Below are positions 1-64,000 of a stretch of DNA of 64,000 nt, one piece after another. Source of the DNA: a candidate division WOR-3 bacterium. Lineage in GTDB: Bacteria; Hydrothermota; Tepidihabitantia; SM23-42; JAOAFX01. The stretch covers positions 6,430 through 70,429 of the forward strand of contig JBDRWI010000002.1 of assembly GCA_039802265.1 (NCBI GenBank), written 5' to 3'. Position 1 is the stretch's first letter. Every line of letters begins with the position of its first letter. The notes under the pieces are model-generated. The model worked only from the letters and a program-made list of their open reading frames with translations, did not search any database and was not told the DNA's origin. Made by a program: the position numbers and the translations under genes.

Positions 1-1
1 T

Positions 2-1093
2 ACACTCGGGCTTATTGCCGTGGTCATATCTATGTGGGTGAGCAATACTGCCACAACAGCAATGCTTTATCCAATAGGATTGGGAATTCTTAACACAATT
101 GCTCAATTGCAATCAAAAGATGTAAAGAAAATGAAATATTCTACGGGTCTTATGCTCATTATTGCATACGGCGCATCGGTCGGTGGCATTGGAACGCCTG
201 TGGGAACACCACCAAATCTTATCGGCATTGGATTGATTAAAGAACTTCTGGGTAAGAATATCACATTTTTCAGATGGCTGCTATTTGCAATACCAATGGT
301 TGCGATAATGTATATAGTTTTGTTCTTATTACTCAGATTGTTATTTCCACCAGGATTTAAAGAGCTCTCCGGGATTGAAGAGTATGTAGGAAGAGAAAAG
401 AAGGCGATGGGCAAAATTTCAACCGGGGAAAGGAATGTCTTGATTGCATTTTTGATTACGGTCTTTTTATGGGTATTTCCAGGTATACTGGCAATAATTT
501 TGGGTTCTGATGCCCCCTGCTGCAAATGGTGGGAGGTGCATATACCCGAAGGGCTCGCGGCAATAGTTGGTGCAGTTATTTTATTTATTCTGCCATTAGA
601 CTTGAAAGAGAAAAAAGGGACAATTACCTGGAAAGAAGCGGTGGATATTGACTGGGGAACGATTCTTTTGTTTGGGGGTGGATTGTCTTTGGGTAGTCTG
701 ATGTTTTCTACGGGTCTGGCTGAGAATATTGGAAAAGGAATTTTGAGCCTCACCGGTGCCAAGGGTCTTTTTTCAATAACCGCAATTTCAATTTTACTTG
801 CAATTATTACCAGTGAACTTACATCAAATACTGCTTCGGCAAATATGGTCATTCCAATAATGATATCGCTCGCAAAGGCGGCGAATGTCAATCCGTTTAT
901 ACCTGCGCTTGGCGCCTGTCTTGGTTCAAGTTACGGATTTATGCTGCCGGTATCAACACCACCCAATGCAATCATCTATGGCTCTGGTTACGTTCCGATT
1001 ACAAGGATGATCAGAGCAGGAATTATCTTTGACCTTTTAGGATTTTTGATAATCCTTGCCGGTGTATTTTTACTATTACCATTAATTGGATAA
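2..1093 (+). CDS. DASS-family (SLC13-like) divalent anion/dicarboxylate:Na+ symporter. 5'-partial: the ORF is open to the window edge.
   Basis: Polytopic hydrophobic protein. It carries the duplicated hairpin motifs 'GTPVGTPPNLIG' and 'PVSTPPNAIIYGSG' typical of DASS/CitT-like transporters. There is no stop between position 2 and the ATG at 20. Confidence 0.6.
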   Translation, partial: TLGLIAVVISMWVSNTATTAMLYPIGLGILNTIAQLQSKDVKKMKYSTGLMLIIAYGASVGGIGTPVGTPPNLIGIGLIKELLGKNITFFRWLLFAIPMVAIMYIVLFLLLRLLFPPGFKELSGIEEYVGREKKAMGKISTGERNVLIAFLITVFLWVFPGILAIILGSDAPCCKWWEVHIPEGLAAIVGAVILFILPLDLKEKKGTITWKEAVDIDWGTILLFGGGLSLGSLMFSTGLAENIGKGILSLTGAKGLFSITAISILLAIITSELTSNTASANMVIPIMISLAKAANVNPFIPALGACLGSSYGFMLPVSTPPNAIIYGSGYVPITRMIRAGIIFDLLGFLIILAGVFLLLPLIG

Positions 1094-1149
1094 TGGATTT
1101 TTATAAATTTGCAGACTTGACAGGGGAAGTTTTAAGGATATAATAAATT

Positions 1150-1704
1150 GTGAATAAATTCCCTGCCTTTATTTTTATAATTTTCAATTTTCTTAATGCT
1201 GGCGAGTTCATTAGGAATGGCAGTTTTGAAGATTCACTAAATTTCTGGAGTCCTTATGCACATGGTGAGACTTATACACTAAATGTAGATGAGAACTATG
1301 ATTCAGACCCGGATTCCGAAGTATATGTAGGAAGACTGGATAGATTGATAACCACAATCTATCAGGTCTGTTATGTACCAACCCTCGAACTCGACTTTTC
1401 TTTTAAGGCTCGTTTTTTTGCTAAAAGTTATGATACACTCCATCCACATCCGGCAATTGCATCAATTATATTATCCTACCTTGATACTGATGAGAATGTT
1501 CTTGGCGAGACTCGCATTTTCTATTATGCAGAAAGTCTTTACTGGCAACCATCGCCAATTTTACATCTTATTGAGATAAGTGATACAAATTGGTTTTCTG
1601 ATACAATTGGTATTCTGAATGAATTACAGAATCTTCCGGGCGTCGTTCCTTCTGAGATTGCGAAATTAAGGATAGTTTTATACTGTCAATCCTATGGTTG
1701 TTGA
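1150..1704 (+). CDS. N-terminal part of a secreted CBM-like/T9SS cargo protein. It ends at an in-frame TGA (1702-1704) and is in the same frame as the 1897..3078 ORF.
   Basis: Signal peptide MNKFPAFIFIIFNFLNAG. The 'IRNGSFEDSLNFW' start resembles CBM4_9-type carbohydrate-binding modules. Frame 1 continues with no further stop from 1705 into the downstream ORF. Confidence 0.5.
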   Translation: MNKFPAFIFIIFNFLNAGEFIRNGSFEDSLNFWSPYAHGETYTLNVDENYDSDPDSEVYVGRLDRLITTIYQVCYVPTLELDFSFKARFFAKSYDTLHPHPAIASIILSYLDTDENVLGETRIFYYAESLYWQPSPILHLIEISDTNWFSDTIGILNELQNLPGVVPSEIAKLRIVLYCQSYGC

Positions 1705-1896
1705 CCGGGACACGCCGAGGCGAAGGTCTTCGCCGATGATATAAGCCTTGCATATAATGGAACATCTGCCCATTGTACCTTAATTTCTTATTTTTTAGAT
1801 GACTCGGCAGGAAATTTTAATGGCATTTTAGACCCCGGTGAGGAAGTAGAACTTTATTATCTACTTAAGAATATTGGCGGAGTTGATATACAGAAT

Positions 1897-3078
1897 TTGA
1901 CCGGCGTTATTGTAAGTTCATCACCGTATCTTAGCATTCTAAATGGGAGTGCATATTTTGGTAGTGTTCCGATTGATTCTCTAATAAAAAATTCAAATCC
2001 CTTCAGAATTCAGGCACTACCTAATGCACCCCACGGCACGAGTAGTAATCTTGATTTGATTTTGAATGAAAATTCAGGTATTATTGACACAATCAGGATA
2101 AAGGTCATAATTGGCAAAAGAGATTATTTTGTCTGGGACCCGGACAGGAATAATTCAAGTGGTCCCATTGTTCATCTCATCCTTCAAAATCTTGGTTATA
2201 CCGGTGATTACGCAAATGCACAATTTTATTCCTTTGAGCATCTGAAAAATTATAAATCACTTTTTGTGTGCAGTGGTGTGGCATATAATAACTATGTTCT
2301 GTTTAAATACAGTTCTGAGGTCGCAAAGGTAGCAGATTTTATAAACTATGGCGGCAATGTATATCTTGAAGGCGGTGAATGCTGGGCATTTGACCCGTTT
2401 GTAATGCACGGTTTTAACTTTAACCCTTATTTTGGCATTAAGCCGATAAACGATGGATATATAAACATGGGACCGATTGAGGGTGAACCCAATACCTTCA
2501 CTGACCATATGTTATTCAGATACTGTGGTGAGAATTTGTGGCTTGACGATATTGATTCTACAGGAAGCGGGTTCAGGATATTTCGTGATAACGATGACAA
2601 TTACTATTGTGGAGTGGCAAACATAGCACCGGGATATAGAACTGTCGGAGTGTCATTTGAATTGTCCGGACTTATAGATAACGAGCCATATACAAAGGCA
2701 TCCCTTCTTGACTCAATAATGCATTTTTTCGGGATAAATCTTGTTGGTATTGAAGATTTAGAAAATCCGCAATCCGCAATCCGCAATCCGCAATTTTTAG
2801 AAGTTTATCCCAATCCATTCAGAAATAACTGTGTGATTAAAGCCGAAATCCCAATACCTCAAGAAGCGAACGGTCAGTACCCAGCAGTCAGTATAAAAAT
2901 ATTTAATGTAGCCGGCTGTTTGGTGAAACAATTTAACCATTTAGCCAATTGTCCATTTAACCAGATAGTCTGGTCTGGTAATGATGAACTGGGTCGCAAA
3001 TTACCTGCTGGTATCTATTTTGTCAAATTGGAGGCGGGCGACTTCAAAAAGGTGGAGAAGGTAAATTTATTAAGATAA
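1897..3078 (+). CDS. C-terminal part of the same secreted protein, ending in a Por/T9SS C-terminal sorting domain. The ORF-track start is a TTG, but the frame is open back to the TGA at 1702.
   Basis: The C-terminus 'EVYPNPFRNNCVIKAEIP...GIYFVKLEAGDFKKVEKVNLLR' matches the Por secretion C-terminal tail pattern (YPNPF...lyd..GrlV....G.Y.v.l). Confidence 0.6.
   Translation: MTGVIVSSSPYLSILNGSAYFGSVPIDSLIKNSNPFRIQALPNAPHGTSSNLDLILNENSGIIDTIRIKVIIGKRDYFVWDPDRNNSSGPIVHLILQNLGYTGDYANAQFYSFEHLKNYKSLFVCSGVAYNNYVLFKYSSEVAKVADFINYGGNVYLEGGECWAFDPFVMHGFNFNPYFGIKPINDGYINMGPIEGEPNTFTDHMLFRYCGENLWLDDIDSTGSGFRIFRDNDDNYYCGVANIAPGYRTVGVSFELSGLIDNEPYTKASLLDSIMHFFGINLVGIEDLENPQSAIRNPQFLEVYPNPFRNNCVIKAEIPIPQEANGQYPAVSIKIFNVAGCLVKQFNHLANCPFNQIVWSGNDELGRKLPAGIYFVKLEAGDFKKVEKVNLLR
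2764..2794 (+). repeat. Heptanucleotide microsatellite (AATCCGC)x4 plus a partial fifth unit, inside a coding region.
   Basis: Direct reading of 'aatccgcaatccgcaatccgcaatccgcaat'. The 7-bp unit is not a multiple of 3. Confidence 0.9.
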
Positions 3079-3183
3079 GGGTGAAGAAGGAAGAATAAGG
3101 GTAAAAGGGGATAGAAGTTTTTAGACCGAATGCCGAAAGACAATAGACGATACTGGCTGCGAAACCGTATAACGAGAGACGAA

Positions 3184-4002
3184 TTAGAAGGAGGGAGTGG
3201 AAGTAAATTGTAACAATCTTTCTTTATACTTTTTTGCCTGAATATAGCCTCTCTCAATTGCCTCTTTAGCCTTTTCAAACTGGCTTAGGCCAATACCGGT
3301 TGTATCAATGTCTATCCACACACCATTCTTGAGTTGTTTAATGTTATATTCAATCAATCTTGAACTTATCAAATCAAATGTTTTTACAAAGATATCTTTT
3401 ATACTATATTCTTTTTCTGAATCTTGTTTGGCATTAATTTGAATTCGTGGATATTCAAATCTATGAAGAACATTTACTGCTATGACTTTTTTTGCACCAA
3501 GATTTATTGCTACATCTACGGGTACGGGATTAATAAATCCTCCGTCAATAAGAACCCTTCCGCTATATTTATTGGGTGTAAATACAATCGGGATTGCTAT
3601 TGAAGATCTTATCGCCTGAATCAGATCACCACGGTCAATAATAATTTCAACATTCTCTTCTATATCGGTAGCAACCGCCGCATATTTTATTGGCAATTCT
3701 TCAATTTTTGTATCACCAAGATAAGGCTTCAGGAATTTAATAATGTTTTTTCCATTAATAAACCCTTTTTTAGAGATATGGAATCTGAATAAGTTTTTCT
3801 TTTCCTTTTTGTCTATCTTTAATGCAATCTCTTCCATCTGTTTTGCTGTAAATCCCCTTGCATAAAATCCACCAATCAGTGAGCCCATACTTGCACCGAC
3901 AACAATATCCGGTTTAATATTCAATTCTTCAAGAAATTTAATTACGCCGATATGGGCATATCCTTTTGCTGCACCACCGCTTAAAACGAGACCGAGCATC
4001 AT
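3184..4002 (-). CDS. Patatin-like phospholipase (RssA-like).
   Basis: Gly-rich oxyanion motif 'LSGGAAKGYAHIGV'. GxSxG nucleophile 'GASMG'. Catalytic DGG 'LIDGGFINPVP'. Confidence 0.85.
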   Translation of the reverse strand: MMLGLVLSGGAAKGYAHIGVIKFLEELNIKPDIVVGASMGSLIGGFYARGFTAKQMEEIALKIDKKEKKNLFRFHISKKGFINGKNIIKFLKPYLGDTKIEELPIKYAAVATDIEENVEIIIDRGDLIQAIRSSIAIPIVFTPNKYSGRVLIDGGFINPVPVDVAINLGAKKVIAVNVLHRFEYPRIQINAKQDSEKEYSIKDIFVKTFDLISSRLIEYNIKQLKNGVWIDIDTTGIGLSQFEKAKEAIERGYIQAKKYKERLLQFTSTPSF

Positions 4003-4989
4003 TCAAAAGATTATTATTTTGCTCAAAGGACTATTGAGGTCTATTATATTTTTGAGGTCTTTGTAAGGTATTTCAACTGTGTAATATCCTTCAACATAGG
4101 GACCAACAGTGTAAGGAGAGAATATAAATTCCAGTCCACTTGGAGTTATAACGAAGTTGTCTAATAATTCTGAAACATCTTTTATTTCCCCTTCAACAAC
4201 GAAGGATGCCCCTTGCTTCTTTAGACTACGGATACAGATGTCAGAAATTATCTTCAGATAATTAGAATTCAGAACGAATAAATCTCCGAGTTCAATCTCC
4301 TTAATAATCTCAGAGGTGAGCAAGATATTGAGGGTAGGATAGTCGGTATAGCCATGCGCAGCGCCCGGATAATAACTATAGGAAATAAAAGAAAGGCTTA
4401 TAATTTCATTGGAGAAATATTCTATATTGTAATCTTCGGAATATTCAGGGGGCGAGGTTTCAAGGCCCGCCGATTCATCTATAGAGGCTATGAAGTCGTT
4501 ATACCTGGAGAGTGCCCTGTTTCTTAGCGTCTCATTTAACATCTCCTCCAACTTTTTATTATCTATGTAAAACTTGGGATATTTGACACACACATCATAA
4601 TGTTCTGATTTGAATTCTTTTTCCTGCGCGATCAATTTCAAATTGTACGGAAATTTCTTCTTTCCATCCGGATTTGACCACTCGCCAGTAAGTTTATTAG
4701 AATCTTTTAACGAACCTTTAAAAATGCCAGTTAAATTTCCATTCGCATACTCACAAATTTTAAAACTTTTATCTTGGTTGATATTACCTTTCAATTGAAT
4801 GTATTTATTTATTTTATAATAAAAGTAGTAACCATTCACACTATCTTTTTCAATCTTAAGCTCCATATAAATCTTATGGTTCCGGCCGATAATGCCCCAA
4901 TAATGATTTCTGTAGTTTGATTCCCGGGCGTTTAAGTTATCTATGAAACATAAGATTATACAAAAAAACATTATATTTTTATTTGCCAT
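4003..4989 (-). CDS. Secreted hypothetical protein, possibly DUF3298/DUF4163 (RsiV-like) family.
   Basis: N-terminal signal peptide MANKNIMFFCIILCFIDNLNA. 'YYPGAAHGYTDY' resembles the GGAHG motif I associate with DUF3298. Its stop/start abuts the patatin gene (4002/4003). Confidence 0.4.
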   Translation of the reverse strand: MANKNIMFFCIILCFIDNLNARESNYRNHYWGIIGRNHKIYMELKIEKDSVNGYYFYYKINKYIQLKGNINQDKSFKICEYANGNLTGIFKGSLKDSNKLTGEWSNPDGKKKFPYNLKLIAQEKEFKSEHYDVCVKYPKFYIDNKKLEEMLNETLRNRALSRYNDFIASIDESAGLETSPPEYSEDYNIEYFSNEIISLSFISYSYYPGAAHGYTDYPTLNILLTSEIIKEIELGDLFVLNSNYLKIISDICIRSLKKQGASFVVEGEIKDVSELLDNFVITPSGLEFIFSPYTVGPYVEGYYTVEIPYKDLKNIIDLNSPLSKIIIF

Positions 4990-5232
4990 ACTTTCTCCTT
5001 TTTATCAAGATACATTTGGCTAAATTCCATAACATCTAAGAGGTTTCTTCTAAATATAATTTATGCCTTTTCATTTCAATTACATTTTTAAATATATGCA
5101 GAAATCAATAAAAATCAAGGGGATATTGGTCTATTGTTTTGGAAAAAGCCTGTTAATATTTCTCTATGGGATAAAAAATAATACTTGACCAATAAAAAAT
5201 TTTAATTAAAATTATAATGCAATGGAGGAACC

Positions 5233-6303
5233 ATGCACAGGTTTGTTATAGTCTTTATTCCCCTGATAGTTTCTTCGAATCCTTATCTTACGGGTGTTAT
5301 CAATGAATTTCAGACTGATACCATCCTCGGGCAAAAGTTTGAATTCCACCCAATTGATTATGGCTTTTCCCTTCCACTTTTTAATTCAGAGGTTATAACA
5401 CCGGCGGGTACTTCCTATGTTAATACATTGATTAACAATCCTCCCTGTGGTTATACCGTTATTGATACATCAATTTTAGAAGGACCATTCTATTTGCCGT
5501 TAGATAATGGTTTTATAGAAATCTTTTTACCTGAATATTACCTGGATTGCATTGCTTATACTGATACCTTCCATTCTCCAATTTTTGCCCCTCCAATGGG
5601 TTCTTCAGCGGCACGGTTTATATACAAAAAAAATGGTTTAACCAAATTGGACTGGTATATAGATTACACACCAACGCTGGGTGGAGATAATGACGACTAT
5701 CCAGGGTGCATTATTTCTGGCCATGTCTATTTTAATTACGCTCCTGTTGAAAGCGCACGGGTGACCGCTGTCTGTACGGATAGTATCCAGACCCCGGGGC
5801 CATTTCATACCGCTTGCACTACATATACAGATAATACAGGTTTTTACCATTTTGACAGCCTCTGGCCGGCGAGATACTGGATGACCGCTGTCTTGGGTTC
5901 TTATCAGCCGCCGGGTGAATTGTCTCCAGAATTGTGTGCCCTCTGGCCGACGGATTTTGATTTCTATTTTGTAGAAATGGAGGAAAATCTATCCTTTGTT
6001 TCACCGGAACAAATGCTGTTCTCCGTCTATCCGAATCCTTTCAAAAATTTTTGTGTGATTCGCTACGCACTGAGTAAGAGTATGTCTGGTACTTACTCCG
6101 CAACGCCTACCATTCGTATTTATGATGTTACAGGGAGGCTGGTGAGGCAGTTTGATTGCCTATCTACCAGTCAATTTAGCCAAAATCAAATTCTCTGGAA
6201 TGGTAAAGATAGGACAGATACCAAGTTAACGCCTGGTCTTTACTATATCGTTTTAGAGTCACCCGAATATAAAAGTGTTAAAAAGGCGGTGATGATAAGA
6301 TAA
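5233..6303 (+). CDS. Secreted protein with a carboxypeptidase-regulatory-like beta-sandwich region and a T9SS C-terminal sorting domain.
   Basis: Strong SD 'GGAGGAACC' before the ATG. C-terminus 'SVYPNPFKNFCVIRY...IRIYDVTGRLVRQF...GLYYIVLESPEYKSVKKAVMIR'. 'GHVYFNYAPVESARVTAV...TDNTGFYHF' resembles a CarboxypepD_reg domain. Confidence 0.6.
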   Translation: MHRFVIVFIPLIVSSNPYLTGVINEFQTDTILGQKFEFHPIDYGFSLPLFNSEVITPAGTSYVNTLINNPPCGYTVIDTSILEGPFYLPLDNGFIEIFLPEYYLDCIAYTDTFHSPIFAPPMGSSAARFIYKKNGLTKLDWYIDYTPTLGGDNDDYPGCIISGHVYFNYAPVESARVTAVCTDSIQTPGPFHTACTTYTDNTGFYHFDSLWPARYWMTAVLGSYQPPGELSPELCALWPTDFDFYFVEMEENLSFVSPEQMLFSVYPNPFKNFCVIRYALSKSMSGTYSATPTIRIYDVTGRLVRQFDCLSTSQFSQNQILWNGKDRTDTKLTPGLYYIVLESPEYKSVKKAVMIR

Positions 6304-6438
6304 TTTTTTATTGACTTCAGTAGAATTTTTTATATAATCTACTGACTGCTTCTTTTATGGACCGATTGTGAAGGGGAGGAGTAGGAGTTTTTTTAAAATA
6401 AATGTTTTGAACAGATGGTGCGTATATAAGATCTGTCG

Positions 6439-6512
6439 CGGGGCGTGGCGCAGTGGCTTAGCGCACTTGGTTTGGGACCAAGGGGTCGTGGGTTCAAATC
6501 CCTCCGCCCCGA
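6439..6512 (+). tRNA. tRNA-Pro (anticodon TGG).
   Basis: Acceptor CGGGGCG/CGCCCCG. D-arm GCGC-AGTGGCTTA-GCGC. Anticodon stem CTTGG/CCAAG with loop TTTGGGA. T-loop TTCAAAT. One U-U mismatch in the T-stem. Confidence 0.85.
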
Positions 6513-6530
6513 TTTTTTAAATTTTTAAGC
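6513..6530 (+). terminator. T-tract immediately after the tRNA-Pro acceptor helix; plausible transcription stop.
   Basis: 'GATTTTTTAAATTTTT' directly follows the GC-rich acceptor/T-arm helix. Confidence 0.3.
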
Positions 6531-6548
6531 ATAATCTAAGGAGAATAG

Positions 6549-8078
6549 ATGAAAAAAATATTACTAATATCCTTCGCTATATCATTTTTAATGGGAATTG
6601 ATTATAACACCATCCCATTATTAAGATGGGCGGGACCAGCAGGGACGAAGCCGGGAACTTATGAAGACTGGATAACGCAGAGTCCATGTTCAGAATTCTC
6701 TTACTTCCTGCATAAAATAGTTTATGGTGATGGCAGGGCAGGTAATGTAGCCATTTTAACCCAGGCGAGCATCGCGGGGGCATTAACAAATGAGATAAAT
6801 CAATTAATAAACAATTTACAATCTGAGGGTTATACGGTGCTCAGTTATCAGGTATCCGGAGGAACACCGGAAACCCTGCGCACTTTTCTACAGAATCTTT
6901 ACACCAACAATAACATTGAAGGTGCACTTTTTATTGGCAATCTACCCGTTGCCTGGTTTGAGATTGCTAACGACTTTAATCAATATGGCTATACGGAGTT
7001 TCCCATTGACTTGTTCTATATGGATTTGAATGGAAACTGGCTTGACACAATGAACACGGGTAATGGAAGGTATGATGGTCATACTGGTGATATAAGTCCA
7101 GAGATCTATATCGGCAGGCTAATGCCAACCGGAATTGGTATAGACACGTTATTATTAAAGAACTATTTTAGAAAAGATAATGCCTATCGACATGATACAC
7201 TTGAACTACAACATCGGGCGCTTTTCTTCTGTGACGATGACTGGATTCCTTTTGCCGCCCAATGGGCATATGAAGTCTCCTTATTATATCCGGATACAAT
7301 GAATTACTGGAATGCAGAGACAACCAGGGCAGCGATCTATCGAATTAAACTTGATTCCTGTCAGGCCTGGGTTAGTGTCTTTGCCCACTCCTGGCCCGGA
7401 GGACATCAATTTACATATAACAATGGGAATGCGCATGATTATTATTATTCTTATGAGTATACAAACCAAAATCCTCCAACAAATTTTTATAACCACTTTG
7501 CCTGTTCATTTGCCCGTTATACTGAAAATGGATACGGCGGTGGCAGGTCAATCTTCAATCAGAGTTACGGACTGGGTGCTATTGGTTCAACAAAGACCGG
7601 CAGTATGCTTGACTTTTACTATTTTTACGCGCCCCTTTCTGAACAGAAGACATTGGGTCAGGCATTCAAAGACTGGTTCACCCATATTACTGCAAACGGT
7701 GTTACCTTTGATGAATTGTGCTGGCATTATGGTATGACCCTTCTGGCAGATCCGTGGTTAAAACCAACGGGGCACAATTTTGAAATTGCTGAGGCTATCA
7801 AAGATAAGGCTTCGCCTCTAATTATATATCAAAATCCATCGGTTAGCCAGGTGAAGATTTTCCTTGGTATCAGTTCGCCCGGTGCTGTTAAATTGATTGT
7901 TTATGACTGTCTTGGTAGGGTTGTAAAGAGATTAATATCAAACCAATATACTAAATCAAATCAATGGATATTATGGCGATTCAATGATGAAAATGGTAAG
8001 ACGGTGCCTCCGGGTGTTTATATAGTCAGTGCGGAAGTGTCCGGGAAGGTCTATAAAGCAAAGGTAATTAAACTTTGA
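6549..8078 (+). CDS. Secreted gingipain-like (peptidase C25-like) domain protein with a T9SS C-terminal sorting domain.
   Basis: Signal peptide. 'LFIGNLPVAWFE...DLFYMDLNGNW...GDISPEIYIGRL' resembles the C25 N-terminal core. Candidate His and Cys sit in 'FAHSWPGGH' and 'HFACSF'. CTD 'IIYQNPSVSQVKIFLG...LIVYDCLGRVVKRL...GVYIVSAEV'. Confidence 0.45.
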   Translation: MKKILLISFAISFLMGIDYNTIPLLRWAGPAGTKPGTYEDWITQSPCSEFSYFLHKIVYGDGRAGNVAILTQASIAGALTNEINQLINNLQSEGYTVLSYQVSGGTPETLRTFLQNLYTNNNIEGALFIGNLPVAWFEIANDFNQYGYTEFPIDLFYMDLNGNWLDTMNTGNGRYDGHTGDISPEIYIGRLMPTGIGIDTLLLKNYFRKDNAYRHDTLELQHRALFFCDDDWIPFAAQWAYEVSLLYPDTMNYWNAETTRAAIYRIKLDSCQAWVSVFAHSWPGGHQFTYNNGNAHDYYYSYEYTNQNPPTNFYNHFACSFARYTENGYGGGRSIFNQSYGLGAIGSTKTGSMLDFYYFYAPLSEQKTLGQAFKDWFTHITANGVTFDELCWHYGMTLLADPWLKPTGHNFEIAEAIKDKASPLIIYQNPSVSQVKIFLGISSPGAVKLIVYDCLGRVVKRLISNQYTKSNQWILWRFNDENGKTVPPGVYIVSAEVSGKVYKAKVIKL

Positions 8079-8150
8079 TAATTGTATATACCCATTTTTA
8101 AATTCAGTTTCGGTATTGACACCGAACTTTAAGCCATTATAATAACCCTG

Positions 8151-9032
8151 ATGAGCGCGGAAGAGCTCTCTAATAGAATTGAGGATTTTCTAATTTACCT
8201 AAAGAAAGAGAAAAACTATTCAAATTGTACCCTGCGCGGATACAGGGCTGACTTAAGGCAATTTTTTGATTATTTTAAGGAAAAGAAAATAGCGCTGATT
8301 GATTATAATGAAATCGTTCAGTATTTAGCCTTTCTTTTAAAATATGGTGCAGGTCCCCGCAGCGTTGCCCGTAAGTTGTCAGCCTTAAAATCATTTTTTA
8401 AATTCCTAAAAAAAAGTGGCGTTATCCCGGAGAATTTCGTTCAGGGCATAAGGTCACCAAAGATGAAACGGCATCTTCCTGGCTTTTTGACCTATAACCA
8501 GATAAGTGATACATTTGAGAAAATCCAGGATTTAAGAGACCGGGCAATTATGGAGGTTTTATATTCCTGTGGACTGAGAGCAGGGGAACTTGTCGGATTG
8601 AATCTTGAGGATTTGGATTTAAACAGAGAGGAGATAAGGGTGAAAGGGAAGGGAAGGAAGGAGCGCATTGTTCCCCTGGGCCGGGTTGCCCTGAAGGCGA
8701 TTCTTAAATACCTGCCCGAACGGCGACAGCGGTGTCGAGATAAACCTGATACCCGGGCACTTTTTTTGAATTATCGCGGTGAGCGTTTGACAACGCGCTC
8801 TTTGCAGCGGATTGTCCGCAGGTATCTTATAAATTGTGCCAATGCCTCAGGAACAAATCCGCACATCTTGAGACACTCCTTTGCTACACATCTTTTAGAA
8901 CACGGTGCGGACTTGCGTGCGGTTCAGGAATTGCTCGGACATTCCAGCCTTGCCACAGTTCAGATTTATACACATCTAACAACAAAAAGGTTAAGAGAAA
9001 TATACCAGAGGGCGCATCCACGGGCAGATTGA
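8151..9032 (+). CDS. xerC: Tyrosine site-specific recombinase, XerC/XerD family.
   Basis: N-terminal 'RGYRADLRQFFDYF' core-binding domain. C-terminal 'HILRHSFATHLLEHGADLRAVQELLGHSSLATVQIYTHL' carries the R-H-R-Y catalytic signature. Confidence 0.85.
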   Translation: MSAEELSNRIEDFLIYLKKEKNYSNCTLRGYRADLRQFFDYFKEKKIALIDYNEIVQYLAFLLKYGAGPRSVARKLSALKSFFKFLKKSGVIPENFVQGIRSPKMKRHLPGFLTYNQISDTFEKIQDLRDRAIMEVLYSCGLRAGELVGLNLEDLDLNREEIRVKGKGRKERIVPLGRVALKAILKYLPERRQRCRDKPDTRALFLNYRGERLTTRSLQRIVRRYLINCANASGTNPHILRHSFATHLLEHGADLRAVQELLGHSSLATVQIYTHLTTKRLREIYQRAHPRAD

Positions 9033-9034
9033 TT

Positions 9035-9454
9035 ATGCGCTGGTTCTTTTTTATTCTTCTCACCACTACTATCTCCTGCCATCAGCGAGATATCTGGAGT
9101 AAGATCAGAGAAGGTAATTATGAAATTATTCGGAAGGGAAGTTACCGCGGTAAATTAAAATATCTGGCCCAGCCAGGTGAACATGAAGCGACAATTTTAA
9201 GATTCCGTGCAGATATTGAAAAGAACATCGCCCTTTTTCCGGAAATTACGAAGAAATTTTTTGTGATTACCGATGAATTGAAATATCAATATAAATTCAC
9301 CTGGTTAGATGAAGAGAAGAACTACTTAATTTTAAGATATTTTGCGCGAATTTATAACCATCCAGTCTATGCTGGATATCAGATTCAATTTGTTATTGAT
9401 AAAAAAGAAAAACAGATCATCCAGATATTTATAACCGAGGTTCCCCTTGAGTAG
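9035..9454 (+). CDS. Hypothetical lipoprotein.
   Basis: The ATG at 9035 overlaps the xerC stop. N-terminus MRWFFFILLTTTISC has a lipobox-like ISC. The ORF-track region upstream of 9035 overlaps xerC and is presumably non-coding. Confidence 0.4.
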   Translation: MRWFFFILLTTTISCHQRDIWSKIREGNYEIIRKGSYRGKLKYLAQPGEHEATILRFRADIEKNIALFPEITKKFFVITDELKYQYKFTWLDEEKNYLILRYFARIYNHPVYAGYQIQFVIDKKEKQIIQIFITEVPLE

Positions 9455-11519
9455 CATTCTATTTATTTTTCTCTTACCCTATGAAGACTATTTTTATAAA
9501 AAAAATTATCTTGAGGCAATTCGTTATGCAAAACTGGCTTATAAAATTTTTTTAGAAGATGAAACCTTATATTATTTAGGCATAAGCGAACTGTGTCTTG
9601 ATAGATTGCCCGCGGCAATGGCAAATCTTGAGGAATTGACAAAAAAGAAGGAAGACGCCAGCTTTTATCTCGGAATAATCCATTATCGACTTGGTAATTA
9701 CATCAAGGCAATGGCTTATATGAATGATGCGCGTGATGTATTTCTTCCTAAGTACTACTATCTCACTCTCATCCATTTAAAAGACCGCGACCTAAAAGAG
9801 GCAGAAAAATACCTGAATTCAGTGGCAGATTCATATTTAAAGGAAACCATTTCGCAATGGATAAAAAATTACCAAACACTTGTTGATGCAAAAAACGCAT
9901 TTATTGATATGGATTATCAGCGCACAATAGAGCTAATTAACAAAGTTGAAGATTTTTTTGGCTATAAAGAAATTGGATTGGCACTGGCTTACGAAAGACT
10001 CGGTGATTATCAAAAGAGTCTTATTTTTTTAGATACTGTGATACGCAATCCTCCATCTTATGGGCTGTTATTGAACGCCACATACAACGCCGGGCGAATA
10101 GAGTATGCATTAAGAAATTATAAGCGGGCAGAAAGATATTTGAGGGATTATCTTTCTACTCAGGAGAATAATGCGGCAAAATTTCTTTTAGGCAAAATTT
10201 TTATGGAGGAAGGAAACCTGGATTCAGCCAGTATTTACTTTAAAGACTTACCCGATACCATTGATGAATACCTTTTCTATAAAGGGCGTATTGACTATTT
10301 TCGGGGAATGCTGGCGAGCGCCGAAGAAAGATTGTTATTGCATCGTGAATATTTCCCGAATTCTTTTTATGCCGACAGTACAGTTTATATACTGGGAGAA
10401 ATAAATTTTAAACAGGGCAAATACAGACTGGCAATAGATTACTGGACCGACTTGATAAATTTATATCCAAATTCAAATTATGCGGCGGTTACGGCAAAGA
10501 AGATTGGCGATGCCTATTTCAATTTGAAAAGATACAATGATGCACTTGAGTTTTACAAAAGGGTTAAGGATTTTGGTCCGCAAAATGAATTGAAATTGGA
10601 GACTGAATTGAAGATACTTGAGACCAAATATCAACTTGGGCTGTTTAATTCTTTAATTGGTGCCCTGAATCGATTTATAGAGACATATTCCGATTCTGTA
10701 AATGCCCGGGATTTTGTTGCCGCAGTAAATTTAAGAATTGCAATGATTCTCTTTGAGAAAGAGGAATATTACTCTGCCCTTGAAAAACTCAATCAGCTGA
10801 TAACCAAATATTCAGATTTATCCGTGGCTAGAGACGCAATATTACAAAGGGCAAAAGTTTTTCGCAAAATTGGAGATAAGAATGGAGAGAAGGCTTCTTT
10901 GAAAATACTATTGGAAAGGAAGGATATTAGAGAATTGTACCCATATGTGGTAAATGAACTGGGTACAATCTATAAAAATGAAATGAAATACGATTCGGCG
11001 CTTTATTACTACAATTTATTGCTGAAAATAGAGATGTATCGCGAGATTGCTCTTTTAGAAATTGCCCGAATCTATAATTCACTCGGTAGATATGAAGAAG
11101 CCGAATTGGTGATCGAGCGCTTTATTAATGAATATCCCAATTCATCATTGATTTTTGATGCATATATTCTTAAATCGGAAACTATTAAAAATCAAGGCGA
11201 TTACAATAAGGCGGTAAATGTATTAAAGGAATTGAGCGACAAGTACGGACCAAAGCCCGAGGTATTTCTCAGAATCGCTGATATCTATGTTGATAATCGT
11301 AATTATCAGGCGGCCCGGGATTATTTTCTAAGGGCAAGCGAGTATTTCAAGGAAAATAGGGATGACGCTGCCCGGTCTTTGATTCGTGCCGGTGATGTTT
11401 CGTTGATTATGGGTGACATAAAGATTGCCAAGGAACTTTATTTAAAGGCGGCGCTTTTTGCACTTTCTATTGATGTTAAACAAGAGGCAAGCAAAAAATT
11501 GACTTCTGTAAATGAGTAG
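9447..11519 (+). CDS. Tetratricopeptide (TPR) repeat protein.
   Basis: Repeated 34-residue W/LG/Y...A...F...P motifs throughout, e.g. 'LGNYIKAMAYMNDA' and 'QGKYRLAIDYWTDLINLYPNS'. It overlaps the upstream and downstream genes by 8 nt each. Confidence 0.75.
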   Translation: MSSILFIFLLPYEDYFYKKNYLEAIRYAKLAYKIFLEDETLYYLGISELCLDRLPAAMANLEELTKKKEDASFYLGIIHYRLGNYIKAMAYMNDARDVFLPKYYYLTLIHLKDRDLKEAEKYLNSVADSYLKETISQWIKNYQTLVDAKNAFIDMDYQRTIELINKVEDFFGYKEIGLALAYERLGDYQKSLIFLDTVIRNPPSYGLLLNATYNAGRIEYALRNYKRAERYLRDYLSTQENNAAKFLLGKIFMEEGNLDSASIYFKDLPDTIDEYLFYKGRIDYFRGMLASAEERLLLHREYFPNSFYADSTVYILGEINFKQGKYRLAIDYWTDLINLYPNSNYAAVTAKKIGDAYFNLKRYNDALEFYKRVKDFGPQNELKLETELKILETKYQLGLFNSLIGALNRFIETYSDSVNARDFVAAVNLRIAMILFEKEEYYSALEKLNQLITKYSDLSVARDAILQRAKVFRKIGDKNGEKASLKILLERKDIRELYPYVVNELGTIYKNEMKYDSALYYYNLLLKIEMYREIALLEIARIYNSLGRYEEAELVIERFINEYPNSSLIFDAYILKSETIKNQGDYNKAVNVLKELSDKYGPKPEVFLRIADIYVDNRNYQAARDYFLRASEYFKENRDDAARSLIRAGDVSLIMGDIKIAKELYLKAALFALSIDVKQEASKKLTSVNE

Positions 11520-13341
11520 GCGTATTTACATTATTGGTAAGGAGCCAGACTGGTTGAAATCACTCATTCTTAAAAAGATCGTCAGCGTATGTGAGAGTGA
11601 ACCAGAGGCAATTTTGATTTTTGAAAAAATACCTTCGGTTGCAGAGATCATTAAAAAGTTTCGGATAAGATATATCCCAATAATCAGTCAGGTAGAATTA
11701 GGAGAAATGGAGGGAGTTTTTAACTTACCCACGACCCATCCCGAGAATTTTTTAATTTCCCTGCTTGAGGCATTAACCTGGGAGCGAGAAAGAAATCCAC
11801 TCACCGGTCTTCCCGGTAATGAGGCAATAAATAGAGAGATTGAGTTTAAGATATTAAATCAAAACGGCTACTGGCTCAGTTATGTTGATCTGAATGACTT
11901 TAAATTTTTTAATGACCAGTATGGTTTTGAAATGGGGGACCGTCTCATTTTTCATACCGCCAGGATAATAAAAGACAATGCCGGTAACAATTTTGTTGGA
12001 CACATTGGCGGTGATGATTTTGTTTTTATTATTCCCCAGAATAATTCCGAGATTTTAGATTCAATCTGTCGGGAATTTGATGACTCATTGAAATATTTCT
12101 ACCCGGAGGGGGACCGGGACAGAGAAGAATTTCAGGGAATAGACCGATTCGGGAGGGATTATAAATTCGGCCATGTTCATCTTGCCATTGTGGTATTAAC
12201 AAAGAGATACGAAAATCTTAAGAAATTAAACTATGCCACTGCCTATTTAAAAAAGATAAGTAAACAAAGAAGTAAAATTGAAAAGCGGAGTCTCTGGCTT
12301 TCCGATAATACCGTTGCGATTGGACATCGCGACGACCTGCTCAGGATATTACAGGGAAATGACCGAACTGCCAAAAGGGCCGCTATTGAAGTTCTTGGTG
12401 AAATTGCGGAACCGGATAACCTTGATTTGTTTGTTGAACTTTTAAGGAATAAAGATTTTTTGATTCGCAAGAGTGCGGTCTATGCGCTTGGTAAGATTGG
12501 CAAATCCGAAATTTTGCCGTATATTCTCAATACATTAAACGACCCCTCACCCCATGTCCGGATGAGGGCAGCCGAGGCGCTTGGTTATTTTTACAGGGAC
12601 GCTGTAGCTGATATTTTAGTTAATCTTCTTAACGACCCCGATTGTTATGTGAGGATCGCGGCAATAAATAGTATCGGTCGTTTGAAATTGAAGTCAGCAA
12701 TTCCTCGACTTATTAAAACTAATGACGAAAGAATCATCCCCAGTATTTTAAGAGTCCTTGCCGAATTGGGAGACGATTCTGCACTGGATTTCATTCAGGC
12801 GAAATTAAATAAAAATAGATTTTCGGCATTGGCGATTGATGCACTTGGTAGAATCTACAGTTCACGTTCACTGGCAATTCTATTTGATGTCCTATCCAGC
12901 AGGAATTTCGCCCAGCATCGCCATAGGATTTATCGTGCAATTTATAATCTGAGCCGGATGAAGTCCCTGAAAGAAATAATTAAGGCAAATATCGGGCTGA
13001 TTTATGATGGCCTCCGGGATAGCAAGCCCTACTATGTCATAATGACCCTTTACGAAATTGGCGATGACACGCGTGGTGATGAGGTTAAAAAATTCCTTTA
13101 TGGAAAAGATATATTTATGCGCCGGGCAGCTATTCTCTATCTGAGTAATAATAAAAAAAATCTCAAGGTGCTTGCCGATATCCTTTTGCAAGACCCATTA
13201 CCATCTATCCGACAGACAGCAGCCGATATCCTGGCGAAATTCGGCAAAGCCGCATTACCCTATCTGAGAAAGGCATTGAAAGACCGGGATTTTTCAACCA
13301 GACAGTCCGTAATCAGGTCAATAATGGCAATTTTATTCTGA
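11512..13341 (+). CDS. GGDEF-family domain with a variant GGDDF motif, fused to PBS-lyase-type HEAT repeats.
   Basis: 'NPLTGLPGNEAINREIEF...YVDLNDFKFFNDQYGFEMGDRLI...GHIGGDDFVFII' fits the GGDEF fold, but the signature reads GGDDF. The C-terminal half has repeated '..VR..A..ALG.IG' HEAT-like units. Confidence 0.65.
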   Translation: MSRRIYIIGKEPDWLKSLILKKIVSVCESEPEAILIFEKIPSVAEIIKKFRIRYIPIISQVELGEMEGVFNLPTTHPENFLISLLEALTWERERNPLTGLPGNEAINREIEFKILNQNGYWLSYVDLNDFKFFNDQYGFEMGDRLIFHTARIIKDNAGNNFVGHIGGDDFVFIIPQNNSEILDSICREFDDSLKYFYPEGDRDREEFQGIDRFGRDYKFGHVHLAIVVLTKRYENLKKLNYATAYLKKISKQRSKIEKRSLWLSDNTVAIGHRDDLLRILQGNDRTAKRAAIEVLGEIAEPDNLDLFVELLRNKDFLIRKSAVYALGKIGKSEILPYILNTLNDPSPHVRMRAAEALGYFYRDAVADILVNLLNDPDCYVRIAAINSIGRLKLKSAIPRLIKTNDERIIPSILRVLAELGDDSALDFIQAKLNKNRFSALAIDALGRIYSSRSLAILFDVLSSRNFAQHRHRIYRAIYNLSRMKSLKEIIKANIGLIYDGLRDSKPYYVIMTLYEIGDDTRGDEVKKFLYGKDIFMRRAAILYLSNNKKNLKVLADILLQDPLPSIRQTAADILAKFGKAALPYLRKALKDRDFSTRQSVIRSIMAILF

Positions 13342-13451
13342 AGAAAGGTAAATGGTAATCTATTAAAGATGGACTTCACCGTTATCATCTTGCCGTTCCT
13401 GGGGGCGATTAAGGGTGAGGTAAAATTAAGGTAAATAATCCAGATTAGACA

Positions 13452-14114
13452 TTAAAAACCCAGTCTTTCATTAACCAATAATACTGAAATATTTGTTTGC
13501 CAGGGTCTGTACTGGATAATCGCAATTACGCGACAAATTCGTTCCTTTACATTACAATCAATACAGATACCAGAACTGGCACAAGGAGTACCGGCACTTA
13601 CCCGTTTTGCATTCATAACCGCAGCAATCTCCTTGCTCCTTTTTATGCCATCATGTATTGAGGCGACAATTTTATTGAAGCCAGCAATAATGAAGACAGT
13701 AGAGGGTCCATAGATCATTCCCGCAATGCGGTTGCCGATACCATCAATATTGATAATGTCTCCGTTTTTCGTGATGGCGTTAGCACTTGTTAGATAATAA
13801 TCAGCGAGCAATTCCTTTTTTCTTATCTCACGGTCAGTCTTTTCAGTAAGACCGGCGCGCCAGTGATGGATTACTTTATTGCCCCGCTCTTCAAATCTTT
13901 CAATTATGCCAAGTTCCCGAATTGTTACCGAACCACCGACTCCAATACTCGCATCAGGGGGGATTGTTTTCAGGAGATATTCGTTTACCCCGGTAATATC
14001 AGGGAAATAACAGGCATCAAAATCCCGTCTTTTTAGTGCCTCAACAACTTTGAGTAGTAATTTTTCCTGGTGCCATTTTTTGACTTCTTCCATTGCTGAA
14101 CGAATTATACTCAA
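13452..14114 (-). CDS. LUD-domain protein (LutC/YkgG-like, DUF162).
   Basis: About 220 aa with 'SANAITKNGDIINIDGIGNRIAGMIYGPSTVFIIAGFNKIV', typical of the LUD fold. Confidence 0.5.
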   Translation of the reverse strand: MSIIRSAMEEVKKWHQEKLLLKVVEALKRRDFDACYFPDITGVNEYLLKTIPPDASIGVGGSVTIRELGIIERFEERGNKVIHHWRAGLTEKTDREIRKKELLADYYLTSANAITKNGDIINIDGIGNRIAGMIYGPSTVFIIAGFNKIVASIHDGIKRSKEIAAVMNAKRVSAGTPCASSGICIDCNVKERICRVIAIIQYRPWQTNISVLLVNERLGF

Positions 14115-14188
14115 TTTTAATCATCTGTCAATTGACTGGCTGATTTTATCCTCTTGATTTTTTGTCTATTTAGGATATTATTTCTAAT

Positions 14189-15745
14189 ATGGAAGAACGG
14201 CTGAAGAAATTGCAGAAGCTGAAGGAATTGAACATCAACGCCTATCCTTACCGGTTTGATAGAACCCATACATTCTCCCAGATAAAAGGAAAATTTGAAG
14301 AACTCTCAAATTCACAATTCAGGGTCAAAACAGCGGGAAGAATAATTGCTATCCGGGGACATGGGAGGACCATATTTGCCACCTTAAATGATGAAAATGA
14401 AAACATTCAGGTCTATCTAAGAGAGGCAGACCTTAAAGAAGATTTTGCGCTCTTTGAAAACTTTGATATCGGTGACTTTATTGGTGTGGAAGGTAAGGTC
14501 TTCAAGACACGGACCGGTGAAATAACCATCCTTGTGGAAAGTTTCGTACTCCTTGCAAAATCACTACGACCGCTACCTGAGAAATGGCACGGATTAGAAG
14601 ATATAGAAATCAGATATCGTAAAAGATACCTTGATTTAATTGCGGATACGGTTATTTTCAAGTGTAACGATTGCGGCCATGAATTCGCCTGTGTGGAAGT
14701 CGGCGAAATAAGATGCCCAGCGAGAAAGGATAAAACCACTAATGAAAGATGTGGTTCTAAAAATATTAGAAAAATCTCAATGAGTCCGCGCGAGGTATTC
14801 AAAATGCGTTCAAAGGTCATCTCACTTCTCCGAGATTTTTTTAATAACCGAGGATTTCTTGAAGTAGAAACCCCTGTCTTACAGCCAATATACGGTGGGG
14901 CATCTGCCCGGCCTTTCAAGACTTATTATAATGCCCTTGACCAGGAAATGTACTTACGAATTGCTGATGAACTTTACCTGAAAAGATTAATTGTTGGTGG
15001 ATATGAGAAGGTATGGGAATTATGCAAGGATTTCCGGAATGAGGGGCTTGATAGATTTCATAATCCAGAATTTACAATGATTGAGGCATATCAGGCATAC
15101 ACAGATTATAACGGAATGATGGAACTGGTTGAAGAATTGATGGAATATCTGGTTAGAAATCTTTATTCTGATTACAGAATTTCTTTTCAGGGAGAAAGCG
15201 TAGAAATAAAGAGACCATTTACAAGGATAAAATATACTGAAGTATTGAGTGAAAAACTGGGTGTTGATATACTCAAGATTTCCGAAAAAGAACTAAATGA
15301 TTTATGCACAAGATATGGGATAAAAACAGAAGGTCAGGCAATCGGATACAAGATTGATAAGTTATTCAGTGAACTCGTCCAGAGAGATTTGATTGAACCG
15401 ACCTTTGTTATTGATTATCCTAAAATAATTTCGCCCCTGGCAAAGGAACATCGGAATAATCCTTCGCTTGTGGAAAGATTTGAACTGGTTATTTTTGGTT
15501 TAGAGATTGCCAATGCCTTCTCAGAGTTGAATAACCCGATAGAGCAGCGTAAGAGATTTGAGGAACAGCTTGCATATAAAGAAGAAGGAATTGCGGAGAT
15601 AGACGAGGACTTTCTTGAGGCACTTGAATATGGAATGCCGCCGACCGGAGGACTTGGTATAGGGGTGGACCGCCTGTGTATGATTCTTTTAAACCAGTCA
15701 TCAATCCGGGATGTAATTCTGTTTCCTCAATTGAGAAGGGTGTAA
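14189..15745 (+). CDS. lysS: Lysyl-tRNA synthetase, class II, with an inserted Cys-rich segment of about 43 aa.
   Basis: 'RYRKRYLDLIAD', 'FLEVETPVLQPIYGGASARPF' (motif 2 region), 'FRNEGLDRFHNPEFTMIEAYQAY' and 'GGLGIGVDRLCMILL' (motif 3). Confidence 0.9.
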   Translation: MEERLKKLQKLKELNINAYPYRFDRTHTFSQIKGKFEELSNSQFRVKTAGRIIAIRGHGRTIFATLNDENENIQVYLREADLKEDFALFENFDIGDFIGVEGKVFKTRTGEITILVESFVLLAKSLRPLPEKWHGLEDIEIRYRKRYLDLIADTVIFKCNDCGHEFACVEVGEIRCPARKDKTTNERCGSKNIRKISMSPREVFKMRSKVISLLRDFFNNRGFLEVETPVLQPIYGGASARPFKTYYNALDQEMYLRIADELYLKRLIVGGYEKVWELCKDFRNEGLDRFHNPEFTMIEAYQAYTDYNGMMELVEELMEYLVRNLYSDYRISFQGESVEIKRPFTRIKYTEVLSEKLGVDILKISEKELNDLCTRYGIKTEGQAIGYKIDKLFSELVQRDLIEPTFVIDYPKIISPLAKEHRNNPSLVERFELVIFGLEIANAFSELNNPIEQRKRFEEQLAYKEEGIAEIDEDFLEALEYGMPPTGGLGIGVDRLCMILLNQSSIRDVILFPQLRRV

Positions 15746-16944
15746 TGAACACTGAAGTCTTTGTTGCACAACGGTATCTACTGTCAAGAAATCGCAAATT
15801 TTTTTCTCTCTCCGCCTCCATCGCCATTGGTGGGATTTTTGTTGGGGTTAGTGCTTTGCTCATTACCCTTTCAATAATGAATGGATTCCAGAATGAATTG
15901 CGGCGAAGAATTCTCGGGGGGACCCCACACATAATAGTCCGGCGATTTTTTAATGAGCCTCTTGTTGAATATCGTGAGATCATGGAGAAGTTAGAAAATT
16001 TCCATTTTATTAAGGCAAAGGCACCATTTATAATCACCAAATCCCTGGTCCGGAATAGGAGGAGTGTCGATGGCGTGATAATCAAGGGAGTTGAAAGTGA
16101 GCTTGAGAAAGGAATTACTGAGGTGGGGAAAAATATTATTGATGGTGCTTTTGATTTAGAAGAGGGTTGTGTTATTGGAGTTGAACTCGCCCGGAGCCTG
16201 AAGGCAAGTGTTGGAGATACCCTGATAATAACCTCTCCTTTCGTTGAGCAACTCGGGCTATTGCCGCGTTCCAAAAGAGTTATACTTAAAGGAATCTTTG
16301 ATTTGGGTATGTATGATTATAATTCAACGATTTTATATATGAATATCAAGGATGTTCAGGTACTATTTGAAATGCAGAACGCGGTTAGCGGTATTGAGTT
16401 GAGAGTGGATGATGTGTATAAGGCACCATATTACTCAAAGATTATTGAAAAGGAAGTCGGTTATCCCTATCTGGTTCAGGATTGGGTTAAGACCAATCAT
16501 TCAGTTTTCGCGGCATTAAAATTAGAAAAGATTGTAACATTTATTGTTCTGACACTGATTGTGGTTGTTGCTGGATTCAACATCGTAGGAATGCTTGTGA
16601 ACATTGTTAAAAAAAAGGTGAAGGAGATAGGTATACTTCGTTCATTTGGTTTCACTGCAAATCAGATTATGAAGATTTTCATATATTTAGGAACAATTAT
16701 GGGATTTATTGGGACGGGAATGGGTGTTTTCTTTTCTTTTTTTGCCTGTCTTTTGCTTAACCAATATCGTTTTGTAAATTTACCCGGAGATGTCTATTTT
16801 ATTCAGACCCTTCCGGTTGAGATGTCACTTGTAGATTTTATTGTCGTAGCTGGTGCAGCAATAATGATAAGTTTTTTTGCTACAATCTATCCGGCAATCA
16901 GGGCTGCGCGGCTTGTGACGGTTGAGGCATTGAGGAATGAGTGA
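15745..16944 (+). CDS. LolC/LolE-like lipoprotein-release ABC transporter permease (FtsX/MacB family).
   Basis: Start 'MNTEVFVAQRYLLSRNRKFFS' inside a TAATG overlap with lysS. N-terminal TM, a periplasmic domain, and three C-terminal FtsX-type TM helices. Confidence 0.75.
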   Translation: MNTEVFVAQRYLLSRNRKFFSLSASIAIGGIFVGVSALLITLSIMNGFQNELRRRILGGTPHIIVRRFFNEPLVEYREIMEKLENFHFIKAKAPFIITKSLVRNRRSVDGVIIKGVESELEKGITEVGKNIIDGAFDLEEGCVIGVELARSLKASVGDTLIITSPFVEQLGLLPRSKRVILKGIFDLGMYDYNSTILYMNIKDVQVLFEMQNAVSGIELRVDDVYKAPYYSKIIEKEVGYPYLVQDWVKTNHSVFAALKLEKIVTFIVLTLIVVVAGFNIVGMLVNIVKKKVKEIGILRSFGFTANQIMKIFIYLGTIMGFIGTGMGVFFSFFACLLLNQYRFVNLPGDVYFIQTLPVEMSLVDFIVVAGAAIMISFFATIYPAIRAARLVTVEALRNE

Positions 16945-17611
16945 GATTCTATTAGCAGAAGGGATTCATAAGACCTATTATTTGAAAAACGAGGTAATCC
17001 ATGTCTTACGCGGTGTTGATCTCGTGGTTAAAAGGGGTAGTTTTGTGGTAATCTATGGCCCATCGGGAAGTGGTAAATCTACTCTTTTAAATATTCTGGG
17101 GAGTCTTGACAAACCGACCAGCGGTAGGGTAATTTTTGATTCCTGTGTTCTCTTTAATCATAGCGATGCGGAACTATCACAAATTAGAAATAAAAAAATT
17201 GGATTTGTCTTTCAATTCCATTATCTTTTACCTGAATTTACTGCACTGGAGAATATAGCCCTGCCAGCACTATTAAACGGAACTCCAAAAAGGGATGCCT
17301 ATAAAAAGGCAGCGGAACTTTTAGAAGTTTTAGGAATGGCGGATAAGAGAACCCGTCGTCCCGACGAATTGTCAGGTGGTGAAAGGCAACGGGTGGCGAT
17401 TGCCCGTGCCCTCATTAATGAACCAATCTTGATCCTTGCGGATGAGCCGAGCGGTAACCTTGATGAGGAAAATAAGAATAAACTGATGGATGTTTTTATC
17501 GATCTAAAAAATAAGGACCGGGCAATTGTTCTGGTTACTCATTCACTGGATATTGCAAAGTTAGGGACTGAGGTGTATAATTTGAAAGAAGGCAGGTTAC
17601 ATGTTATGTGA
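16937..17611 (+). CDS. lolD: ABC transporter ATP-binding protein, LolD-like.
   Basis: Walker A 'GPSGSGKST'. ABC signature '[15 protein letters not shown]'. Walker B '[13 protein letters not shown]'. Confidence 0.85.
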
Positions 17612-18077
17612 TGATTGTAAAAAAAATCCGGCATCCATCTATTTTAAGGATGCCTCCTACGGAAAGATTAAAGAGTTGCATCTTTGTGAGGAATGTGCTA
17701 AGAAGCGAGGAATTCTCTTAGATAAAAAGCTTTCTCCCCTTGAGGTTCTTCAAAAATTGTTGAAGGAATATAACCGCCAGGATGAGCAGATAATCTGTCC
17801 GGTTTGCTTTTTGTCTCTTGCGGAATTTAAAAAGTTTGGAAGATTTGGCTGTAGTAATTGTATTGCGGTCTTTGAGCCCTATATCAAAAATCTTATCAAA
17901 GAGGTCCAGGAGAGCAATCGCCATATTGGAAAGAGACCTGGAAGCAGGCAACATAAGGCGCTTGAGATATTTAAACTGCGTGAAGAATTGAGAAAGGCAC
18001 TGGAAAAAGAGGCTTATGAAGAGGCGGCAAAGATAAGGGACCGATTAAAGGAATTGGGATTCGAGAATGTTGAATAA
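17601..18077 (+). CDS. mcsA: McsA-like protein-arginine kinase activator (two zinc ribbons plus a UvrB/UvrC motif).
   Basis: 'CDDCKK...CEEC' and 'CPVCF...CSNC'. C-terminal 'EEAAKIRDRLKELG' UVR motif. It overlaps lolD and mcsB by 11 nt each. Confidence 0.7.
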   Translation: MLCDDCKKNPASIYFKDASYGKIKELHLCEECAKKRGILLDKKLSPLEVLQKLLKEYNRQDEQIICPVCFLSLAEFKKFGRFGCSNCIAVFEPYIKNLIKEVQESNRHIGKRPGSRQHKALEIFKLREELRKALEKEAYEEAAKIRDRLKELGFENVE

Positions 18078-19107
18078 TATTAAGTGGTTAATATCACCCG
18101 AGATGGCAGAAAACTGCGAGGAAAAGGAAATCGTTGTATCAACGCGGATAAGACTGGCTCGGAATCTTGCAGGAATTCCCTTTGAAATAAAAATGAAACA
18201 GAAGGATGCCGAATATCTAATTCAAGTAGTGCAATCAACAATAACCGGGAAATTAAAGGGAAGATATCTCTTGATTCAGAAACTTACACCACTTGAGCGG
18301 GAATCACTCCTTGAATCGCACCTCGTCTCTCCAACATTTGTGAAGGCTGATCGCCCATCAGCCGTATTTATCAGCGAGAAAGGAGATATTTCAATAATGG
18401 TTAACGAAGAAGACCATCTGAGAATACAGGGGCTTGCCTGTGGGCTCTCTCTAACGAATACCCTTCTATCGGTCTTTGAGGTGGAGGAATTCCTTGGTGA
18501 AAGCCTTGGCTATGCCTTTAGTGAGGAATATGGTTTTATCACTTCCTGTCCTACCAATTTAGGTACCGGTATGAGGGTTTCGGTTCTGCTCCATCTGCCA
18601 GGGCTTGTTTACACAAACGAAGTAGATAAAATTTTAAAGAGTGCTGTTAATCTTGGAATGGCCGTGCGCGGACTGTTTGGAGAAGGAACTGAAATAAAGG
18701 GTAATCTCTTCCAGATATCAAATCAAAGAACCCTTGGATATACCGAGGAAGAGTTGGTTCAGAATATCAATAAATTCACGAAGATGGTGATCGATGTGGA
18801 GAAAAAGACAAGGAATCTAATCTATGAAAAGGCAAGGTATGAATTTGAAGACAAAATCTACAGAAGTCTGGCAATACTTACCTCAGCCAGGATTCTCAGT
18901 AGTGATGAGACGCTGGGGCTTCTCTCTGCAGTCAGGCTGGGTATCGGTATGGGAATAATCAAAAATATTAGTATAGATACAATAAATGAGATTATGCTTG
19001 TATCAAGGCCCGGTAACATCCAGTTCTATTTTGGCGAAATTCTTGAAGAGGAAGAACGGGATGTCAAACGGGCAGAGTATGTGCGTAAAAAACTACAGCC
19101 AAATTAA
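18067..19107 (+). CDS. mcsB: Protein arginine kinase McsB (ATP:guanido phosphotransferase family).
   Basis: Phosphagen-kinase active-site signature 'CPTNLGTGMR'. About 345 aa, typical of McsB. Confidence 0.85.
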   Translation: MLNNIKWLISPEMAENCEEKEIVVSTRIRLARNLAGIPFEIKMKQKDAEYLIQVVQSTITGKLKGRYLLIQKLTPLERESLLESHLVSPTFVKADRPSAVFISEKGDISIMVNEEDHLRIQGLACGLSLTNTLLSVFEVEEFLGESLGYAFSEEYGFITSCPTNLGTGMRVSVLLHLPGLVYTNEVDKILKSAVNLGMAVRGLFGEGTEIKGNLFQISNQRTLGYTEEELVQNINKFTKMVIDVEKKTRNLIYEKARYEFEDKIYRSLAILTSARILSSDETLGLLSAVRLGIGMGIIKNISIDTINEIMLVSRPGNIQFYFGEILEEEERDVKRAEYVRKKLQPN

Positions 19108-19292
19108 TTGGTTCTGCACAAAAATTATGCAATAGCCACAAATTTGCAACACCTATAACAACTTTTTCCTGATATTTCAAAATAAATTCGGGCATAACAA
19201 TTGCATTATAAATGGATAGAGAAGGCAAAATGGTAAGGGTCCTTTTTTCCTTCAAGGAAGGGGACCAGAAGCCAAGGTGAAAGGAGGTAATA

Positions 19293-19916
19293 ATGTCTTT
19301 GCGACCTAAAATCAAACCGGTTGTTTTAGTTATTGCTTGGGTCGGTTTATTCGGCAGCAGTTTATTTGCTATTGAAATTAAGCCGAAGGACAAAAGGGAT
19401 GAGGTCTTGATAAAAGAACCGATTGAGACCGGGGTCTTTGGCGGTATGAATATTAAGCTTACTGAGATTAACAATACCGATGCCTGGCTTTTTGGTTTTA
19501 AAGGTGGAATAATTGCAAATCATACTTTTTCCATCGGTGGTGGGATTTATGGTCTTGCCCACCATATAACGGTAGAAACTGAATATCCATTAAGGAACTA
19601 CTACATTGAATTTGGCTACGGTGGGTTGACATTGGAATTGATTCTTGGTTCAAGGAAAATGATTCATCCTGGTGTAAATTTTCTTGTCGGTGGCGGTAGT
19701 ATATGTTACTGCGATAGGTTTTATGAACCATGGTACAGAGATGTCTTTTTTGTCCTTGAGTCATCGGCTGAGATTACCCTGAATGTAACAAGATGTCTGA
19801 GGATAGATTTCGGCGGTTCACACCGGTACATCAATGGCGTTAAACTTTCGGGGATAAGCGACAGGGGTTTGAGCGGTTTTTCAGGCTATATTACACTCAA
19901 GTTTGGAAGATTCTGA
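19293..19916 (+). CDS. Outer-membrane beta-barrel protein (OmpW/OmpA-beta-barrel-like), hypothetical.
   Basis: SD 'AAAGGAGGT'. Signal peptide. Alternating amphipathic beta-strands. C-terminal '...ITLKFGRF' ends in Phe, as in OMP barrels. Confidence 0.5.
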   Translation: MSLRPKIKPVVLVIAWVGLFGSSLFAIEIKPKDKRDEVLIKEPIETGVFGGMNIKLTEINNTDAWLFGFKGGIIANHTFSIGGGIYGLAHHITVETEYPLRNYYIEFGYGGLTLELILGSRKMIHPGVNFLVGGGSICYCDRFYEPWYRDVFFVLESSAEITLNVTRCLRIDFGGSHRYINGVKLSGISDRGLSGFSGYITLKFGRF

Positions 19917-19926
19917 AAATAAAATC

Positions 19927-19954
19927 TTGACTTTAACGGCTAATTGAGTATAAT
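19927..19954 (+). promoter_or_regulatory. Sigma70-type promoter for tRNA-Gln (TTGACT-N16-TATAAT).
   Basis: TTGACT at 19927-19932 and TATAAT at 19949-19954, 13 nt upstream of the tRNA 5' end. Confidence 0.45.
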
Positions 19955-19967
19955 GGTTCTGAATTAT

Positions 19968-20038
19968 TGGGGGATCGTCTAATGGTAGGACAGTTGGCTC
20001 TGGACCAACCGGTCGGGGTTCAAATCCCTGTCCCCCAG
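19968..20038 (+). tRNA. tRNA-Gln (anticodon CTG).
   Basis: Acceptor TGGGGGA/TCCCCCA with a U1-A72 pair as in bacterial tRNA-Gln. Anticodon stem GTTGG/CCAAC with loop CTCTGGA. T-loop TTCAAAT. Confidence 0.85.
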
Positions 20039-20047
20039 TAATCTAAA

Positions 20048-21340
20048 CTACTGTCTTGAAATTAAGGATTTAACCATTTTGTAAATTTCTGGTTTCTTTC
20101 CGGTATAATACCAGGTATAAAAATGGTTGTTGTGGTATAAGGGGTCAGTATTCATATTAAATCCCGTCTTATCAAATTCAACCGTATAGGGAATGGGTGA
20201 GAATTCACACAGGTGGGGATGGACGCCAAGGCTATGGCATAGCTCTATTCCATCCACTATTTCTTCATAAGATTGCCCAGGGAGTCCATACAGAAGATAG
20301 ACATGGAGCTGACTTGATGAAAATCCGGTTTTTTTTAGAATTTCTACCGCATTTAAGAATTCAGCTGTTGTGACTTTATTCCCGGTCTTCTGTTGCACCC
20401 CTGGATTTGTCGTTTCAAGGCTGAGATAGATTGTCTTAAAGTTTGCCTTAAACATCAATCGGGCAATTTTTTCATTAATAAACCGACAATGGAGCCCATT
20501 GGAACTATGGAGATTCAAATTCAGTCCTCTATTTATTATTTCTCCAAGAAACACAGGAAAGGTTGGATTACAAAGTAATGCGTCATCAAAAAATGCAATA
20601 TTTTTTGTTTTTGAAGCAAAATTCTCAATTTGTTTAAGTAAAAGTTTAATATCAAAAGTATCGTATTTAGGATATAGGGTTCGTGTTGCACAATAAGTGC
20701 AATTGAACGGGCATCCCCTTGAGGTTATTGCAACCCCATAGTTTAGAGATTCGTATAACGAAAAATCGGGTAAGAGATTTTTCGTTTCAACAAATTTTTT
20801 TATGTACCCCTTTCCCTGAAGAAATTTGATTAATTCGGTTTCTGCCGGACCCGAAATGATATAATCAGCACCAGCGTTGTTCTCTGCATGTTTTCGGCAA
20901 AGGGTAGCATAAAGTCCACCAAGAATAATTGGAATTTTCGGGAAATTTTCCTTTAAGAGTCTTATCGCCTCAAACACACCTAAGTACCAGTAGGTCATTG
21001 AAGAGGTGATAAAAATCAGATCGGGTGTTTCTATCTTTTTTATCCTGGCTATGAAAATTTCCCTGGGAATGCCATATCTCTTGTATCTCCTAGGCACATT
21101 TTTGTAAACCGTTGGTTTTTCAACAACCTCGCAATGGTATTTTCCCCGACCATAACTATCGGTTCTGGTCTGGGTCTTAAAATAAGGGCTTAGGCGATCC
21201 ATACAGTCAATAAATTCAATCTCAAAGCCAATTTCTTTTAAAATCCTTGCTACAATCAAAAGTCCCAGGGGTTTGTTCCAGAAGTCAAATGCCTTAAAAT
21301 CATAGATCCAGGGATTAACTAAAAGTGCCCGCATTGCCAA
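20048..21340 (-). CDS. B12-binding-domain radical SAM protein.
   Basis: N-terminal Rossmann-like B12-binding region. Radical SAM cluster motif 'CPFNCTYC' (CxxxCxxC). Confidence 0.75.
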   Translation of the reverse strand: MAMRALLVNPWIYDFKAFDFWNKPLGLLIVARILKEIGFEIEFIDCMDRLSPYFKTQTRTDSYGRGKYHCEVVEKPTVYKNVPRRYKRYGIPREIFIARIKKIETPDLIFITSSMTYWYLGVFEAIRLLKENFPKIPIILGGLYATLCRKHAENNAGADYIISGPAETELIKFLQGKGYIKKFVETKNLLPDFSLYESLNYGVAITSRGCPFNCTYCATRTLYPKYDTFDIKLLLKQIENFASKTKNIAFFDDALLCNPTFPVFLGEIINRGLNLNLHSSNGLHCRFINEKIARLMFKANFKTIYLSLETTNPGVQQKTGNKVTTAEFLNAVEILKKTGFSSSQLHVYLLYGLPGQSYEEIVDGIELCHSLGVHPHLCEFSPIPYTVEFDKTGFNMNTDPLYHNNHFYTWYYTGKKPEIYKMVKSLISRQ

Positions 21341-21419
21341 TTTTATTCATTGCGTAAATTAAGTCAATGTGCGAGAAGTAAATCATTGACACCTGATTAT
21401 ATTTGTTTATAATCTAATT

Positions 21420-21767
21420 ATGAAAAAAGGTTTTTTGCGAACATACGGTATCGTTGCGCTCCTCATATCAGTAGCGATTGTCGGGGTGCTTGTATATCGG
21501 AGCGGTAATGTATATACCAAAAAGGATAGGATGATTAGCACGCCGGTTTCAACCTTAGAAAGGACATACGCCTTAGATTGCCAGATGCGAATTAGAAAGA
21601 TAGAAGATGCAATTCAAATGTATTATGCCGAGTATGGTAAATATCCGGATATGCTCAGTGATTTAACAGCAATTAAGATTGATGAAACTTATTGCCCGGT
21701 CAGTGGCGAGGCATATATATACGACCCCAATAGGGGAACTGTAATATGCCCTAAACATAGAAGATAG
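21420..21767 (+). CDS. Hypothetical small membrane-anchored protein.
   Basis: N-terminal TM 'YGIVALLISVAIVGVLVY'. C-terminal Cys pair 'CPVSGEAYIYDPNRGTVICPKH'. Confidence 0.35.
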   Translation: MKKGFLRTYGIVALLISVAIVGVLVYRSGNVYTKKDRMISTPVSTLERTYALDCQMRIRKIEDAIQMYYAEYGKYPDMLSDLTAIKIDETYCPVSGEAYIYDPNRGTVICPKHRR

Positions 21768-21777
21768 CGAGGAGGTA

Positions 21778-22524
21778 ATGAAATTTTTGAGCCGGATTTA
21801 TATAAAGGTCATTCAGCTATGGTATCTGGTTATTATCCTTTTGACCTTAAACTGTCCGCCTATGGTCTATTCACCCCATGCCCAAAATGAGATTATCAGA
21901 CCCCTCAATCAAGGTAGTGAAATACATGAAATTGGTGGTGCATTTGCCTATAATAAATGGATTGTAGAAGAAAAACCTGATACTGTATATCTAAAAACTT
22001 ACCCGAATGAAAGTTTCAGTTTCTTTCATAATGCAAATGCAGAAGGAAAGAGTTTTTGTGGGTTTGGTGGCATTGAACTTATTGGTTTTCCACTTCAATG
22101 GTGGAACGGTAATTCCTCGGGCTTCATACTCTGGCTCAAACCACGCTTTGGGTTCCAATATTGTGGAGATGTGACCACTTTTAGACTATGTCTTTTACCC
22201 TTAAATTTTTATCTTGCGCTTGAAAATGGGGATTATGGTATTGGCGGTGGACCGTCAATATTTGATTTTTATCAACTTTCCCTTTTGCTTCATAACTATA
22301 AACCGACAAAGAACATATACTGGATTGGTCTCAGGAATTCATCAAGTGCCGTGGGGATAGTGGTGGGTGGTGAATTTGGCGCAAGTTCTAACTATCTTTT
22401 AAGAGGGGAGTATAGTTATCTCATTAGGACCCCTTATTCACTCCTTATCACGGGAGAAGATTTTGAGTCCATTCGCGGCTCGGTTCATTATGTCACAATC
22501 GGTCTCTTCAGGGGGATGCGGTGA
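21778..22524 (+). CDS. Hypothetical secreted/outer-membrane beta-rich protein.
   Basis: SD 'GGAGGT'. Hydrophobic N-terminus. Gly/aromatic-rich beta-strand pattern. Confidence 0.35.
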   Translation: MKFLSRIYIKVIQLWYLVIILLTLNCPPMVYSPHAQNEIIRPLNQGSEIHEIGGAFAYNKWIVEEKPDTVYLKTYPNESFSFFHNANAEGKSFCGFGGIELIGFPLQWWNGNSSGFILWLKPRFGFQYCGDVTTFRLCLLPLNFYLALENGDYGIGGGPSIFDFYQLSLLLHNYKPTKNIYWIGLRNSSSAVGIVVGGEFGASSNYLLRGEYSYLIRTPYSLLITGEDFESIRGSVHYVTIGLFRGMR

Positions 22525-22558
22525 TTTATTTATTGTAAGGACAGGGATTTATAGAGAA

Positions 22559-24019
22559 TCAGGCAAGGCAGAGCGAAACTATATGGGCAAGGCTCTCTAA
22601 GTTGTCAATGAATAGTTTAAAGAATTCTGAACTTGGGAAGATGCTTGATAAAAGCTTTGCTGCTAAAGGAGCAGACTCTTCAGGAGGAAGACAGTAATGC
22701 ATCTTTAAAAACTGAGAGCGGTACCTTTTTATCTCCTCTTTTACATTCTTATTTCTGATAATCACATCACCAATGAATTCGGCAAGGGGACCGAAATCAT
22801 TTTCCTTCATTCCGAACCTTGTCATCTCCTGGACACCCATTCTTATGCCACTTGCCGAAAGAAAACTCTCGTCGTCAGGCAGTGCCTGATAATTGGTGAT
22901 GATATTGTTATCCTCAAGCCGCCGGGCAAGTTCGTTTCCAGTACCATATTTTTTAATCCTAATTACAACCTGGTGCGTCTCGGTGAAGCCTTCTCTTTCA
23001 TCACCTTCAACATCAATGCCACAATCCTTTAATGCCCGGGCAAATGCCTTGGCATTCTTCTGAACCTGAGCTTGATACTCTTTCTTAAATGCATTCATCT
23101 CATATGTCGCCATTAATAGTGCTAAAAGCGTCCCAAGGTGGTGATTGCTTGTCGAACCAGGGAATGCCCGACTCTTTATCTCTGTCCATAGTTTTGATAG
23201 GGGAGAGTCTTTGGTAATGGTCGAGGCGATGACACCCCGCTGGGGTCCAAAGAATGTCTTGTGGGTACTGCCCGTTACAATGTCTGCACCTTCTTTAAAA
23301 GGCTCCTGAAACGCACCGTAAAGTCCGAGCACATGTGCCATATCATACATTAATACCGGCCTGGGATTAAGGTCTTTGACAATATTATAGACGAATTCGA
23401 CGGGCTCTTTATGCAGAAACATACTCTTACCGAAGACGATAAGTTCTGGTTTTTCCTTTTTTAAGATTTCAGCGATTCCATTTAAATCCGCCTTGTGCAT
23501 ACAGTCAGAACAAACCGGAAAGTTTATCACCCGTTCTTTCTGGGTTTTCGGGTCTTCTTCAACATAATTAAATAAGGCACCCATTGGCTGGGAACTCAAG
23601 TGCCCACCTTTGTTCAGGTCATTATTCATAACCAATTTCAGGCGTCTGAATGGCTCATCGGCCCTGCGGTCCCGATTGATAAATTTTACCATTGCCTTGA
23701 ATACCACTTCATTTGCCATCTGTCCGCTTATCGGTCTTAGTTCAATACTGGGACAATCAAAATACTCAGCCATTTCTTTGCGCAATTCTTCTTCTATGTC
23801 CCGGATAAAATCGGTTCCCTGATAAAAGTATACTTCTTCGCCCTTCATCGTTCGGTGTTCTGCATACCTGCCAGCCGGATCTGAGATTTCACAGAGCTTA
23901 ACCAAGAGACTGGGGGTGGTCTCAGATGGTATTAGATTAAAACATTCGCGCTGCCGCCAGATGTTATTATTTATTATTTTTTCTGCCAAAATTTCTATTT
24001 TTTCTTTTAATGTAGCCAA
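22559..24019 (-). CDS. glyA: Serine hydroxymethyltransferase-family PLP enzyme; divergent and long at 486 aa.
   Basis: 'NLIPSETTPS' matches SHMT 'LIASEN.TS'. 'GGHLSS' and 'DMAHVLGL' match. PLP-lysine motif 'TGSTHKTFFGPQRGV'. The N- and C-terminal extensions are non-canonical. Confidence 0.6.
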   Translation of the reverse strand: MATLKEKIEILAEKIINNNIWRQRECFNLIPSETTPSLLVKLCEISDPAGRYAEHRTMKGEEVYFYQGTDFIRDIEEELRKEMAEYFDCPSIELRPISGQMANEVVFKAMVKFINRDRRADEPFRRLKLVMNNDLNKGGHLSSQPMGALFNYVEEDPKTQKERVINFPVCSDCMHKADLNGIAEILKKEKPELIVFGKSMFLHKEPVEFVYNIVKDLNPRPVLMYDMAHVLGLYGAFQEPFKEGADIVTGSTHKTFFGPQRGVIASTITKDSPLSKLWTEIKSRAFPGSTSNHHLGTLLALLMATYEMNAFKKEYQAQVQKNAKAFARALKDCGIDVEGDEREGFTETHQVVIRIKKYGTGNELARRLEDNNIITNYQALPDDESFLSASGIRMGVQEMTRFGMKENDFGPLAEFIGDVIIRNKNVKEEIKRYRSQFLKMHYCLPPEESAPLAAKLLSSIFPSSEFFKLFIDNLESLAHIVSLCLA

Positions 24020-24087
24020 TTATTCTCCCATTGAAAAACAGCTAACAAATTTAGTTCTAATATTCAGTAGCAATTTATTATAAGTTT

Positions 24088-24246
24088 TCATTCTTTCTTC
24101 TTTGTCTCAAGGTAGGTGCCGATAAGAAAACCCAAGACGATCAGAAAAAGAATCAGAATTGTGCGCCAGAAGCCGAAACATGCAAGGAATATCCCGATAA
24201 TACCGGCAATTATTGCTCCGACTATACCTTTATTCATCTTACCCAT
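24088..24246 (-). CDS. Small two-TM membrane protein; the start is probably at MGKMNKG.
   Basis: 'GIVGAIIAGIIGIFLACFGFWRTILILFLIVLGFLIGTYL'. It overlaps the upstream gene's stop. Confidence 0.35.
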   Translation of the reverse strand: MGKMNKGIVGAIIAGIIGIFLACFGFWRTILILFLIVLGFLIGTYLETKKKE

Positions 24247-24293
24247 AACACTATATTTTATCCAGATTTTATAAGGTGTCAATACAATAAAAA

Positions 24294-25391
24294 TCATCCA
24301 AAGAGCGAGGGGGCTGTCTTCAAAATAGTTTGATAGCGGAACGGATATTCTGTTTTAAGATTAATAACACCACAGGGTGGACTTTTTGAGTTCGGACAAA
24401 AACGGAGACAATCACCGGAGCAATCAATGGGTATAAATTTGTTCTTCTCAATACGGATATGAACTGGATTTCTCCTTGAGCCCTCACAGGTTGGAATACC
24501 ATTAGAATCATATTCTCTTCCCAGTTCCTGACAGACTGCATAGGTGAGTCCTTTTTCTTCTACCTTATTTTTAAACCACCTGTGGAATTTCTTCCTGGTG
24601 TCTATATCTACCATAAACCGTTTCCTGATAGAATCCGGATGATAATTATAATATTCAATTACCCTTTTGATCCGGTCCTTAAACTTTGTTCTCTTTAAAC
24701 TCAAAAGGAGGTTTTCCATTGAGATTTTGTTGAAATATCCGGTTGAGGCAATAATATGTTTTACCCCGGCATTTTTGATCCTTTCAATCAACCAAAATAG
24801 GTCCGCCGGCTCAATAATCCCAAGAATTGTGGGGTCTGTGCGGCAGACAACCTCAATACCAAGATCAATCAAAAATTTCATTGCACCGAGACGCTCCTTA
24901 ATCTTTGAGGCATTGGGACTAGTGATTACCTGCTTTTGGGGTGTCGTTTCTACGGTCATCTCCAAAAACCAGTATGGATAATTGATGAGTTCTGGAATTT
25001 CTTTAATCAATTCCCTAACTCCTTCAGCACATTTTGTGACCACGCGAAAACTTAATCTATATGAAATAATAATCCTGATAATCTGAAAGGTTAGTTTTCT
25101 AATTTCAGAAATAGGCTGTAAGGGATCAGTAATCTGACTTAAATATAAGGGAAAGACAATCCTTAAGTTTTGTATTTCCATATTCAACTTATTGGGTAGA
25201 TTTTGGTAAATTTTAATCTTATTTGGTTCAGACCACACATACGCCCGGGCATAGCATATCGGACAGGCGAATATACAACCTCCGGAATTGGTGAGCGAAA
25301 CAAGGGAGGTATGGGGACATTTTCTATTTTCTAATGAATAAGGAAAATCGTGGATTACCCTGCCCGATAGGTGTTTTATTTCAATTTCCAT
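24294..25391 (-). CDS. Radical SAM protein (SplB/DNA-repair-photolyase-like family).
   Basis: 'GGCIFACPICYA' gives CxxxCxxC near the N-terminus. Confidence 0.5.
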   Translation of the reverse strand: MEIEIKHLSGRVIHDFPYSLENRKCPHTSLVSLTNSGGCIFACPICYARAYVWSEPNKIKIYQNLPNKLNMEIQNLRIVFPLYLSQITDPLQPISEIRKLTFQIIRIIISYRLSFRVVTKCAEGVRELIKEIPELINYPYWFLEMTVETTPQKQVITSPNASKIKERLGAMKFLIDLGIEVVCRTDPTILGIIEPADLFWLIERIKNAGVKHIIASTGYFNKISMENLLLSLKRTKFKDRIKRVIEYYNYHPDSIRKRFMVDIDTRKKFHRWFKNKVEEKGLTYAVCQELGREYDSNGIPTCEGSRRNPVHIRIEKNKFIPIDCSGDCLRFCPNSKSPPCGVINLKTEYPFRYQTILKTAPSLFG

Positions 25392-25419
25392 ATTTCAATA
25401 TTATCAAATTTAGAGTTTT

Positions 25420-27426
25420 TTGCAATATCTTTCTGTTGACTTTTCGTCAAATGTTGTGTATTATTATTCAATGCTTGTTATCTTTTTTTTAAGCGCAATT
25501 TTAATAAAGGCACAGGACCCACTGGGAAACGATGTCTCTGGTGACCATCAATTTGGCGAGGTAGATGAATTTTTAAAAAAGCCAATTGTGGTGCGTGTTT
25601 TTGACAAAGACAAAAAACCAAAGGTGAATGCCCAGGTTATTTTTTCTGTTTTATCTGAACCCGAAGAAAATATCATATCTAAAAAATTTATGGAGCTGGA
25701 ACAGGAAACAACAAAAACGGACCGCGATGGCTACGCAAAAACCCGCGTTAAATTAGGTGGTACAAAGGGTACTTATTATATAATTGCAAAATGCGAAAAC
25801 GAAAGTCTGGTCTTCACTCAAATTGGGCTTGAAAAGAACTTTTTTTTATTTGTCATTTTTTCAATTATTGGTGGTCTCGGACTTTTCATCTTTGGTTTAA
25901 ACTATGGGAGTAAGGGTCTGGTTCGCATGTTGGGTTCAAAAATGCGTGATATTCTCTTTACCTTTACCAGGAATAGGGTTGTTGCATTATTTACCGGTAT
26001 CCTTGTTACAATAATACTCGGTTCAAGCACTGCCGCATCCGTTCTTTTAGTTCGTTTCGCCTCACTGGGGATAATTAGCCTGACACCGGCTCTCGGAGTA
26101 ATGCTGGGTGCAGACATTGGAACGACAATTGCCGTTCAATTACTTGCCTTTAAAATATTGGACTATGCCCTTTTGATTATTGCGGTGGGTGTCTTTTTAA
26201 GACTTCTATTTCCGACATTAAGAAACATCGCACAGTTTATCTTTGGTATCGGACTCTTATTTTTTTCTCTAAAGATTATGTCCGGACCGGTTAGTAGTTT
26301 AAAATATTTTCCAGGTTTAATTTCAGCCATCAATTATCTCAGCACTGTGCCCCTGATTGGTGTCTTGCTCGGTGCACTTTTTGCCTTTATTTTGCACTCC
26401 AGTGCTGCCGTGATTGGCGTGATTCTTGTGCTGGCATTTGAATCTCTAATTCCTTTGCCTTCAGCGATATCAATAGTTCTTGGGGCTAATCTTGGAACGA
26501 CATTTACTACACTATTTATTTCTGATACTACAAGTGGAAAGCGCGTTGCCTCGGGTAATTTTTTCTTTAAAATTATTGCCGTTTTAATATTCTTACCAAT
26601 ACTGAATTATGTGACCAAAATATTAGGAATTATCGGCGGTGATGTTGCTCGGCAGATTGCCAACTTTCATACAATCTTTAATATCTGTATTGCCTTGCTC
26701 TTTTTACCTGTTCTTGAACCGATATCCCGGATTCTGGAAAAACTGATTGCGGAAACGAGAGAAGAGATTATGCGCATAAAGCGACTTGACCCCGCCTTTC
26801 TTGCGACACCGGCGATTGCCCTTGGTCAAGCAACAAAGGAAATTCTACTTATGGCGGATACTACAATTAAAATGCTGGAGGATTCACTGGTCGTGTTCAA
26901 AAATAAGGATATTGCCTTGAGAAAAAAGATTATGCAGACCGACGATGAAGTTGATAAATTTGAAGAACTTATTACTCCTTATATCTCAAAAATTGAACAC
27001 GATGATATGGATGAAAAGACAGGAAAGATGCAAAGAGTCCTGCTAACTGTTGTTACTGAACTTGAGCATATCGGTGATATAATCTCCAAGAGTCTGATGG
27101 ATTATGCAAAAAAACAAATTGATGGAGGTCTGGTTTTTTCCCAGGAGGGGGTTAATGAGATAACTGAGTTCCACCAATTTGTTTTGACAACATTGAGGAT
27201 GGCAGTAAATAGCCTGGCAACACACAACCAGGAACTTGCTGCAAAAACAGCGGAAAGACGGGAAATGGGGCTTGAGGCTGTTAAAAGATATGAAACCAAT
27301 CATTTACTGAGGTTGAGCAGGGGGTTAAAAGAAACCATTGAGACCTCAACAATCCATCTTGATATCTTAAGTGACCTTGAGCGGATAAACTTCCACGCTT
27401 CAGAGATCGGTAAGGCGCTATTATGA
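25420..27426 (+). CDS. Na+/phosphate cotransporter (NaPi-II family) with a C-terminal PhoU-like domain and an N-terminal extracytoplasmic Ig-like domain.
   Basis: Signal/TM region followed by about 120 aa of beta-rich sequence. Duplicated NaPi hairpin repeats 'GSSTAASVLLV' and 'HSSAAVIGVIL'. Helical PhoU-type tail. Confidence 0.7.
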   Translation: MQYLSVDFSSNVVYYYSMLVIFFLSAILIKAQDPLGNDVSGDHQFGEVDEFLKKPIVVRVFDKDKKPKVNAQVIFSVLSEPEENIISKKFMELEQETTKTDRDGYAKTRVKLGGTKGTYYIIAKCENESLVFTQIGLEKNFFLFVIFSIIGGLGLFIFGLNYGSKGLVRMLGSKMRDILFTFTRNRVVALFTGILVTIILGSSTAASVLLVRFASLGIISLTPALGVMLGADIGTTIAVQLLAFKILDYALLIIAVGVFLRLLFPTLRNIAQFIFGIGLLFFSLKIMSGPVSSLKYFPGLISAINYLSTVPLIGVLLGALFAFILHSSAAVIGVILVLAFESLIPLPSAISIVLGANLGTTFTTLFISDTTSGKRVASGNFFFKIIAVLIFLPILNYVTKILGIIGGDVARQIANFHTIFNICIALLFLPVLEPISRILEKLIAETREEIMRIKRLDPAFLATPAIALGQATKEILLMADTTIKMLEDSLVVFKNKDIALRKKIMQTDDEVDKFEELITPYISKIEHDDMDEKTGKMQRVLLTVVTELEHIGDIISKSLMDYAKKQIDGGLVFSQEGVNEITEFHQFVLTTLRMAVNSLATHNQELAAKTAERREMGLEAVKRYETNHLLRLSRGLKETIETSTIHLDILSDLERINFHASEIGKALL

Positions 27427-29327
27427 AAAGACACCAACTATTCTTCAGCGTTCTTTTACTGATTCTTGTGGGAATGTTCTTTATAATCATTATAAAAAGC
27501 AGTCAGAATGCAGTGCTGGAACTGTTTAAAAAGGAGGCCCGTGCTTTCCTTACGGTGGTAGCCCTCAGCCAGGAGAATTCCCTATTTGCTGAGGCAAACC
27601 TGGAAGGAATGATTATTGATAATCTCATAAATCTGATAAATGCTCTAAATGACATCGGTATTTCCCGTAATAACCTTGAACAATTTTGCAAGAATTTTAA
27701 TTTAAAATCAATGGTTGTTTTAAATTCCCGGACAAAAGGGATTGTTGCCCAGTCTGGCGACCCAATAGAACTTGTAATAAAAAAGACCATCCCCGAAGAT
27801 AAAATGTCATTCCACTATTTTACTTTTAGAGATGAAAAATTTATTCGTTTTATCTATAAAATTAAAAACTACCTGATTCAGATTGAAATTTCCGCGGATG
27901 TAGTCAGAAAGTTCAGTCAGGAATTTGGAATCAGCAGAATTCTTAATGAATTAAGCGCAAGTCCTGCCGTTAAATATTTGGCACTTCAGGATACAAAAGG
28001 AATTATCCTCGCCTCACCCGGTGTAAAACAATTGACCAGAATTGAAAGTGATACATCTCTAATGAAGGTTATAGCAGAAAAGACGGAATTGATAAGAATT
28101 GCTGATTTTGAAGGAGAAAAAATTCTTGAAATTGCTGAACCCTTTGTTGTTGATGGAAAAACACTCGGTATTTTCCGTATCGGGATGAACTTAAATCTAT
28201 ACTATAATTATATTAGGACAAGCAATATTCAACTCTTTTCTATCTTTGCTATTTTATCCTTCACAATTCTCTTGTTGATTTTTCTTTATCTGAGATACGA
28301 AAGAACGTTTAATCTGACTGAGTTATTTTCAGGAATTCTCGGTACAATAGAGGAAGGTGTTCTCTTTATCGATAGAAAGAAGAGAATTACCGGTGTAAAT
28401 AGGAGATTCTGCAGTTTTGTTGGCACGAGCGAATCAAAGGTCCGGCAAAAAAATTATAAAGAGATTTTTGCTGATGATCCGTTTTCCATAGAAGATACCC
28501 TGCGCGATGGTACGACTATCGAAGAAGAGAAGAACCTCTTTGGGAAAATCTTGAGTTTCACAACCTATCCTGTCTTTGATTCAAAAAAGGAAATTACCGG
28601 TGTCATCACAATAGTCCGTGATATGACGCAAATCAGGGAAATTGAAAAAGAAAAAAGAGAAAGAGAGCATCTCCAATTTCTTGGTAATCTCGTTGCAAAC
28701 TTTGCCCACGAAATAAAAAACCCATTGAACGGTTTGGCGATTGCGGTTCAGCGATTAAACAAAGAGTTCTCTTTTGAAGATCCGGAATATCGGTTGCTTA
28801 TTTCTATCTTGGATAAAGAAATAGATTCATTGAATCGGGTGGTAAATGATTTCTTGAGTCTGGTGAGGCCTGTCATTAAAGAAAAGTGTATCTTCAATCT
28901 GAGTCAATTAATAAAGGATATTACTTTATTTATTCGGGAGCAGGCGCGAAAAAAAGGTGTAACAATAAGGGAGAATATTGAAGAAAATATAGAATTTTTA
29001 GGTAATGAGGGTGAAATCAAAAGGGCGGTTCTGAACATTATCTTAAATGCAATGGAGGCGGTCCCGGAAATGACCGGTGAGATTAAAGTGAGTTTGAGAA
29101 AGGAAAAAAAGGGATTATTGATAGAAATTAAAGATAACGGTCCGGGTATCCCGCCGGAAATTCAAAAAAGAATCTTTGAACCATATTTTACAACTCGTAC
29201 GGGCGGCACGGGTCTGGGACTTTATATTGCCCACAGAATAATAAAAGACCACGATGGGATTATCATGGTTGGAAGCACTCCCGAGCAAGGCTCGACATTC
29301 ACAATCAATCTGCCCTGCAGAGATTGA
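27423..29327 (+). CDS. Sensor histidine kinase (TM plus PAS plus HisKA plus HATPase_c).
   Basis: H-box 'FAHEIKNPLNGL'. N-box 'ILNAMEA'. G-boxes 'DNGPGIP' and 'GGTGLGLYIAHRI'. 4-nt overlap with the upstream transporter. No response regulator is adjacent. Confidence 0.85.
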   Translation: MKRHQLFFSVLLLILVGMFFIIIIKSSQNAVLELFKKEARAFLTVVALSQENSLFAEANLEGMIIDNLINLINALNDIGISRNNLEQFCKNFNLKSMVVLNSRTKGIVAQSGDPIELVIKKTIPEDKMSFHYFTFRDEKFIRFIYKIKNYLIQIEISADVVRKFSQEFGISRILNELSASPAVKYLALQDTKGIILASPGVKQLTRIESDTSLMKVIAEKTELIRIADFEGEKILEIAEPFVVDGKTLGIFRIGMNLNLYYNYIRTSNIQLFSIFAILSFTILLLIFLYLRYERTFNLTELFSGILGTIEEGVLFIDRKKRITGVNRRFCSFVGTSESKVRQKNYKEIFADDPFSIEDTLRDGTTIEEEKNLFGKILSFTTYPVFDSKKEITGVITIVRDMTQIREIEKEKREREHLQFLGNLVANFAHEIKNPLNGLAIAVQRLNKEFSFEDPEYRLLISILDKEIDSLNRVVNDFLSLVRPVIKEKCIFNLSQLIKDITLFIREQARKKGVTIRENIEENIEFLGNEGEIKRAVLNIILNAMEAVPEMTGEIKVSLRKEKKGLLIEIKDNGPGIPPEIQKRIFEPYFTTRTGGTGLGLYIAHRIIKDHDGIIMVGSTPEQGSTFTINLPCRD

Positions 29328-29391
29328 TTCTTTGATAGATTGACTTTTCCGAAATTATATGTAGAATTATAATGGCTAACAAAGGAGCCCA

Positions 29392-30756
29392 ATGCTGAAT
29401 AAAAAAGAAATGAAAGAACTAATTGAATTAGCGTTAAGGGTCTCGTCTGCTGAACAAACTGAAATAGTCATACATGAATTTGACTCAGCACTAACAAGAT
29501 TTGCCAATAATTATATACATCAAAATGTGTATGAAGGTAACACGGTTGTCTCGGTAAGAGCCATATTTGGAAAGAAAATCGGCGCCGCAAGCACCAATTC
29601 CCTTTTACCACAAAAGATAAAAGAGACTGTAAAATGGGCAGAACGGATAGCACGATACCAGGTGGAAAACACCAAGTTTGTGTCTTTGATTAAAACTTTA
29701 CCTAAACAATACCATCCGGTTTCTCCCCGTGTAAGATATTATGCATCAATAACTCCCCAGAAAAGGGCGGAGGCTGTAAGAGATATCATTGAGGTGGCGA
29801 AGAAACATGGGCTTACTGCCTTTGGTTCGGTATCAAATGGTTGGTCAACCATTACTATTGGCAATTCACTGGGGACATTTGCCTATTATAAATCCGGTGA
29901 TGTCTTCTGTAATATCGTTATGTCGGGTAAAGATTCTACTGGTTATGTCCAGGCTGGTGCAAAAAGTTTAAATGAGTTAAACTTTGTCAAACTCGCCGAG
30001 GTTGCTGCAAAGAAGGCAATCAAATCAGCCGATCCAATAGAGATTGAACCGAAGAGTTATACAACTATCTTTGAACCACTGGCGGTGGCCGATTTTATGG
30101 ATTACCTTGCGGTCTATGCCTTTAACGGAAAAGCATTTGAAGAAGGACGTTCTTACCTCGCGGGACGACTCGGAACCAAGATTGTTGATGAACGAATAAC
30201 TATTGTTGATGACCCTTTCAATATAAAGGGTTTCCCGTTTCCATTTGACTTTGAGGGAATTCCTAAAAATAAATTGGTTCTAATTGAAAAGGGCGTTGCC
30301 CAAAATGTTGTCTATGATTCCTTAACTGCGGCTTCGGTTGGCAAGAAGACAACCGGACACGCACTCACCTATCCAAACCCATTCGGTCCTATTCCTTTGC
30401 ATCTGGTAATGAACAGGGGAGATACGGAAATAGATGATATAATTTCAAATACAAAAAAGGGGATTTTAGTGACGCGACTCCATTATACAAATGTTATTGA
30501 CCCCTATCGAATTGTCTTTACTGGTATGACCAGGGATGGCACATTTCTCATTGAGGATGGTACAATAACTAAGGGAATAAAAAATCTCCGATTTACCGAG
30601 AATTTATTTGAGGTCCTGAATCGGGTTGAATCAATATCTAAGAATCTGGAACTGGTTGCCCGGGAACCCGGCTATGGTAGCCGTTTCAGCCAGGGAACAA
30701 TTGTCCCCACCATCAAAATTAGAGATTTTACCTTTACCAGTAAAACCCAGTACTAA
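29392..30756 (+). CDS. TldD/PmbA-family metalloprotease.
   Basis: About 450 aa with the family's conserved C-terminal region ('GLTAFGS', 'RLHYTNVIDP'); the full-length match is to TldD/PmbA proteins. Confidence 0.65.
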   Translation: MLNKKEMKELIELALRVSSAEQTEIVIHEFDSALTRFANNYIHQNVYEGNTVVSVRAIFGKKIGAASTNSLLPQKIKETVKWAERIARYQVENTKFVSLIKTLPKQYHPVSPRVRYYASITPQKRAEAVRDIIEVAKKHGLTAFGSVSNGWSTITIGNSLGTFAYYKSGDVFCNIVMSGKDSTGYVQAGAKSLNELNFVKLAEVAAKKAIKSADPIEIEPKSYTTIFEPLAVADFMDYLAVYAFNGKAFEEGRSYLAGRLGTKIVDERITIVDDPFNIKGFPFPFDFEGIPKNKLVLIEKGVAQNVVYDSLTAASVGKKTTGHALTYPNPFGPIPLHLVMNRGDTEIDDIISNTKKGILVTRLHYTNVIDPYRIVFTGMTRDGTFLIEDGTITKGIKNLRFTENLFEVLNRVESISKNLELVAREPGYGSRFSQGTIVPTIKIRDFTFTSKTQY

Positions 30757-30774
30757 AACCGACTGCTAAAGGGA

Positions 30775-31635
30775 ATGCACTATATTAAGTTGTTAAGGCC
30801 TGAACAATGGATTAAGAATGTCTTCCTTTTCGCCGGGCTTGTCTTCAGCCGCGAATTCAAAAATCCAGTAAGTATCTATACAAGTATCTTATCTTTCTTT
30901 ATCTTCTGTCTTTTAAGTAGCAGTGGTTATATTCTCAACGATATTCTTGATTACAAGGTTGACCGGATGTTACCGGCGAAGTCAAAAAGGCCGCTCGCCT
31001 CAGGAAAAGTGACGCCAGTTACTGCATTTTATTATTTTCTGGGAGTATGTGCTACAGGAATTATTCTTGCTACAAAAATAAATACCAATTTCTTTTATAT
31101 CAGCATTCTCTATCTCATATCATCATTCCTCTATAGTCTTGGTGTAAAATATCTGGTGATTCTTGATGTTTTTTTTGTCGCAATTGGCTATGTCCTGAGG
31201 GCAGTGGCTGGAGCAATTGCAATAAATGTTCAGATATCATCTTGGCTCGTTGTATGCACTTTTTTACTTGCCCTGTTTATTGTCTTAACAAAAAGAAAGG
31301 CAGAACTTATAACCTTGGGCGAAAGTGCCTCCAATCACCGTTATGTGCTTGCTCATTATTCGGTAGGATTATTAAATCAATTGTGCACAATTTCCACTAC
31401 TGCCTGCATTGTTTCTTATTGTATCTATACCATTTCTCCGGAGACTACCACAAAATTCCATACCCGAAATTTAATGTTTACAATCCCTTTTGTGATATAT
31501 GGCTTATTTCGTTATCTATATCTCGTTGAAAGAAAATCCGGATTAGAAATGCCAAGCCGGGCAATAATCTCCGATATACCATTGTTGCTATCCGTTATTC
31601 TGTGGGGTGTGATAAGCATAATAATTTTAATGTAG
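30775..31635 (+). CDS. UbiA-family prenyltransferase (decaprenyl-phosphate phosphoribosyltransferase-like).
   Basis: '[25 protein letters not shown]' Asp-rich motif. Eight or nine TM helices. Confidence 0.75.
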
Positions 31636-31997
31636 CAAAAATTTAAATGTTGATTTTTTATCTATTGAATTGCGGTGGGTAGGTAAATAATTCCCCATAT
31701 TGTTTCTGACAAACCGTCCATCCTTCAATACGGTGATAGATATTCAATTCACCACTTCTTTAACTCGGCAACCGAGGGTGAAAAGGATTAGATTGCTGTT
31801 AGATTTTCCCGAAAGAATGGGATTGTATCAGGGGGGTATAATAGCTATGTTTCCAGCAGCACTATGGTTGAGAATGTCGCATTTCTGGTCATTATATGGC
31901 AAATATTTAATCAGGGAACAGGCAAAGTATAAAAACGGTGCCGAATCCGGGTGGTCTGAAAATCTGGATTCAATAAGTGAATTTCCAAAAAGGAATA

Positions 31998-32069
31998 AGC
32001 GGGAGACGGGATTTGAACCCGCGACCCTCACCTTGGCAAGGTGATGCTCCACCACTGAGCTACTCCCGC
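31998..32069 (-). tRNA. tRNA-Gly (anticodon GCC).
   Basis: The reverse complement reads GCGGGAG-TA-GCTC...GAGC-A-TCACC-TTGCCAA-GGTGA...GCGGG-TTCAAAT-CCCGT-CTCCCGC-T. Confidence 0.85.
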
Positions 32070-32108
32070 AGGTTTATTAAATCAATTATATCCAAAAAAA
32101 CAAAGGAG

Positions 32109-33263
32109 TCAATAGATTACATCGAATCCTAAACATTTCAAGACATTTAAAAGTTCAACAGCCGGATTCGGAGGTTCAAATTTTACCTGATGACTACCAA
32201 ATTCGTGACGAACGGGGTAGTTTCTGCGGAGAGATTCAAAAAGGGTAGATATTTTAGTTTGGTCTATTTTTAGAATTTTGCGCATTATGCGGTCGTCATT
32301 TAACGGATTATATGCCTTGAAGATCGCCTCGGATAAGACTTCCCATCTATTGCGATAACCGTCCTTGACAGTTACTTTTATTTTCGCGGGCGATAAAATT
32401 TGACTTACTGAGATCCTTTCTTTTCGGTTTAGTAATTGACATAATCTTTTGTAGACCATCATCGTACCCCGCAATTTGCCTTCAATAGAGTAACCAGCAA
32501 TGTGCGGGGTAGCGATATCAGCGACCTTTAATAAATCAGTATTTATATTTGGTTCATTCTCCCAGACATCAAGGATTAGTCCGCCTAATTTCCCTGTAAA
32601 TCTTAAGAGTGCCTTTTCATCAATCACACTGCCCCTTGCTGTATTAATAAGGATAGTGCCGGGGTTTAACTTTTTTAGAAATTCTTCATCTACCATATGA
32701 TAGGTTTTGTATTTCCCTGTAAATGTTAAAGGAACATGGAGTGTGATAATATCCGCCTCTTTTGGATTTATTAATGAAATAAATTTTTTGTCCTTTGTTC
32801 GGTTAAATTTTGGTGGGTCGTTTAGCAAGAATTTTATTCCCAGGCATGTACATATCCGGGCGACCCGCTTTCCCACATTACCAACGCCAATTATGCCGAT
32901 GGTCTTTTTATCCATGCAAAAATTCTTTTTTTGTGAAAGGATAATAAGTGCGGCAAGGACATATTCCGCAACCGAATTGGCATTACAGCCCGGGGCATAG
33001 ACTAATTTTATACCGTTTTTACGTAGATAATTTCGGTCGATATGGTCAATGCCGCTGGTCACTGAGCCGACAAATTTTATTCTTGTATTTTTGAGCAAAT
33101 TGCTATTTACCTTGACCACACTCCGCACTAAAAGGACATCAAATTCTTTTATATTTTGGGGGATGATTTGTGAGGCGGGTATGGTAGTAATTTCTCCTAA
33201 GCTGGAGAAGACCTCTCGGACATAAGTAATTTCTTCATCAGCGATGATTTTCAATCTTTTCAT
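32109..33263 (-). CDS. pdxB: Erythronate-4-phosphate dehydrogenase (D-2-hydroxyacid dehydrogenase family).
   Basis: The N-terminus 'MKRLKIIADEEITYVREVFSSLGEITTIPASQ...VLLVRSVVKVN' aligns closely with E. coli PdxB. NAD site 'GIIGVGNVGKRV'. About 380 aa including the PdxB-specific C-terminal domain. Confidence 0.8.
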   Translation of the reverse strand: MKRLKIIADEEITYVREVFSSLGEITTIPASQIIPQNIKEFDVLLVRSVVKVNSNLLKNTRIKFVGSVTSGIDHIDRNYLRKNGIKLVYAPGCNANSVAEYVLAALIILSQKKNFCMDKKTIGIIGVGNVGKRVARICTCLGIKFLLNDPPKFNRTKDKKFISLINPKEADIITLHVPLTFTGKYKTYHMVDEEFLKKLNPGTILINTARGSVIDEKALLRFTGKLGGLILDVWENEPNINTDLLKVADIATPHIAGYSIEGKLRGTMMVYKRLCQLLNRKERISVSQILSPAKIKVTVKDGYRNRWEVLSEAIFKAYNPLNDDRIMRKILKIDQTKISTLFESLRRNYPVRHEFGSHQVKFEPPNPAVELLNVLKCLGFDVIY

Positions 33264-33346
33264 CCGAAATTATTATATGCGGATTGAAATAAAATTCAAG
33301 CATATACGATTATTGACTCCATTCTATCTTTGGATATAATTTCAAT

Positions 33347-34396
33347 ATGGGAATTAAGTGCCGAAGGTATAATGTGGCAATATTGGGATTCGGCAGGGTT
33401 GCTGGGGCATTTTTGCGCCATTATTTAAATATCAGAAAAAAAATTTTACAAGAACACAACTTTGATTTGAATTTTATTGGAATCTGTGATTCTTCAAGTT
33501 TTATTGTGGATAAAAATTTGGCAATTCAAAAATTACTCAATCAGAAGCTTAAAGGTATCCGGCTGGGGTATACAACCCCAATACCCTTGAAACAACTTTG
33601 GATGGCACTCAAAAAAGAGAAGTTGGATATTATTATTGATGCCCTCCCCGGTTCAAGGTTTGATGCCGGGATGAGTTATCCGTTACTAATTGAGGCATTG
33701 AAGATGAAGATCAATTTAATTCTTGCCAATAAGTCCCCGCTTGTCTTTAAAGGAAGTGAGATTCTAAAAATTGCCGAGGAAAAGGGGTGTTATCTTGGAA
33801 TTAGCGCCACAGTTGGTGGTGCCATACCCACATGTGGGATTGTACTCAATGAATTGATCGGGGCTGAAATATATAAGGTTCGTGGGGTTTTAAACGGAAC
33901 GAGCAATTTTGTCCTTGATAAAATCATGTTTGAATCCAAATCTAAATTATCAGCAATAAGGGAAGCAGTTAATCTTGGAATAGCCGAACCCGACTACCGT
34001 TTTGACCTTGAGGGTCTGGATACCTGTTACAAGATGATTATCCTTGGACTTCTGATCACCAAACGGTGCATGAATTCCAATTCAGTCAGATGTTGTGGTA
34101 TTCTAAATATGGAAGAAAAAGAAATTTTGACAAGCGTGCGCCGGGGTAAGGTAGTTCGTCTTATCGGCAATCTGAGTATAAAAAACAAAAACCCTTTGAT
34201 TACAGTTGCACCTGAAATTCTCGATAAGAATGACCCATTGTATGGTGTCAGTGGAGCAAATAAGGGTGTTACTTTCTATACGAAATATATGGGTGAGTTC
34301 ACGGTAATTGGTGGGGCATCAGGTTTAAACTCAATTGCGGCAACCATAATGAAGGATATTATTAATCTTGACAGATTCTGTCAAAGGCAAAAATGA
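33347..34396 (+). CDS. hom: Homoserine dehydrogenase (no ACT domain).
   Basis: 'VAILGFGRVAGA' NAD-binding site. 'LNGTSNFVLDKI' and 'AVNLGIAEPDYRFDLEGLDTCYKMIILGL' catalytic-domain motifs. Confidence 0.75.
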   Translation: MGIKCRRYNVAILGFGRVAGAFLRHYLNIRKKILQEHNFDLNFIGICDSSSFIVDKNLAIQKLLNQKLKGIRLGYTTPIPLKQLWMALKKEKLDIIIDALPGSRFDAGMSYPLLIEALKMKINLILANKSPLVFKGSEILKIAEEKGCYLGISATVGGAIPTCGIVLNELIGAEIYKVRGVLNGTSNFVLDKIMFESKSKLSAIREAVNLGIAEPDYRFDLEGLDTCYKMIILGLLITKRCMNSNSVRCCGILNMEEKEILTSVRRGKVVRLIGNLSIKNKNPLITVAPEILDKNDPLYGVSGANKGVTFYTKYMGEFTVIGGASGLNSIAATIMKDIINLDRFCQRQK

Positions 34397-35037
34397 AGAT
34401 AATCGGCATTACCGATATTCACGGTCGGGCAAATATTCCCAAGGCCGTTGCACAGGCACTGGCTGAAACTGACTTAATACTCATTGCCGGTGATATAACT
34501 AATTTTGGCGGAAAAGAGGAAACAAAAATAGTAATGAATGCAATGAGAAATTTTAATGAAAAAATTCTTGCGGTTCCGGGGAATTGTGACCATCAGGAGG
34601 TGATTGAGGAATTAAAATCCGAAGGGATAAATCTTCACGGTGAGATAAGAAGAATAGATACTATGGTAGTTTTTGGAATAGGTGGAAGTGGTTACACGCC
34701 ATTCAATACACCCCAGGAGTATTCTGATTCTGAAATAGAAAGGATACTTGAAATATTTAAAAAAGAGAAGACCGATTCAATCAAAATACTCGTTAGCCAC
34801 TCACCGCCGCTGGGGACATCAACCGACCGCACAATGCTCGGGATACATGCAGGTAATGGTGTAATTCGTAAATTCATAACTGATTATCAGCCTGACCTCT
34901 GTCTTTGCGGACATATCCACGAGGCAAGGGGAACGGACAAAATTGGCAAGACAATCATCATCAACCCAGGACCATTTCCAAAATTCTATGTTGAAATTGA
35001 AATAACGGATAAAATTCATTTTTCGCTCAAGGCATAG
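34393..35037 (+). CDS. Calcineurin-like metallophosphoesterase (YfcE-like).
   Basis: 'GITDIHGR', 'GDITNFG', 'PGNCDH' and 'CGHIHE' metal-ligand motifs. Confidence 0.75.
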   Translation: MKIIGITDIHGRANIPKAVAQALAETDLILIAGDITNFGGKEETKIVMNAMRNFNEKILAVPGNCDHQEVIEELKSEGINLHGEIRRIDTMVVFGIGGSGYTPFNTPQEYSDSEIERILEIFKKEKTDSIKILVSHSPPLGTSTDRTMLGIHAGNGVIRKFITDYQPDLCLCGHIHEARGTDKIGKTIIINPGPFPKFYVEIEITDKIHFSLKA

Positions 35038-35090
35038 GTAATATTCGGAAGTGCTATTGACATTCCTTTATTTTTCTATATAATTTTGCT

Positions 35091-36917
35091 ATGTGTGGAA
35101 TAGTAGGGTATGTTGGCCCGCGGGATATTACAAGTGTTCTATTAGGGAGTCTATGGCGTTTGGAATATCGCGGTTATGACTCAAGTGGGATTGCAGTTAT
35201 AAATGATGATGAACTCGTCATCCGGAAGGTTCCGGGTAAGTTGAGTGAACTACAGGAGTTACTCAAGAGAGAACCGATAGCGGGTAGCACAGGAATTGGC
35301 CATACCCGCTGGGCAACCCACGGTAATCCAAGTGAGGAAAATACACATCCTTTAGTTGATTGTAATTATGAACTGGCGCTGGTTGTAAATGGAATTATAG
35401 AAAACTTTCATCTGTTAAAAGATGAACTTGAGGCCCGGGGGCATCTCTTTCGTTCCTTTACCGACTCTGAGGTAATCGTGCATCTTATTGAAGAAAATTT
35501 GAAAGGCGGTCTCTATGATGCAGTTTGTAAAACCGTACCGAAGTTGAAGGGAAATTATGCATTTGCGGTTATTTATACCAAGGAGCCCGGCCACATCGTC
35601 TGCGCCCGCCATGATGCACCGCTTATTTTGAGCATAGATCATAATGAAGCGGCGGTGGCGAGCGATGTTTCAGGGGTGATTGCAATCTTTGACCGAATTA
35701 TTGATTTACCCAACGACACAATTGCGGTCATTTCTCCGGGTGATTACTTCATTAGCGATTTTAATAAAAATGAAATCAAGATTGAGCCGCGGAAGGTCTT
35801 AATTAAAGTGAGGGATATTGAAAAGGAGAATTTCCCGCATTTTATGCTCAAGGAGATATTTGAGCAACCCCGCATTCTGCAACAAATTATTAATGTGCGA
35901 ATCGATAATAACAAGATTAATCTGGGCGATGAATTAAACTTTACAGACTATGAATTGTTAAAAATATCAAGAATCTATATCCAGGCTTGCGGAACTTCCT
36001 GGCATGCGGGTGTCGTGGGTAAATATCTCCTTGAGCGATTCGCCCGAATTAGCACCGAGGTTGATATTTCAAGTGAGTTCCGGTATCGCGATACGGTGCT
36101 GGATGGAAATACAATGGTAATGGCGATAAGTCAGTCAGGTGAAACTGCGGATACCATTGCTGGATTGCGCGAGGCAAAGGCAAGGTTTCTTAAGGTTCTT
36201 TCGCTGGTCAATGTCCCACATTCAAGTATCTACCGGGAGTCGGATGGAGTAATTGGGATACTCGCCGGTCCGGAAATCGGTGTTGCCTCAACCAAGGCAT
36301 ATACCGCTCAACTTTTAAACCTTTACCTTTTAAGTCTCTATCTGGGAAAACTCAGAAACTTCATGACTGAAGATGAGGTAAATTCTCACCTGGCCGAGAT
36401 TAAGAAAATTCCCAAGATGGTGGAGGCGATTTTGAACAAACAGGACGAGATTAGAAAGATTGCGGCGAAATATTACAATTCACGCGATTTTCTCTTTTTG
36501 GGAAGGGGAATAAATTACCCAACTGCTCTGGAAGGGGCTTTGAAATTAAAAGAAATTTCCTACATACATGCAACGGGCTATGCAGCGGGTGAGATGAAAC
36601 ACGGTCCAATTGCCTTGATTGATGAGAATATGCCGGTAGTCTGCATCAATCCAAAGGCCGGTGTATATGAGAAGATGCTGAACAATATTCAGGAGGTCGT
36701 TGCCCGCAAGGGTCAGGTCATTGCCATCGTCACGGAGGACGATACCGCAACCAGGGCAATCAGTGATTATGTAATAGAAATTCCTGAATGTAAAGAATAT
36801 CTTTCACCAATTCTTGCGGTTATTCCCTTGCAACTTCTTGCTTACTTTATTGCCACCTTCAAGGGACTGGATGTGGACCGCCCGAGAAATCTGGCAAAGA
36901 GTGTGACAGTTGAATAA
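35091..36917 (+). CDS. glmS: Glutamine--fructose-6-phosphate aminotransferase.
   Basis: 'MCGIVGYVG' N-terminal nucleophile start. Two SIS domains. C-terminal '...KSVTVE'. Confidence 0.95.
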   Translation: MCGIVGYVGPRDITSVLLGSLWRLEYRGYDSSGIAVINDDELVIRKVPGKLSELQELLKREPIAGSTGIGHTRWATHGNPSEENTHPLVDCNYELALVVNGIIENFHLLKDELEARGHLFRSFTDSEVIVHLIEENLKGGLYDAVCKTVPKLKGNYAFAVIYTKEPGHIVCARHDAPLILSIDHNEAAVASDVSGVIAIFDRIIDLPNDTIAVISPGDYFISDFNKNEIKIEPRKVLIKVRDIEKENFPHFMLKEIFEQPRILQQIINVRIDNNKINLGDELNFTDYELLKISRIYIQACGTSWHAGVVGKYLLERFARISTEVDISSEFRYRDTVLDGNTMVMAISQSGETADTIAGLREAKARFLKVLSLVNVPHSSIYRESDGVIGILAGPEIGVASTKAYTAQLLNLYLLSLYLGKLRNFMTEDEVNSHLAEIKKIPKMVEAILNKQDEIRKIAAKYYNSRDFLFLGRGINYPTALEGALKLKEISYIHATGYAAGEMKHGPIALIDENMPVVCINPKAGVYEKMLNNIQEVVARKGQVIAIVTEDDTATRAISDYVIEIPECKEYLSPILAVIPLQLLAYFIATFKGLDVDRPRNLAKSVTVE

Positions 36918-37572
36918 AGGGATAAGGCTTGACCATTTGATAAACCAGCAGAATTTGGTCGCAAGGCGCGTAAGAATTGTGGGGTATAAAAAGGTGGTCA
37001 AACATATCGCCGGTATTGATGTATCTGCGAAAAATAACATGCTCTTTTGCTGTATTGCACTATTTAACTTTCCGGAATTAAAAGATAAGGAGTTTGCTTA
37101 TGCCTATAAAAATGGAGTCTTCCCCTATATACCAAATTTTCTGGCATTTAGGGAATTACCGGTTATACTTAAGGCATACAAGAATTTGACCATTGAGCCG
37201 GACCTCATACTCGTTGATGGTCAGGGAATTGCCCATCCCCGTTACTGTGGAGTTGCCACTCATTTGGGGGTAATCCTGAATAAACCCACCATCGGGTGTG
37301 CAAAATCACATCTTTTCGGAGAGTTTACAATGCCCGGTAAAAATAGGGGAGACTTTTCTCCAATTAAGCGGCATAATAAGAAAATTGGTATTGTCCTGCG
37401 GACCAAGGATAATGTGAAACCGCTCTTCGTCTCTCCGGGTAATCTTGTTAACTTAAAAGATTGCCGAAAATATGTTCTCGCGACTACCCTTGGTTATCGC
37501 ATCCCGGAACCAATAAGACAGGCCCATATAAGGGCAAATAAATACGCACTTGGTAAAGTATTAAAGCTTTAG
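36910..37572 (+). CDS. nfi: Endonuclease V (deoxyinosine 3' endonuclease).
   Basis: 'AGIDVS', 'PYIPNFLAFRELP', 'LILVDGQGIAHPRYCGVATHLGV' and 'PTIGCAK' align along the full length of E. coli Nfi. Confidence 0.85.
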   Translation: MNKGIRLDHLINQQNLVARRVRIVGYKKVVKHIAGIDVSAKNNMLFCCIALFNFPELKDKEFAYAYKNGVFPYIPNFLAFRELPVILKAYKNLTIEPDLILVDGQGIAHPRYCGVATHLGVILNKPTIGCAKSHLFGEFTMPGKNRGDFSPIKRHNKKIGIVLRTKDNVKPLFVSPGNLVNLKDCRKYVLATTLGYRIPEPIRQAHIRANKYALGKVLKL

Positions 37573-37582
37573 GAGGTGCAAA

Positions 37583-38593
37583 ATGTCGGAGGTAAGAAGG
37601 GACATTGTAACCGATACCTGGGTGATCATTGATACGGAAAACGATGAAATTCCTAAGGTGAGCGTGGAATTTCCGGATGGCGAAGCGCCCTGTCCATTCT
37701 GTGCCGGTAATGAAGATAAAACACCAAAGGAGATACTTGCCTTCAGGGATAATACCCAACCCAATACCCCGGGCTGGAAGGTGAGGGTTGTGCCCAATAT
37801 CAATCCTATACTCCGGGTAGAGGGTGAACTTGAAAAATTTGGTGTTGGTGTCTATGATATGGTAACCGGAACCGGCGCCAATGAGGTTATTATTGAATCA
37901 CCCCAACATATTACAAATATTGGTGATTTACCGGCTGAACAGATAGCACTCATCCTGGAAGCATATAAGCTACGCATTGAAGACCTGCACAATGACAAAA
38001 GAATCAGATATGTATTGATATTTAAAAATTATGGTCGGCTTGCTGGTGCATCCACAATCAGTCATACTCATTCCGACCTGATTGCCCTGCCCGCTACCCC
38101 CAATCGTGTAAAACAGAAATTGAACGGTGCTTATGAATATTACAGATATAAAGAGCGTTGCCTGTTCTGTGATATCATTCAACAGGAGATTGAGATGGGT
38201 GACCGGCTCGTTTTACAGACAGAGAAGTTCGTCGCATTTGCCCCTTATGCCTCAAGACTCCCTGGTGAAATATTGATTATCCCAAAGCGCCATTCGTTCA
38301 GTTTTAAATTTATTAATACGGAAGAGATAACCGAACTCGGTTCGGTCTTAAAGAGAATCTGTAATGCGGTGCGCAAGGCACTATTTGATCCACCATATAA
38401 TTTAATCCTTACCGATTCACCAAATCTTTTGCCCCGCGCCGACTACTGGAAGACGATAGAGCAGGACTTCCACTGGCATCTGGAACTTATCCCACGCCTT
38501 TATCGAACCACCGGTTTTGAACTGGGAACCGGTTTTTATATCAACCGATTATCTCCCGAGAAAGCGGCAAGTATCTTGAGGATGAGCCTTTAA
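37583..38593 (+). CDS. GalT-like HIT-superfamily nucleotidyltransferase (galactose-1-phosphate uridylyltransferase family).
   Basis: SD 'AGGAGGTG'. Zn motif 'CPFCAGNE'. Active-site-like 'SHTHSD' in place of the canonical HPHGQ. Duplicated half-barrel architecture at about 336 aa. Confidence 0.55.
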   Translation: MSEVRRDIVTDTWVIIDTENDEIPKVSVEFPDGEAPCPFCAGNEDKTPKEILAFRDNTQPNTPGWKVRVVPNINPILRVEGELEKFGVGVYDMVTGTGANEVIIESPQHITNIGDLPAEQIALILEAYKLRIEDLHNDKRIRYVLIFKNYGRLAGASTISHTHSDLIALPATPNRVKQKLNGAYEYYRYKERCLFCDIIQQEIEMGDRLVLQTEKFVAFAPYASRLPGEILIIPKRHSFSFKFINTEEITELGSVLKRICNAVRKALFDPPYNLILTDSPNLLPRADYWKTIEQDFHWHLELIPRLYRTTGFELGTGFYINRLSPEKAASILRMSL

Positions 38594-38598
38594 AAATT

Positions 38599-39285
38599 AT
38601 GCTCAAGTCGGTAATATTTGACCTTGATAATACCCTGGTTGATTTTATGGCAATGAAGGAGGCGGCGGTAGACGCCGCGGTGACCGCAATGATCGATGCC
38701 GGATTGAAGATGAATAAGGACGAGGCGAAAAAGAAGATCTTTGAGATTTACAATGAGGTTGGGATTGAAGACCAGACCGTCTTTGATAAATTCTTAACCC
38801 GGGAATTGGGTAGGATTGACTATAGAATTCATGCGGCCGGGATTGTGGGTTATCGCCGGGCAAGGGAGGCGGCACTTGTGTTATATCCCCATGTCAATTA
38901 TACACTTACCGAACTCATAAAGAAGGGATTGAAACTTGGTGTTGTCAGCGATGCCCCAAGGCTTCAGGCCTGGTTAAGACTATGTCAACTGAATCTTCAC
39001 CATATCTTTGATGAGGTCGTTACATTTGAGGATACCTATAAGAGAAAACCTGATGAGGCACCATTTAAGGCAATCCTGGAAAGGCTCAAGGTAAAGCCCT
39101 ATGAGGCAATCATGGTCGGCGACTGGGCGGAGCGTGATATTGTCGGTGCCAAACTATTAGGGATGAAGACCGTCTTTGCTCGTTATGGCGATACCTTTGG
39201 CACAAAAAATTCGGGTGCCGACTATGAGATTGATGATATAATCCAACTCCTGGAGATTGTAGACAAAATAACCGGTCGCCAATAA
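38599..39285 (+). CDS. HAD-superfamily hydrolase.
   Basis: Motif I 'VIFDLDNTLVDF'. Motif III/IV 'KPDEAPF...VGDWAERDI'. Confidence 0.8.
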   Translation: MLKSVIFDLDNTLVDFMAMKEAAVDAAVTAMIDAGLKMNKDEAKKKIFEIYNEVGIEDQTVFDKFLTRELGRIDYRIHAAGIVGYRRAREAALVLYPHVNYTLTELIKKGLKLGVVSDAPRLQAWLRLCQLNLHHIFDEVVTFEDTYKRKPDEAPFKAILERLKVKPYEAIMVGDWAERDIVGAKLLGMKTVFARYGDTFGTKNSGADYEIDDIIQLLEIVDKITGRQ

Positions 39286-39302
39286 CTAAGTAATGCCAAT
39301 AA

Positions 39303-39959
39303 ATGAGATTCTTTATTCTCTTATTTCTATCTTTTAATCTTTTTAGTCAGACTCCCCCGAACTATAAAAACGAGAAGAAAATACCGGATAAGGAAACAAT
39401 TTTGTATGAGACCTATGACAACGGTAAGACTGGCACAATCAAAATTTCTCTTAACAAAGATACAATTGGCTACAGAATTACATATAGTTCTGACCGTTTT
39501 ATTGAAGTAATACTTGATACATCTAATCTACAGACTCTCTATTTAAACAAATTTGTTGAAGGAAAATGGGAGCTGACAATAAATAGAAAGGGGATGCTAT
39601 TTGAAGTGAATTATAAAAATAATAAACGAACTTACAAGGAGGAGCCAGTTTTTGACCGGCATACCCTTGACTTTGTCCTGAGGGGATTTGAGTATTATCT
39701 TGGCTTTCAAAAGAGAATCCGGCTCAATGTCCCTGAATTTATGGTCGTAAATGCGGATATAAAGGTTATCGGCGAGGAGTACGTTTTGGTACCCATCGGT
39801 GAAATAGCATGCTGGAAGATAGAGATGCATCCGCGTATCATCTTTATAAAAAAAAGATTTTTTTTCTGGATTGAAAAGGAATATCCCCACCGTTTTGTGA
39901 AATATCAGGATTCAGAAGGTAAAAATCAGATTATATTAAAGGAATATAACATAAATTAA
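39303..39959 (+). CDS. Hypothetical secreted protein.
   Basis: Signal peptide MRFFILLFLSFNLFSQ. I recognise no motif. Confidence 0.4.
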   Translation: MRFFILLFLSFNLFSQTPPNYKNEKKIPDKETILYETYDNGKTGTIKISLNKDTIGYRITYSSDRFIEVILDTSNLQTLYLNKFVEGKWELTINRKGMLFEVNYKNNKRTYKEEPVFDRHTLDFVLRGFEYYLGFQKRIRLNVPEFMVVNADIKVIGEEYVLVPIGEIACWKIEMHPRIIFIKKRFFFWIEKEYPHRFVKYQDSEGKNQIILKEYNIN

Positions 39960-39963
39960 ATAT

Positions 39964-40836
39964 TTAACCGACCTGAATTCTTTTTATATCGTTGGTGATT
40001 GCCTCTTTTAAAGATTTGTCATCGGGAAATTCTTTGATTGCCCTGAGCCGTCTTAAAAACTTTACCGTTACCTTTTGGTCATAAAGATTTCCCGAAAAAT
40101 CTATAATATATACTTCAATTGTGCGATGAGATAGAAACATCGCACCCTTATAGCCTTTATTATCAATATCTAATTTAACCTCATAGACTCCATCAAGTGG
40201 CAACAATTTCTCTCTATCCACACTTATATTAATCGTCGGAAAGCCCAGTTTTCTTCCCTTACCTTTACCCTTTATTATACAACCGGTTATGGAATATTCC
40301 CTGCCCAAAAGACGGTTTGCTGATGGGATATGTCCCAAAAGTAATAATTCTCTAATCCGCGTGCTTGATATTATTCCATTGGCGTCCTTTATCGTAGGGA
40401 CAATTTCAACAGCAAATCTTCTCCTTGCGAGTTCCTTTAGCATATGTACATCACCAGTTCGGTCCTTTCCGAAATGAAAATTTTCTCCTACCACCACAAT
40501 ATCTGGTTTTATGTCCCTTGCCAGTAAATCAACAAATTCCTCGGGAGAGATAAGGGAGAAATTTTCATCAAATTTGAAATAATAGATAAAGTCTATGCCC
40601 AATGATTTTATAATCTCTTCTTTTTCCTCTTTTGTGGTCAGAAAAATAATTTCGTTGTGTGTTAGAACCGAAACCGGTGGTGGATGGAATGTGATTATTC
40701 CAATTCTCTTCATTACCTGCATGTCTTTCAACCTTTTGATAATCTCCTGGTGTCCTTTATGGATTCCATCAAAGTTGCCAAGGGTGCAGACTGAGTTATG
40801 AGTAAATGAATCGGGCTGGTTATAGAAGATCTTCAT
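39964..40836 (-). CDS. ribF: Bifunctional riboflavin kinase / FMN adenylyltransferase.
   Basis: 'LGNFDGIHKGHQ' nucleotidyltransferase motif. C-terminal riboflavin-kinase domain with 'GFPTINI'. Confidence 0.9.
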   Translation of the reverse strand: MKIFYNQPDSFTHNSVCTLGNFDGIHKGHQEIIKRLKDMQVMKRIGIITFHPPPVSVLTHNEIIFLTTKEEKEEIIKSLGIDFIYYFKFDENFSLISPEEFVDLLARDIKPDIVVVGENFHFGKDRTGDVHMLKELARRRFAVEIVPTIKDANGIISSTRIRELLLLGHIPSANRLLGREYSITGCIIKGKGKGRKLGFPTINISVDREKLLPLDGVYEVKLDIDNKGYKGAMFLSHRTIEVYIIDFSGNLYDQKVTVKFLRRLRAIKEFPDDKSLKEAITNDIKRIQVG

Positions 40837-40839
40837 TAT

Positions 40840-41844
40840 CTAAATTTTACCTTTTATTTGTTTGGTAAGTTCTTTTGTGATTTTCTTTCTAATTGCATCC
40901 ATTTTCTCTCTGGTCTTAATGCCGGCAGCAAGCCGGTGTCCTCCACCATTGAATCTTTGTGCTAACTTATTTACATCAATAATTCCATCGCTCCGGAGGC
41001 TTACTCTGGTTCCATTCTCTTCTTCGCGGAAAAAGACCGAGACCCTGACATTATCTATTGCCTGCAGAAACGATATGAAATTTTCTGATTCACCGATGTT
41101 TGTATTATACTTTTGGAGCATTTTCCGGGTAAGATACATTATTCCAATACCGTTTTTAATTCTGATCGTTTTTAGGACATCGCTTAATAACAATGTTCCA
41201 GCCAGTGTCTTTCGGTTCAATCTTTTTACCAGTTGGGAAGGATTTATCTTGAGTTCCAGCAAATCGGCACAGATACGCAAAGCTGCGGCGGTGGTATTGG
41301 GATAGATAAATCCACCAGTTTCGTTATAGATACCACTATAAAATAGCTCAGCAAGACTTTTGTCGATTTTCAGGTTCAATCTTTTAAAGATATTGTACAG
41401 AACTTCACAGGTTGAGGAGGCATTTTCATCAATTATGGAAATATCCCCATATTCTTCGTTACTCCGATGATGGTCAATGTTTACAATAGTCCTTTTTGAA
41501 ATTTCGGGCATACTTTTCAGCATTTCCTCCGGGAAGATTCTCTTTATATCGGCTGAATCAACAGCAATGAGTAGATCAAAATCAGCAATTTTTTTAATAA
41601 ATCTCGAGTCTTTTAAAAGAAAATTATACTTATCTAAAATTGGTGATGAACAGAAAAGGGCCGGCTCTTTGTTTGTATAATGTCCGACCAATCGAGCGAC
41701 AATCAGTGCCGAGCAGATTCCATCACAATCTGGGTCAAGGTGCGTTCCAATTACAATCCGTTTACTTCTTTTTATTATCTTTATTAGTTTCTTCAATAAG
41801 GCGGTCAATTCTTTCTCCATACTCAAAACTATCATCAAAGGCAA
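40840..41844 (-). CDS. nrnA: DHH/DHHA1 phosphoesterase (NrnA-like nanoRNase/pAp phosphatase). The true start is probably at MEKELTALL (41820).
   Basis: DHH motifs 'GTHLDPDCDGICS' and 'DHH' (IDHHRS). DHHA1 'GGGHRLAAG'. Confidence 0.8.
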   Translation of the reverse strand: MPLMIVLSMEKELTALLKKLIKIIKRSKRIVIGTHLDPDCDGICSALIVARLVGHYTNKEPALFCSSPILDKYNFLLKDSRFIKKIADFDLLIAVDSADIKRIFPEEMLKSMPEISKRTIVNIDHHRSNEEYGDISIIDENASSTCEVLYNIFKRLNLKIDKSLAELFYSGIYNETGGFIYPNTTAAALRICADLLELKINPSQLVKRLNRKTLAGTLLLSDVLKTIRIKNGIGIMYLTRKMLQKYNTNIGESENFISFLQAIDNVRVSVFFREEENGTRVSLRSDGIIDVNKLAQRFNGGGHRLAAGIKTREKMDAIRKKITKELTKQIKGKI

Positions 41845-42100
41845 ATTTTAATTCGGGAATAAATTTAATCCTAATCCGATGGGCAAGGGTTGTTTTTATA
41901 AATCCCTTTGCACCCTGCAGAATTAGCAAGTCATTTTTTCTATCGCCAAGGGTCGTAAAATAGATTGTCGCCTCCTTCAAATCAGGGGTAACAAAAACCT
42001 TTGTTATGGTAACAAATCCCAGACGCGGGTCTTTTATCTCCTGACTGATGATAATTGATATTTCTTTGGCAATTAGTGAGGCAACGCGATCTGAGCGCAT
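41762..42100 (-). CDS. rbfA: Ribosome-binding factor A.
   Basis: 'RVASLIAKEISIIISQEIKDPRLGFVTITKVFVTPDLKEATIYF' is the canonical RbfA KH-like fold sequence. Confidence 0.9.
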   Translation of the reverse strand: MRSDRVASLIAKEISIIISQEIKDPRLGFVTITKVFVTPDLKEATIYFTTLGDRKNDLLILQGAKGFIKTTLAHRIRIKFIPELKFAFDDSFEYGERIDRLIEETNKDNKKK

Positions 42101-42143
42101 ATTTTATTAAATAAATAGAAACAATTAAATAATATTATTTTAT

Positions 42144-42455
42144 TCATAAAATCTGACACTCCGCATTTAATATTGTAACCGGATGGAAATGTTCAATATA
42201 TTTAATCAATGCCTTCATTGTAGTATCTACTACACTCTGTTTGTTGCTACAGGTTATGGTAGTTATTTGTGCCCGCTGCCAAAGGTCCAACTCCCCGTAT
42301 TCGCAGAGAGCAATGTTAAATCTATTTTTTAATTTTTCTTCAAGACTAACTATGACCCTTCTTTTTTCCTTTAAAGATTGGCAATTGTGGATATGAAGGT
42401 CAAACTTGCAGATGCCAACAAAAAATTTGTTATCTTTTTTAAGGTCGGGAAACAT
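42144..42455 (-). CDS. DUF503 (YlxP-like) protein, commonly found between infB and rbfA.
   Basis: 'VGICKFDLHIHNCQSLKEKRRVIVSL' matches the DUF503 core. Confidence 0.65.
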   Translation of the reverse strand: MFPDLKKDNKFFVGICKFDLHIHNCQSLKEKRRVIVSLEEKLKNRFNIALCEYGELDLWQRAQITTITCSNKQSVVDTTMKALIKYIEHFHPVTILNAECQIL

Positions 42456-44556
42456 CTTCTTGTTGCTCGCTCTCTTCTTTTGCTGATTCTTCAACTTTGT
42501 AAAACTGGAGTATGTCCCCTTTTTCTAAATCGGTGATATTCTCAATTCCAATACCGCATTCATAGCCAGCGCTTACCTCACGGACATCTTCTTTAAAACG
42601 TTTTAATGAAATAACCCTTGAACGGTGTATTTCTTTGCCCCCCCTTAATTGCGAGACAATTGCGTTTCTTATAACCTTGCCGTCTTTTACATAACAACCG
42701 GCAATTATACCGACTTTGGGAATATTGTAGACCTCCCTCACCTCTGCCTCGCCGATAAGTATCTCCTGAATCTTCGGTTCAAGTAGACCAACCATCGCCA
42801 GACGCAGGTCATCAAGTGCCTCATAGATTAAACGATAGGTTCTTATCTCTACTCCTTCTCTTTCGGCTTTCTCCAGTGCATTTACATCCGGACCAACATG
42901 GAAGCCAACACATATTGAATCGGTAACTTCAGCAAGCAATACATCAGAGACACTTATTTTCCCTACCCCTTTGTGTACAATATTGATGCTCACATCTTCC
43001 ATAGAAAGCTCGCGCAATTTTTCATCAAGGACCTCTAATGAACCGGCAGTATCAGCCTTGAGTATTATCTTTAGTTCCTTTGTCTTGCCGGACTTTATCT
43101 GTTCCTGTAAATCAAGGAGTGTAACACGGGCGCGTTTTGTTCGCATCCGCCTGCTTCTTTCGAGAAGTTCTCTTTGATAGGCAAGTTCCCGTGCCTGCCT
43201 TTCATCATCAACCACAACAAATACCTCACCTGCCTCAGGGAGACTGTTGAATCCTAAAACCTGAACTGGAGTTGAGGGACCGGCCTCTTCAACTTTTTTT
43301 AGATTCTCATTGAGCAATTCCCTCACCCGTCCGAAATGTGCACCACAAACAAAAGGATCGCCCCGGCGCAAAATTCCTTCCTGAACAAGGACGGTACAAA
43401 CATTACCCCTCCCCGGATCGAGCTTTCCTTCAATAACTACGCCCTTTGCCTTTTTTCGTAAGGGTGCCCTTAGATTCAACTCTTCAGCCTTTACCAAAAT
43501 CGCATCAAGCAGGTCATTTATACCTATATTCTTTAACGCCGAGGTTTCAACGCAGATTGTTTTTCCCCCGAATTCTTCAACAATTACATTAACTTTGGCA
43601 AGTTGTGACTTAACTAAATTAACATTTGCCCGTGGCAAGTCAATCTTATTGATTGCAACAATTATGGGCAGATTGGCCGCACGAGCATGGTCTATTGCTT
43701 CAATTGTCTGTGGCATTACCCCGTCATCGGCAGCGACAACCAATACTACAATATCCGTTACCTGAGCACCTCTTGCCCTCATCGCCGTAAATGCCTCATG
43801 ACCAGGTGTATCTAAAAAGGTAATCAATTTATCCCGGTAAGAAATTTGATACGCTGCCATTTTCTGGGTAATCTTTCCGTATTCACTTTCGGCGACCCGC
43901 AGTTTTGTTATTGCATCTAAAAGGGTGGTCTTTCCATGGTCAACATGTCCCATTACGGTCACCACGGGTGGGCGAGTAATTGTCTCTGATGGTGTCTCTT
44001 CTTTTTTTGTCTGTTCTTCAATTGAAATCGGTTTTACGGCGCAGTTGAATTCATCACAGACGACCGTAATTGTATCAAGGTCAAGACGCTGATTGAGACT
44101 TGCCATGATTCCTAAATCCATACATTTTTTAATCACTTCACTCGGAGAAAGTTCAAGTGCCTGTGCCAGTTCAGCGACGGTCATAAATTCAAATACCTCA
44201 ATCACCTTTTCCTGAGGTTTTGTGGGCAATTTGGGCATTTCTTTTTTGGATTCATAATGTTTTTTTAATTCGCCTTTCTCAATCTTTGCCAGCGTTGACT
44301 TTACCGCCTGGCGTACTGCGGCTTCATCAATTTTTTGCTTTTTATCCTTTGCCTTTTCACCGGGTTTAAATTTGGTAACCTCTTTTTTTAACCTCCGTTT
44401 TTCTTCAGCAATTTTTGCCCTTATCTTTTTCACCTCTTCATCAGTTAGTGTTGACATATGCCCCTTTGCCTTAATACCAATTTCCTCAAGCATCTTTATC
44501 AGGGCAACACTGGATAGGCCTAAACTTTTTGCCAAATCATGAACCTTCTGGGGCAT
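42439..44556 (-). CDS. infB: Translation initiation factor IF-2.
   Basis: G-domain 'GHVDHGKTTLLD', 'DTPGHEAF' and 'NKID'. IF2 N-terminal 'MPQKVHDLAKSLGLSS'. Confidence 0.95.
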   Translation of the reverse strand: MPQKVHDLAKSLGLSSVALIKMLEEIGIKAKGHMSTLTDEEVKKIRAKIAEEKRRLKKEVTKFKPGEKAKDKKQKIDEAAVRQAVKSTLAKIEKGELKKHYESKKEMPKLPTKPQEKVIEVFEFMTVAELAQALELSPSEVIKKCMDLGIMASLNQRLDLDTITVVCDEFNCAVKPISIEEQTKKEETPSETITRPPVVTVMGHVDHGKTTLLDAITKLRVAESEYGKITQKMAAYQISYRDKLITFLDTPGHEAFTAMRARGAQVTDIVVLVVAADDGVMPQTIEAIDHARAANLPIIVAINKIDLPRANVNLVKSQLAKVNVIVEEFGGKTICVETSALKNIGINDLLDAILVKAEELNLRAPLRKKAKGVVIEGKLDPGRGNVCTVLVQEGILRRGDPFVCGAHFGRVRELLNENLKKVEEAGPSTPVQVLGFNSLPEAGEVFVVVDDERQARELAYQRELLERSRRMRTKRARVTLLDLQEQIKSGKTKELKIILKADTAGSLEVLDEKLRELSMEDVSINIVHKGVGKISVSDVLLAEVTDSICVGFHVGPDVNALEKAEREGVEIRTYRLIYEALDDLRLAMVGLLEPKIQEILIGEAEVREVYNIPKVGIIAGCYVKDGKVIRNAIVSQLRGGKEIHRSRVISLKRFKEDVREVSAGYECGIGIENITDLEKGDILQFYKVEESAKEESEQQEDVSRP

Positions 44557-45817
44557 TTTCTACCGGCTCCTCTTTTTCTTCCTTTGGTTTCAACTTAGCC
44601 AATAATTCGTCAACCCCTGCATCATCAAGGGATAATAACAACTTCAATTCATCAGGGGTGGCCTTAAGGACGCTTAAGACATTTGTATAACCCTTTTCAA
44701 TGAGTAACTTTTTTAGTTCCTTACTTAACCCTTCCACATTTTCGATCTTCGTTTCTGCAAGAATTTTCTCTTGAATCTCTTTTTCATATTCGGAGGCCTT
44801 CTTTATTTCAATATGAACCCCAGTGAGTCTTGAGGCGAGTTCAACATTTACCCCGTTTTTACCGATTGCTTTTGAATAGTCTTCATCAGGAACAACTGCA
44901 ATGATATTCCCTTCACTGACAACTACTACATCTTTTACTTTTGCGGGTGAAAGAGCACGCGAAACCAGTAGATTTAAATCCTTACTCCACTGAATAACAT
45001 CGATCTTTTCACCCGAAAGTTCCTTAACAATAGATTGAATCCGGCTCCCCCGGTATCCAACGCAAGCACCAACCGGGTCAATCTTGGGATCAATTGTCTG
45101 AACAGCCACCTTAGCCCTGACACCAGGGTTGCGCACGGTCTTAACAATCTGAATCAAACCTTCTTTTATCTCGGGAATTTCATAATAAAGTAGTCGCTCT
45201 AAAAATTTGGGGTCGGTTCTTGAGAGGATGATTCTTGGTCCCCATTGTGATCTTTCAACTGCGGCAACGACCGCCCGGATAGGCGAATCAAGGCGATAGT
45301 GCTCAGTGCTAATCAAGCCGTTTTTCGTTATCGTTGCCTCCACCGGACCAAGGTCAACAAGTACTTCATTCCGGCTGACTACTTTAATTATTCCCTTGAC
45401 AATCTCACCGAGTTTCTTTTCGTATTCACCCATTATTCTATTTCTTTCTGCCTCACTGATACGCTGGGTCAGTGCCTGTTTTACTGATTCAATTGCAGTT
45501 CGTCCGAGTTCCGAAATGGCAACCGGAATCCGAATTTCATCGCCGACTTTACATTCTTTCTTTGTAAGAGCCTCCTGTAAAGAAATTTCTTTATCCGGGT
45601 CTTTTACCTCTTCAACGACCTTTTTGATCAACGCTATTTTTATTTCACCAGTTGATTTATTAACCGAAACATCGGACTCGGTTCCTTTTCCGAATTTTTT
45701 CCTTACCCCGCTCTTGATTGCTTCAACAAGGGAATCTATGACATAATCATATTTTACACCCCGTGTTCGGGCGATTGTTTTAATACTCTCAATAATTAAA
45801 TTATCTTCGTTTGCCAT
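44537..45817 (-). CDS. nusA: Transcription termination/antitermination factor NusA.
   Basis: S1 and tandem KH domains. Conserved order with infB and rimP. Confidence 0.9.
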   Translation of the reverse strand: MANEDNLIIESIKTIARTRGVKYDYVIDSLVEAIKSGVRKKFGKGTESDVSVNKSTGEIKIALIKKVVEEVKDPDKEISLQEALTKKECKVGDEIRIPVAISELGRTAIESVKQALTQRISEAERNRIMGEYEKKLGEIVKGIIKVVSRNEVLVDLGPVEATITKNGLISTEHYRLDSPIRAVVAAVERSQWGPRIILSRTDPKFLERLLYYEIPEIKEGLIQIVKTVRNPGVRAKVAVQTIDPKIDPVGACVGYRGSRIQSIVKELSGEKIDVIQWSKDLNLLVSRALSPAKVKDVVVVSEGNIIAVVPDEDYSKAIGKNGVNVELASRLTGVHIEIKKASEYEKEIQEKILAETKIENVEGLSKELKKLLIEKGYTNVLSVLKATPDELKLLLSLDDAGVDELLAKLKPKEEKEEPVENAPEGS

Positions 45818-46259
45818 TATAAAATTCCTCCAGGGTCTTTGCCCTTAATATTTTGTGGTAGGGAATTAATACCTCACCGGATTTCAAAGCCAGAAGCACG
45901 CCGTCATTTCTTGCTTCTCTAATATGTCCGCAGACGCGGTTATCGCTTAAGACGACTTCAATAAATTTACCCAATGCCCACTTAAAGTGCTCAGGCCGGC
46001 TGAGAGGTCTTTCAATGCCCGGAGAAGAAACCTCCAGGGTATAGGGGAAGTCTATGAGATTGTTATTATCTAACTCCCGCGAAATTGCATTACTTACCGT
46101 TTCACAATCTTTAATTGTTACCGCGGAATCCTTTCGGTCAATAATGATGCGCAGTGTCTTTGAAACTTTATTAAACTGGATGTCATAGAGTCGTAGATTC
46201 ATATCACTCAGGATCAAGTTCACTTTTTCAGTTATCAAATCTAAATTCATTTCATCCAT
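45801..46259 (-). CDS. rimP: Ribosome maturation factor RimP.
   Basis: About 150 aa. 'LEVSSPGIERPL' motif. Positioned immediately upstream of nusA. Confidence 0.85.
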   Translation of the reverse strand: MDEMNLDLITEKVNLILSDMNLRLYDIQFNKVSKTLRIIIDRKDSAVTIKDCETVSNAISRELDNNNLIDFPYTLEVSSPGIERPLSRPEHFKWALGKFIEVVLSDNRVCGHIREARNDGVLLALKSGEVLIPYHKILRAKTLEEFYNGKRR

Positions 46260-47964
46260 TTATCCTCGCAAGTAAAGTCTCTTTTAATTTTATGCAGGTC
46301 TCCGCAACTGTCTCTTTTTTTATCTCAAATGTCTCACCCGTTTCTCGTAAATAGATATCAAACAGACCTTTCTTTAATCCTTTACTCCCAATAGTAAGGC
46401 GCATAGGAATACCTAAAAGGTCTGCGTCATTAAACTTTATACCGGCTGAATTATCCCGGTCATCAATGATAATTGAAAGATTATTTTTTGTCAAGGTCTC
46501 TATAATTTCTTGGGCAATCTGCCTTGTTTCAACAGGGTTGAGCAAAACGAGATAAATGTCATAAGGAGCAATTGAAATTGGCCACACTGCACCCCTCTCG
46601 TCCCCTTTCTGTTCAATTGCACAAGCCATAATTCGTTCAAGCCCAATGCCATAACTGCCCATTACTATCGGTCTTTCCTTTCCATTCACATCAGAAAAAT
46701 ATGCACCCATACTCACCGAATATTTTGTTCCCAATTTGAAGATATGGCCGAGTTCAAGACAATTCTCCAATCGCAATTGAGCACCACATTTAATACAACG
46801 GTCGGTTGTCTTTACCAGGCGGAGATTATAAAAATTATCTACCTTTATATCACGCTCCAAATTCAATCCTGAGATGTGAAAGTCATTTTCGTTTGCACCG
46901 GTGATCATTCCCTTTGTGCCTTTTAATAAATCATCAGCTATTATTACTACATCCTTTACGCCATAGGGACCAATATAACCCGGTTCAGCCCCAAAATATC
47001 TCTTTATTTCGTCGCTGGAGGCGGGTTGATATTCTCTACCAATTATCTTGCCGAGTGTCTCTATATTTATTTCATAATCACCCCTGATTAAAATGAGAAT
47101 CGGATTCTTACCCTGGGCAGTAAAGAACATACTCTTGACCAGTCGCTCTGCTGGAACATTTAGAAACTGGGTTACCTCCTCAACGGTTCTTATAGCCGGG
47201 GTTGGAATCTTTTCAATCACGGCATCAGGAAATGTTCGATAGTCTCCTGTTCCCTGTGCTACCGTAAGGTTTGCACGATAATCGCATTTTTCGCAAAGGA
47301 CAATCGTGTCTTCACCATTTTCAACCGGTGCCATAAATTCCTTTGACTCACCGGTTCCCATAAGCCCACCGGAGGCATCAACAATGATAAATTTCAAACC
47401 ACAACGTTTGAAAATTCTTGAGTACGCATCCTTATGTAAGTTAAAACTTTTATCAAGTCCTGCTTCGTCTACATCAAGGCTATAGGAGTCTTTCATGATA
47501 AACTGACGAGAGCGGATAACGCCAAACCTTGGTCTTGGTTCGTCCCGAAATTTAGTCTGGATTTGATACCAGATCTGGGGCAGGTCTCGATAGGAACGAA
47601 TCTTGGAGCGTGCAATCTGGGTGATAATCTCTTCATGGGTAGGGCAGAGGCAGTATTCGCGATTCTTCCTATCTTTCAGTCTAAACATATCCGCCCCAAA
47701 ATCGGTCCATCTACCTGATTCCTCCCAGACTTCTCTGGGCGAAATTGCCGGCATAAGCATTTCCTGTGCCCCGATACGGTCAAGTTCTTCCCTTATAATA
47801 TTGGCGATTTTTAATAAAATCCGCCAGCCAAGAGGAAGATAAGTATGGATTCCGGAGGCATGCTGCTTAATAAAACCGCCACGTAAAAGTATCCGGTGGC
47901 TTTTGCTCTCGGCATCCTTCGGGTCTTCCCTTAAGGTCTCAATCAGTGCCTTAGAAAATATCAT
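46252..47964 (-). CDS. proS: Prolyl-tRNA synthetase (bacterial type). The start is probably MIFSKALIETLRE at 47964; the ORF track extends to 48000.
   Basis: The N-terminus aligns with E. coli ProS ('LRGGFIKQHASGIHTYLPLGWRIL'). Class II motifs are present. Confidence 0.9.
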   Translation of the reverse strand: MIFSKALIETLREDPKDAESKSHRILLRGGFIKQHASGIHTYLPLGWRILLKIANIIREELDRIGAQEMLMPAISPREVWEESGRWTDFGADMFRLKDRKNREYCLCPTHEEIITQIARSKIRSYRDLPQIWYQIQTKFRDEPRPRFGVIRSRQFIMKDSYSLDVDEAGLDKSFNLHKDAYSRIFKRCGLKFIIVDASGGLMGTGESKEFMAPVENGEDTIVLCEKCDYRANLTVAQGTGDYRTFPDAVIEKIPTPAIRTVEEVTQFLNVPAERLVKSMFFTAQGKNPILILIRGDYEINIETLGKIIGREYQPASSDEIKRYFGAEPGYIGPYGVKDVVIIADDLLKGTKGMITGANENDFHISGLNLERDIKVDNFYNLRLVKTTDRCIKCGAQLRLENCLELGHIFKLGTKYSVSMGAYFSDVNGKERPIVMGSYGIGLERIMACAIEQKGDERGAVWPISIAPYDIYLVLLNPVETRQIAQEIIETLTKNNLSIIIDDRDNSAGIKFNDADLLGIPMRLTIGSKGLKKGLFDIYLRETGETFEIKKETVAETCIKLKETLLARING

Positions 47965-48334
47965 AACCATAAATATAACATAATTTTTCAAAAAAGTCAA
48001 CTAAAAAATTAATTTCCTGCCGTTTCAAAGTGAAAAATGTATCCTTCTCAAAATTGGGTGCATCAAACTACAGGATAATTGGTTTAAAAGTACCTGTAAA
48101 GGATTTTAGAGCAATTTTTTGTTTATGGGAAAAAAAGAGGGTTAGAAGAGATAATACCTTTACCTATGAGGGCAAGGACATCCTGTTGATCAGTGTGCTT
48201 ACAGGAAAAATGTAGATAAGTAATTGAATAGCATAAAGGTACATAATGTCTTGAAATTAAAGGACATTTTACCTTTGCAATAAAACCGCCGATTATGTTC
48301 ATTGACACTGTCCTTTTTTTGACTAAAATATGGA

Positions 48335-49417
48335 GTGTTTTTCTTATTGATTATTTCGGGACTTTCTCCGCAGAGTGTTGTTGCTAACGACCGACCGAAT
48401 GACGCCGGTGGTTGTGTTATAATAACATGGGATTCAGTCTCTGATACATCCATAGATGGCTATATAGTCTTAAGGCAGACACTTCCTGATACCACATTCA
48501 AAAGGGTTGGTTTCACGGGCAGGTTAAAGAATGAATTTGAGGATAATAGTGCGGTTGATTCAGAACGCTATGTTTACCGGATCGCTACCAAGAAAGGGGA
48601 GATGTACTATTATTCACCCCCAAGTAATGTCATTCATTCCTCACCACAATTCTTCCATACCGGCAGATTGAATACACTCATTGCGGTAATAATCTTTACC
48701 TTCCTTTTAGTCTATTTTGTCCGCCGGGCAAAGAAAGGAGAGAATCTTTTTATTAGAAAGATCAGTGGCATTGATGCAGTTGATGAGGCAATTGGCCGGG
48801 CTACAGAAATGGGAAGGCCAATTCTATATGTCCCCGGACTGGGCGATATTGATTTTCCTTCAACAATTGCCTCAATGAATATCCTTGGTGAGGTGGCAAA
48901 AAAGGTTGCAATGTATGATATCCCGCTCATTGCCGTGAATTGTTATCCTGTCGTCTTCACCGTTGCCCGTGAAATTGTCCATGAGGCATTCTTGAATCAG
49001 GGTAAGATTGAGAAATATAAAGACGACTATGTCCGTTATCTAACTGAATCTCAGTTTGGTTATGCCGGCGCGATAAATGGAATAATTCTAAGGGAACGCC
49101 CAGCCACCTGTTTCTTTATTGGACCATTCTTTGCTGAGTCATTGCTTATGGCCGAAACCGGCAATCAGATCGGTGCGGTTCAGATTGCTGGTACCGACCA
49201 GGTTCTCCAATTACCATTTTTTGTTACTGCCTGCGATTATACACTGCTCGGTGAAGAAGTCTATGCCGCCTCTGCCTACCTTTCACGGGAACCCATACTG
49301 TTAGGTTCATTAAAGGCACAGGATTTTGGGAAGTTTCTGGTATTGTTAATTCTTGTCTTTCTGACTGTTTTATCATTCTTTAATCTGAATCTTTTATCAT
49401 TTTTGAAGGTGGAATGA
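48335..49417 (+). CDS. Hypothetical membrane protein 'A': signal peptide, Fn3-like ectodomain, TM, about 230-aa cytoplasmic domain, and a C-terminal TM.
   Basis: GTG start. 'GGCVIITWDSV...GYIVLRQ...YVYRIAT' is Fn3-like. TMs 'LIAVIIFTFLLVYFV' and 'FLVLLILVFLTVLSFF'. No recognisable catalytic motif. Confidence 0.5.
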   Translation: MFFLLIISGLSPQSVVANDRPNDAGGCVIITWDSVSDTSIDGYIVLRQTLPDTTFKRVGFTGRLKNEFEDNSAVDSERYVYRIATKKGEMYYYSPPSNVIHSSPQFFHTGRLNTLIAVIIFTFLLVYFVRRAKKGENLFIRKISGIDAVDEAIGRATEMGRPILYVPGLGDIDFPSTIASMNILGEVAKKVAMYDIPLIAVNCYPVVFTVAREIVHEAFLNQGKIEKYKDDYVRYLTESQFGYAGAINGIILRERPATCFFIGPFFAESLLMAETGNQIGAVQIAGTDQVLQLPFFVTACDYTLLGEEVYAASAYLSREPILLGSLKAQDFGKFLVLLILVFLTVLSFFNLNLLSFLKVE

Positions 49418-50037
49418 AACAGCGTCTGCCGTTATTTATTTGCTTGGTTGTGGGACTATTGATGGTCATCCAGTTTTACATTCCCCACCCGGTCTCTGTT
49501 GGATTCAATAGTATTATAAACAAGTGGGTTGTTATTCTCTCCGCATTTGCCCTGGTCTTGGGGATCGGAAATTTGGTAAGTCATCATATTAGCAAAATCA
49601 AAAAGGCGAAAGCAGACCGATGGTATAGCCTGGTCACCCTTATAAGTATGACCCTGATGGCACTTGTGGGACTTGTCTTTGGAATCGGTCCGGATTCGCT
49701 TTATCAAAAAATCTTTCTTAATATTCTTACGCCCCTTGGTGCCACGATGTTTGCACTTTTAGCATATTATATGGCATCAGCGGCATACCGTGCATTCCGG
49801 GTCCGAAATATTGAGGCGAGCATATTATTGGCTTCGGCCTTTGTAGTGATGCTTGGTTTTATGCCCATCGGTCAGTTCCTCCATCCGTATTTCCCACAAG
49901 TTGCCGAGTGGATTATGCGCGTTCCCAATATGGCATCACAACGGGGTATCCTCTTTGGTGTCGCCTTCGGTTCAATTGCCACCGCATTGAAGATTATATT
50001 AGGTATTGAACGCTCTTGGTTGGGAAGCGGGAAATGA
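49414..50037 (+). CDS. Hypothetical polytopic membrane protein 'B' (about 5 TM, 207 aa).
   Basis: 4-nt overlap with A. Hydrophobic helices throughout. Confidence 0.5.
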   Translation: MKQRLPLFICLVVGLLMVIQFYIPHPVSVGFNSIINKWVVILSAFALVLGIGNLVSHHISKIKKAKADRWYSLVTLISMTLMALVGLVFGIGPDSLYQKIFLNILTPLGATMFALLAYYMASAAYRAFRVRNIEASILLASAFVVMLGFMPIGQFLHPYFPQVAEWIMRVPNMASQRGILFGVAFGSIATALKIILGIERSWLGSGK

Positions 50038-50040
50038 ACG

Positions 50041-50934
50041 GTGAAAATTATGAAGTGGTTTGAGATAGTCTCCCGTATTGATCGAAGGATAATTTACTCT
50101 TTGCTTACAATATTTGTAATTATTCCATTTTTTTTAAAGATTAAAATACCCCAGAACATAATGCCCCAGACTGAACGTTTATTCAAATTTATTGAAGGGA
50201 TTCCACCTAATGATAAGGCGGTAATGCTCTCAATTGACTACACACCCCAGACTATGCCCGAATGTCATCCAATGGCAATCGCCCTGCTCAGACACTGCTT
50301 CAAAAAGGGGATTCCGGTGCTCGGTGTCTCTTTTGACCCTCAGGCACCTGGTCTGGCAGTGGTTGCATTCAATACTGTTGTTGATGAATTCAACCGGCAG
50401 GCGGGAAGCAGGAGTGATTCACTAATTTATGGCCGAGACTATGTGTATCTGGGATGGAAGTCAGGCCGGGTAGCGGCCCTTATTGAAATGGGGGAGGGGA
50501 TAACCGGAGTCTTTCCGAAGGACTACTTTGATAATGCCACCGATACACTAACCTTATTGAAGCGGATAGTCAATTATAAGGATATTGCACTGGTGGTTGT
50601 GTTGGCGGCAGGAGATTATCCACAAGAATGGATTCTATATGCCCAGACAAGGTATGGGGTTAAAATTGGTGCCGGACTAACTGCGGTGATGGCACCTAAG
50701 TACTATCCATTCCTGCAAACCGGGCAGTTTTCGGGTATGATGTCCGGAATGAAAGGCGCCGCTGAATATGAGAATTTGCTCGTAAGATATGGTTATGCTA
50801 CAGAAACGGGTAAGGCGGAGATGGCAATGAATTCCCAGACCCTTGTGCACCTCTTAATAATCTTTCTCATTGTTATTGGAAATATCGGTTATCTTGCTAC
50901 AAGAAAAGAATCGGTTAAAAGGTTAAATGGTTAA
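50041..50934 (+). CDS. Hypothetical membrane protein 'C': N-terminal TM, about 230-aa soluble domain, C-terminal TM. Candidate paralogue of the A cytoplasmic domain.
   Basis: Starts 3 nt after B. TMs 'IIYSLLTIFVIIPFF' and 'LVHLLIIFLIVIGNIGYL'. Segments such as 'RDYVYLGWKSGRVAALIEMGEGITG' and 'VLAAGDYPQEWILYAQ' parallel 'DDYVRYLTESQFGYAGAINGIIL' and 'IAGTDQVLQLPFFVTACDY' in A. Confidence 0.5.
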   Translation: MKIMKWFEIVSRIDRRIIYSLLTIFVIIPFFLKIKIPQNIMPQTERLFKFIEGIPPNDKAVMLSIDYTPQTMPECHPMAIALLRHCFKKGIPVLGVSFDPQAPGLAVVAFNTVVDEFNRQAGSRSDSLIYGRDYVYLGWKSGRVAALIEMGEGITGVFPKDYFDNATDTLTLLKRIVNYKDIALVVVLAAGDYPQEWILYAQTRYGVKIGAGLTAVMAPKYYPFLQTGQFSGMMSGMKGAAEYENLLVRYGYATETGKAEMAMNSQTLVHLLIIFLIVIGNIGYLATRKESVKRLNG

Positions 50935-51009
50935 ATATTCAATTATTCAAAGGGCGTGATATATGACAGAAAAAGAATTTAACCATTTAACTAATTACCA
51001 GTTACCATT

Positions 51010-51630
51010 ATGAGCCCTGATCCCTGGGTCTGGATTGGTGCATTTCTGACCTTGATGATATTCTCATTTCTTTATAAAGACAATCCGCTGTATAAATTCG
51101 CCGAACATCTATTTGTTGGGGTAGCAAATGGTTATTACATTGTTTTTTACTGGCATCAGGCGCTCAAGCCCAATCTCTTGGAACCATTAAAAGAGGGAAA
51201 CTTTTTATATCTCATTCCCTTATTGCTCGGTCTATTATATTTTACAAAATTTATACCCAAGATTTCCTATCTTGTTCGCATTCCTATTGGATTTATGATT
51301 GGTTGGGGTGCCGGTATATCAATTCCAGCAAATCTACAGGGTTTCATCTTCAAACAACTTGAAGGAACGGTAATGACCCCTGTTAGTTTTAGGAGAATTG
51401 GCGAAGGTATATCATCATTGTTAATCCTTTTGGGTGTTATATGTACAGTTATCTATTTCTTCTTCTCCAAAGAACATAAAGGAATTCTTAGGATTGCCTC
51501 CAGGACCGGGATTATCTTTATTATGATTGGATTTGGCGCATCGTTTGGCTATACGGTTATGGCAAGGGTTAGCCTTTTAATTGGAAGGATTCAATTTTTG
51601 TTTGGTAACTGGCTCTGTATAATTCGTTAA
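51010..51630 (+). CDS. Hypothetical polytopic membrane protein 'D' (206 aa). Size- and topology-matched to B.
   Basis: Five to six hydrophobic helices. Same length class as B (207 aa). Confidence 0.5.
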   Translation: MSPDPWVWIGAFLTLMIFSFLYKDNPLYKFAEHLFVGVANGYYIVFYWHQALKPNLLEPLKEGNFLYLIPLLLGLLYFTKFIPKISYLVRIPIGFMIGWGAGISIPANLQGFIFKQLEGTVMTPVSFRRIGEGISSLLILLGVICTVIYFFFSKEHKGILRIASRTGIIFIMIGFGASFGYTVMARVSLLIGRIQFLFGNWLCIIR

Positions 51631-51644
51631 TTGAAAGGAGTACA

Positions 51645-52838
51645 ATGAAGAGCAAAGAGCATATTAAAATTATTAACAGATATAGTGCTAAAAATTATCT
51701 ACCCCTGCCTGTTGTCTTAAAAAGGGGAAGGGGAGTATGGGTCTGGGATGTTGAGGGAAAGAAATATCTTGATATGCTCAGTGCCTACTCAGCATTGAAT
51801 CAAGGGCATTGCCATCCTAAGATTTTAAGTGCCTTAAATAGGCAGGCTAAAACTTTGACCCTTACATCAAGGGCATTCCATAATGACCAGTTTGGACCCT
51901 TTTTAAAAAAACTCTGTAAGATTACCGGCTACCCGAGGGCTTTACCGATGAACTCAGGAGCTGAGGCAGTGGAAACCGCGATTAAGGCAGCACGAAAGTG
52001 GGGATATTATAAGAAAAAGGTGAAAGAAGATAGGGCAGAGATAATAGTGTGTGAAAACAATTTCCATGGTCGGACAACGACTATTGTGGGTTTTTCTACT
52101 GAAAAACAGTATCGCGCTGGATTTGGTCCTTTTACCCCCGGATTTAAGGTCATTCCCTATAATGACCCTAAGGCATTAGAGGATGCGATTACCGAGAATA
52201 CTGTTGGTTTTCTGGTGGAACCAATCCAGGGTGAAGGTGGGGTAATTGTTCCGGATGACGATTATTTAGTGCATTGTTTCCAAATCTGCAAGAAAAATAA
52301 TGTTTTATTGATTCTTGATGAAATCCAGACCGGGTTGGGCAGGACCGGCAAATTGTTTGCATATCAATATAGTGATATAAAACCGGATATATTGATTGTG
52401 GGGAAGGCATTGAGTGGTGGATTTTACCCGATTTCGGCAATCTTGGCTGACAATGAAATAATGGATGTCTTTAAACCCGGAGACCATGGCTCAACATTCG
52501 GTGGAAATCCCCTTGCCTGTGCGATTGGGATTGCAGCACTTGATGTAATTATTGAAGAGGGACTTCCTGAAAATGCCCAAAGACTGGGTGTTTGGTTTTT
52601 GAATGAGTTGAAGAAGATAGAAAGTCCAGTGATTAAAGAGGTAAGAGGCAAGGGTTTGTTGATTGGAGTGGAGTTGCGGGTGAAGGCACGCCGTTTCTGC
52701 GAGGAACTATTGGAGAATAGAATTCTTGCCAAGGAGACCCACGAGTATGTGGTTCGTTTTGCCCCACCACTGGTGATTACAGAAAAAGAATTAATTTGGG
52801 CACTCAAAAGGATAAAGAAAGTCTTTCAGGGGTGTTGA
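51645..52838 (+). CDS. rocD: Ornithine aminotransferase (class-III PLP aminotransferase).
   Basis: Near-collinear with B. subtilis RocD: 'NYLPLPVVLKRGRGVWVWDVEGKKYLDMLSAYSALNQGHCHPKI', 'DEIQTGLGRTGK', 'GKALSGG'. Confidence 0.85.
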   Translation: MKSKEHIKIINRYSAKNYLPLPVVLKRGRGVWVWDVEGKKYLDMLSAYSALNQGHCHPKILSALNRQAKTLTLTSRAFHNDQFGPFLKKLCKITGYPRALPMNSGAEAVETAIKAARKWGYYKKKVKEDRAEIIVCENNFHGRTTTIVGFSTEKQYRAGFGPFTPGFKVIPYNDPKALEDAITENTVGFLVEPIQGEGGVIVPDDDYLVHCFQICKKNNVLLILDEIQTGLGRTGKLFAYQYSDIKPDILIVGKALSGGFYPISAILADNEIMDVFKPGDHGSTFGGNPLACAIGIAALDVIIEEGLPENAQRLGVWFLNELKKIESPVIKEVRGKGLLIGVELRVKARRFCEELLENRILAKETHEYVVRFAPPLVITEKELIWALKRIKKVFQGC

Positions 52839-52977
52839 CAAAGATGTAAAGTCTATTATAATTAGGCATCAAAAAGATAGTTTGTGGGTTTGGGTTGAGA
52901 AGCTGGTTTTATAGCAAAGGGCAATAAACCATTAACGAAACGAGCATCCTGACCCATAAACTATAAACTATCTTTTA

Positions 52978-53051
52978 GCGCCTGTAGCTCAACTGGATAG
53001 AGCGACGGACTACGAATCCGTAGGCTGGGTGTTCAAGTCACCCCAGGCGCA
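52978..53051 (+). tRNA. tRNA-Arg (anticodon ACG).
   Basis: Acceptor GCGCCTG/CAGGCGC. D-arm GCTC-AACTGGATA-GAGC. Anticodon stem ACGGA/TCCGT with loop CTACGAA. T-arm GGGTG-TTCAAGT-CACCC. Confidence 0.85.
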
Positions 53052-53109
53052 AGTAGATTTTTCTTCTCCCATAGGGGGAGGAGGATTTAAGAGATTTAAG
53101 GAGGTTTAA

Positions 53110-53742
53110 ATGGTTGAAGGAATGGAAAAAAGATTGAACAGCGGGGAAGTACTGTTTAATGAAGGAGATAAGGGTGATGTGATGTATCTCATAAAAGAAG
53201 GGCAGATAAAGATTACCAAGGGTAGAGGTCCTGATGAGCGGGTTCTGGCAGTATTAAAAGAGGGAGATTTCTTTGGTGAAATGGCAATAATTGATGGTTC
53301 TCCCCGTTCGGCAACCGCGACTGCGGTAGTTCCAACTTCTCTTTTGATAATTGATAAAGAGACATTCAAGGCAAAGATTCGGGAGAATCCACTCATTGAA
53401 TATATCTTGGAGACACTCACAAAGAGATTAAGGAATGCTGATGAGCAGATTAAACTCCTTACCATAAAGAGTGAAGAGCGCCGGGTTGTTGCCTACATCA
53501 TCACCAAGGCAAAGGAAAGTGGTAAGAGTGTGCCGGAAGGTATTGAAATAGCACCATTCTCTTTTGACCAGATGGCTTATACCACCGGAATAGAGGTCAA
53601 TAAGATAAAGGATTATGTTAATAGACTTGCGCAGGTAAATCTGGTTAATTTGAAGGGAGATGCCCTTATTGTCAGGGGGATTGCAGACCTGGATGACTAT
53701 CTACGCTACATTGCCTTGAAGGAGAAGTTTGAGAAACTGTAA
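53110..53742 (+). CDS. Crp/Fnr-family transcriptional regulator (cNMP-binding domain plus a C-terminal HTH).
   Basis: SD 'AAGGAGG'. 'GDKGDVMYLIKEGQIKI...GDFFGEMAII' cNMP-binding beta-roll. C-terminal HTH 'FSFDQMAYTTGIEVNKIKDYVNRL'. Confidence 0.8.
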   Translation: MVEGMEKRLNSGEVLFNEGDKGDVMYLIKEGQIKITKGRGPDERVLAVLKEGDFFGEMAIIDGSPRSATATAVVPTSLLIIDKETFKAKIRENPLIEYILETLTKRLRNADEQIKLLTIKSEERRVVAYIITKAKESGKSVPEGIEIAPFSFDQMAYTTGIEVNKIKDYVNRLAQVNLVNLKGDALIVRGIADLDDYLRYIALKEKFEKL

Positions 53743-53754
53743 TTAAAAATATAT

Positions 53755-54822
53755 ATGGCAGTAGATACAAATTCACGAAAGACACTGGAGATAGAATTAG
53801 AGAAATTGAGCCATCTGCTTGGTTCTGATAAAATCCTGAAAAATCCCAATGAATATGCGCGCCTCTCGCGACAATTTAAAAAGACTCAACAGATCCTCCA
53901 GAAATATGAAGCATACGAGCGGATATTAAAGGAGATTAGAGACACTGAAGAGATTTTAAAACAGCCCAATCCCGAATTGCGAGAACTTGCCGAAATGGAG
54001 CTCGCCAATCTGAAAAAAAAACTTGATGAGATTGAATTTCAAATATATCAATTATCAAATCCCCGCTATGATGAATATCAGAAGAATTGTATCATTGAGA
54101 TTCGCGCCGGAGCAGGTGGTGATGAGGCAACCTTATTTGCGGCTGATTTATTCAGGATGTATGTGAAGTACCTTGAGAAGAAGGGATTGAAATATGAAGT
54201 CCTTTCTTCCCACCCGAGCGAGATAGGTGGTTATAAAGAGATTATCTTTCAGGTATCAGGTGATAGTGCGTATGGCACATTTCGCTTTGAAAGCGGTGTG
54301 CATCGTGTCCAGCGGATTCCCACCACTGAAGCCAGCGGCAGAATCCATACCTCCACCGTAACCATTGCAGTCTTACCCGAAATTGAGGAATCGCAGATTT
54401 CTATCTCTCCTGATGACCTCAAAATAGACACATTTCGGGCTGGCGGTCACGGAGGGCAGAATGTAAATAAGGTATCATCTGCGGTTCGGATTACACACCT
54501 TCCCACCGGTATTGTCGTTACCTGCCAGGATGAAAGGTCTCAATACCAGAATCGGGAAAAGGCAATGAGAATTTTGCGGGCGCGACTTGCTGCAATTGAG
54601 AGTGCAAAGAAGGAAGAGGAAATATCACGAAAACGGCGCAACCAGATTGGCACCGGTGAGCGCAGTGAAAAAATAAGGACCTATAACTTTCCGCAGAATC
54701 GCGTGACCGACCATCGAGCAGGAATTACCCTCTACAATTTACAGAATATTATGGATGGAGAGCTTGACCATTTAATTGAGGCATTAGTTAAATATGAGAG
54801 AGACAGTCAGAGAAATCTGTGA
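53755..54822 (+). CDS. prfA: Peptide chain release factor 1.
   Basis: GGQ motif '[10 protein letters not shown]'. RF1-type tripeptide region '[14 protein letters not shown]' (a PxT-class motif rather than RF2 SPF). Confidence 0.9.
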
Positions 54823-55609
54823 AGAACTGAACATCACCCAAAACGAAGCGGAACTCATTCTCTCAACCATTCTCGAAAGACCAAGGTTTGAAATATATCT
54901 TACCGGAGGACTGGATGAGAATCAGAAAAAAATTCTCAGATTGAGACTGACCCAGTTGAAAAATGGGGTACCGATTGAATATATCACCAAAAAGGTTCAG
55001 TTTCTTTCGTACCGGCTTGCGGTCTACCCGGGTGTTTTTATCCCCAGACTGGAGACTGAATATTTTGTTGAACTTATTTTTAAATTAATCAATTGTCCGG
55101 TAGAAAGAATCCTGGAAATTGGAACAGGCTGCGGTGCAATTGCAATAGCCCTTGCTGACTTCTTCACCAAAGCAATGGTCTTTGCTACTGATATATCCTA
55201 TCTTGCGCTGAAAAATGCCCGGGAAAATATTACACTTTTTAATCTCACTAACCGAATCCATCTTCTCGGTGCCGACCTCTTTGCACCAATCAAAGGTAAT
55301 TTTGACCTGATTGTCTCCAATCCTCCTTATGTTCCCTGCGAGCGCTTCAATCTCCTGCCTAAAAGTGTTCGGGAATTTGAACCCAGGAAGGCGATTGATG
55401 GTGGCAATAAGGGTGTCCAGATAATCAAAAGGATAATTGACTACAGCAGTGAGTTTATTAATGAGGATGGGCTTGTTGCCCTTGAGATTGAGGAGGAACA
55501 GGTCCCATACTTAACCACCTACATTAAGGAGAAAGGACTTACTTTTATCTTCAAAAAGGACCTTTTTGACCGGTATCGTTATCTATTCATTGGCAATTCT
55601 GTTTTATAG
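54794..55609 (+). CDS. prmC: Release-factor glutamine N5-methyltransferase.
   Basis: '[13 protein letters not shown]' SAM-binding site. 'IVSNPPYV' NPPY substrate motif. Position right after prfA. Confidence 0.85.
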
Positions 55610-55614
55610 ACCTA

Positions 55615-56397
55615 ATGGAAAAAGTCAAAGTCGTAATCAATAGAAAGAAAGAGGAATCAAGAAAACATTTAAGATTACTACAAAAGGTTCTGAAAGAGAA
55701 ACATTTCAAAATCTCTGCAAATCCTGACTTTGTGATTGCACTTGGAGGTGATGGAACCCTGCTTGCAGCAGCATTCCTTTATGGCAGAAAGGGAATTCCT
55801 ATCCTGGGTGTAAACTCTGGTGGTTTGGGGTTTCTTACCGATGTCCAATTTTCTCAGGTTGATCGCGCTCTGGATATGATTAAAAATGGGAAATATTACA
55901 TAGAAAAGAGAATGGTAATTGAAGCACATTATGGCAGAATTAAACTTTACGCCCTTAATGACCTCACAATCTGCACGCACATTCCCGGAAGGGTAGTTGA
56001 ATTTTCCGCAAGCATAGATGGCGAATACCTATGCCGTTTTGTTGCGGATGGAATTATCGTTGCCACGCCCACTGGTTCAACTGCCTATTCACTGGCTACC
56101 GGTGGACCGATATTGCTCCCTACCACCGAGGCTTTCGTGCTTACCCCGATTTCACCCCACACCCTTTCTGTTCGGCCAATGGTTTTACCCAAGGAGGCGA
56201 AAATTGAGATACAGACGGGAAAGAAGGGCAGGGGAATCCTTGTTGCTGATGGTCAGCGGAGCAGATTAATTAAAAAAAGTGGCAGGATTTTATTCAAAAA
56301 GGCAAGCCATTATGTCCATCTTATAAAACCGAGGGGTACAACATTTTTCAATACACTGCGTGAGAAGATGAAATGGGGTGGCAGGGAAGATGCTTAA
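55615..56397 (+). CDS. nadK: NAD+ kinase.
   Basis: 'GGDGTLL' and 'NDLTI' motifs. About 260 aa. Confidence 0.85.
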   Translation: MEKVKVVINRKKEESRKHLRLLQKVLKEKHFKISANPDFVIALGGDGTLLAAAFLYGRKGIPILGVNSGGLGFLTDVQFSQVDRALDMIKNGKYYIEKRMVIEAHYGRIKLYALNDLTICTHIPGRVVEFSASIDGEYLCRFVADGIIVATPTGSTAYSLATGGPILLPTTEAFVLTPISPHTLSVRPMVLPKEAKIEIQTGKKGRGILVADGQRSRLIKKSGRILFKKASHYVHLIKPRGTTFFNTLREKMKWGGREDA

Positions 56398-58051
56398 GTT
56401 TTTAAGCGTTAAAAATTTTGCTTTAATGGATGAACTGTCCCTTGATTTTGATAACGGTCTCACAATTATTACTGGCGAGACCGGTGCGGGCAAGTCTATG
56501 ATTGTAGAGGCAATAGGGGCACTGTGTGGTGAAAAGATTGATGACATTGCAATCAGAAGCGGGAAGGATTTTGCTGAGATCGCCGGAGTATTCCAGCCAT
56601 CAGATGAACTTATCACGATTCTAAGAAATTCGGGTATAGAGTTAGGGGACGAACTGATTATTAAAAGAAAAATACAACGGGGGAAAAAGCAGGTTTCTTA
56701 CATCAATGACCAGATTGTGAGTATAAATCTTTTAAAAGACATAACCCGAAATTTGATTGACCTGGTGGGTCAGCATGAGAATCAGTCTTTATTTAATCCA
56801 GCAAATCACCTTGAATTGCTTGACCGGTTTGCGGGAATTGAGAAATTAAAGAGTGAATATAGAAAAAATTTTTTAGAGTATATAAATTTAAAAAAGCGGT
56901 ATGAAGAATTGCAGAATAACCTTAAAGAGAAAAGTGAGCGGATAGAATTTATTAAATATGAAATTGATGAAATCACCCGGGCAGAATTGAAAATAGGTGA
57001 AGAAGAGGAATTGAATATGCAGAAAAATTTACTCTCAACAAAAGAGAAACGGCTTGCGCTGGTAAATCAGATTATATTTTTATTGTATGAATCAGAAACC
57101 GGTGTTTATGGCAACTTATCCAGGGTAGATAGGCTTTTTGGTGAACTTATCCAACTTGACCCAACACTGAATAACCTTGCCGCTGATGTTGAATCTGCCA
57201 CTGAACGTATTGGCGAAATCTACCGGCAGATGATAGATTATCGTGAAGGAATCAATTTCAGCGAAGAGAAGATGGAGGAGATTCTTACCCGGCTTGATTT
57301 AATAAACCGTCTTAAAAAAAAGTACAAGAGGGATGTCGGGGGGATTATCAATTATCTGCAACAGATAAAAGATGAATTGGCGCAGAGTACAGTTAGTGAA
57401 GACCAACTGAAACAAATCAGGGAACAGATTACCCAATCTGAAACAAAGGTTCAGAGACAGGCCGAAGAACTTTCATCAAAAAGGAAAAGTGGCGCCCAAA
57501 AAATGACAAAGGAGATTTTACAGGTGCTTAAGAGATTAGGTATGGAGAAGGCAAAGTTTGAAGTAAGATTTGAAAAGAAGGAATTAGCTGAAGATGGTTT
57601 TGATTCGGCAGAATTTTACATTTCAACAAATCCAGGTGAGGAATTAAAGCCCTTACGCAAGATCGGTTCGGGTGGGGAAATCTCAAGGATTATTCTGGGG
57701 TTGAAGACAATCCTTTCGGAAATAGATAGGATACCAATCTTAATCTTTGACGAGGTTGATACTGGCATTGGTGGCAGGATTGCCGAGGCTGTTGGTGAAC
57801 TTCTCCTGGAGGTGAGTAAGAAACATCAAATTATCTGTATCACGCATCTCCCGCAGATTTCGGTATTTGGTCAGAGTCACATCTTGGTAAAAAAAGAGAT
57901 AAAAGACCGCTCAACATTTATTAGGGTTTTGAAACTTGACCAAGAATCAAGAAAGATGGAGATTGCCCGGATGCTTGCCGGGAAAGAAATTACGGAAAAG
58001 GTTGTCCAGCATGCTGAGGAGATGCTAAAGAAAGTAAAAGTTAATGAATAA
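56378..58051 (+). CDS. recN: DNA repair protein RecN.
   Basis: 'MLKFLSVKNFALMDELSLDFDNGLTIITGETGAGKSMI' (Walker A). Long coiled-coil. C-terminal 'LIFDEVDTGIGG' Walker B/D-loop. Confidence 0.9.
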   Translation: MAGKMLKFLSVKNFALMDELSLDFDNGLTIITGETGAGKSMIVEAIGALCGEKIDDIAIRSGKDFAEIAGVFQPSDELITILRNSGIELGDELIIKRKIQRGKKQVSYINDQIVSINLLKDITRNLIDLVGQHENQSLFNPANHLELLDRFAGIEKLKSEYRKNFLEYINLKKRYEELQNNLKEKSERIEFIKYEIDEITRAELKIGEEEELNMQKNLLSTKEKRLALVNQIIFLLYESETGVYGNLSRVDRLFGELIQLDPTLNNLAADVESATERIGEIYRQMIDYREGINFSEEKMEEILTRLDLINRLKKKYKRDVGGIINYLQQIKDELAQSTVSEDQLKQIREQITQSETKVQRQAEELSSKRKSGAQKMTKEILQVLKRLGMEKAKFEVRFEKKELAEDGFDSAEFYISTNPGEELKPLRKIGSGGEISRIILGLKTILSEIDRIPILIFDEVDTGIGGRIAEAVGELLLEVSKKHQIICITHLPQISVFGQSHILVKKEIKDRSTFIRVLKLDQESRKMEIARMLAGKEITEKVVQHAEEMLKKVKVNE

Positions 58052-58568
58052 AAATTTTACCGTATCCAACATCATTACCATCAGTCGGCTGGTATTACTG
58101 CCATTTATTGTTATATTTTTACTCAACGAAATGCGCTTGGGGGCGTTTATCCTTATGGTGCTTGCCCTTATCTCCGATGTTATTGATGGCTATTTTGCCC
58201 GAATTTTACATCAGGAGACGGAACTTGGTAGATTACTTGACCCCCTATGTGATAAACTCTCTCTATTAGTTATTTTGATAACCCTGCTTTTGATAAATGC
58301 AATTCCATTATGGGCAGTTGTCATCATTATTATGCGGGACATCTTGATCATCGTTGGCAGTTTTGTCCTTTTCAAACGCCGCTCGGTAATATACAAATCA
58401 AATATCTTTGGGAAAATAACCGGTTTCCTTTTTGGAGCAATGATTCTTGCCTTTACCCTGAACTTATCTAAATGGGGTATGTTCTTTTTATACTTTTCAA
58501 TTCCTGCAATGACTGGTGCCTTTATTACTTATCTCGTGCGATTTTTAAAGGCAATCCGGGCGGCTTAA
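58044..58568 (+). CDS. CDP-alcohol phosphatidyltransferase family protein.
   Basis: Exact family motif D-G-x2-A-R-x8-G-x3-D-x3-D in 'DGYFARILHQETELGRLLDPLCD'. Multi-TM. Confidence 0.8.
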   Translation: MNKNFTVSNIITISRLVLLPFIVIFLLNEMRLGAFILMVLALISDVIDGYFARILHQETELGRLLDPLCDKLSLLVILITLLLINAIPLWAVVIIIMRDILIIVGSFVLFKRRSVIYKSNIFGKITGFLFGAMILAFTLNLSKWGMFFLYFSIPAMTGAFITYLVRFLKAIRAA

Positions 58569-58599
58569 AGGAATTACCCTGTTTCTTTTTCTGATCTTT

Positions 58600-60948
58600 T
58601 CAGCGGTCTCTGATAGCGATAAATTTTATAATACCCGTTTTTTCCATACACTCAAATTTAATGAAATAAACACCTGATGAACAGTCTGAGACATCAATTA
58701 TCATTGTGCCATCGCCCTTCGTTTTTTCATCAATTTTTTTTATCAATCGGCCGGCTGAATTGTAGAGTGAAACCAAAACCTTTTCATTTTTCATCTGTAA
58801 GTTTATAACAAATCGCTCTTTTACCACTGTCCCCGCTCGGTTCTCTTTGATATTCTTTGTCTGGCATTCTTCGATATCCTGTCCAACAAAATGCCACCTC
58901 AAGGCATCAAAGGCAATCTTCTGCATTGCGGTTCCGCTGGCATCGCCGAGGTAGACATAGCCACCAGTAGTATTAAACGGAAATGTGCCCAGGGATACCC
59001 ACTGGTTTGAATAGTTATTCTGATTTATGGTTACAGTCTGATTTCCACCGGCATAATATATCTTATATCGGGCATTGGCAGTGGCATTGATTGAGGGTAT
59101 ATAGGCAAAGACCTCATAACTTCCAGCAACTGGTAGATGTGGTGTCCAGGTCACATAACAGGTGTCTGCTGATGTTGTAGTATATGTCCACCAGAAGTGT
59201 CCATTATAACCGGATAGATTGTCGTGATAAAATCTCATTGTTGAAGGTGAACCGGTATACATATAAAATCCATAAGGCTCATCTGGATAACGTATCTGCA
59301 GGTCATCAACGATTGTATCAACCGCCGGTGGCCAGGAACCCCTTGCTCCACGACACCAGTAGACAGCATTTAAATTTTGATAGCCATTGTTGTATCCGGG
59401 CCAGTCATACCGCGCATACTTCCCATCATAACTTGGATAACCGGGTGTATTTTTGTTTCCATAAGGGTCATTAAAAATCAAGGTATGCCAGTTCAAGACC
59501 TGACCTACGGCAAGGACCAGGTGTCCAGCACTTGTGAGACCTACGCACATACAATAGGGCCAGCCCGCTGCGACTTCAGCCTGGGTCTCTTCCCAGGTCG
59601 GCGTATCATCAACCCAGGAATTGAGATTGTGGTTTATCAGGTAATAATACATCCTTGAATATGGTGAATAGCCATTATACCACATATAACCATAGCCACC
59701 CCAGGCATTGTTCCCACTCGGGTCCTGGGCAACCCAGTTATAAGTTACCTCCCGATAGTTATATTCAGAGCATATATAGTTTCCAAAATGGCTGGTATGC
59801 CCATAAGGATAAGAACACCAGCAATCCCAGTAAGGCAGTTTGCGATAATAAACGATCGCCATAATGGCAGTGGTCGGTGCGCAGGACCAGTGTCCATTAT
59901 GCCAGTCCGGTGTATCATAGACCTGATGGACATAGGGAACATCAATGGAGTCGCGCGAACCAAAATCAGAAATAATATTATAATAATTTATCTTTAGCGG
60001 TCTGATGTTTCTAAAGAGAATTTCCTGATTTATTAGCCGATTATTTTCAATCTCTGCCTGGATTATCTCCAGTCGGCCAAAGGTATAGTAGATAATCTTT
60101 TTAGAATCAATGAAATTCGCTTCCATTTCAAAGATATCAGGTGTATGAGTGAGTTGAATCTTTTCTGAGCCATCATATTTTGAAATGAACAATTCAGAAT
60201 TGGTCAATGTATGACCATCGGAATAGGTCTTGTAGTAGATTAAATACTTGCTGTCTTTTGACCAGTTAGCCCCATTTCCCTCGTCAATCTCGTAAGTGCA
60301 ATTTTCAATTCGGTCATAGACCTTTATAAAGCCGCCAAGTGTTGAATAGACAATAAATCTTGAATCCGGTGACCACTCCGGATAGAAATAACTATATCTA
60401 TTATTGGTAATACAGATTCGGCTATTATCTCTAAGATTCAAAAGCCATAATTGGTCTTGATTATCATTATAAACAGCGAAATTGCCATCCGGTGAGATGG
60501 GGGAGAGGTTGGCATAGACACCGAGGCTGTATCTTTTCGCCTCTCCATTGTGATTAACAATCAACTCTTCGCCGATTGTAAATGCAATCTTTTCATCCAG
60601 CGAAAAACTGACCTGCCCTGCCTGATATGTTGGTTCGTGTAGTATCTTAACATCACCGGTCTCAAGGTCATATAATGCCGGTCTCTGCAATCCGTCTTCG
60701 GTTATCCATTTGAACCCAATATATCTTTTATCCCAAGATATTGTATAATAACGGGCACAACCGGGTGCAGTGAATATTTCTTCTAAATTGCAATTCCTTA
60801 AGAGATAGAAACTGTTGTAATAGTTGTTGGTCAAGACAAGGCCGTAAGGTGTATATACCGGATTACAAAGGTAGATTTCCGGTTCAACAACTATTAAAAA
60901 CACATATATGAATACCATAGTACCCCCTTTCACAATAATTATATTCAT
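58600..60948 (-). CDS. Secreted PD40/WD40-like beta-propeller plus C39-like (papain-fold) cysteine peptidase domain protein with a T9SS C-terminal sorting domain.
   Basis: PD40-like 'WSPDSRFIVYST' and 'WSKDSKYLIYY'. 'VPYVHQ...GHWSCAPTTAIMAIVYY' and 'GHLVLAVG' match the Peptidase_C39_2 Cys/His blocks. CTD '...LVSLYNSAGRLIKKI...GVYFIKFE'. Confidence 0.55.
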   Translation of the reverse strand: MNIIIVKGGTMVFIYVFLIVVEPEIYLCNPVYTPYGLVLTNNYYNSFYLLRNCNLEEIFTAPGCARYYTISWDKRYIGFKWITEDGLQRPALYDLETGDVKILHEPTYQAGQVSFSLDEKIAFTIGEELIVNHNGEAKRYSLGVYANLSPISPDGNFAVYNDNQDQLWLLNLRDNSRICITNNRYSYFYPEWSPDSRFIVYSTLGGFIKVYDRIENCTYEIDEGNGANWSKDSKYLIYYKTYSDGHTLTNSELFISKYDGSEKIQLTHTPDIFEMEANFIDSKKIIYYTFGRLEIIQAEIENNRLINQEILFRNIRPLKINYYNIISDFGSRDSIDVPYVHQVYDTPDWHNGHWSCAPTTAIMAIVYYRKLPYWDCWCSYPYGHTSHFGNYICSEYNYREVTYNWVAQDPSGNNAWGGYGYMWYNGYSPYSRMYYYLINHNLNSWVDDTPTWEETQAEVAAGWPYCMCVGLTSAGHLVLAVGQVLNWHTLIFNDPYGNKNTPGYPSYDGKYARYDWPGYNNGYQNLNAVYWCRGARGSWPPAVDTIVDDLQIRYPDEPYGFYMYTGSPSTMRFYHDNLSGYNGHFWWTYTTTSADTCYVTWTPHLPVAGSYEVFAYIPSINATANARYKIYYAGGNQTVTINQNNYSNQWVSLGTFPFNTTGGYVYLGDASGTAMQKIAFDALRWHFVGQDIEECQTKNIKENRAGTVVKERFVINLQMKNEKVLVSLYNSAGRLIKKIDEKTKGDGTMIIDVSDCSSGVYFIKFECMEKTGIIKFIAIRDR

Positions 60949-61154
60949 AAAAGAGTTTTAGACAAGACTCCGAGATTAGACTTAAGACTGTTTTATAACA
61001 CCTTATAGCCTTTGACCTCATCACTAAAATTTTGTAACTTAAGGATGAAACGTTCAGGCTGTGTTAAAAAAAACAGTTTGCGAACAAATATATGTTGTAT
61101 GGTGCACTTACCCTAAAATCTCAGGGAAATTAGCAGAATTCTTTTTAAGAAAAA

Positions 61155-63941
61155 CTATTTCAAGAGCACTGCCTTCTTAGAAATTCGTATTCCATCGGTT
61201 TCTGCAATGAGAATATAGACCCCGTTGGGAATCCTTCTTCCATTCTGGTCAGTATCGGGAAAAGCAAATTTTGTCTCACTGGTCTTGATTCTGCCTTCAA
61301 ATATTTTTTTAATCCTTCGGCCATCAATAGAATATAACATTATAGATAGTGTAGATGGCTTGGGTAGAGTTACGGAGATTTTTGCACCACCTTTTATGGG
61401 ATTGGAGAAATTTATTGATATTCTTTTGTTAGAGAAGGCAGGATTTTGTTCTGCCAGACCAACTATGAATGAAGGCGAAAAGAGATACTGGGTAAGAACA
61501 ATTGAGTCATTTGGTGGAATGGTTCTATTTACCCACATATAACAGATACAATCGTCGTAATACCCAGGCAGGCTATCGGCAATGCCATCACCCATATACG
61601 GAACATCAAATGCATTTGCATAGCCGCCATAGGTGCCACCCCAGCGGACATAAAATAGAGAATCGGGACAGGTTGGCGGTGGGCTATAAAAAGTAGGTGC
61701 GGTGACGCTCAGAAAATGCCTCCGGCTCGGTATTGCATCTTCCGCCTCCTCGCCATACCATAGTGAGTTGAGCCCTGTCCACTGGATTTCACGGGGCTCC
61801 CAGGGATTGGGGGTCGTTGAATAGTATCGGCGATAGTAGGGTGAGTCATAATTACCAACATGGGTATCCCATTCAAAACGGAAACTGAATGTTCGGTTCT
61901 GGTTTGCAAGATTCTTGAGAATCAGAGAAAGTCCAAGCCCTGAGGAGTCACCCCATTTCTGGGTAGTAAATCTCTGTTTCAATTCAAAATTGTCCTGTCC
62001 GTTATTCACCCGCCAGATTTGTAATAATGCCCTTGAATCAATAAATTTCGCACCGTTATAAAAACGCACTAATGATACTGTATCAAAGGGCGGGGAAGTG
62101 GATGCGCCGGTTGACCTTGTAACATAATCAAGGTTTGTTCGATAAGAACGAATTGTAGTATAAGAAGACCAGGGATTGTGGGCACCACCGCCATAAAGCA
62201 ATGTCACATCAGTACCATAGGGATGTCCTGCGTCGGTTGCCGCAGTATATGTGCCAGCATCGGATATGGCATCATTGGAGATATACCAGGCAATTGTATT
62301 TGTTCCCAATTTTATAGGGTCTTGTGTGATATAACCACCGACCGTATCTATTCTTATGTCATCAAAATACCATCCCGGATTAACAACCGATGAGTTGCTG
62401 GTGAACCGGAATCTCGCCCTGAAATTTGAAGAAATGTATGGTGTTATATCAAGGGTATCAACACGCCAACCCCCTGATGAGCCAGAGAATGTCCTTAAAG
62501 TATCCCAGTCTGTGCCACCATCACTTGATATCTCAATTATACATAAATCATAACTCTGTTCTGTCTCATACCACTGGGCAATCTGCAGTGAAGCTACGGT
62601 AAAACCGGTTAAATCACATAACGGGGTAAGTACTTCCCAGTTGGCATTGTTCTCATAGCTACCAGAAAGGTCTGTAGCCCAGCATTTTGTTCCACTATAG
62701 GCACCGTTTGGACCGGAGGTTGGTATGCCACAATGCCATTCATTGATATCCGTATAAGGCGGGTCAGCAGTAAAACCACCATTATTTGCCTCAAAGTCAT
62801 AAAAGTTCAAGGTTGACTTTGAACCGATTGAGACACGAACCGAGTCAATATACCAGCCAGAATAGACTACACTTCCATCACTTTTGAATCTGAATCGGAA
62901 TCTAAATCTGTTGGTATTTGTGTATGATGAAATGTCAATGGTGGTTCTTAACCAGCCACCACTTGAACCTCTAAAACTCTGAGAAACCTTATTCCACGGT
63001 CCATTCTGCCCATCGGTAGAGACCTCAACCCAGCCTGAATCATAACCAGTTTCGGTCTGAAACCATTGATAGAAGTTGATTTCTCCATAAGGGGCACCCT
63101 GGAGGTTATGATTTGTTCCATTCCTTATTGCTGCGTCCGCATAGTTCTTGTAGTTACCAGTAAGATTCGTCCCCCAACATCTTTGTCCTTCATAGGCAGA
63201 GCCCGGTCCCACACCTGGATCTGGAATACCCCATTGCCAGGGTGCAGAAGAATCTCCAATAACCACTTCATTCAAATCTCCGCCGTCGTTTTCAAAATTA
63301 CTCTGATAAACATTACTGGTCAGGTTGACATCCACAATCCTTACATCATCAATATACCATCCCGGATAATTGACTGAAGCGTCACTTGTAAACCTAAAGC
63401 GGATTAACAAGTTATTCATTCCTGCATAAGATGCAAGAGAAATGCTTACCGGTATCCAGCCCCCACTTGTCCCCCTAAAACTCTGTGAAATCTTTGTCCA
63501 GTTAGTTCCGTTGTCGGTTGAGACCTCAACCCAGCCTGAGTCATAACTGGTCTCGGTAGAATACCAGTGATAGAATTCAAGTTTCGGATTTGTAGTGCCC
63601 GAGAGATTTTGTGCCGGCATCGTCAGTTTGTAATCACAGTTATTTTCATAATTACCGGTAAGATTTGTTCCCCAGCAGTTCACACCCGAATATGCGGAAT
63701 TGGGGCCCGAGGTAGGCTGTCCCCATTGCCAGGTGATACTCCAGAAGGGAACCCGGAGAAATGCGGAATCGGTCTCAAAGTCCCAGAAATAGGGTGTAGC
63801 ACGAATTTTGGAGTAATCCGCAGGATTCTGCATAGGGGTTTTTCCCCAGAAACTCCTCTTTTCAATCTCAATACCCTTATGTTTGATCGAAGGGGAAGCA
63901 AATAATACCCCGGTTATTAAAAGCAACAGCAAATTTCTCAT
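61155..63941 (-). CDS. Large secreted protein with three tandem copies of an uncharacterised beta-sandwich domain of about 135 aa, plus a T9SS C-terminal sorting domain.
   Basis: Signal peptide MRNLLLLLITGVLFASP. The repeats each carry 'CWGTNLTGNYENN...WY.TE.SYD.GWVEVSTD.G..W...SQSFRGSSGGW...RFRF.S....V..GWYIDDVRI'. CTD 'ISVTLPKPSTLSIMLYSIDGRRIKKI...GVYILIAE'. SD 'GAGGAGGT' upstream. Confidence 0.65.
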   Translation of the reverse strand: MRNLLLLLITGVLFASPSIKHKGIEIEKRSFWGKTPMQNPADYSKIRATPYFWDFETDSAFLRVPFWSITWQWGQPTSGPNSAYSGVNCWGTNLTGNYENNCDYKLTMPAQNLSGTTNPKLEFYHWYSTETSYDSGWVEVSTDNGTNWTKISQSFRGTSGGWIPVSISLASYAGMNNLLIRFRFTSDASVNYPGWYIDDVRIVDVNLTSNVYQSNFENDGGDLNEVVIGDSSAPWQWGIPDPGVGPGSAYEGQRCWGTNLTGNYKNYADAAIRNGTNHNLQGAPYGEINFYQWFQTETGYDSGWVEVSTDGQNGPWNKVSQSFRGSSGGWLRTTIDISSYTNTNRFRFRFRFKSDGSVVYSGWYIDSVRVSIGSKSTLNFYDFEANNGGFTADPPYTDINEWHCGIPTSGPNGAYSGTKCWATDLSGSYENNANWEVLTPLCDLTGFTVASLQIAQWYETEQSYDLCIIEISSDGGTDWDTLRTFSGSSGGWRVDTLDITPYISSNFRARFRFTSNSSVVNPGWYFDDIRIDTVGGYITQDPIKLGTNTIAWYISNDAISDAGTYTAATDAGHPYGTDVTLLYGGGAHNPWSSYTTIRSYRTNLDYVTRSTGASTSPPFDTVSLVRFYNGAKFIDSRALLQIWRVNNGQDNFELKQRFTTQKWGDSSGLGLSLILKNLANQNRTFSFRFEWDTHVGNYDSPYYRRYYSTTPNPWEPREIQWTGLNSLWYGEEAEDAIPSRRHFLSVTAPTFYSPPPTCPDSLFYVRWGGTYGGYANAFDVPYMGDGIADSLPGYYDDCICYMWVNRTIPPNDSIVLTQYLFSPSFIVGLAEQNPAFSNKRISINFSNPIKGGAKISVTLPKPSTLSIMLYSIDGRRIKKIFEGRIKTSETKFAFPDTDQNGRRIPNGVYILIAETDGIRISKKAVLLK

Positions 63942-63965
63942 AATACCTCCTCGGATATATCAAAT

Positions 63966-63988
63966 CCCTCTCCCCCTGTGGGAGAGGG
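63966..63988. other. Perfect 9-bp GC-rich inverted repeat (CCCTCTCCC-cctgt-GGGAGAGGG), 25 nt upstream of the 928-aa gene's start on the minus strand.
   Basis: Direct reading. The stem is fully complementary with a 5-nt loop. Confidence 0.7.
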
Positions 63989-64000
63989 CAAGGGTCAGGG

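Follow-up and report, generated by a model that had tools for sequence, protein, structure and literature searches.

A probable selenocysteine codon in the gene for a predicted secreted T9SS cargo protein of a candidate division WOR-3 bacterium

Two open reading frames in a 64,000-nucleotide stretch of DNA from a candidate division WOR-3 bacterium (the window, i.e. the whole stretch analysed) raise the question of what an in-frame TGA is doing between them. A sequence-only reading had noted that ORFs 1150..1704 and 1897..3078 share a frame and that the TGA parting them is followed by a hairpin with a GGUC loop; it had put forward selenocysteine recoding, with a nonsense-mutated pseudogene or an assembly error as the alternatives. 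Recoding is supported by, and is preferred over the pseudogene and assembly error because of, comparative evidence, i.e. a TGA retained in 105 loci, a covarying hairpin, frozen synonymous sites and sel genes beside one family member. Thus, as judged from sequence, 1150..3078 is very probably one gene, encoding a SelB/SECIS-decoded, T9SS-secreted selenoprotein with a Cys-Sec pair in a beta-sandwich resembling a carbohydrate-binding module (CBM).

Gene layout and predicted product

Translation of 1150-3078 gave 642 codons with a single stop, the TGA at 1702-1704, and so bore out the single frame read earlier. The complete selenoprotein gene would run on the plus strand from a GTG start at 1150, through the Sec codon at 1702 (residue 185), to a TAA at 3076-3078. 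As had been pointed out, the recoded residue would directly follow a cysteine, encoded by TGT at 1699-1701 of the same strand, in the context ..YGC-stop-PGHAEAKVFADD..; this Cys is invariant in the 21 of 21 N-terminal ORFs aligned. On the 3' side, 64 plus-strand codons (1705..1896) separate the TGA from the next in-frame start-like codon, the TTG at 1897. They contain no in-frame ATG, GTG or TTG, and so would be translated only upon read-through of the TGA. Compared with eight orthologues, codons 1705-1896 have a pN/pS of 0.11-0.33 at a pS of 0.5-0.7, i.e. the coding sequence 3' of the UGA is under protein-level selection over 64 codons that have no alternative start.

Public annotation splits the gene into a 184-aa ORF, either uncalled or 'hypothetical', and a 393-aa 'T9SS type A sorting domain-containing protein', the window's 393-aa ORF being 100% identical to P0001. 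The identical two-ORF, same-frame layout is present in the orthologues.

The product would be a 642-residue chain with an N-terminal signal peptide and a C-terminal T9SS sorting domain. The former, a probable Sec-type signal peptide (1150..1200, plus strand), was assigned by eye from a charged N-terminus, a hydrophobic core and a cleavage motif of small residues, with the putative cut between MNKFPAFIFIIFNFLNA and GE; the N-termini of 21 orthologues, also judged by eye from translations, resemble it. The latter, a T9SS type A C-terminal sorting domain (2803..3063, plus strand; residues 552-638), matches PF18962 (E 1.1e-6; 29.3 bits, cut-off 27) and TIGR04183 (30.6 bits, cut-off 23), both above their cut-offs, in agreement with the earlier view of the protein as a T9SS cargo. 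The signal peptide lies on the upstream ORF and the sorting domain on the downstream ORF. To cross the inner membrane and then leave by the type IX secretion system, the protein would need both signals, which only the read-through product would have.

The N-terminal domain (1201..1749, plus strand; 3' boundary approximate) is predicted to be a beta-sandwich of the CBM-like jelly-roll type. The AlphaFold models used were those of a full-length homologue, P0014 (pLDDT 89.8), and of the window ORF ending at the TGA (pLDDT 93.2), the two standing in for the read-through N-terminal domain. Its last strand (AKVFADDISL) is encoded after the TGA, and the Cys-Sec pair is predicted to be in the loop preceding that strand. 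Foldseek gave weak matches only (TM 0.4-0.5), to the Fbs1 sugar-binding domain, CBM61, CBM22 and FAP20. Residues N23, W33, D53/D55/E57, Q72, Y110, T121, W132, H139, W148 and E158 are invariant. An Ig-like domain followed by an alpha/beta domain is predicted at 1762..2769 on the plus strand, with approximate boundaries taken from the secondary structure of the P0014 model. Neither Pfam nor NCBIfam has a match for the N-terminal or the middle domains. The middle module (Ig plus alpha/beta) also forms the C-terminal two thirds of T9SS C25, M14 and S8 peptidases and of peptidylarginine deiminases, and in homologues P0018-P0059 the Pfam domains of those peptidases and deiminases stand N-terminal to it.

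Conservation of the UGA and of the downstream hairpin

At the aligned position, every one of the 105 related loci has TGA, with no TAA, TAG or sense codon among them, across GC contents of 31-74% and protein identities down to ~27%; the ordinary sense codon in orthologues that would have counted against recoding is absent from these 105 loci. Conservation starts at the codon directly after the TGA, and the frame stays open for roughly 440-490 codons beyond it, to the T9SS sorting domain, where the contig allows. The loci comprise 23 from genomes and homologue contigs, three more distant ones (including that on the short contig L026, which ends 15 nt past the TGA), 80 from metagenomes (GC 31-74%) and those on two WOR-3 contigs, which include the complete genome CP070664.1 of assembly GCA_020355325.1. 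The 80 metagenome loci were retrieved via a junction alignment using peptide patterns that include AKVFAD, and therefore amino-acid conservation is inflated in them, codon conservation not.

ORFs of 170-230 aa ending at the same position account for 88 of 125 clusters at 50% identity, and for 119 of 120 among the clusters listed at 90% identity. The residue before Sec in the wider family is Cys in 63/88 and 99/119 clusters, and otherwise Gly, Ser, Thr or Asp; as one of these four residues takes its place in roughly one cluster out of four, Cys is not strictly required. No homologue with Cys in place of Sec was found, the seven full-length homologues without TGA having A, P, D, I or G at this position. 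Cys-for-Sec homologues are the usual signature of a selenoprotein rather than a strict requirement. Trp at the site, as in P0014, the only full-length match, was considered and rejected, since the P0014 DNA has TGA; its 'W' is a gene-calling artefact from a code that reads TGA as Trp, and differs from the standard-code translation of that DNA.

The hairpin described earlier, GGCGAA-GGTC-TTCGCC at 1719-1734 of the plus strand, is indeed located 14 nt past the TGA and folds as a perfect 6-bp stem (GGCGAA/UUCGCC) with a 4-nt apical loop (GGUC, 1725-1728), while encoding (E)AKVFA. The 14-nt spacer (1705..1718, plus strand) thus places the apical loop 20 nt past the UGA. Across the family the spacer is 11, 14 or 17 nt, always whole codons plus two, so the UGA-to-loop distance is 17-23 nt. 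The fold of 1695-1760 has a stability that does not exceed chance (z = 0.37), and arrangements of a TGA followed by such a hairpin are expected ~0.86 times per window and observed 3 times. The significance of the hairpin therefore comes from the related loci alone, since on a single sequence it is within chance. A second TGA with a GGUC hairpin, on the minus strand near 63543, is out of frame within a 928-aa ORF and was taken as chance.

Among 96 distinct sequences the GGUC loop is invariant, and the stem is a perfect 6-bp helix in every one, so that the bulged U earlier reported as lacking is lacking throughout. Neither this nor the nature of the protein as a secreted T9SS cargo, both raised earlier against recoding, settles the question. 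The hairpin was independently predicted by unguided RNAalifold, which found no conserved lower helix below the 6-bp stem in the family alignment. Stem cells are 99.7% paired, and four of the six pairs have changed on both sides in a compensatory way (GC to AU, AU to GC), in part with altered amino acids (K to E/R, F to S/L). As the sequences share ancestry, fewer independent events underlie these changes than the counts of compensatory cells imply. The observed stem pairing was matched by none of 500 shuffles and by no slid control. Synonymous sites are likewise frozen, Lys being AAG in 92/92 cases (46 expected) and Val being GTC in 97/97 (30.6 expected), the latter including 40 genes in which GTC makes up ~17% of Val codons. 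A natural control is provided by the rare TGA-less homologues, which have lost AKVFA (ARAIV, VRVLA, AWAYA and others). The hairpin region had no Rfam match at E values up to 10.

Selenocysteine machinery and alternative explanations

The sequence-only reading had pointed to the selenocysteine machinery as a check, and the outcome is divided: it is present in the host of one family member, and there is none in the window or nearby. On a 152-kb contig (L111), selA, selB and tRNA-Sec are located 1.5-9 kb upstream of the family member. The selA product is 40% identical to E. coli SelA (E 5e-92, PF03841), the selB product has SelB winged-helix domains (E 7e-68), and the tRNA-Sec scores 74.3 bits in Rfam (cut-off 47) with a UCA anticodon; selD was not seen on this contig. 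NCBI labels the L111 contig Latescibacteria, and its nearest homologues are labelled WOR-3. Among the neighbourhoods examined, sel genes were seen beside this one family member only. Neither selA, selB, selD nor tRNA-Sec was found in the 64-kb window or in 8 kb further upstream, initiation factor IF-2 being the sole match in sel-gene motif and tblastn scans of the window. Sel genes were also not found within ~8-10 kb of the gene in three other genomes, the neighbourhoods examined including those of the window's locus, of a complete WOR-3 genome and of a 554-kb WOR-3 contig; tRNA-Sec was not found in the window or most loci, but only in L055/L111.

By analogy with E. coli fdhF, a ribosome reaching the UGA at 1702-1704 would meet the hairpin at 1719-1734, presenting its GGUC loop 20 nt downstream. 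SelB with Sec-tRNA(Sec) would bind this hairpin and deliver Sec in place of termination by release factor 2. We infer SelB binding, Sec insertion, secretion and Cys-Sec chemistry for the window gene on these grounds.

The conserved UGA, the conserved hairpin and the downstream coding selection could also be accounted for by programmed read-through or regulated termination independent of SelB, which is unlikely. The hairpin would then slow the ribosome or hinder release factor 2, and a near-cognate tRNA (Trp, Cys or Arg) would read the UGA in a fraction of rounds, giving a short secreted N-terminal fragment and the full-length protein in a set ratio. The lack of Cys-for-Sec homologues and of sel genes in the window or 8 kb upstream is in keeping with this proposal, as is the C that follows the window UGA, UGA-C being a weak termination context in E. 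coli. However, the fdhF SECIS is marked by exactly this GGUC loop and closing pair, and the loop is frozen at synonymous sites, for which a purely steric roadblock would have no need. Further, the spacing is within the SECIS range, selA, selB and tRNA-Sec adjoin a family member, and, on the predicted structure, the truncated N-terminal domain would be without its last beta-strand.

It is highly improbable that the locus comprises two genes, as all public gene calls treat it, one for a small secreted beta-sandwich protein ending at the TGA and a separate one starting from TTG 1897 or similar, with the hairpin as a regulatory or stabilising mRNA element between them. The 64 codons past the TGA have no in-frame start and yet are under purifying selection, with conservation from the very next codon. 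A signal peptide would be missing from the downstream product and the last strand from the upstream one, the called start of the downstream ORF differs between orthologues, and the two frames are always the same.

Read from a single sequence, on which the hairpin alone is within chance, the TGA at 1702-1704 would by default be put down to a nonsense mutation in a pseudogene or to a mistake in sequencing or assembly. The comparative data rule these out: 105 loci, from assemblies and samples independent of one another, have TGA and no other codon, the window's locus, which occurs in assembly GCA_965649065.1, is identical at protein level in a second assembly, and purifying selection is strong on both sides of the TGA. 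An alternative code with TGA as sense (Trp or Gly) genome-wide, for which the one public gene call reading Trp (P0014) might be cited, is ruled out by stop-codon usage, since TGA is, as remarked earlier, a normal stop in the window (21 of 51 long ORFs end in it, amid tightly packed genes), each gene has a single in-frame TGA, always here, and the P0014 translation disagrees with its own DNA under the standard code.

A candidate selenoprotein family and its relation to known systems

The secreted selenoprotein family proposed here has no entry in Pfam, NCBIfam or Rfam, nor in a 2026 catalogue of 119 selenoprotein families, the tables of which contain nothing comparable. No description of it was found in the literature, which yielded neither a T9SS cargo described as a selenoprotein nor WOR-3 together with selenoproteins. 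With Cys written for Sec, the read-through protein matched only T9SS tail models in NCBIfam and Pfam, and no selenoprotein model. On balance, the evidence leans towards a large, undescribed family of cell-surface or secreted T9SS selenoproteins, in which the Sec residue is in a CBM-like beta-sandwich and is never replaced by Cys. The uncultured lineages that share it would include WOR-3, TA06 and Latescibacteria-labelled ones (GC 31-74%), and a genome would often have two paralogues.

If so, selenium chemistry would take place outside the cell, e.g. in soft-metal or chalcogen capture or in covalent substrate tethering, and it may also be a main reason why Sec machinery is retained in these lineages; few known SECIS elements would be as conserved as this near-invariant one. 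Most of the bacterial selenoproteins known so far are redox enzymes of thioredoxin-like fold. Sec in the lectin-like domain of an abundant exported family without a Cys counterpart would widen the roles of selenium in bacteria, and would provide a selenium-dependent trait for candidate phyla of which only metagenomes are known. For this family, public gene calls would be wrong in hundreds of cases, the gene being divided into a 'hypothetical protein' and a 'T9SS sorting domain protein' without its head or, in one case, translated in the wrong genetic code. They could be repaired by a simple rule that looks for TGA, a gap of 11-17 nt and then GCGAAGGTCTTCGC or a covarying form of it.

Like T9SS cargo proteins with CBM-like or adhesin beta-sandwiches, the window protein has a C-terminal Por_Secre_tail domain, and its middle module is 37-42% identical to the C-terminal part of C25, M14 and S8 peptidases and peptidylarginine deiminases. 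Unlike those T9SS peptidases, it has no peptidase domain, and the predicted Sec is carried by an N-terminal domain that belongs to no family in Pfam or NCBIfam.

The GCUG end of animal thioredoxin reductase also contains a Cys-Sec pair. Families with adjacent Cys-Sec ('CU') include SaoC, SaoL, SaoB, HgcA, MbdU, the KCU-star family and the Csac_0668 2Fe-2S protein, several of which are annotated as metal-binding or organometallic (PMC13188914), and for this reason a metal or redox site is taken as the working idea. As in these families, Cys directly precedes Sec in the window family, as YGC-U-PG or HTC-U-GA; by contrast, the protein is unrelated to them in sequence and fold, its motif is internal, and export is predicted for it. 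It may be speculated that Sec beside Cys (..YGC-U-PGH..) most likely forms a selenylsulfide redox site or a site binding soft metals or metalloids outside the cell.

The bacterial SECIS consensus of the bSECISearch model has a loop of 3-9 nt with G in its first two positions, a stem of 4-16 bp, 16-37 nt from UGA to loop and a minimum free energy of at most -7.5 kcal/mol (PMC13188914). The window family agrees with it on three of these four counts (loop of 4 nt beginning with GG, stem of 6 bp, spacing of 17-23 nt), whereas the bare window hairpin, at -7.3 kcal/mol, is just short of the energy threshold; GC-richer variants reach -9.7 kcal/mol. SECIS elements are often dissimilar between genes (PMC13188914), and the hairpin sequence of the window family is, by contrast with the usual elements, far more conserved.

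The closest parallel drawn is with fdhF, the formate dehydrogenase H gene of E. coli, the element of which had been quoted correctly (UGA, 11 nt, GGUUGCA-GGUC-UGCACC), as checked on the gene. In both cases an in-frame UGA is followed by a short hairpin inside the coding region, with an identical GGUC apical loop closed by an A-U pair; the spacing is similar (11 nt in fdhF; 11, 14 or 17 nt in the window family), and homologues of selA, selB and tRNA-Sec occur in a host of the family. The bulged U in the upper stem of fdhF is contacted by SelB, but is not part of the general bacterial SECIS consensus. The window stem, unlike that of fdhF, is a perfect, GC-rich 6-bp helix without the bulged U or a conserved lower helix; such a compact 16-nt SECIS, combining an fdhF-type loop and no bulge with natural compensatory variants, would be a test case for the needs of SelB outside E. 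coli. The proteins themselves are unrelated, the fdhF product being a cytoplasmic molybdoenzyme and the window protein a predicted secreted beta-sandwich.

Hairpin and selenocysteine machinery

We consider it highly probable that selenocysteine is inserted at the TGA at 1702-1704 of the window gene (1150..3078, forward strand) in a SelB- and SECIS-dependent manner; the mechanism would be ordinary bacterial selenocysteine insertion. The selenocysteine proposal of the sequence-only reading is supported by the conserved TGA, by an RNA-level hairpin and by sel genes beside one family member. Translation of 1150-3078 gives 642 codons in a frame open except for that TGA, directly 5' of which is a Cys codon (1699-1701), i.e. 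two same-frame ORFs are split by a single codon, as had been described. The hairpin GGCGAA-GGTC-TTCGCC, reported to lie 14 nt past the TGA, was likewise found on reading window 1000-3200, at 1719-1734.

As a single sequence the hairpin is unremarkable (local fold z = 0.37), and TGA codons that have a perfect 6-bp stem capped by a G[G/U]NN loop 9-18 nt downstream number 3 in the window, with ~0.86 expected per window. On the minus strand, at about 63525-63543, a perfectly paired hairpin with loop GGTC (GGTTGA-GGTC-TCAACC) comes 9 nt after another TGA; this arrangement is probably due to chance, because the TGA in question is out of frame within a 928-aa ORF (61155..63941).

In an alignment of 96 distinct sequences around the TGA site, the GGTC loop is invariant, unguided RNAalifold returns exactly the 6-bp hairpin, 99.7% of stem cells are paired, and double-sided, pair-keeping changes occur at four of the six stem pairs, although compensatory cells outnumber independent events because the sequences are related. 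The pairing statistic was reached by none of 500 shuffles and by no slid control. Variant GCAAAGGTCTTTGC, present in both paralogue groups, is synonymous; in the other three of the four variants pairing is kept despite altered protein, i.e. GCGGAGGTCTCCGC (loci L027, L051 and L065; K to E, F to S), GCGAGGGTCCTCGC (L055, L113 and L115; K to R, F to L) and GCAAGGGTCCTTGC (L061 and L063; also K to R, F to L). The hairpin Lys codon is AAG in 92/92 cases and the Val codon GTC in 97/97, where codon usage elsewhere in each gene predicts 46 and 30.6, respectively; GTC is fixed also in 40 AT-rich genes where it makes up ~17% of Val codons. Retrieval of metagenome loci partly via the peptide AKVFAD biases the amino acids, though not the codons, and the same hairpin is present in 28 loci found via the N-terminal domain. 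The rare homologues without the TGA provide a natural control; they keep only the final D[D/N], AKVFA being lost, with ARAIV, VRVLA, AWAYA, TTYA or AEVCV in its place. To judge from these sequence comparisons, the hairpin is an RNA-level element.

When all loci were scanned with ARAGORN, contig L055 proved to carry a tRNA-Sec (anticodon UCA) about 1.5 kb away from its family member; Rfam RF01852 confirms this tRNA (74.3 bits; cut-off 47). In L111, the same contig extended, selA and selB lie a few kb further upstream, the former (PF03841) with 40% identity to E. coli SelA (E 5e-92) and an FSGDKLIGGPQ motif, the latter with an EF-Tu-like GTPase domain and SelB winged-helix domains (E 7e-68). The gene order over L111 1259-11902 is selA, selB, a GH130 gene, a GT4 glycosyltransferase, tRNA-Sec (8378-8471, minus strand), an Omp28-like T9SS gene and the family member, about 0.8 kb downstream of which is a Redoxin gene of thioredoxin fold that contains WCKMC. 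NCBI's label for L111 is Latescibacteria, that of its nearest homologues is WOR-3, and WOR-3 contig L115 shows synteny at the Omp28-like gene that adjoins the family member on the upstream side. As to the selenocysteine machinery for which the sequence-only reading suggested a search, selA, selB and tRNA-Sec are on L111. At the window's own locus no sel genes were found, either in the 64 kb or in the 8 kb upstream of them that a second assembly covers; a complete WOR-3 genome and a 554-kb WOR-3 contig likewise showed none within 10 kb of the gene. SelB-independent read-through of the TGA is an improbable reading.

Probable translation past the TGA, and conservation of the TGA

Window 1705-1896 has no in-frame ATG, GTG or TTG, the first start-like codon being TTG 1897. 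Compared with eight orthologues, these codons give pN/pS values of 0.11-0.33, with synonymous sites near saturation (pS 0.5-0.7); the codon pattern indicates that the segment is translated. The upstream ORF carries a signal-peptide-like N terminus and the downstream ORF the T9SS sorting domain. In the AlphaFold model of the database homologue P0014 (pLDDT 89.8), the selenocysteine position falls in the loop that links the last two strands of the N-terminal beta-sandwich; termination at the TGA would therefore leave the product one strand short. Public annotation has the halves as 'hypothetical protein' and 'T9SS type A sorting domain-containing protein', and every close homologue of the C-terminal part starts shortly past the TGA position, some with 'MAKVFADD', which looked like forced gene calls. 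Set against the codon comparison, two separate genes split at the TGA are very unlikely.

Scanning genomes with an alignment of the N-terminal ORF gave 18 loci, mostly labelled WOR-3, in two paralogue groups that often share one genome; a metagenome scan gave 80 (GC 31 to 74%), and five further loci were added by look-ups. The orthologue alignment that had been proposed as a check gives TGA as the aligned codon in 105/105 related loci, beyond which the frame continues roughly 440-490 codons to the T9SS domain wherever the contig allows. In orthologue DNA, the upstream ORF (183-187 aa) ends Cys-TGA and the 'downstream gene' is the same frame, continued. ORFs of 170-230 aa stopping at the TGA position account for 88 of the 125 protein clusters formed at 50% identity and, at 90%, for 119 of the 120 that are listed; the last residue is Cys in about three quarters and Gly, Ser, Thr or Asp in others. 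Conservation across loci and protein clusters therefore excludes, for practical purposes, a pseudogene or assembly error, the alternative raised initially, and a chance stop.

P0014 (L005 102-1988, JGI contig Ga0190293_1015397) is alone among database entries of the family in being 'full-length', and its Trp at the selenocysteine site is misleading: the DNA has TGA, the public translation departs from the standard code, and the Trp evidently arose from a TGA=Trp code chosen for a short contig. An alternative code with TGA as a sense codon has next to no probability; TGA is, as had been stated, a normal stop here, ending 21 of 51 long ORFs in the window.

Several WOR-3 genomes have two paralogues (L013/L019, L015/L020, L011/L022 and L008/L023), with N-terminal domains about 30-35% identical; family members P0206 and P0287 are on one 497-kb contig.

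Protein architecture and gene neighbourhood

The domain order is putative signal peptide, beta-sandwich (about 180 residues), Ig-like, alpha/beta and T9SS sorting domain. The type A sorting domain ending the product, of which the 393-aa downstream ORF is P0001 (from a candidate division WOR-3 MAG), upholds at sequence level the claim of a T9SS cargo. Neither Pfam nor NCBIfam has a family for the beta-sandwich; its structural matches, to the sugar-binding jelly rolls Fbs1, CBM61 and CBM22, a phage tail-fibre domain and FAP20, are all weak (TM 0.4-0.5). Just 5' of the sorting domain, a linker contains a perfect coding tandem repeat of the 7-nt unit AATCCGC (2764-2794, 4.4 copies; NPQSAIRNPQ). 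Orthologues keep similar peptides, e.g. NSQFAIRNSQ, none with a perfect repeat of at least 3 copies; insertion or deletion of a single unit would cause a frameshift immediately ahead of the sorting domain.

The selenocysteine context varies by subfamily (YGC-U-PGH, HTC-U-GAS, DGC-U-xGHC, SG-U-G, NS-U-G, DD-U-G). At this site, the seven homologues that lack the TGA carry A, P, D, I or G instead of Cys, which is unusual for a selenoprotein family. Three high-GC, full-length proteins without the TGA (P0079, P0129 and P0169; about 636-639 aa) have a middle region unlike that of the window protein; the P0079 loop, DGC-A-EGHC, matches the 'C-U-xGHC' subfamily with Ala for selenocysteine. Our working idea, because other Cys-Sec families are listed as metal-related (PMC13188914), is that selenocysteine may form a redox site of the selenylsulfide type or a site for binding soft metals.

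In the window's paralogue group (the window, L001, L008, L011, L013-L015, L088 and L098 were compared), a DASS-type (Na_sulph_symp/CitMHS) transporter is always upstream (window 20-1093) and a patatin-like gene usually downstream (3184-4002). The transporter, at 85-90% identity, is conserved far above the selenoprotein N-terminal ORF (53-75%). Another T9SS cargo gene (5233-6303, 356 aa, Por_Secre_tail-like end) lies 2 kb downstream, followed by tRNA-Pro (6439-6512).

Comparison with known selenoproteins and SECIS elements

The selenoprotein family appears new, as far as the searched libraries show. NCBIfam release 20 and Pfam matched the read-through protein, with Cys for selenocysteine, to T9SS tail models only, and the hairpin matched no Rfam family. 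A May 2026 review tabulates 119 selenoprotein families of prokaryotes, none of them like this one (PMC13188914), recent papers predicting or cataloguing bacterial selenoproteins do not mention T9SS, secretion or WOR-3, and full-text searches combining T9SS or WOR-3 with selenoprotein found nothing.

T9SS peptidases (C25, M14, S8) and peptidylarginine deiminases also have the Ig and alpha/beta module, as their C-terminal part. The window stem is without the bulged U, as first noted, and the bare hairpin has -7.3 kcal/mol compared with a consensus limit of -7.5 (PMC13188914). The family element fits the published bacterial consensus in loop size, stem length, loop-initial GG and UGA-to-loop distance (17-23 nt) (PMC13188914). 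The suggested similarity to E. coli fdhF in loop and spacing holds on the real gene (UGA, 11 nt, GGUUGCA-GGUC-UGCACC): GGUC and the closing A-U pair are identical, and the UGA-hairpin spacing is 11, 14 or 17 nt in the family, compared with 11 nt in fdhF. What is unusual is a putatively exported T9SS cargo with a predicted lectin-like fold and no Cys counterpart, together with an fdhF-type SECIS nearly invariant across very different genomes.

Follow-up and report, generated by a model that had tools for sequence, protein, structure and literature searches.

The window, that is, the whole 64-kb stretch of DNA analyzed here, contains a lysS gene for a class II lysyl-tRNA synthetase (LysRS), and the genes beside it are a lolC/E-like ABC transporter and mcsA/mcsB. 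The product scored above the cutoffs of TIGR00499 lysS_bact (566.4 bits, cutoff 427.6), NF001756 (629.6, cutoff 468), PF00152 over residues 200-515 (295.5, cutoff 25) and the OB domain PF01336 over residues 46-122 (59.5, cutoff 27). It is a full-length ortholog of the bacterial LysS enzymes from Thermus thermophilus (9slz, 45% identity), Geobacillus stearothermophilus (3e9h) and Escherichia coli (1bbu), with identities of 39-45%, and it shares with them the OB domain, the linker helix and the three class II motifs. These could be read directly from the sequence as GFLEVETP229 (motif 1), FRNEG at 282-286 (motif 2) and GGLGIGVDR at 487-495 (motif 3), and all three are invariant columns in alignment A2. 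Neither a second lysS nor a tRNALys gene was found within the 64-kb window. Orthology, together with its being the sole lysS in the window, leads us to infer that this enzyme charges tRNALys with lysine.

Compared with bacterial LysS, the window protein has 44-45 extra residues in a turn of nearly invariant length, and an acidic residue at position 137. The first-pass annotation had described a Cys-rich insertion here, where the anticodon-binding domain meets the catalytic domain. The peptide TVIFKCNDCGHEFACVEVGEIRCPARKDKTTNERCGSKNIRKISMSPRE is indeed found in the lysS ORF, flanked by ...RYRKRYLDLIAD before and VFKMRSKVISLL after, and its five Cys (C159, C162, C168, C176 and C188) were confirmed. 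The insertion is therefore real, although its limits had to be amended: the in-frame start is 14648 (T154) instead of 14641, and the peptide has 49 residues, not 48. The density of Cys is conspicuous, five in the 49 quoted residues versus three in the remaining 469. The placement was right, since the extra residues sit precisely in the turn that joins the linker helix to the motif-1 helix, and they are lineage-specific. Relative to the nearest insertion-free orthologs the net gain is 44 residues, with the junction dipeptide changed from EV to SP. Residues 154-198 have no aligned counterpart in any solved LysRS, AspRS or AsnRS, and a single residue of the T. thermophilus enzyme (9slz) matches this segment.

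Table 1. Positions of lysS and of the features of its product discussed in the text (residue numbers refer to the LysRS of the window)
Feature	Positions	Strand	Remarks
lysS, class II lysyl-tRNA synthetase	14189..15745	+	518 aa ORF; stop codon included
Haplotype block, codons 121-240	14549..14908	+	Phylogeny tracks whether the insertion is there or not, rather than the organismal backbone
Linker (hinge) helix, residues 134-152 (GLEDIEIRYRKRYLDLIA)	14588..14644	+	Just before the insertion; AlphaFold2
E137 codon	14597..14599	+	Charge-reversed linker residue covarying with the insertion
Recently exchanged block including the insertion	14610..15126	+	~98% nt identity to lysS of the P0003/L083 lineage
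Insertion, T154-M198	14648..14782	+	~45 extra residues; predicted Cys4 zinc-ribbon-like mini-domain
First knuckle, C159-N-D-C162, then G-H-x-F	14663..14674	+	C, C, G and F invariant in 8 aligned sequences; kept in P0004
C168, fifth invariant Cys	14690..14692	+	Strand 2
Split second knuckle, C176-P ... C188-G-S	14714..14752	+	Around a variable β-hairpin loop (ARKDKTTNER)
Junction dipeptide S199-P200	14783..14788	+	In place of E-V of insertion-free orthologs
Motif-1 helix, residues 200-220	14786..14848	+	Directly after the insertion; AlphaFold2; PF00152 match begins at 200

Inteins, too, are patchily distributed and occupy conserved sites of essential genes, and the carriers are all metagenome-assembled. 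An artefact or a selfish element (a misassembly, an intein, a miniature mobile element inserted in frame, or a region that is frameshifted or resembles an intron) had thus to be considered, and it is effectively refuted. Misassembly, against which the first-pass annotation had cautioned, is rejected by an identical protein on a second contig (Logan SRR28530383, 99.7% identity to the window over 5087 nt) and by diverged in-frame carriers. Another eight carriers are spread over six or more other assemblies (one of them, P0004, was found on four contigs), so that the insertion is in frame and conserved at the protein level in nine sequences from at least seven assemblies. Synonymous sites among the carrier copies are saturated, yet the frame and all five Cys are kept. 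We detected neither terminal or flanking repeats nor a compositional anomaly, and the segment did not recur elsewhere in the 64-kb window (DNA or protein), in the JGI metagenome contigs or among 1.84 billion protein representatives. An intein would need some 130 aa or more, a Cys, Ser or Thr at its N-terminus, His-Asn at its C-terminus with Cys, Ser or Thr next, and the splicing blocks A, B, F and G; the 45 aa found here are too short, end in ...KISMS-PRE without His-Asn, contain no splicing blocks and gave no intein/Hint Pfam match at E≤10. A miniature mobile element (e.g. RPE-like), which would be expected in several copies per genome and with terminal inverted repeats or a target-site duplication, was discarded for want of flanking repeats and further copies. 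The insertion is real, conserved and very rare.

Predicted fold and conservation of the insertion

AlphaFold2 confidently predicts a β mini-domain of four short strands, at residues 154-159, 165-169, 179-181 and 193-195 (a further one at ~185-186), with a pLDDT of 80-88 for the insertion in the full-length model and of 78 for the module alone. The strands are predicted to pair into two hairpins, 154-159/165-169 and 179-181/~185-186, and the pairs C159/C162 and C176/C188 are placed at the hairpin bases. The second knuckle has the form C-P-x10-C-G-S, each of the five named residues being invariant, with 11 residues between its Cys (nine in P0007, due to a two-residue indel in the variable loop). 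The fifth Cys, C168, is predicted at the far end of strand 165-169, distant from the knuckle, and it probably takes no part in the same putative metal site. The full-length model superposes poorly on the crystal structures (rmsd ~17 Å, TM ~0.5), which makes its domain arrangement untrustworthy.

The top Foldseek matches of the module were all Cys4 ribbons, among them the MCM N-terminal zinc domain, HypA, Rpb12/RpoP, reverse gyrase, rubredoxin and many members of the FmdB family, all of them sub-threshold (best E 0.05-0.13). The profile of Zn_ribbon_8 (the FmdB type) aligned nearly end-to-end with the module alone (profile positions 6-40 of 41), with 15.7 bits against a cutoff of 34.4 (E=0.015); three variants of the module scored 12.5-13.6 bits against the cutoff of 31.3 for this family (PF09723, TIGR02605), and a weak match to the RpoP HMM was also below cutoff. 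The order of motifs is the one seen in FmdB, (F/Y)-x-C-x-x-C-G-x-x-F ... C-P ... C-G-S, followed by a β-strand. Of the two tight knuckles of FmdB/Zn_ribbon_8, CxxC...CPxCG, the first (CxxCG) is present; the second, which aligns to CPxCG, is split and has 11 (or 9) residues between its Cys instead of 2. The module also has an extra invariant Cys and is embedded in an enzyme, while FmdB proteins are free-standing. The zinc-ribbon-like character proposed by the first-pass annotation is upheld by the weak full-length Zn_ribbon_8 match and by Cys4 ribbons and rubredoxins as the best folds, the metal site itself being a prediction. Taken together, these observations make the insertion a predicted zinc-ribbon-like mini-domain and a candidate metal binder.

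The insertion is under purifying selection, with a dN/dS of ~0.08-0.12 versus 0.055-0.066 for the remainder of the gene, at saturated synonymous sites. In an alignment of eight carriers (A1, which leaves out P0004), 21 of 49 positions are invariant, including all five Cys; these were confirmed separately in all nine carriers. The invariant residues are chiefly of the core or of turns (F, G, P, V, M, C), in keeping with a structural role, and the conserved surface residues are few (only E170, K195, S197 and T154). A net charge of 0 to +3, and an exposed loop more variable than the rest of the module, argue against a dedicated RNA-binding finger; a strongly basic finger of this kind is unsupported for the same reasons.

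A structural Zn site would need only four of the five invariant Cys, and the surplus could also point to a hinge switch that senses redox state or metal. The site would bind Zn reversibly, or else Fe (rubredoxin-like) or an Fe-S cluster; oxidation or metal loss would unfold the ribbon, loosen the hinge and shift the activity between aminoacylation and Ap4A synthesis, which would parallel, in bacteria, the switch of human LysRS by phosphorylation of S207. WOR-3 bacteria are generally anaerobes, rubredoxin and the desulfoferrodoxin FeS4 domain are among the weak matches, and the Cx2Cx5Cx7CP spacing, as read from the sequence, closes with a ferredoxin-type C-P. The insertion also lies in the hinge, which in the human enzyme governs the open/closed switch (PMC11878792). 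On the other hand, the prediction is of an ordinary ribbon with two hairpins in which C168 stands apart from the other four Cys, and there is no linked gene for a redox partner, the neighbors being the transporter and mcsA/mcsB. We consider such a switch decidedly unlikely; if it were true, bacteria would have a way of controlling a synthetase that is new.

Rarity and mosaic inheritance of the cassette

To measure the hinge we have counted the residues from RY(L/A)DL to FLEVETP. The hinge was 28 or 29 residues long in ~280 LysRS, namely 87 WOR-3 relatives, ~117 further fragments and 80 of 80 diverse genome loci, the last being among the matches listed from a scan of genome contigs and no evidence on the absence of the cassette from GTDB genomes. 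A length of 72 (or 70) was found only in nine carriers, the window lysS and eight close WOR-3 relatives (n=9 sequences throughout). With its 72 residues the window protein departs from the short turn of fixed length typical of class II LysRS, its family membership being unaffected. The insertion is missing from 112 related and ~200 diverse LysRS. In this survey it is confined to nine WOR-3 sequences, and the characterised class II LysRS offer nothing equivalent.

When its profile was run exhaustively against 1.84 billion protein representatives, no homologue of the cassette was recovered; the one match, a eukaryotic C2H2 protein, is spurious and aligns solely at FKCNDCGxxF. None of 181 pattern matches in the JGI metagenome contigs was confirmed, and the profile search of the PDB with the module gave generic knuckle matches only; generic zinc-knuckle profiles match the first knuckle and no other part of the module. 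A query of 122 aa retrieved short LysRS fragments only, all with normal hinge spacing. The profile, pattern and PDB searches thus yielded no candidate for a donor or homologue. In the literature we found no report of a zinc ribbon in class II LysRS, no paper tying WOR-3 to synthetases and no publication on 9slz, the structure of T. thermophilus LysRS with tRNA. The zinc modules catalogued in other synthetases comprise the Cys-rich ZF and CP3 of class Ia and the zinc ribbon 'insertion 1' of the class II GlyRS, and the catalogue has none for LysRS-II or for subclass IIb (PMC10810186). Like the cassette, those modules are variable among lineages and Cys-rich; they often lie near the tRNA, and their Cys ligands are not universally conserved. 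They differ in being ancient, widespread and located inside catalytic domains, whereas the cassette sits at the hinge and is found in nine sequences.

The insertion-free WOR-3 orthologs have the same gene neighborhood as the window lysS, and locus and synteny do not depend on whether the insertion is present. Closely related enzymes of the two kinds share ~83% protein identity at the same locus, and the sister lineages that lack it are ~85% identical (nt) in the neighboring DNA. In the tree of the lysS backbone the carriers were monophyletic in none of 500 bootstraps; in the tree of the downstream gene they are likewise not monophyletic, and carriers pair with non-carriers as they do on the backbone. 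The 75 codons that flank the insertion (the insertion itself excluded) gave the opposite picture, with carriers monophyletic in 360 of 500 bootstraps. Carriers scattered on the backbone and united in the flanks imply that the cassette moves between backbones by homologous recombination, and its inheritance is mosaic among these related lineages. Several independent deletions as the origin of the patchy pattern are rejected, since the flanks of non-carriers cluster with one another, apart from those of their backbone sisters, and the sister relationship is lost at the synonymous sites of the flanks, where identity between backbone sisters drops from 0.62-0.68 to 0.40-0.47.

The exchanged blocks were mapped by per-base comparison and sliding windows. 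The window lysS is 93-100% identical to P0003 and P0004 over codons ~121-315 (to ~255 in P0004) and ~70% identical elsewhere. Outside the recently exchanged block (Table 1) it is ~70% identical to the P0003/L083 lineage, with 71% for the downstream gene, and P0004 has the same block as 14610-15012. Another carrier combination is seen in P0002, a P0009-like backbone with a tract at residues ~104-222 like that of the window lysS. The window lysS and P0003 also share blocks at 15350-15453 and 15539-15670; this mosaicism at other places of the gene indicates that recombination is general and not aimed at the cassette. An indel-sized module in an essential gene here acts as a recombining allele and not as a clade marker, which calls for caution in the use of insertions as phylogenetic signatures. 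That the presence of the cassette varies between sister lineages and spreads by recombination had not been raised in the first-pass annotation.

A similar interleaving is said to exist among ribosomal proteins, for which Makarova and colleagues reportedly described, in 2001, C+ and C- forms (with and without a zinc ribbon) that are phylogenetically interleaved through horizontal exchange. LysRS is likewise a protein of the translation apparatus with interleaved ribbon and ribbon-free forms. The likeness ends there, since in the C+/C- proteins the fold is reportedly kept and only the Cys are lost, often in paralogs switched by zinc availability, whereas lysS gains or lacks a whole domain at one orthologous locus.

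The very recent transfer of ~0.5 kb with the cassette, between lineages ~70% identical in the flanking DNA, and two classes of alleles that have long coexisted on backbones interleaved with each other would fit a surface under diversifying selection, which might bind a partner or block an inhibitor or toxin directed at LysRS and spread as resistance alleles do. No partner or inhibitor is indicated, though, the insertion is distant in sequence from the active-site motifs, its conserved surface residues are few, and the same gene has recombination tracts unrelated to the cassette. We regard this docking or protective role as very improbable.

Covariation with the linker helix and possible role

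The linker helix matches residues G219-L236 of the human LysRS (we have mapped the residues by sequence alignment), and the insertion adjoins the same structural element as the human linker or hinge (residues 207-237). In the human enzyme, K221 of this helix touches the D-arm of the tRNA and K223, E224 and R228 touch the acceptor arm (PMC11878792). The human hinge also has an open/closed switch that shuts off aminoacylation; its opening switches the function of the enzyme and is regulated by phosphorylation of S207 (PMC11878792). The human protein has no insertion at N237/D238 and is phospho-regulated, and any behavior of the WOR-3 ribbon as a switch is speculation.

Residue 137, the equivalent of human K221, is E or D in all nine carriers, while the 112 insertion-free WOR-3-like LysRS have K (62), R (41) or T (9). 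A D occurs among the carriers, so the acidic residue has been preserved across a substitution. Residues 199-200 are S, N or G followed by P in 9 of 9 carriers, and E or K followed by V, I or L in 27 of 27 non-carriers; part of the carriers also show N153 changed to D and lack K118. This class-specific reversal at 137, together with the changes at 199-200, 153 and 118, suggests from sequence comparison that the host protein has adapted to the module. Residue 137 is only 16 codons from the insertion, in the same linked block, and it may have hitch-hiked. The roughly neutral module, its variable loop and the loss of positive charge at 137 argue against an electrostatic gain of affinity for tRNA. 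The covariation of the charge reversal with the cassette is a further feature that had gone unremarked in the first-pass annotation.

The leading model, in which we have intermediate confidence, is a metal-stabilised brace of the hinge that would reshape the linker where it faces the tRNA. The ~45 residues inserted in the tight turn between the linker and motif-1 helices would be a folded ribbon stabilised by a metal (most likely Zn-Cys4), with C159/C162 as a classic CxxC knuckle and C176/C188 as a putative second knuckle opened by the variable β-hairpin. The ribbon would pack beside the linker helix, whose human equivalent contacts the D-arm and acceptor arm, and would fix how the anticodon-binding and catalytic domains are set relative to each other while remodeling the tRNA-facing surface. 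The changes K/R137 to E/D and EV199-200 to SP, and partly N153 to D and the loss of K118, would be co-adaptations to it. The cassette itself is not inherited clade-wise and travels as an allelic block of 0.3-0.5 kb on several lysS backbones within one WOR-3 subgroup. The hinge is among the most length-invariant features of subclass IIb and sets tRNA docking and the geometry between domains; here it tolerates a whole predicted metal-binding domain, with which a residue corresponding to a human tRNA contact has apparently co-adapted by reversing its charge.

Close sister lineages manage without the cassette, which would then be accessory to aminoacylation and not required for it; it looks like an optional accessory and not the mark of a new kind of enzyme. 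The same fact would fit a near-neutral decoration, a self-folding zinc ribbon caught once in a permissive turn and kept because its unfolding harms an essential enzyme. It would then contribute nothing to LysRS, and its patchiness would reflect ordinary recombination, in line with the nearly all structural nature of the conserved positions, the roughly neutral charge with a variable surface loop, and the mosaicism elsewhere in lysS. Against this stand the perfect class-specific reversal at 137 with the other covarying changes, which suggest adaptation of the host, and the survival of the cassette to synonymous saturation on several backbones with a dN/dS of ~0.1. In addition, the newest exchanged blocks (98-100% identity between lineages ~29% diverged) include the cassette. 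A neutral decoration appears to us somewhat unlikely. More elaborate versions of a functional role, a metal- or redox-responsive latch of the hinge (charging versus, e.g., Ap4A synthesis, as in the human phospho-switch at S207) or a shield against a LysRS-directed antagonist, with balancing or positive selection keeping both alleles and driving the recent transfer, are a long shot. The closely related enzymes of carriers and non-carriers provide a natural experiment in which hinge architecture can be set against tRNALys recognition, stability and possible non-canonical activities.

Extent, distribution and constraint of the insertion

The lysS product (Q, whose residue numbers are used throughout) is a bona fide class II lysyl-tRNA synthetase (LysRS), scoring 566 bits against NCBIfam lysS_bact (cutoff 427.6), in which Pfam recognises the OB anticodon-binding domain (residues 46-122) followed by the class II core (200-515). 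The closest solved structures are bacterial LysRS (39-45% identity), and all PDB alignments are split in two (query about 3-153 and 199-517), the T. thermophilus enzyme having a single residue opposite residues 154-198. The Cys-rich peptide quoted by the first-pass annotation near 14641 was found in this ORF, although its in-frame start is 14648 (T154); it had been given as 48 residues, but the quoted peptide counts 49 and the net gain over the closest insertion-free orthologs is 44, with SP in place of EV at the distal junction. The five cysteines are present (159, 162, 168, 176 and 188), and the remaining 469 residues have three. An AT-rich inverted repeat of 15 nt (93% complementary, 53-nt spacer), perhaps a chance occurrence, straddles the distal junction and the beginning of the stretch that encodes the motif-1 helix.

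Coordinates of the features discussed
Sequence	Feature	Positions	Strand	Remarks
Window	GGDEF-type protein	11512-13341		609 aa
Window	lysS, class II lysyl-tRNA synthetase	14189-15745	+	518-aa ORF
Window	Block shared with P0003 lysS	14610-15126		about 98% identical
Window	Cys-rich insertion	14648-14782		T154-M198
Window	Inverted repeat	14764-14778 / 14832-14846
Window	Point matching the about 58-aa insertion of P0003/P0004	about 15248
Window	Further tracts shared with P0003 lysS	15350-15453; 15539-15670		about 97-98% identical
Window	Permease to mcsB	15743-19107
L083	lysS of P0003	3001-4740		579 aa
L090	lysS of P0004	3001-4740		579 aa
L081	BrxC/BrxD-like pair	1953-4470
L088	BrxC/BrxD-like pair	101-1378
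L089	BrxC/BrxD-like pair	433-2953

The nearest database relatives of Q carry the label candidate division WOR-3. The segment is present in eight, P0001-P0008 (77-93% identical to Q; with Q, the carriers), and cleanly missing from P0009 onward (477 aa, with about 75% identity over the whole protein and about 83% when the segment is left out). An upstream start call is all that sets the 499- and 543-aa forms apart. Measured from RY(L/A)DL to FLEVETP, the hinge spans 28 residues (one 29) in all 80 LysRS loci from many phyla, 28 in 87 WOR-3-like relatives, 28 or 29 in about 117 further LysRS fragments, and 72 or 70 in the nine carriers. The idea that the insertion might be lineage-specific agrees with the alignment, which confines it to nine WOR-3-labelled sequences among the LysRS compared. 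As first supposed, characterised class II LysRS offer no equivalent: the PDB alignments contain none, and a published catalogue of synthetase insertion modules enters no zinc module for LysRS-II (PMC10810186). Inserted Cys-rich metal modules are of a well-known kind in class Ia synthetases and GlyRS (PMC10810186); what is unusual is the site, a subclass IIb hinge whose length hardly varies.

Misassembly, raised at first as a possible source of the segment, is contradicted by an identical protein on a second contig (Logan SRR28530383; contigs 99.7% identical over 5 kb) and by carriers in at least six further assemblies. No compositional anomaly of the segment and no repeats flanking the insertion were found, nor any second copy within the 64-kb window. 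Inteins and repeat elements were ruled out, and an artefact or mobile element is hardly credible. The dN/dS of the segment is low (about 0.08-0.12, versus 0.055-0.066 for the rest of lysS) despite saturated synonymous sites between the divergent carriers compared, 21 of 49 aligned positions are invariant across eight aligned sequences and all five cysteines are retained in 9/9 carriers; the segment is thus translated and under selection as part of LysRS. Diversifying selection on a docking or protective surface seems to us a very improbable explanation of the segment.

A predicted zinc ribbon

Searched exhaustively by HMM, 1.84 billion representatives yielded no real homolog of the module, the one match being a eukaryotic C2H2 protein over FKCNDCGxxF only; a JGI metagenome scan returned none, and the PDB gave generic knuckle matches only. 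Profile matches are weak and sub-threshold, every one a zinc ribbon: RpoP, TFIIS and the HypA zinc domain accompany an end-to-end alignment to Zn_ribbon_8/FmdB (E=0.015; 15.7 bits, cutoff 34.4). Foldseek found no significant match, and the top matches of both lists are all Cys4 ribbons (MCM N-terminal zinc domain, HypA, Rpb12/RpoP, reverse gyrase, rubredoxin), many FmdB-family phage proteins being also among them below significance. AlphaFold2 (pLDDT 80-88 for the segment in the full-length model, 78 alone) predicts short strands at 154-159, 165-169, 179-181 and 193-195, between helices 134-152 and 200-220. The zinc-ribbon look noted at first sight is thus favoured by ribbon-only matches and a predicted β mini-domain, although every match is sub-threshold.

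From its pattern, F-x-C-x2-C-G-x2-F ... C-P-x10-C-G-S, the module can be read as an FmdB-like ribbon, but it falls outside the score and spacing criteria of the FmdB family. A β-hairpin loop splits the second knuckle; this loop is the most variable part and has an indel in P0007. In the model the likely metal ligands are C159/C162 and C176/C188, at the hairpin bases on predicted strands, with C168 at the far end of predicted strand 2, and we infer that the module binds metal. The fifth cysteine and the Cx2Cx5Cx7CP spacing would suit a hinge switch based on metal, redox or Fe-S chemistry, a reading that we consider improbable; a regulatory switch would, if true, be of much greater interest.

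The tRNA-facing hinge

The insertion adjoins the linker helix G135-A152 upstream and the motif-1 helix downstream. In our own sequence alignment, WHGL-E137-DIEIRYRKRYLDLIAD of Q matches human HFGL-K221-DKETRYRQRYLDLILN. Cryo-EM structures of the human enzyme bound to tRNALys3 show base 37 and the D-arm being read by the linker (208-220); K221 likewise touches the D-arm, and the acceptor arm is held by K223, E224 and R228 (PMC11878792). Since the insertion point lies, by sequence, nine residues past R144, the equivalent of R228, the module is predicted to emerge at the inner corner of the tRNA-binding face. The full-length monomer model has an rmsd of about 17 Å to crystal structures and its overall domain arrangement is unreliable.

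A different linker variant is widespread in LysRS of Gemmatimonadota, Chloroflexota and others (L001, L003, L004, L006, L015, L017, L019-L021, L025, L026, L028, L035, L040, L041, L049, L051, L052 and L079), in which a segment longer by about 13 residues (e.g. LPFGKVETDAETGERTVHSGFSDQE) takes the place of the usual LPEKWHGLxD, and RYADL that of RYLDL. In the human enzyme, base 37 and the D-arm are read by the segment so altered (PMC11878792).

Several positions co-vary with the insertion. Residue 137 (human K221) is E in eight carriers and D in one, and K (62), R (41) or T (9) in non-carriers (n=112 WOR-3-like LysRS); positions 199-200 are S/N/G then P in carriers and E/K then V/I/L in non-carriers; position 153 is D in 6/9 carriers and N in all non-carriers; and position 118 is K in 2/9 and 23/27, respectively. 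Position 137 varies inside its own charge type in each class (E/D or K/R) despite saturated synonymous divergence, which suggests selection and not mere linkage, yet it lies only 16 codons from the insertion. Such apparent co-adaptation at the equivalent of a tRNA contact is unusual; the position is variable in other phyla (K/Q/T/R/A/S/E), so an acidic residue is not unprecedented in itself. As the module is near neutral (net charge 0 to +3), carriers have a less basic hinge than non-carriers.

Our proposal, which we hold with even confidence, is that the module, stabilised by zinc and packed beside the linker helix, would be a brace that holds the anticodon-binding and catalytic domains in a set geometry and reshapes the linker surface turned towards the tRNA, as an accessory to aminoacylation. 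The cassette is dispensable, sister lineages being without it; a near-neutral decoration is somewhat unlikely.

Recombination and gene neighbourhood

Carriers are dispersed among non-carriers in the LysRS backbone tree (monophyly in 0/100 bootstraps). DNA trees of seven carriers and three non-carriers gave the same picture for the backbone (codons 1-100 plus 300-518; carrier monophyly 0/500), pairing the carriers P0005, P0006 and P0008 with the non-carriers P0009, P0019 and P0024, respectively, and Q with P0007. The downstream lolC/E-like gene gave the same pairs where testable (P0008 not included), and upstream synteny types agree with them. A tree of the 75 flanking codons, without the insertion itself, groups all carriers together (360/500), and synonymous-site identity between backbone sisters drops in these flanks from 0.62-0.68 to 0.40-0.47, the background level. 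Independent deletions would have kept the flanks sister-like, which they are not, so that cassette-bearing and cassette-free hinge blocks are old allelic classes shuffled across backbones by homologous recombination. Ribosomal proteins exist as C+ and C- forms, i.e. ribbon-bearing and ribbon-free, similarly interleaved. The cassette-like spread by recombination is unusual.

P0002 combines a P0009-like backbone with a Q-like tract (residues about 104-222), and P0001 a P0003-like N-terminus with a Q-like C-terminus. The window lysS also shares a near-identical block with P0003 and is 93-100% identical to P0004 over codons 121-255, identity outside the shared blocks being about 70% (71% in the next gene); some of the transfers are very recent. 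Assembly chimerism is excluded for the deep pattern, where no near-identical sequences are involved, and is unlikely behind the most recent blocks because P0004 is present on four contigs. The further near-identical tracts shared with P0003 are divided by stretches at 50-70% identity; quite apart from the cassette, lysS in this population is a mosaic with multiple breakpoints. In P0003 and P0004 the catalytic core has a further insertion: its helical insertion subdomain is enlarged by about 58 aa, apparently a tandem duplication of the adjoining unit of about 45 aa (GVDVFNLSVDEINKYCKNYGL...KIDYLIKRLV versus SVDVLKVEEEFLNQFCKRYNI...KIDKLFSELV).

The lysS stop overlaps by 1 nt the start of the lolC/E-like permease (MacB_PCD + FtsX), followed by an ABC ATPase, an mcsA-like UVR-motif protein and the mcsB arginine kinase, in an order kept in all related loci. 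LysRS ends in ...QLRRV in the window and P0007, and in ...RREDAR, with a 10-nt overlap, in the others. Upstream, the three synteny types vary by lineage: one has SNase, ABC and FecCD genes plus a periplasmic binding protein, another has a LUD-domain gene, and in one, BrxC/BrxD-like AAA ATPase gene pairs (a BREX-associated family) immediately precede lysS. The GGDEF-type protein of the window has a long HEAT-repeat array and the signature GGDDF, versus the canonical GG(D/E)EF.

Follow-up and report, generated by a model that had tools for sequence, protein, structure and literature searches.

The question raised by this locus is what is made by four tightly packed genes, here called A, B, C, and D, that lie on the plus strand of the analyzed stretch of 64,000 nucleotides (the window) from a candidate division WOR-3 bacterium, divergent from proS. 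An earlier note on this DNA had described the gene block from the letters alone, and the open reading frames match its description exactly (Table 1). The start codon of B lies on the stop codon of A, giving an overlap of 4 nt, and the B-C and C-D gaps are 3 and 75 nt; 4-nt start/stop overlaps are frequent among the loci that carry this four-gene cassette. The start codons of A and C are slightly uncertain; the proteins of 100% identity in the database start at TTG 48347 in the case of A (P0121, 356 aa) and at ATG 50050 in that of C (P0001, 294 aa). The candidate promoter, called by consensus match only, is so close to the GTG of A that the transcript would be leaderless unless translation starts a little beyond this codon, for example at TTG 48347; an Rfam search gave no riboswitch in the leader. 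Downstream, an aminotransferase gene starts 14 nt past D, the intervening stretch contains no terminator-like site, and in three other loci (L001, L014, and L020) the two genes overlap by 4 nt. The aminotransferase was not found at the cassette loci of other phyla sampled and is probably an extension of the operon that is specific to the WOR-3 lineage and lies outside the core cassette.

Table 1. Features of the cassette and its immediate surroundings (positions in the window)
Feature	Position	Strand	Description
proS	46252-48000	-	Upstream of A, divergent
Candidate sigma-70-like promoter	48302..48329	+	TTGACA, 16 nt, TAAAAT; 11/12 consensus matches; ends 6 nt before the GTG of A
Subunit A	48335..49417	+	ORF, 360 aa, GTG start
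Subunit B	49414..50037	+	ORF, 207 aa
Subunit C	50041..50934	+	ORF, 297 aa, GTG start
Subunit D	51010..51630	+	ORF, 206 aa
Class-III aminotransferase, ornithine/acetylornithine aminotransferase-like	51645..52838	+	Pfam Aminotran_3, E 1e-131

In all of 90 related loci, as far as the length of the contig reveals it, the genes follow one another as A-B-C-D. This bears out the view of the earlier note that the block is a conserved membrane module, and it matches no characterized system; the genes that flank the cassette differ between lineages. The arrangement, which is far beyond chance, is seen in WOR-3 (Caldifarciminota), Eisenbacteria (where gene calls give the identical four-gene order), Latescibacterota, Bacillota including Symbiobacteriaceae, and two other lineages of metagenome-assembled genomes, and homologues of single subunits are present in TA06, Hydrothermota, and a cultured planctomycete. 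The spread covers at least seven bacterial phyla in both Bacillati and Pseudomonadati. All four families are matched at E values of 1e-43 to 1e-128 in Bacillota, Symbiobacteriaceae, Latescibacterota, and the two other lineages; subunit identities are 60-70% across the WOR-3 phylum and 26-44% between phyla. A natural fusion of C and D (P0486; QDT64036.1) occurs in the planctomycete Calycomorphotria hydatis and has one extra TM helix between its two parts, which fits a topology in which the domain of C is outside and the N terminus of D is also outside; the related loci yielded no additional fusion.

It had been suggested in the earlier note that the block arose by tandem duplication of a pair consisting of a bitopic and a polytopic gene, giving A-B and C-D. 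The nearly equal sizes of B and D (207 and 206 aa) and the TM-domain-TM arrangement of both A and C are consistent with such an origin, as are the models, in which the modeled parts of the two soluble domains both begin with H-E-H-E-H-E, but neither A/C nor B/D shows sequence or profile similarity above that of reversed-profile and unrelated-pair controls. BLASTP gave E values of 0.6 for A/C and 0.2 for B/D, and hhalign comparisons of the family profiles gave probabilities of 1.4% (A/C) and 0.4% (B/D), the level of unrelated control pairs, the outcome being negative whether the alignment mode was local, greedy, or global; domain-only scores were 13.8 and 16.3, compared with 16.1-18.5 for the reversed-profile controls, and the jackhmmer hit sets of the four families are disjoint. 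In addition, the soluble domain of A is predicted to be on the inner side of the membrane and that of C on the outer side, and the N terminus is predicted to be inside in B and outside in D. What is duplicated in nature is the whole cassette, as ABCD, ABCDABCD, or, at most, three tandem copies (ABCDABCDABCD), never a pair, and no sampled genome has a single pair. Within one array, the paralogous cassettes have diverged in step, with identities of 65% for A, 66% for B, 61% for C, and 68% for D. We therefore consider a duplication of pairs to be very unlikely, although a kinship at the level of fold, too ancient to be seen in the sequences, is conceivable.

The earlier statement that none of the four proteins has an assignable family stands for B, C, and D, but A belongs to a Pfam family, although one without an assigned function. 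Residues 104-352 of A match DUF6754 (PF20539) with 374.6 bits (E 2.5e-112) over positions 3-251 of the 257 in the model, a full-length match relative to a gathering score of 27 bits, and homologues of A in every phylum sampled also match this model end to end. The Pfam entry describes a domain of unknown function only and omits the obligatory partners B, C, and D, the cassette as such, the Fn3 and SLBB accessories, and the topology; a literature search produced no paper that mentions DUF6754 or PF20539. In A, a short hydrophobic N terminus (signal or anchor) is followed by an Fn3 domain, a TM helix at about residues 111-133, a domain of ∼200 aa, and a second TM helix at about residues 333-353. 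The Fn3 domain, recognized as an ectodomain in the earlier note, corresponds to residues 13-102, which the AF2 model predicts with a pLDDT of about 90. Foldseek matched it to titin and other Fn3 domains (E 4e-6, target TM-score 0.6-0.77), and a PDB profile search with A found titin at E 3e-13, with matches confined to the Fn3 part. Pfam fn3 is matched in homologues of A, and the window protein itself has no fn3 match at E ≤ 1. Judged by the definition of the group, a β-sandwich of seven strands and ∼90 aa that matches solved Fn3 structures, the modeled N-terminal domain is an Fn3 domain.

In the DUF6754 domain, the motif GRATEMG, the pair C300-D301, and residues E158, E268, E308, R155, and R253 are universally conserved. 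It should be noted that the Cys-Asp pair and the several conserved Arg and Glu residues would be in keeping with an enzyme as well, a point that was counted against transport, which is discussed below. The family-averaged number of Lys plus Arg residues is 7.0 flanking the DUF6754 domain as opposed to 1.8 on the Fn3 side, and this charge distribution predicts that the DUF6754 domain is cytoplasmic and the Fn3 domain external. The AF2 model has a pLDDT below 50 at residues 238-329 and fails for the greater part of the DUF6754 domain, so that a fold search with this domain is not meaningful. The two domains differ in their rates of change, with identities of 30-68% in Fn3 versus 60-95% in DUF6754; additional copies of A differ mainly in Fn3, and the external parts of the cassette, Fn3 and C, have diverged the fastest.

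Subunits B, C, and D have no match in Pfam or NCBIfam, Pfam scans of 41-43 individual members of each family gave no consistent family, and PDB profile searches gave nothing at E ≤ 0.05. An assignment of B to MgtC was rejected since the match (E 8e-4) is limited to the window protein and does not extend to members of its family; a PADLOC search for anti-phage defense systems gave no match at E ≤ 0.01, the sole match being that of B to C3a124 (E 0.039). The architectures are those described earlier, TM-domain-TM for A and C and polytopic for B and D. B, whose family has 2,796 database matches, has six predicted TM segments with both termini predicted to be inside; the motifs AYRAFRARS and IERSWLGG are conserved on its cytoplasmic side, and VPNxAxKRG marks an external loop. 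D, whose family comprises 2,361 clusters at 50% identity, has six to seven hydrophobic segments, a predicted external N terminus, and the conserved motifs KDNPFYxFAEH, FFFSREHKG, and GFGASFGYTVMAR; its external loop L4 (about aa 108-131) is an insertion hotspot in other lineages, where inserts of 100-350 aa are found, one with EF-hand motifs. In both B and D, intramembrane Gly and Pro residues and the cytoplasmic loop motifs are conserved; neither has internal repeats or similarity between its halves, and among the universally conserved residues of the two proteins there is no Cys and no acidic residue at mid-helix in a TM segment. The universally conserved residues include R126, E199, and R200 in B; E242, Y243, E244, H270, and N281 in C; and E32, H33, and R186 in D. 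C consists of a TM helix at about residues 16-32, an α/β domain of ∼230 aa, and a TM helix at about residues 265-285; its N terminus is predicted to be inside and its cytoplasmic tail is rich in Lys and Arg. The domain, a single lobe predicted to be external, has a Rossmann-like fold and is followed by a Gly-rich juxtamembrane block, GQxSGxxxGxKGAAEYE, that leads into the second TM helix, in which His270 and Asn281 are conserved. Neither A nor C has a conserved acidic residue in its TM helices, and the cassette contains no Walker motif or recognizable energizing module.

We tentatively propose, with somewhat less than even confidence, that A, B, C, and D form an obligate inner membrane complex whose most likely role is that of a transporter or translocase. 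The four-subunit complex is well supported; its physical assembly and its topology, the latter from the positive-inside rule and the C-D fusion, are inferred, as is a transport function. We regard the four genes as co-transcribed and translationally coupled; they co-evolve as a set and are duplicated only as a set, and the subunits would be united in one complex in the cytoplasmic membrane with a total of about 16-17 TM helices. The external face may be composed of the Fn3 domain of A, the Rossmann-like domain of C, and the variable loops of D, and the highly conserved DUF6754 domain of A may form the cytoplasmic face by packing against inner loops of B and D that are likewise conserved. In such a complex, B and D would form a Gly- and Pro-rich pathway through the membrane; C, with the Fn3 domain of A or, in one clade, a separate SLBB protein, would capture or select an external ligand, and the cytoplasmic domain of A would gate or couple its movement. 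The presence of two polytopic subunits of ∼206 aa with conserved intramembrane Gly and Pro residues and cytoplasmic loop motifs, the tandem arrays of paralogues, the inserts tolerated by the external loop of D, and the fast evolution of the external parts argue for transport, but no subunit resembles a known transporter, channel, or ATPase family in Pfam, NCBIfam, or PDB profiles.

Comparisons with characterized systems give parallels in organization. Like the ABC, TRAP, and TTT importers, the cassette has an external α/β domain resembling a ligand-binding domain, two polytopic subunits with conserved cytoplasmic loop motifs, a cytoplasmic module, and paralogues that vary outside. However, it has no homology with BPD_transp, ABC2, DctQ/M, or TctA/B and no Walker or signature motif, and it differs from binding protein-dependent importers in that the external lobe of C is tethered by two TM helices rather than being a free, two-lobed protein. 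An assignment to a known ABC or MFS family, which the earlier note had named, for all four proteins, as one outcome that would contradict it, was found for no subunit in Pfam or NCBIfam. An ABC transporter would be expected to have Walker A/B and LSGGQ motifs in its nucleotide-binding subunit and a permease of a known ABC TMD family; there is no match to ABC_tran, BPD_transp, or ABC2_membrane and no ATPase gene in, or consistently beside, the cassette. MFS or other single-chain carriers were rejected on the basis that 43 members each of B and D have no match to such carriers at E ≤ 1; B and D are also separate proteins of ∼206 aa, in contrast to single-chain carriers with 12 TM helices. ECF transporters were rejected because there is no CbiQ/ECF match and no ATPase, and the RARS sequence of B only resembles the Ala-Arg-Ser motif of EcfT.

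GldG-like subunits have N- and C-terminal TM helices around an external α/β domain and a six-TM permease as partner, and DUF4340 genes are often located near them. The cassette likewise has a TM-domain-TM subunit, and a DUF4340 gene adjoins it in one locus (L089), but it differs from GldF/GldG in having no ABC_transp_aux or ABC2_membrane signal in 41-43 members of each family and no ATPase of its own. RnfA/RnfE and NqrD/NqrE resemble B and D in being pairs of six-TM proteins of ∼200 aa that are encoded in one operon and have opposite orientations; the members of those pairs are homologous with each other and belong to Pfam Rnf-Nqr, whereas neither is true of B and D. An Rnf/Nqr system was rejected on these grounds, including the B-D hhalign result and the lack of a universally conserved Cys, and the cassette also has no flavin or Fe-S subunits. 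A MotA/ExbB stator was rejected as well, MotA_ExbB being matched in only two of 43 members of B with an E value of about 0.11. Domain III of the proton-translocating transhydrogenase, PntAB, is among the nearest known systems compared; a transhydrogenase III- or DHS-like NAD-binding domain would be expected to be cytoplasmic, to carry a nucleotide-binding fingerprint, and to give a specific fold match well above the generic Rossmann level.

The conserved polar residues of the DUF6754 domain bear on an alternative that we regard as rather unlikely, that the cassette encodes an enzyme or a biogenesis complex bound to the membrane, which might, for instance, modify lipid-linked precursors of the envelope or flip them. 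In this case, the cytoplasmic domain of A would be catalytic and B and D would be a scaffold. Such a role is also suggested by very high conservation, with about 90 positions invariant in 50 WOR-3 sequences, by Gly-rich TM helices that have no charged residues, and by the frequent presence of housekeeping or envelope genes (glmM-like PGM_PMM, cdaA, murJ, and uppS-type) as neighbors. The best Foldseek matches of C are half-domains of GT-B glycosyltransferases, but they are weak (E ≥ 1.4e-3, TMq about 0.3), no catalytic family is recognized, and the C domain is predicted to be outside the cell, where nucleotide sugars are absent. Tandem arrays of paralogues whose external parts evolve rapidly are seen more typically in systems specific for a ligand.

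The surroundings of the cassette vary with lineage. It is flanked by metG or proS in WOR-3 and elsewhere by genes for Peptidase_M20, Peptidase_S9, a deoxyhypusine synthase-like protein, MutL, or DUF885. Tight neighbors across unrelated lineages include aminotransferase, M20 and S9 peptidase, and DAO genes, and in Bacillota a racemase gene is present, with Opp genes further downstream. A controlled census of the neighborhood found no universal partner gene; the 140 nearest genes contain 167 Pfam families, with each amino acid or peptidase family occurring at most four times. If the cassette is a transporter, these neighbors point weakly to amino acids, peptides, or related amines as the substrate.

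The same census bears on the possibility of an energy-transducing or secretion device spanning the envelope, linked to T9SS cargo or polysaccharide export and analogous, perhaps, to the ExbBD, GldLM, or Wzc-Wza platforms. Por_Secre_tail is found in 10 of the 140 nearest genes as opposed to fewer than 2 of 140 further out, and C25 peptidases with T9SS tails adjoin the cassette at some loci. However, seven of the 10 matches are a single orthologous, convergent neighbor in one clade, and the apparent enrichment in T9SS cargo mostly reflects the synteny of that clade. A protein with three SLBB domains is encoded directly upstream of the cassette in the clade whose A has no Fn3 domain, and the bitopic subunits with external domains would also be in keeping with such a device, but there is no MotA/ExbB or ExbD signal, and no acidic residue is conserved in the TM helices of either bitopic subunit. 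Furthermore, the cassette is intact in Bacillota and the C-D fusion is from a planctomycete, phyla that are not known to have T9SS. A device of this type has, in our judgment, a low probability.

The contrast between a variable outside and a conserved inside would also be expected of a transmembrane sensor or regulator that relays ligand binding by Fn3 or C to the cytoplasmic domain of A. The EF-hand insert in the external loop of D in one lineage and the proximity, in some loci, of cdaA and a gene for a PucR-type regulator could be viewed similarly. Such a function seems highly improbable, since no known signaling output domain (kinase, cyclase, HTH, or similar) is present, two dedicated six-TM subunits would be unusual, and no cognate regulator is conserved nearby.

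With respect to the preferred reading as a transporter or translocase, it is conceivable, although we consider it doubtful, that the cassette represents a previously unrecognized class of multisubunit transporter or translocase with four subunits unrelated to characterized families. If so, DUF6754 would be a new coupling or gating module that replaces the ABC ATPase, and exchangeable external modules (Fn3, the SLBB protein, and inserts in the D loop) would set specificity. A literature search with DUF6754, PF20539, accessions, and descriptive terms found no publication on the cassette, and family databases cover only one of its four subunits despite the large size of the family, which appears to be new, widespread, and testable. 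If it proves to be a new transporter or envelope machine, metabolic reconstructions of many candidate phyla, in which these genes are now annotated as hypothetical, would gain a missing element. The strict four-gene synteny, translational coupling, and natural fusion make the cassette a well defined target. Its carriers include uncultured lineages from sediments and digesters and also C. hydatis, which is in culture and makes the question accessible to experiment.

The genes A, B, C and D, referred to together as the cassette, encode membrane proteins and are co-oriented, tightly packed ORFs divergent from proS, as the earlier note had described, with an overlap of 4 nt between A and B and gaps of 3 nt between B and C and 75 nt between C and D. 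It should be noted that identical database proteins have starts slightly downstream of these for A (TTG 48347 in P0121, 356 aa) and C (ATG 50050 in P0001, 294 aa). The cassette is surrounded in the window by housekeeping genes, with nusA, rimP and proS upstream and the class-III aminotransferase gene, tRNA-Arg, prfA and prmC downstream. The nearest relatives are MAGs of candidate division WOR-3, now entered as Caldifarciminota in the NCBI taxonomy.

Coordinates of the cassette genes and associated features, in the window or in the related locus (L number) named
Feature	Position	Strand	Remarks
proS	46252-48000		divergent from cassette
Antisense ORF	48199-48453	-	84 aa; overlaps A start and promoter region
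Candidate sigma-70-like promoter	48302-48329		TTGACA, 16 nt, TAAAAT; 11/12 matches; ends 6 nt before GTG of A
A	48335-49417	+	ORF, 360 aa
B	49414-50037	+	ORF, 207 aa
C	50041-50934	+	ORF, 297 aa
D	51010-51630	+	ORF, 206 aa
Class-III (ornithine/acetylornithine-type) aminotransferase	51645-52838	+	starts 14 nt after D
Promoter match	52835-52862		TTGACA-16-TATAAT; 12/12
tRNA-Arg(acg)	52978-53051		downstream of the 12/12 promoter match
Region with second A gene, L002	8001-10314		directly upstream of cassette
Region with second A gene, L003	6806-9095		directly upstream of cassette
Second A gene, L009, L019			directly upstream of cassette
23S rRNA intervening-sequence protein gene (PF05635), L031	25-510		directly upstream of cassette
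PF05635 gene, L078	3717-4142		directly upstream of cassette
PF05635 gene, L072			directly upstream of cassette
3xSLBB protein gene, L069	3075-4328	same as A	directly upstream of A
3xSLBB protein gene, L056, L059, L061, L077		same as A	directly upstream of A

Related loci, 90 in total, came from a genome collection (one), the surroundings of close A homologues (three), a metagenome scan with the C alignment (79) and the surroundings of distant D homologues (seven). Every sufficiently long locus has A-B-C-D on one strand, and no other gene order, interrupted cassette or isolated pair was found among the 90. The G+C content of the loci ranges from 36% to 69%, the flanking genes vary by lineage, and no gene outside the four was found to be conserved across lineages. 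The constant order with lineage-specific flanks therefore identifies the cassette as a conserved unit, in agreement with the conserved module proposed previously. Among the carriers of D homologues are WOR-3, TA06, Hydrothermota, Eisenbacteria, Latescibacterota, Planctomycetota (the cultured Calycomorphotria hydatis) and Bacillota, including Symbiobacteriaceae. All four subunits were detected in Bacillota, Symbiobacteriaceae, Latescibacterota and two further lineages (E 1e-43 to 1e-128; 26-44% identity to the window proteins), and the same four genes were called in an Eisenbacteria locus. Matches in a word-indexed database number at least 7,980 for A, 2,796 for B and 698 for C, counts that are not comparable between families; an exhaustive search gave 2,361 clusters at 50% identity for D. 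One A homologue, P0159, shares 62% identity with the window protein and is labeled "Thermoplasmatales archaeon" at NCBI, but its closeness to WOR-3 sequences and its short contig (3,050 bp) make a binning error more probable than a true archaeal occurrence.

The earlier note took A-B and C-D to be products of an ancient tandem duplication of one ancestral pair. The comparisons make this improbable: BLASTP gives E values of 0.6 for A/C and 0.2 for B/D, three rounds of jackhmmer over all locus ORFs give disjoint hit sets, and hhalign with family profiles of 81-90 sequences gives probabilities of 1.4% and 0.4%, with only TM helices aligned and equal scores for the unrelated control pairs A/B, A/D, B/C and C/D. 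The soluble-domain profiles of A and C score 13.8 versus 16.8 and 18.4 for reversed-profile controls, and B/D scores 16.3 versus 16.1 and 18.5; no internal repeats or half-to-half similarity were found in B or D. A fold-level kinship too old for detection may nevertheless underlie either pair. What multiplies is the whole cassette, which is repeated in tandem to give two or three copies (for example L031, ABCDABCDABCD; L036, L078, L048, L032, L052, L064), and the subunits of paralogous cassettes in one array have diverged to similar extents (identities of 65% for A, 66% for B, 61% for C and 68% for D). The conserved unit is a set of four genes rather than two pairs. Some WOR-3 genomes also have an extra A gene upstream (AABCD), whose product and that of the first copy share 81-95% identity in DUF6754 (Pfam PF20539) but only 41-58% in Fn3, the N-terminal fibronectin type III domain; such copies may be alternative ectodomain subunits on one common B-C-D core.

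Topology was deduced from family-averaged K+R counts. In A, 7.0 positive charges, including RRAKKG directly after TM1, flank the DUF6754 domain, as opposed to 1.8 on the Fn3 side, and the former domain is predicted to be cytoplasmic. Both the N terminus of C, where R15 and R16 are invariant, and its C-terminal tail, which is rich in K/R, are predicted to be inside, which would place its domain outside. B is predicted to have six TM helices with N-in orientation, whereas the uncharged N terminus of D and its positive loops L3 and L5 (2.8 and 2.6 K+R) suggest N-out. Between the parts of a natural C-D fusion of 598 aa in C. hydatis (P0486; QDT64036.1/WP_145260865.1) lie an acidic linker and exactly one added TM helix (residues 295-313), the latter as required for joining an inside C terminus to an outside N terminus; the cultured host is a possible entry point for experiments. 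The charge distribution and the extra helix therefore argue that A and C, and likewise B and D, are not equivalent in orientation, a further point against the duplicated pair. In the structure model of A (overall pLDDT 64), Fn3 (residues 13-102) is confident and matches titin Fn3 domains, which substantiates the ectodomain noted previously; half of DUF6754 is modeled, as H-E-H-E-H-E over residues 146-235, and pLDDT is below 50 over 238-329.

Residues 104-352 of A match DUF6754 (E 2.5e-112), but B, C and D have no match in Pfam or NCBIfam, nor in PADLOC at E ≤ 0.01, so that the earlier view that no family is assignable holds for these three. Pfam scans of all 41-43 members of each family, one by one, found no recurrent family and no match to TRAP/TTT permease families; an MgtC match of B was a one-off. 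Searched with profiles, the full set of PDB sequences gave no match to B or D, one to C (E 0.065) and only Fn3 domains to A, and a literature search for DUF6754, PF20539 or the accessions found no mention. The architecture of the cassette differs from ABC, MFS, ECF, Rnf/Nqr and MotA/ExbB systems in lacking their defining features. Since none of the subunits is assignable to a characterized family and the sole database trace of the whole is one DUF entry for one subunit, the cassette appears to be a new system.

Across all phyla, residues shared by 97% or more of the sequences are R141, G154-R-A-T-E-M-G160, R253, E268, P294-F-F, C300-D301, E308 and D330 in A; H58, S72, Y125, R126, W166, R177, T190, E199 and R200 in B; R15, E74, D161, a Gly-rich juxtamembrane block (G228-Q229...G239-A-x-E242-Y-E244) and H270 and N281 of TM2 in C; and N25, E32, H33, Q116, T182, R186 and many glycines in D. 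Many conserved residues of B and D lie in predicted cytoplasmic loops (AYRAFRARS, IERSWLGG, KDNPFYxFAEH, FFFSREHKG), plausibly docking sites for the domain of A. Variation is greatest in external parts. Between paralogues, Fn3 is 30-68% identical versus 60-95% for DUF6754, and Fn3 is missing from Bacillota and from several further lineages, in which A has 258-279 aa; in one clade, a protein of ∼420 aa with three SLBB domains (3xSLBB) is encoded upstream of such an A. External loop L4 of D (about residues 125-132) is an insertion hotspot, where many lineages have charged, helical inserts 100-350 aa long (P0442, P0445, P0448, P0450, P0492, P0412 and others), which have no Pfam match except EF-hand motifs in P0412.

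The aminotransferase gene overlaps D by 4 nt in the related WOR-3 loci L001, L014 and L020 and therefore is probably co-translated with the cassette in this lineage. Tight same-strand neighbors elsewhere include Peptidase_M20 (one Bacillota locus and L088), Peptidase_S9 (L088), DUF885 (a Symbiobacteriaceae locus), deoxyhypusine-synthase-like (Eisenbacteria), MutL-type (PF13941; Latescibacterota) and DAO, purF-like and cdaA (other loci) genes; the PF05635 genes belong to the tandem-array clade. The amino-acid and peptidase theme is only a weak hint at substrate. The two nearest genes per side were counted after dereplication (n = 140) and set against genes farther out in these loci (n = 140). 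In the near set, 167 different Pfam families occurred, and Por_Secre_tail was the sole outlier (near 10, far <2). This link to the T9SS secretion system is treated as lineage synteny, because seven of the 10 genes are one orthologous, convergently oriented neighbor in a single clade and the cassette is intact in Bacillota, which are not known to have a T9SS.

A-B-C-D is very probably a single obligate four-subunit complex of the cytoplasmic membrane with external and cytoplasmic faces. The favored, though tentative, reading is a transporter or translocase. It draws on the abundance of conserved Gly and Pro in the two polytopic subunits, on a tethered external α/β domain and external modules that can be exchanged, on a conserved cytoplasmic module that would sit on conserved loops, on tandem paralogues that diverge fastest outside and on the weak link to amino-acid and peptide enzymes. 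Less likely is an enzyme or biogenesis complex of the membrane; a secretion or energy-transducing device and the duplicated pair are both improbable, and a sensor slightly more so.

The candidate promoter of the cassette is so near the GTG of A that either the transcript may be leaderless or the start of A wrongly placed; no Rfam family was found in the leader and no terminator-like site between D and the aminotransferase gene. The antisense ORF is without support and probably spurious. Immediately after the aminotransferase gene come a perfect promoter match and tRNA-Arg(acg).
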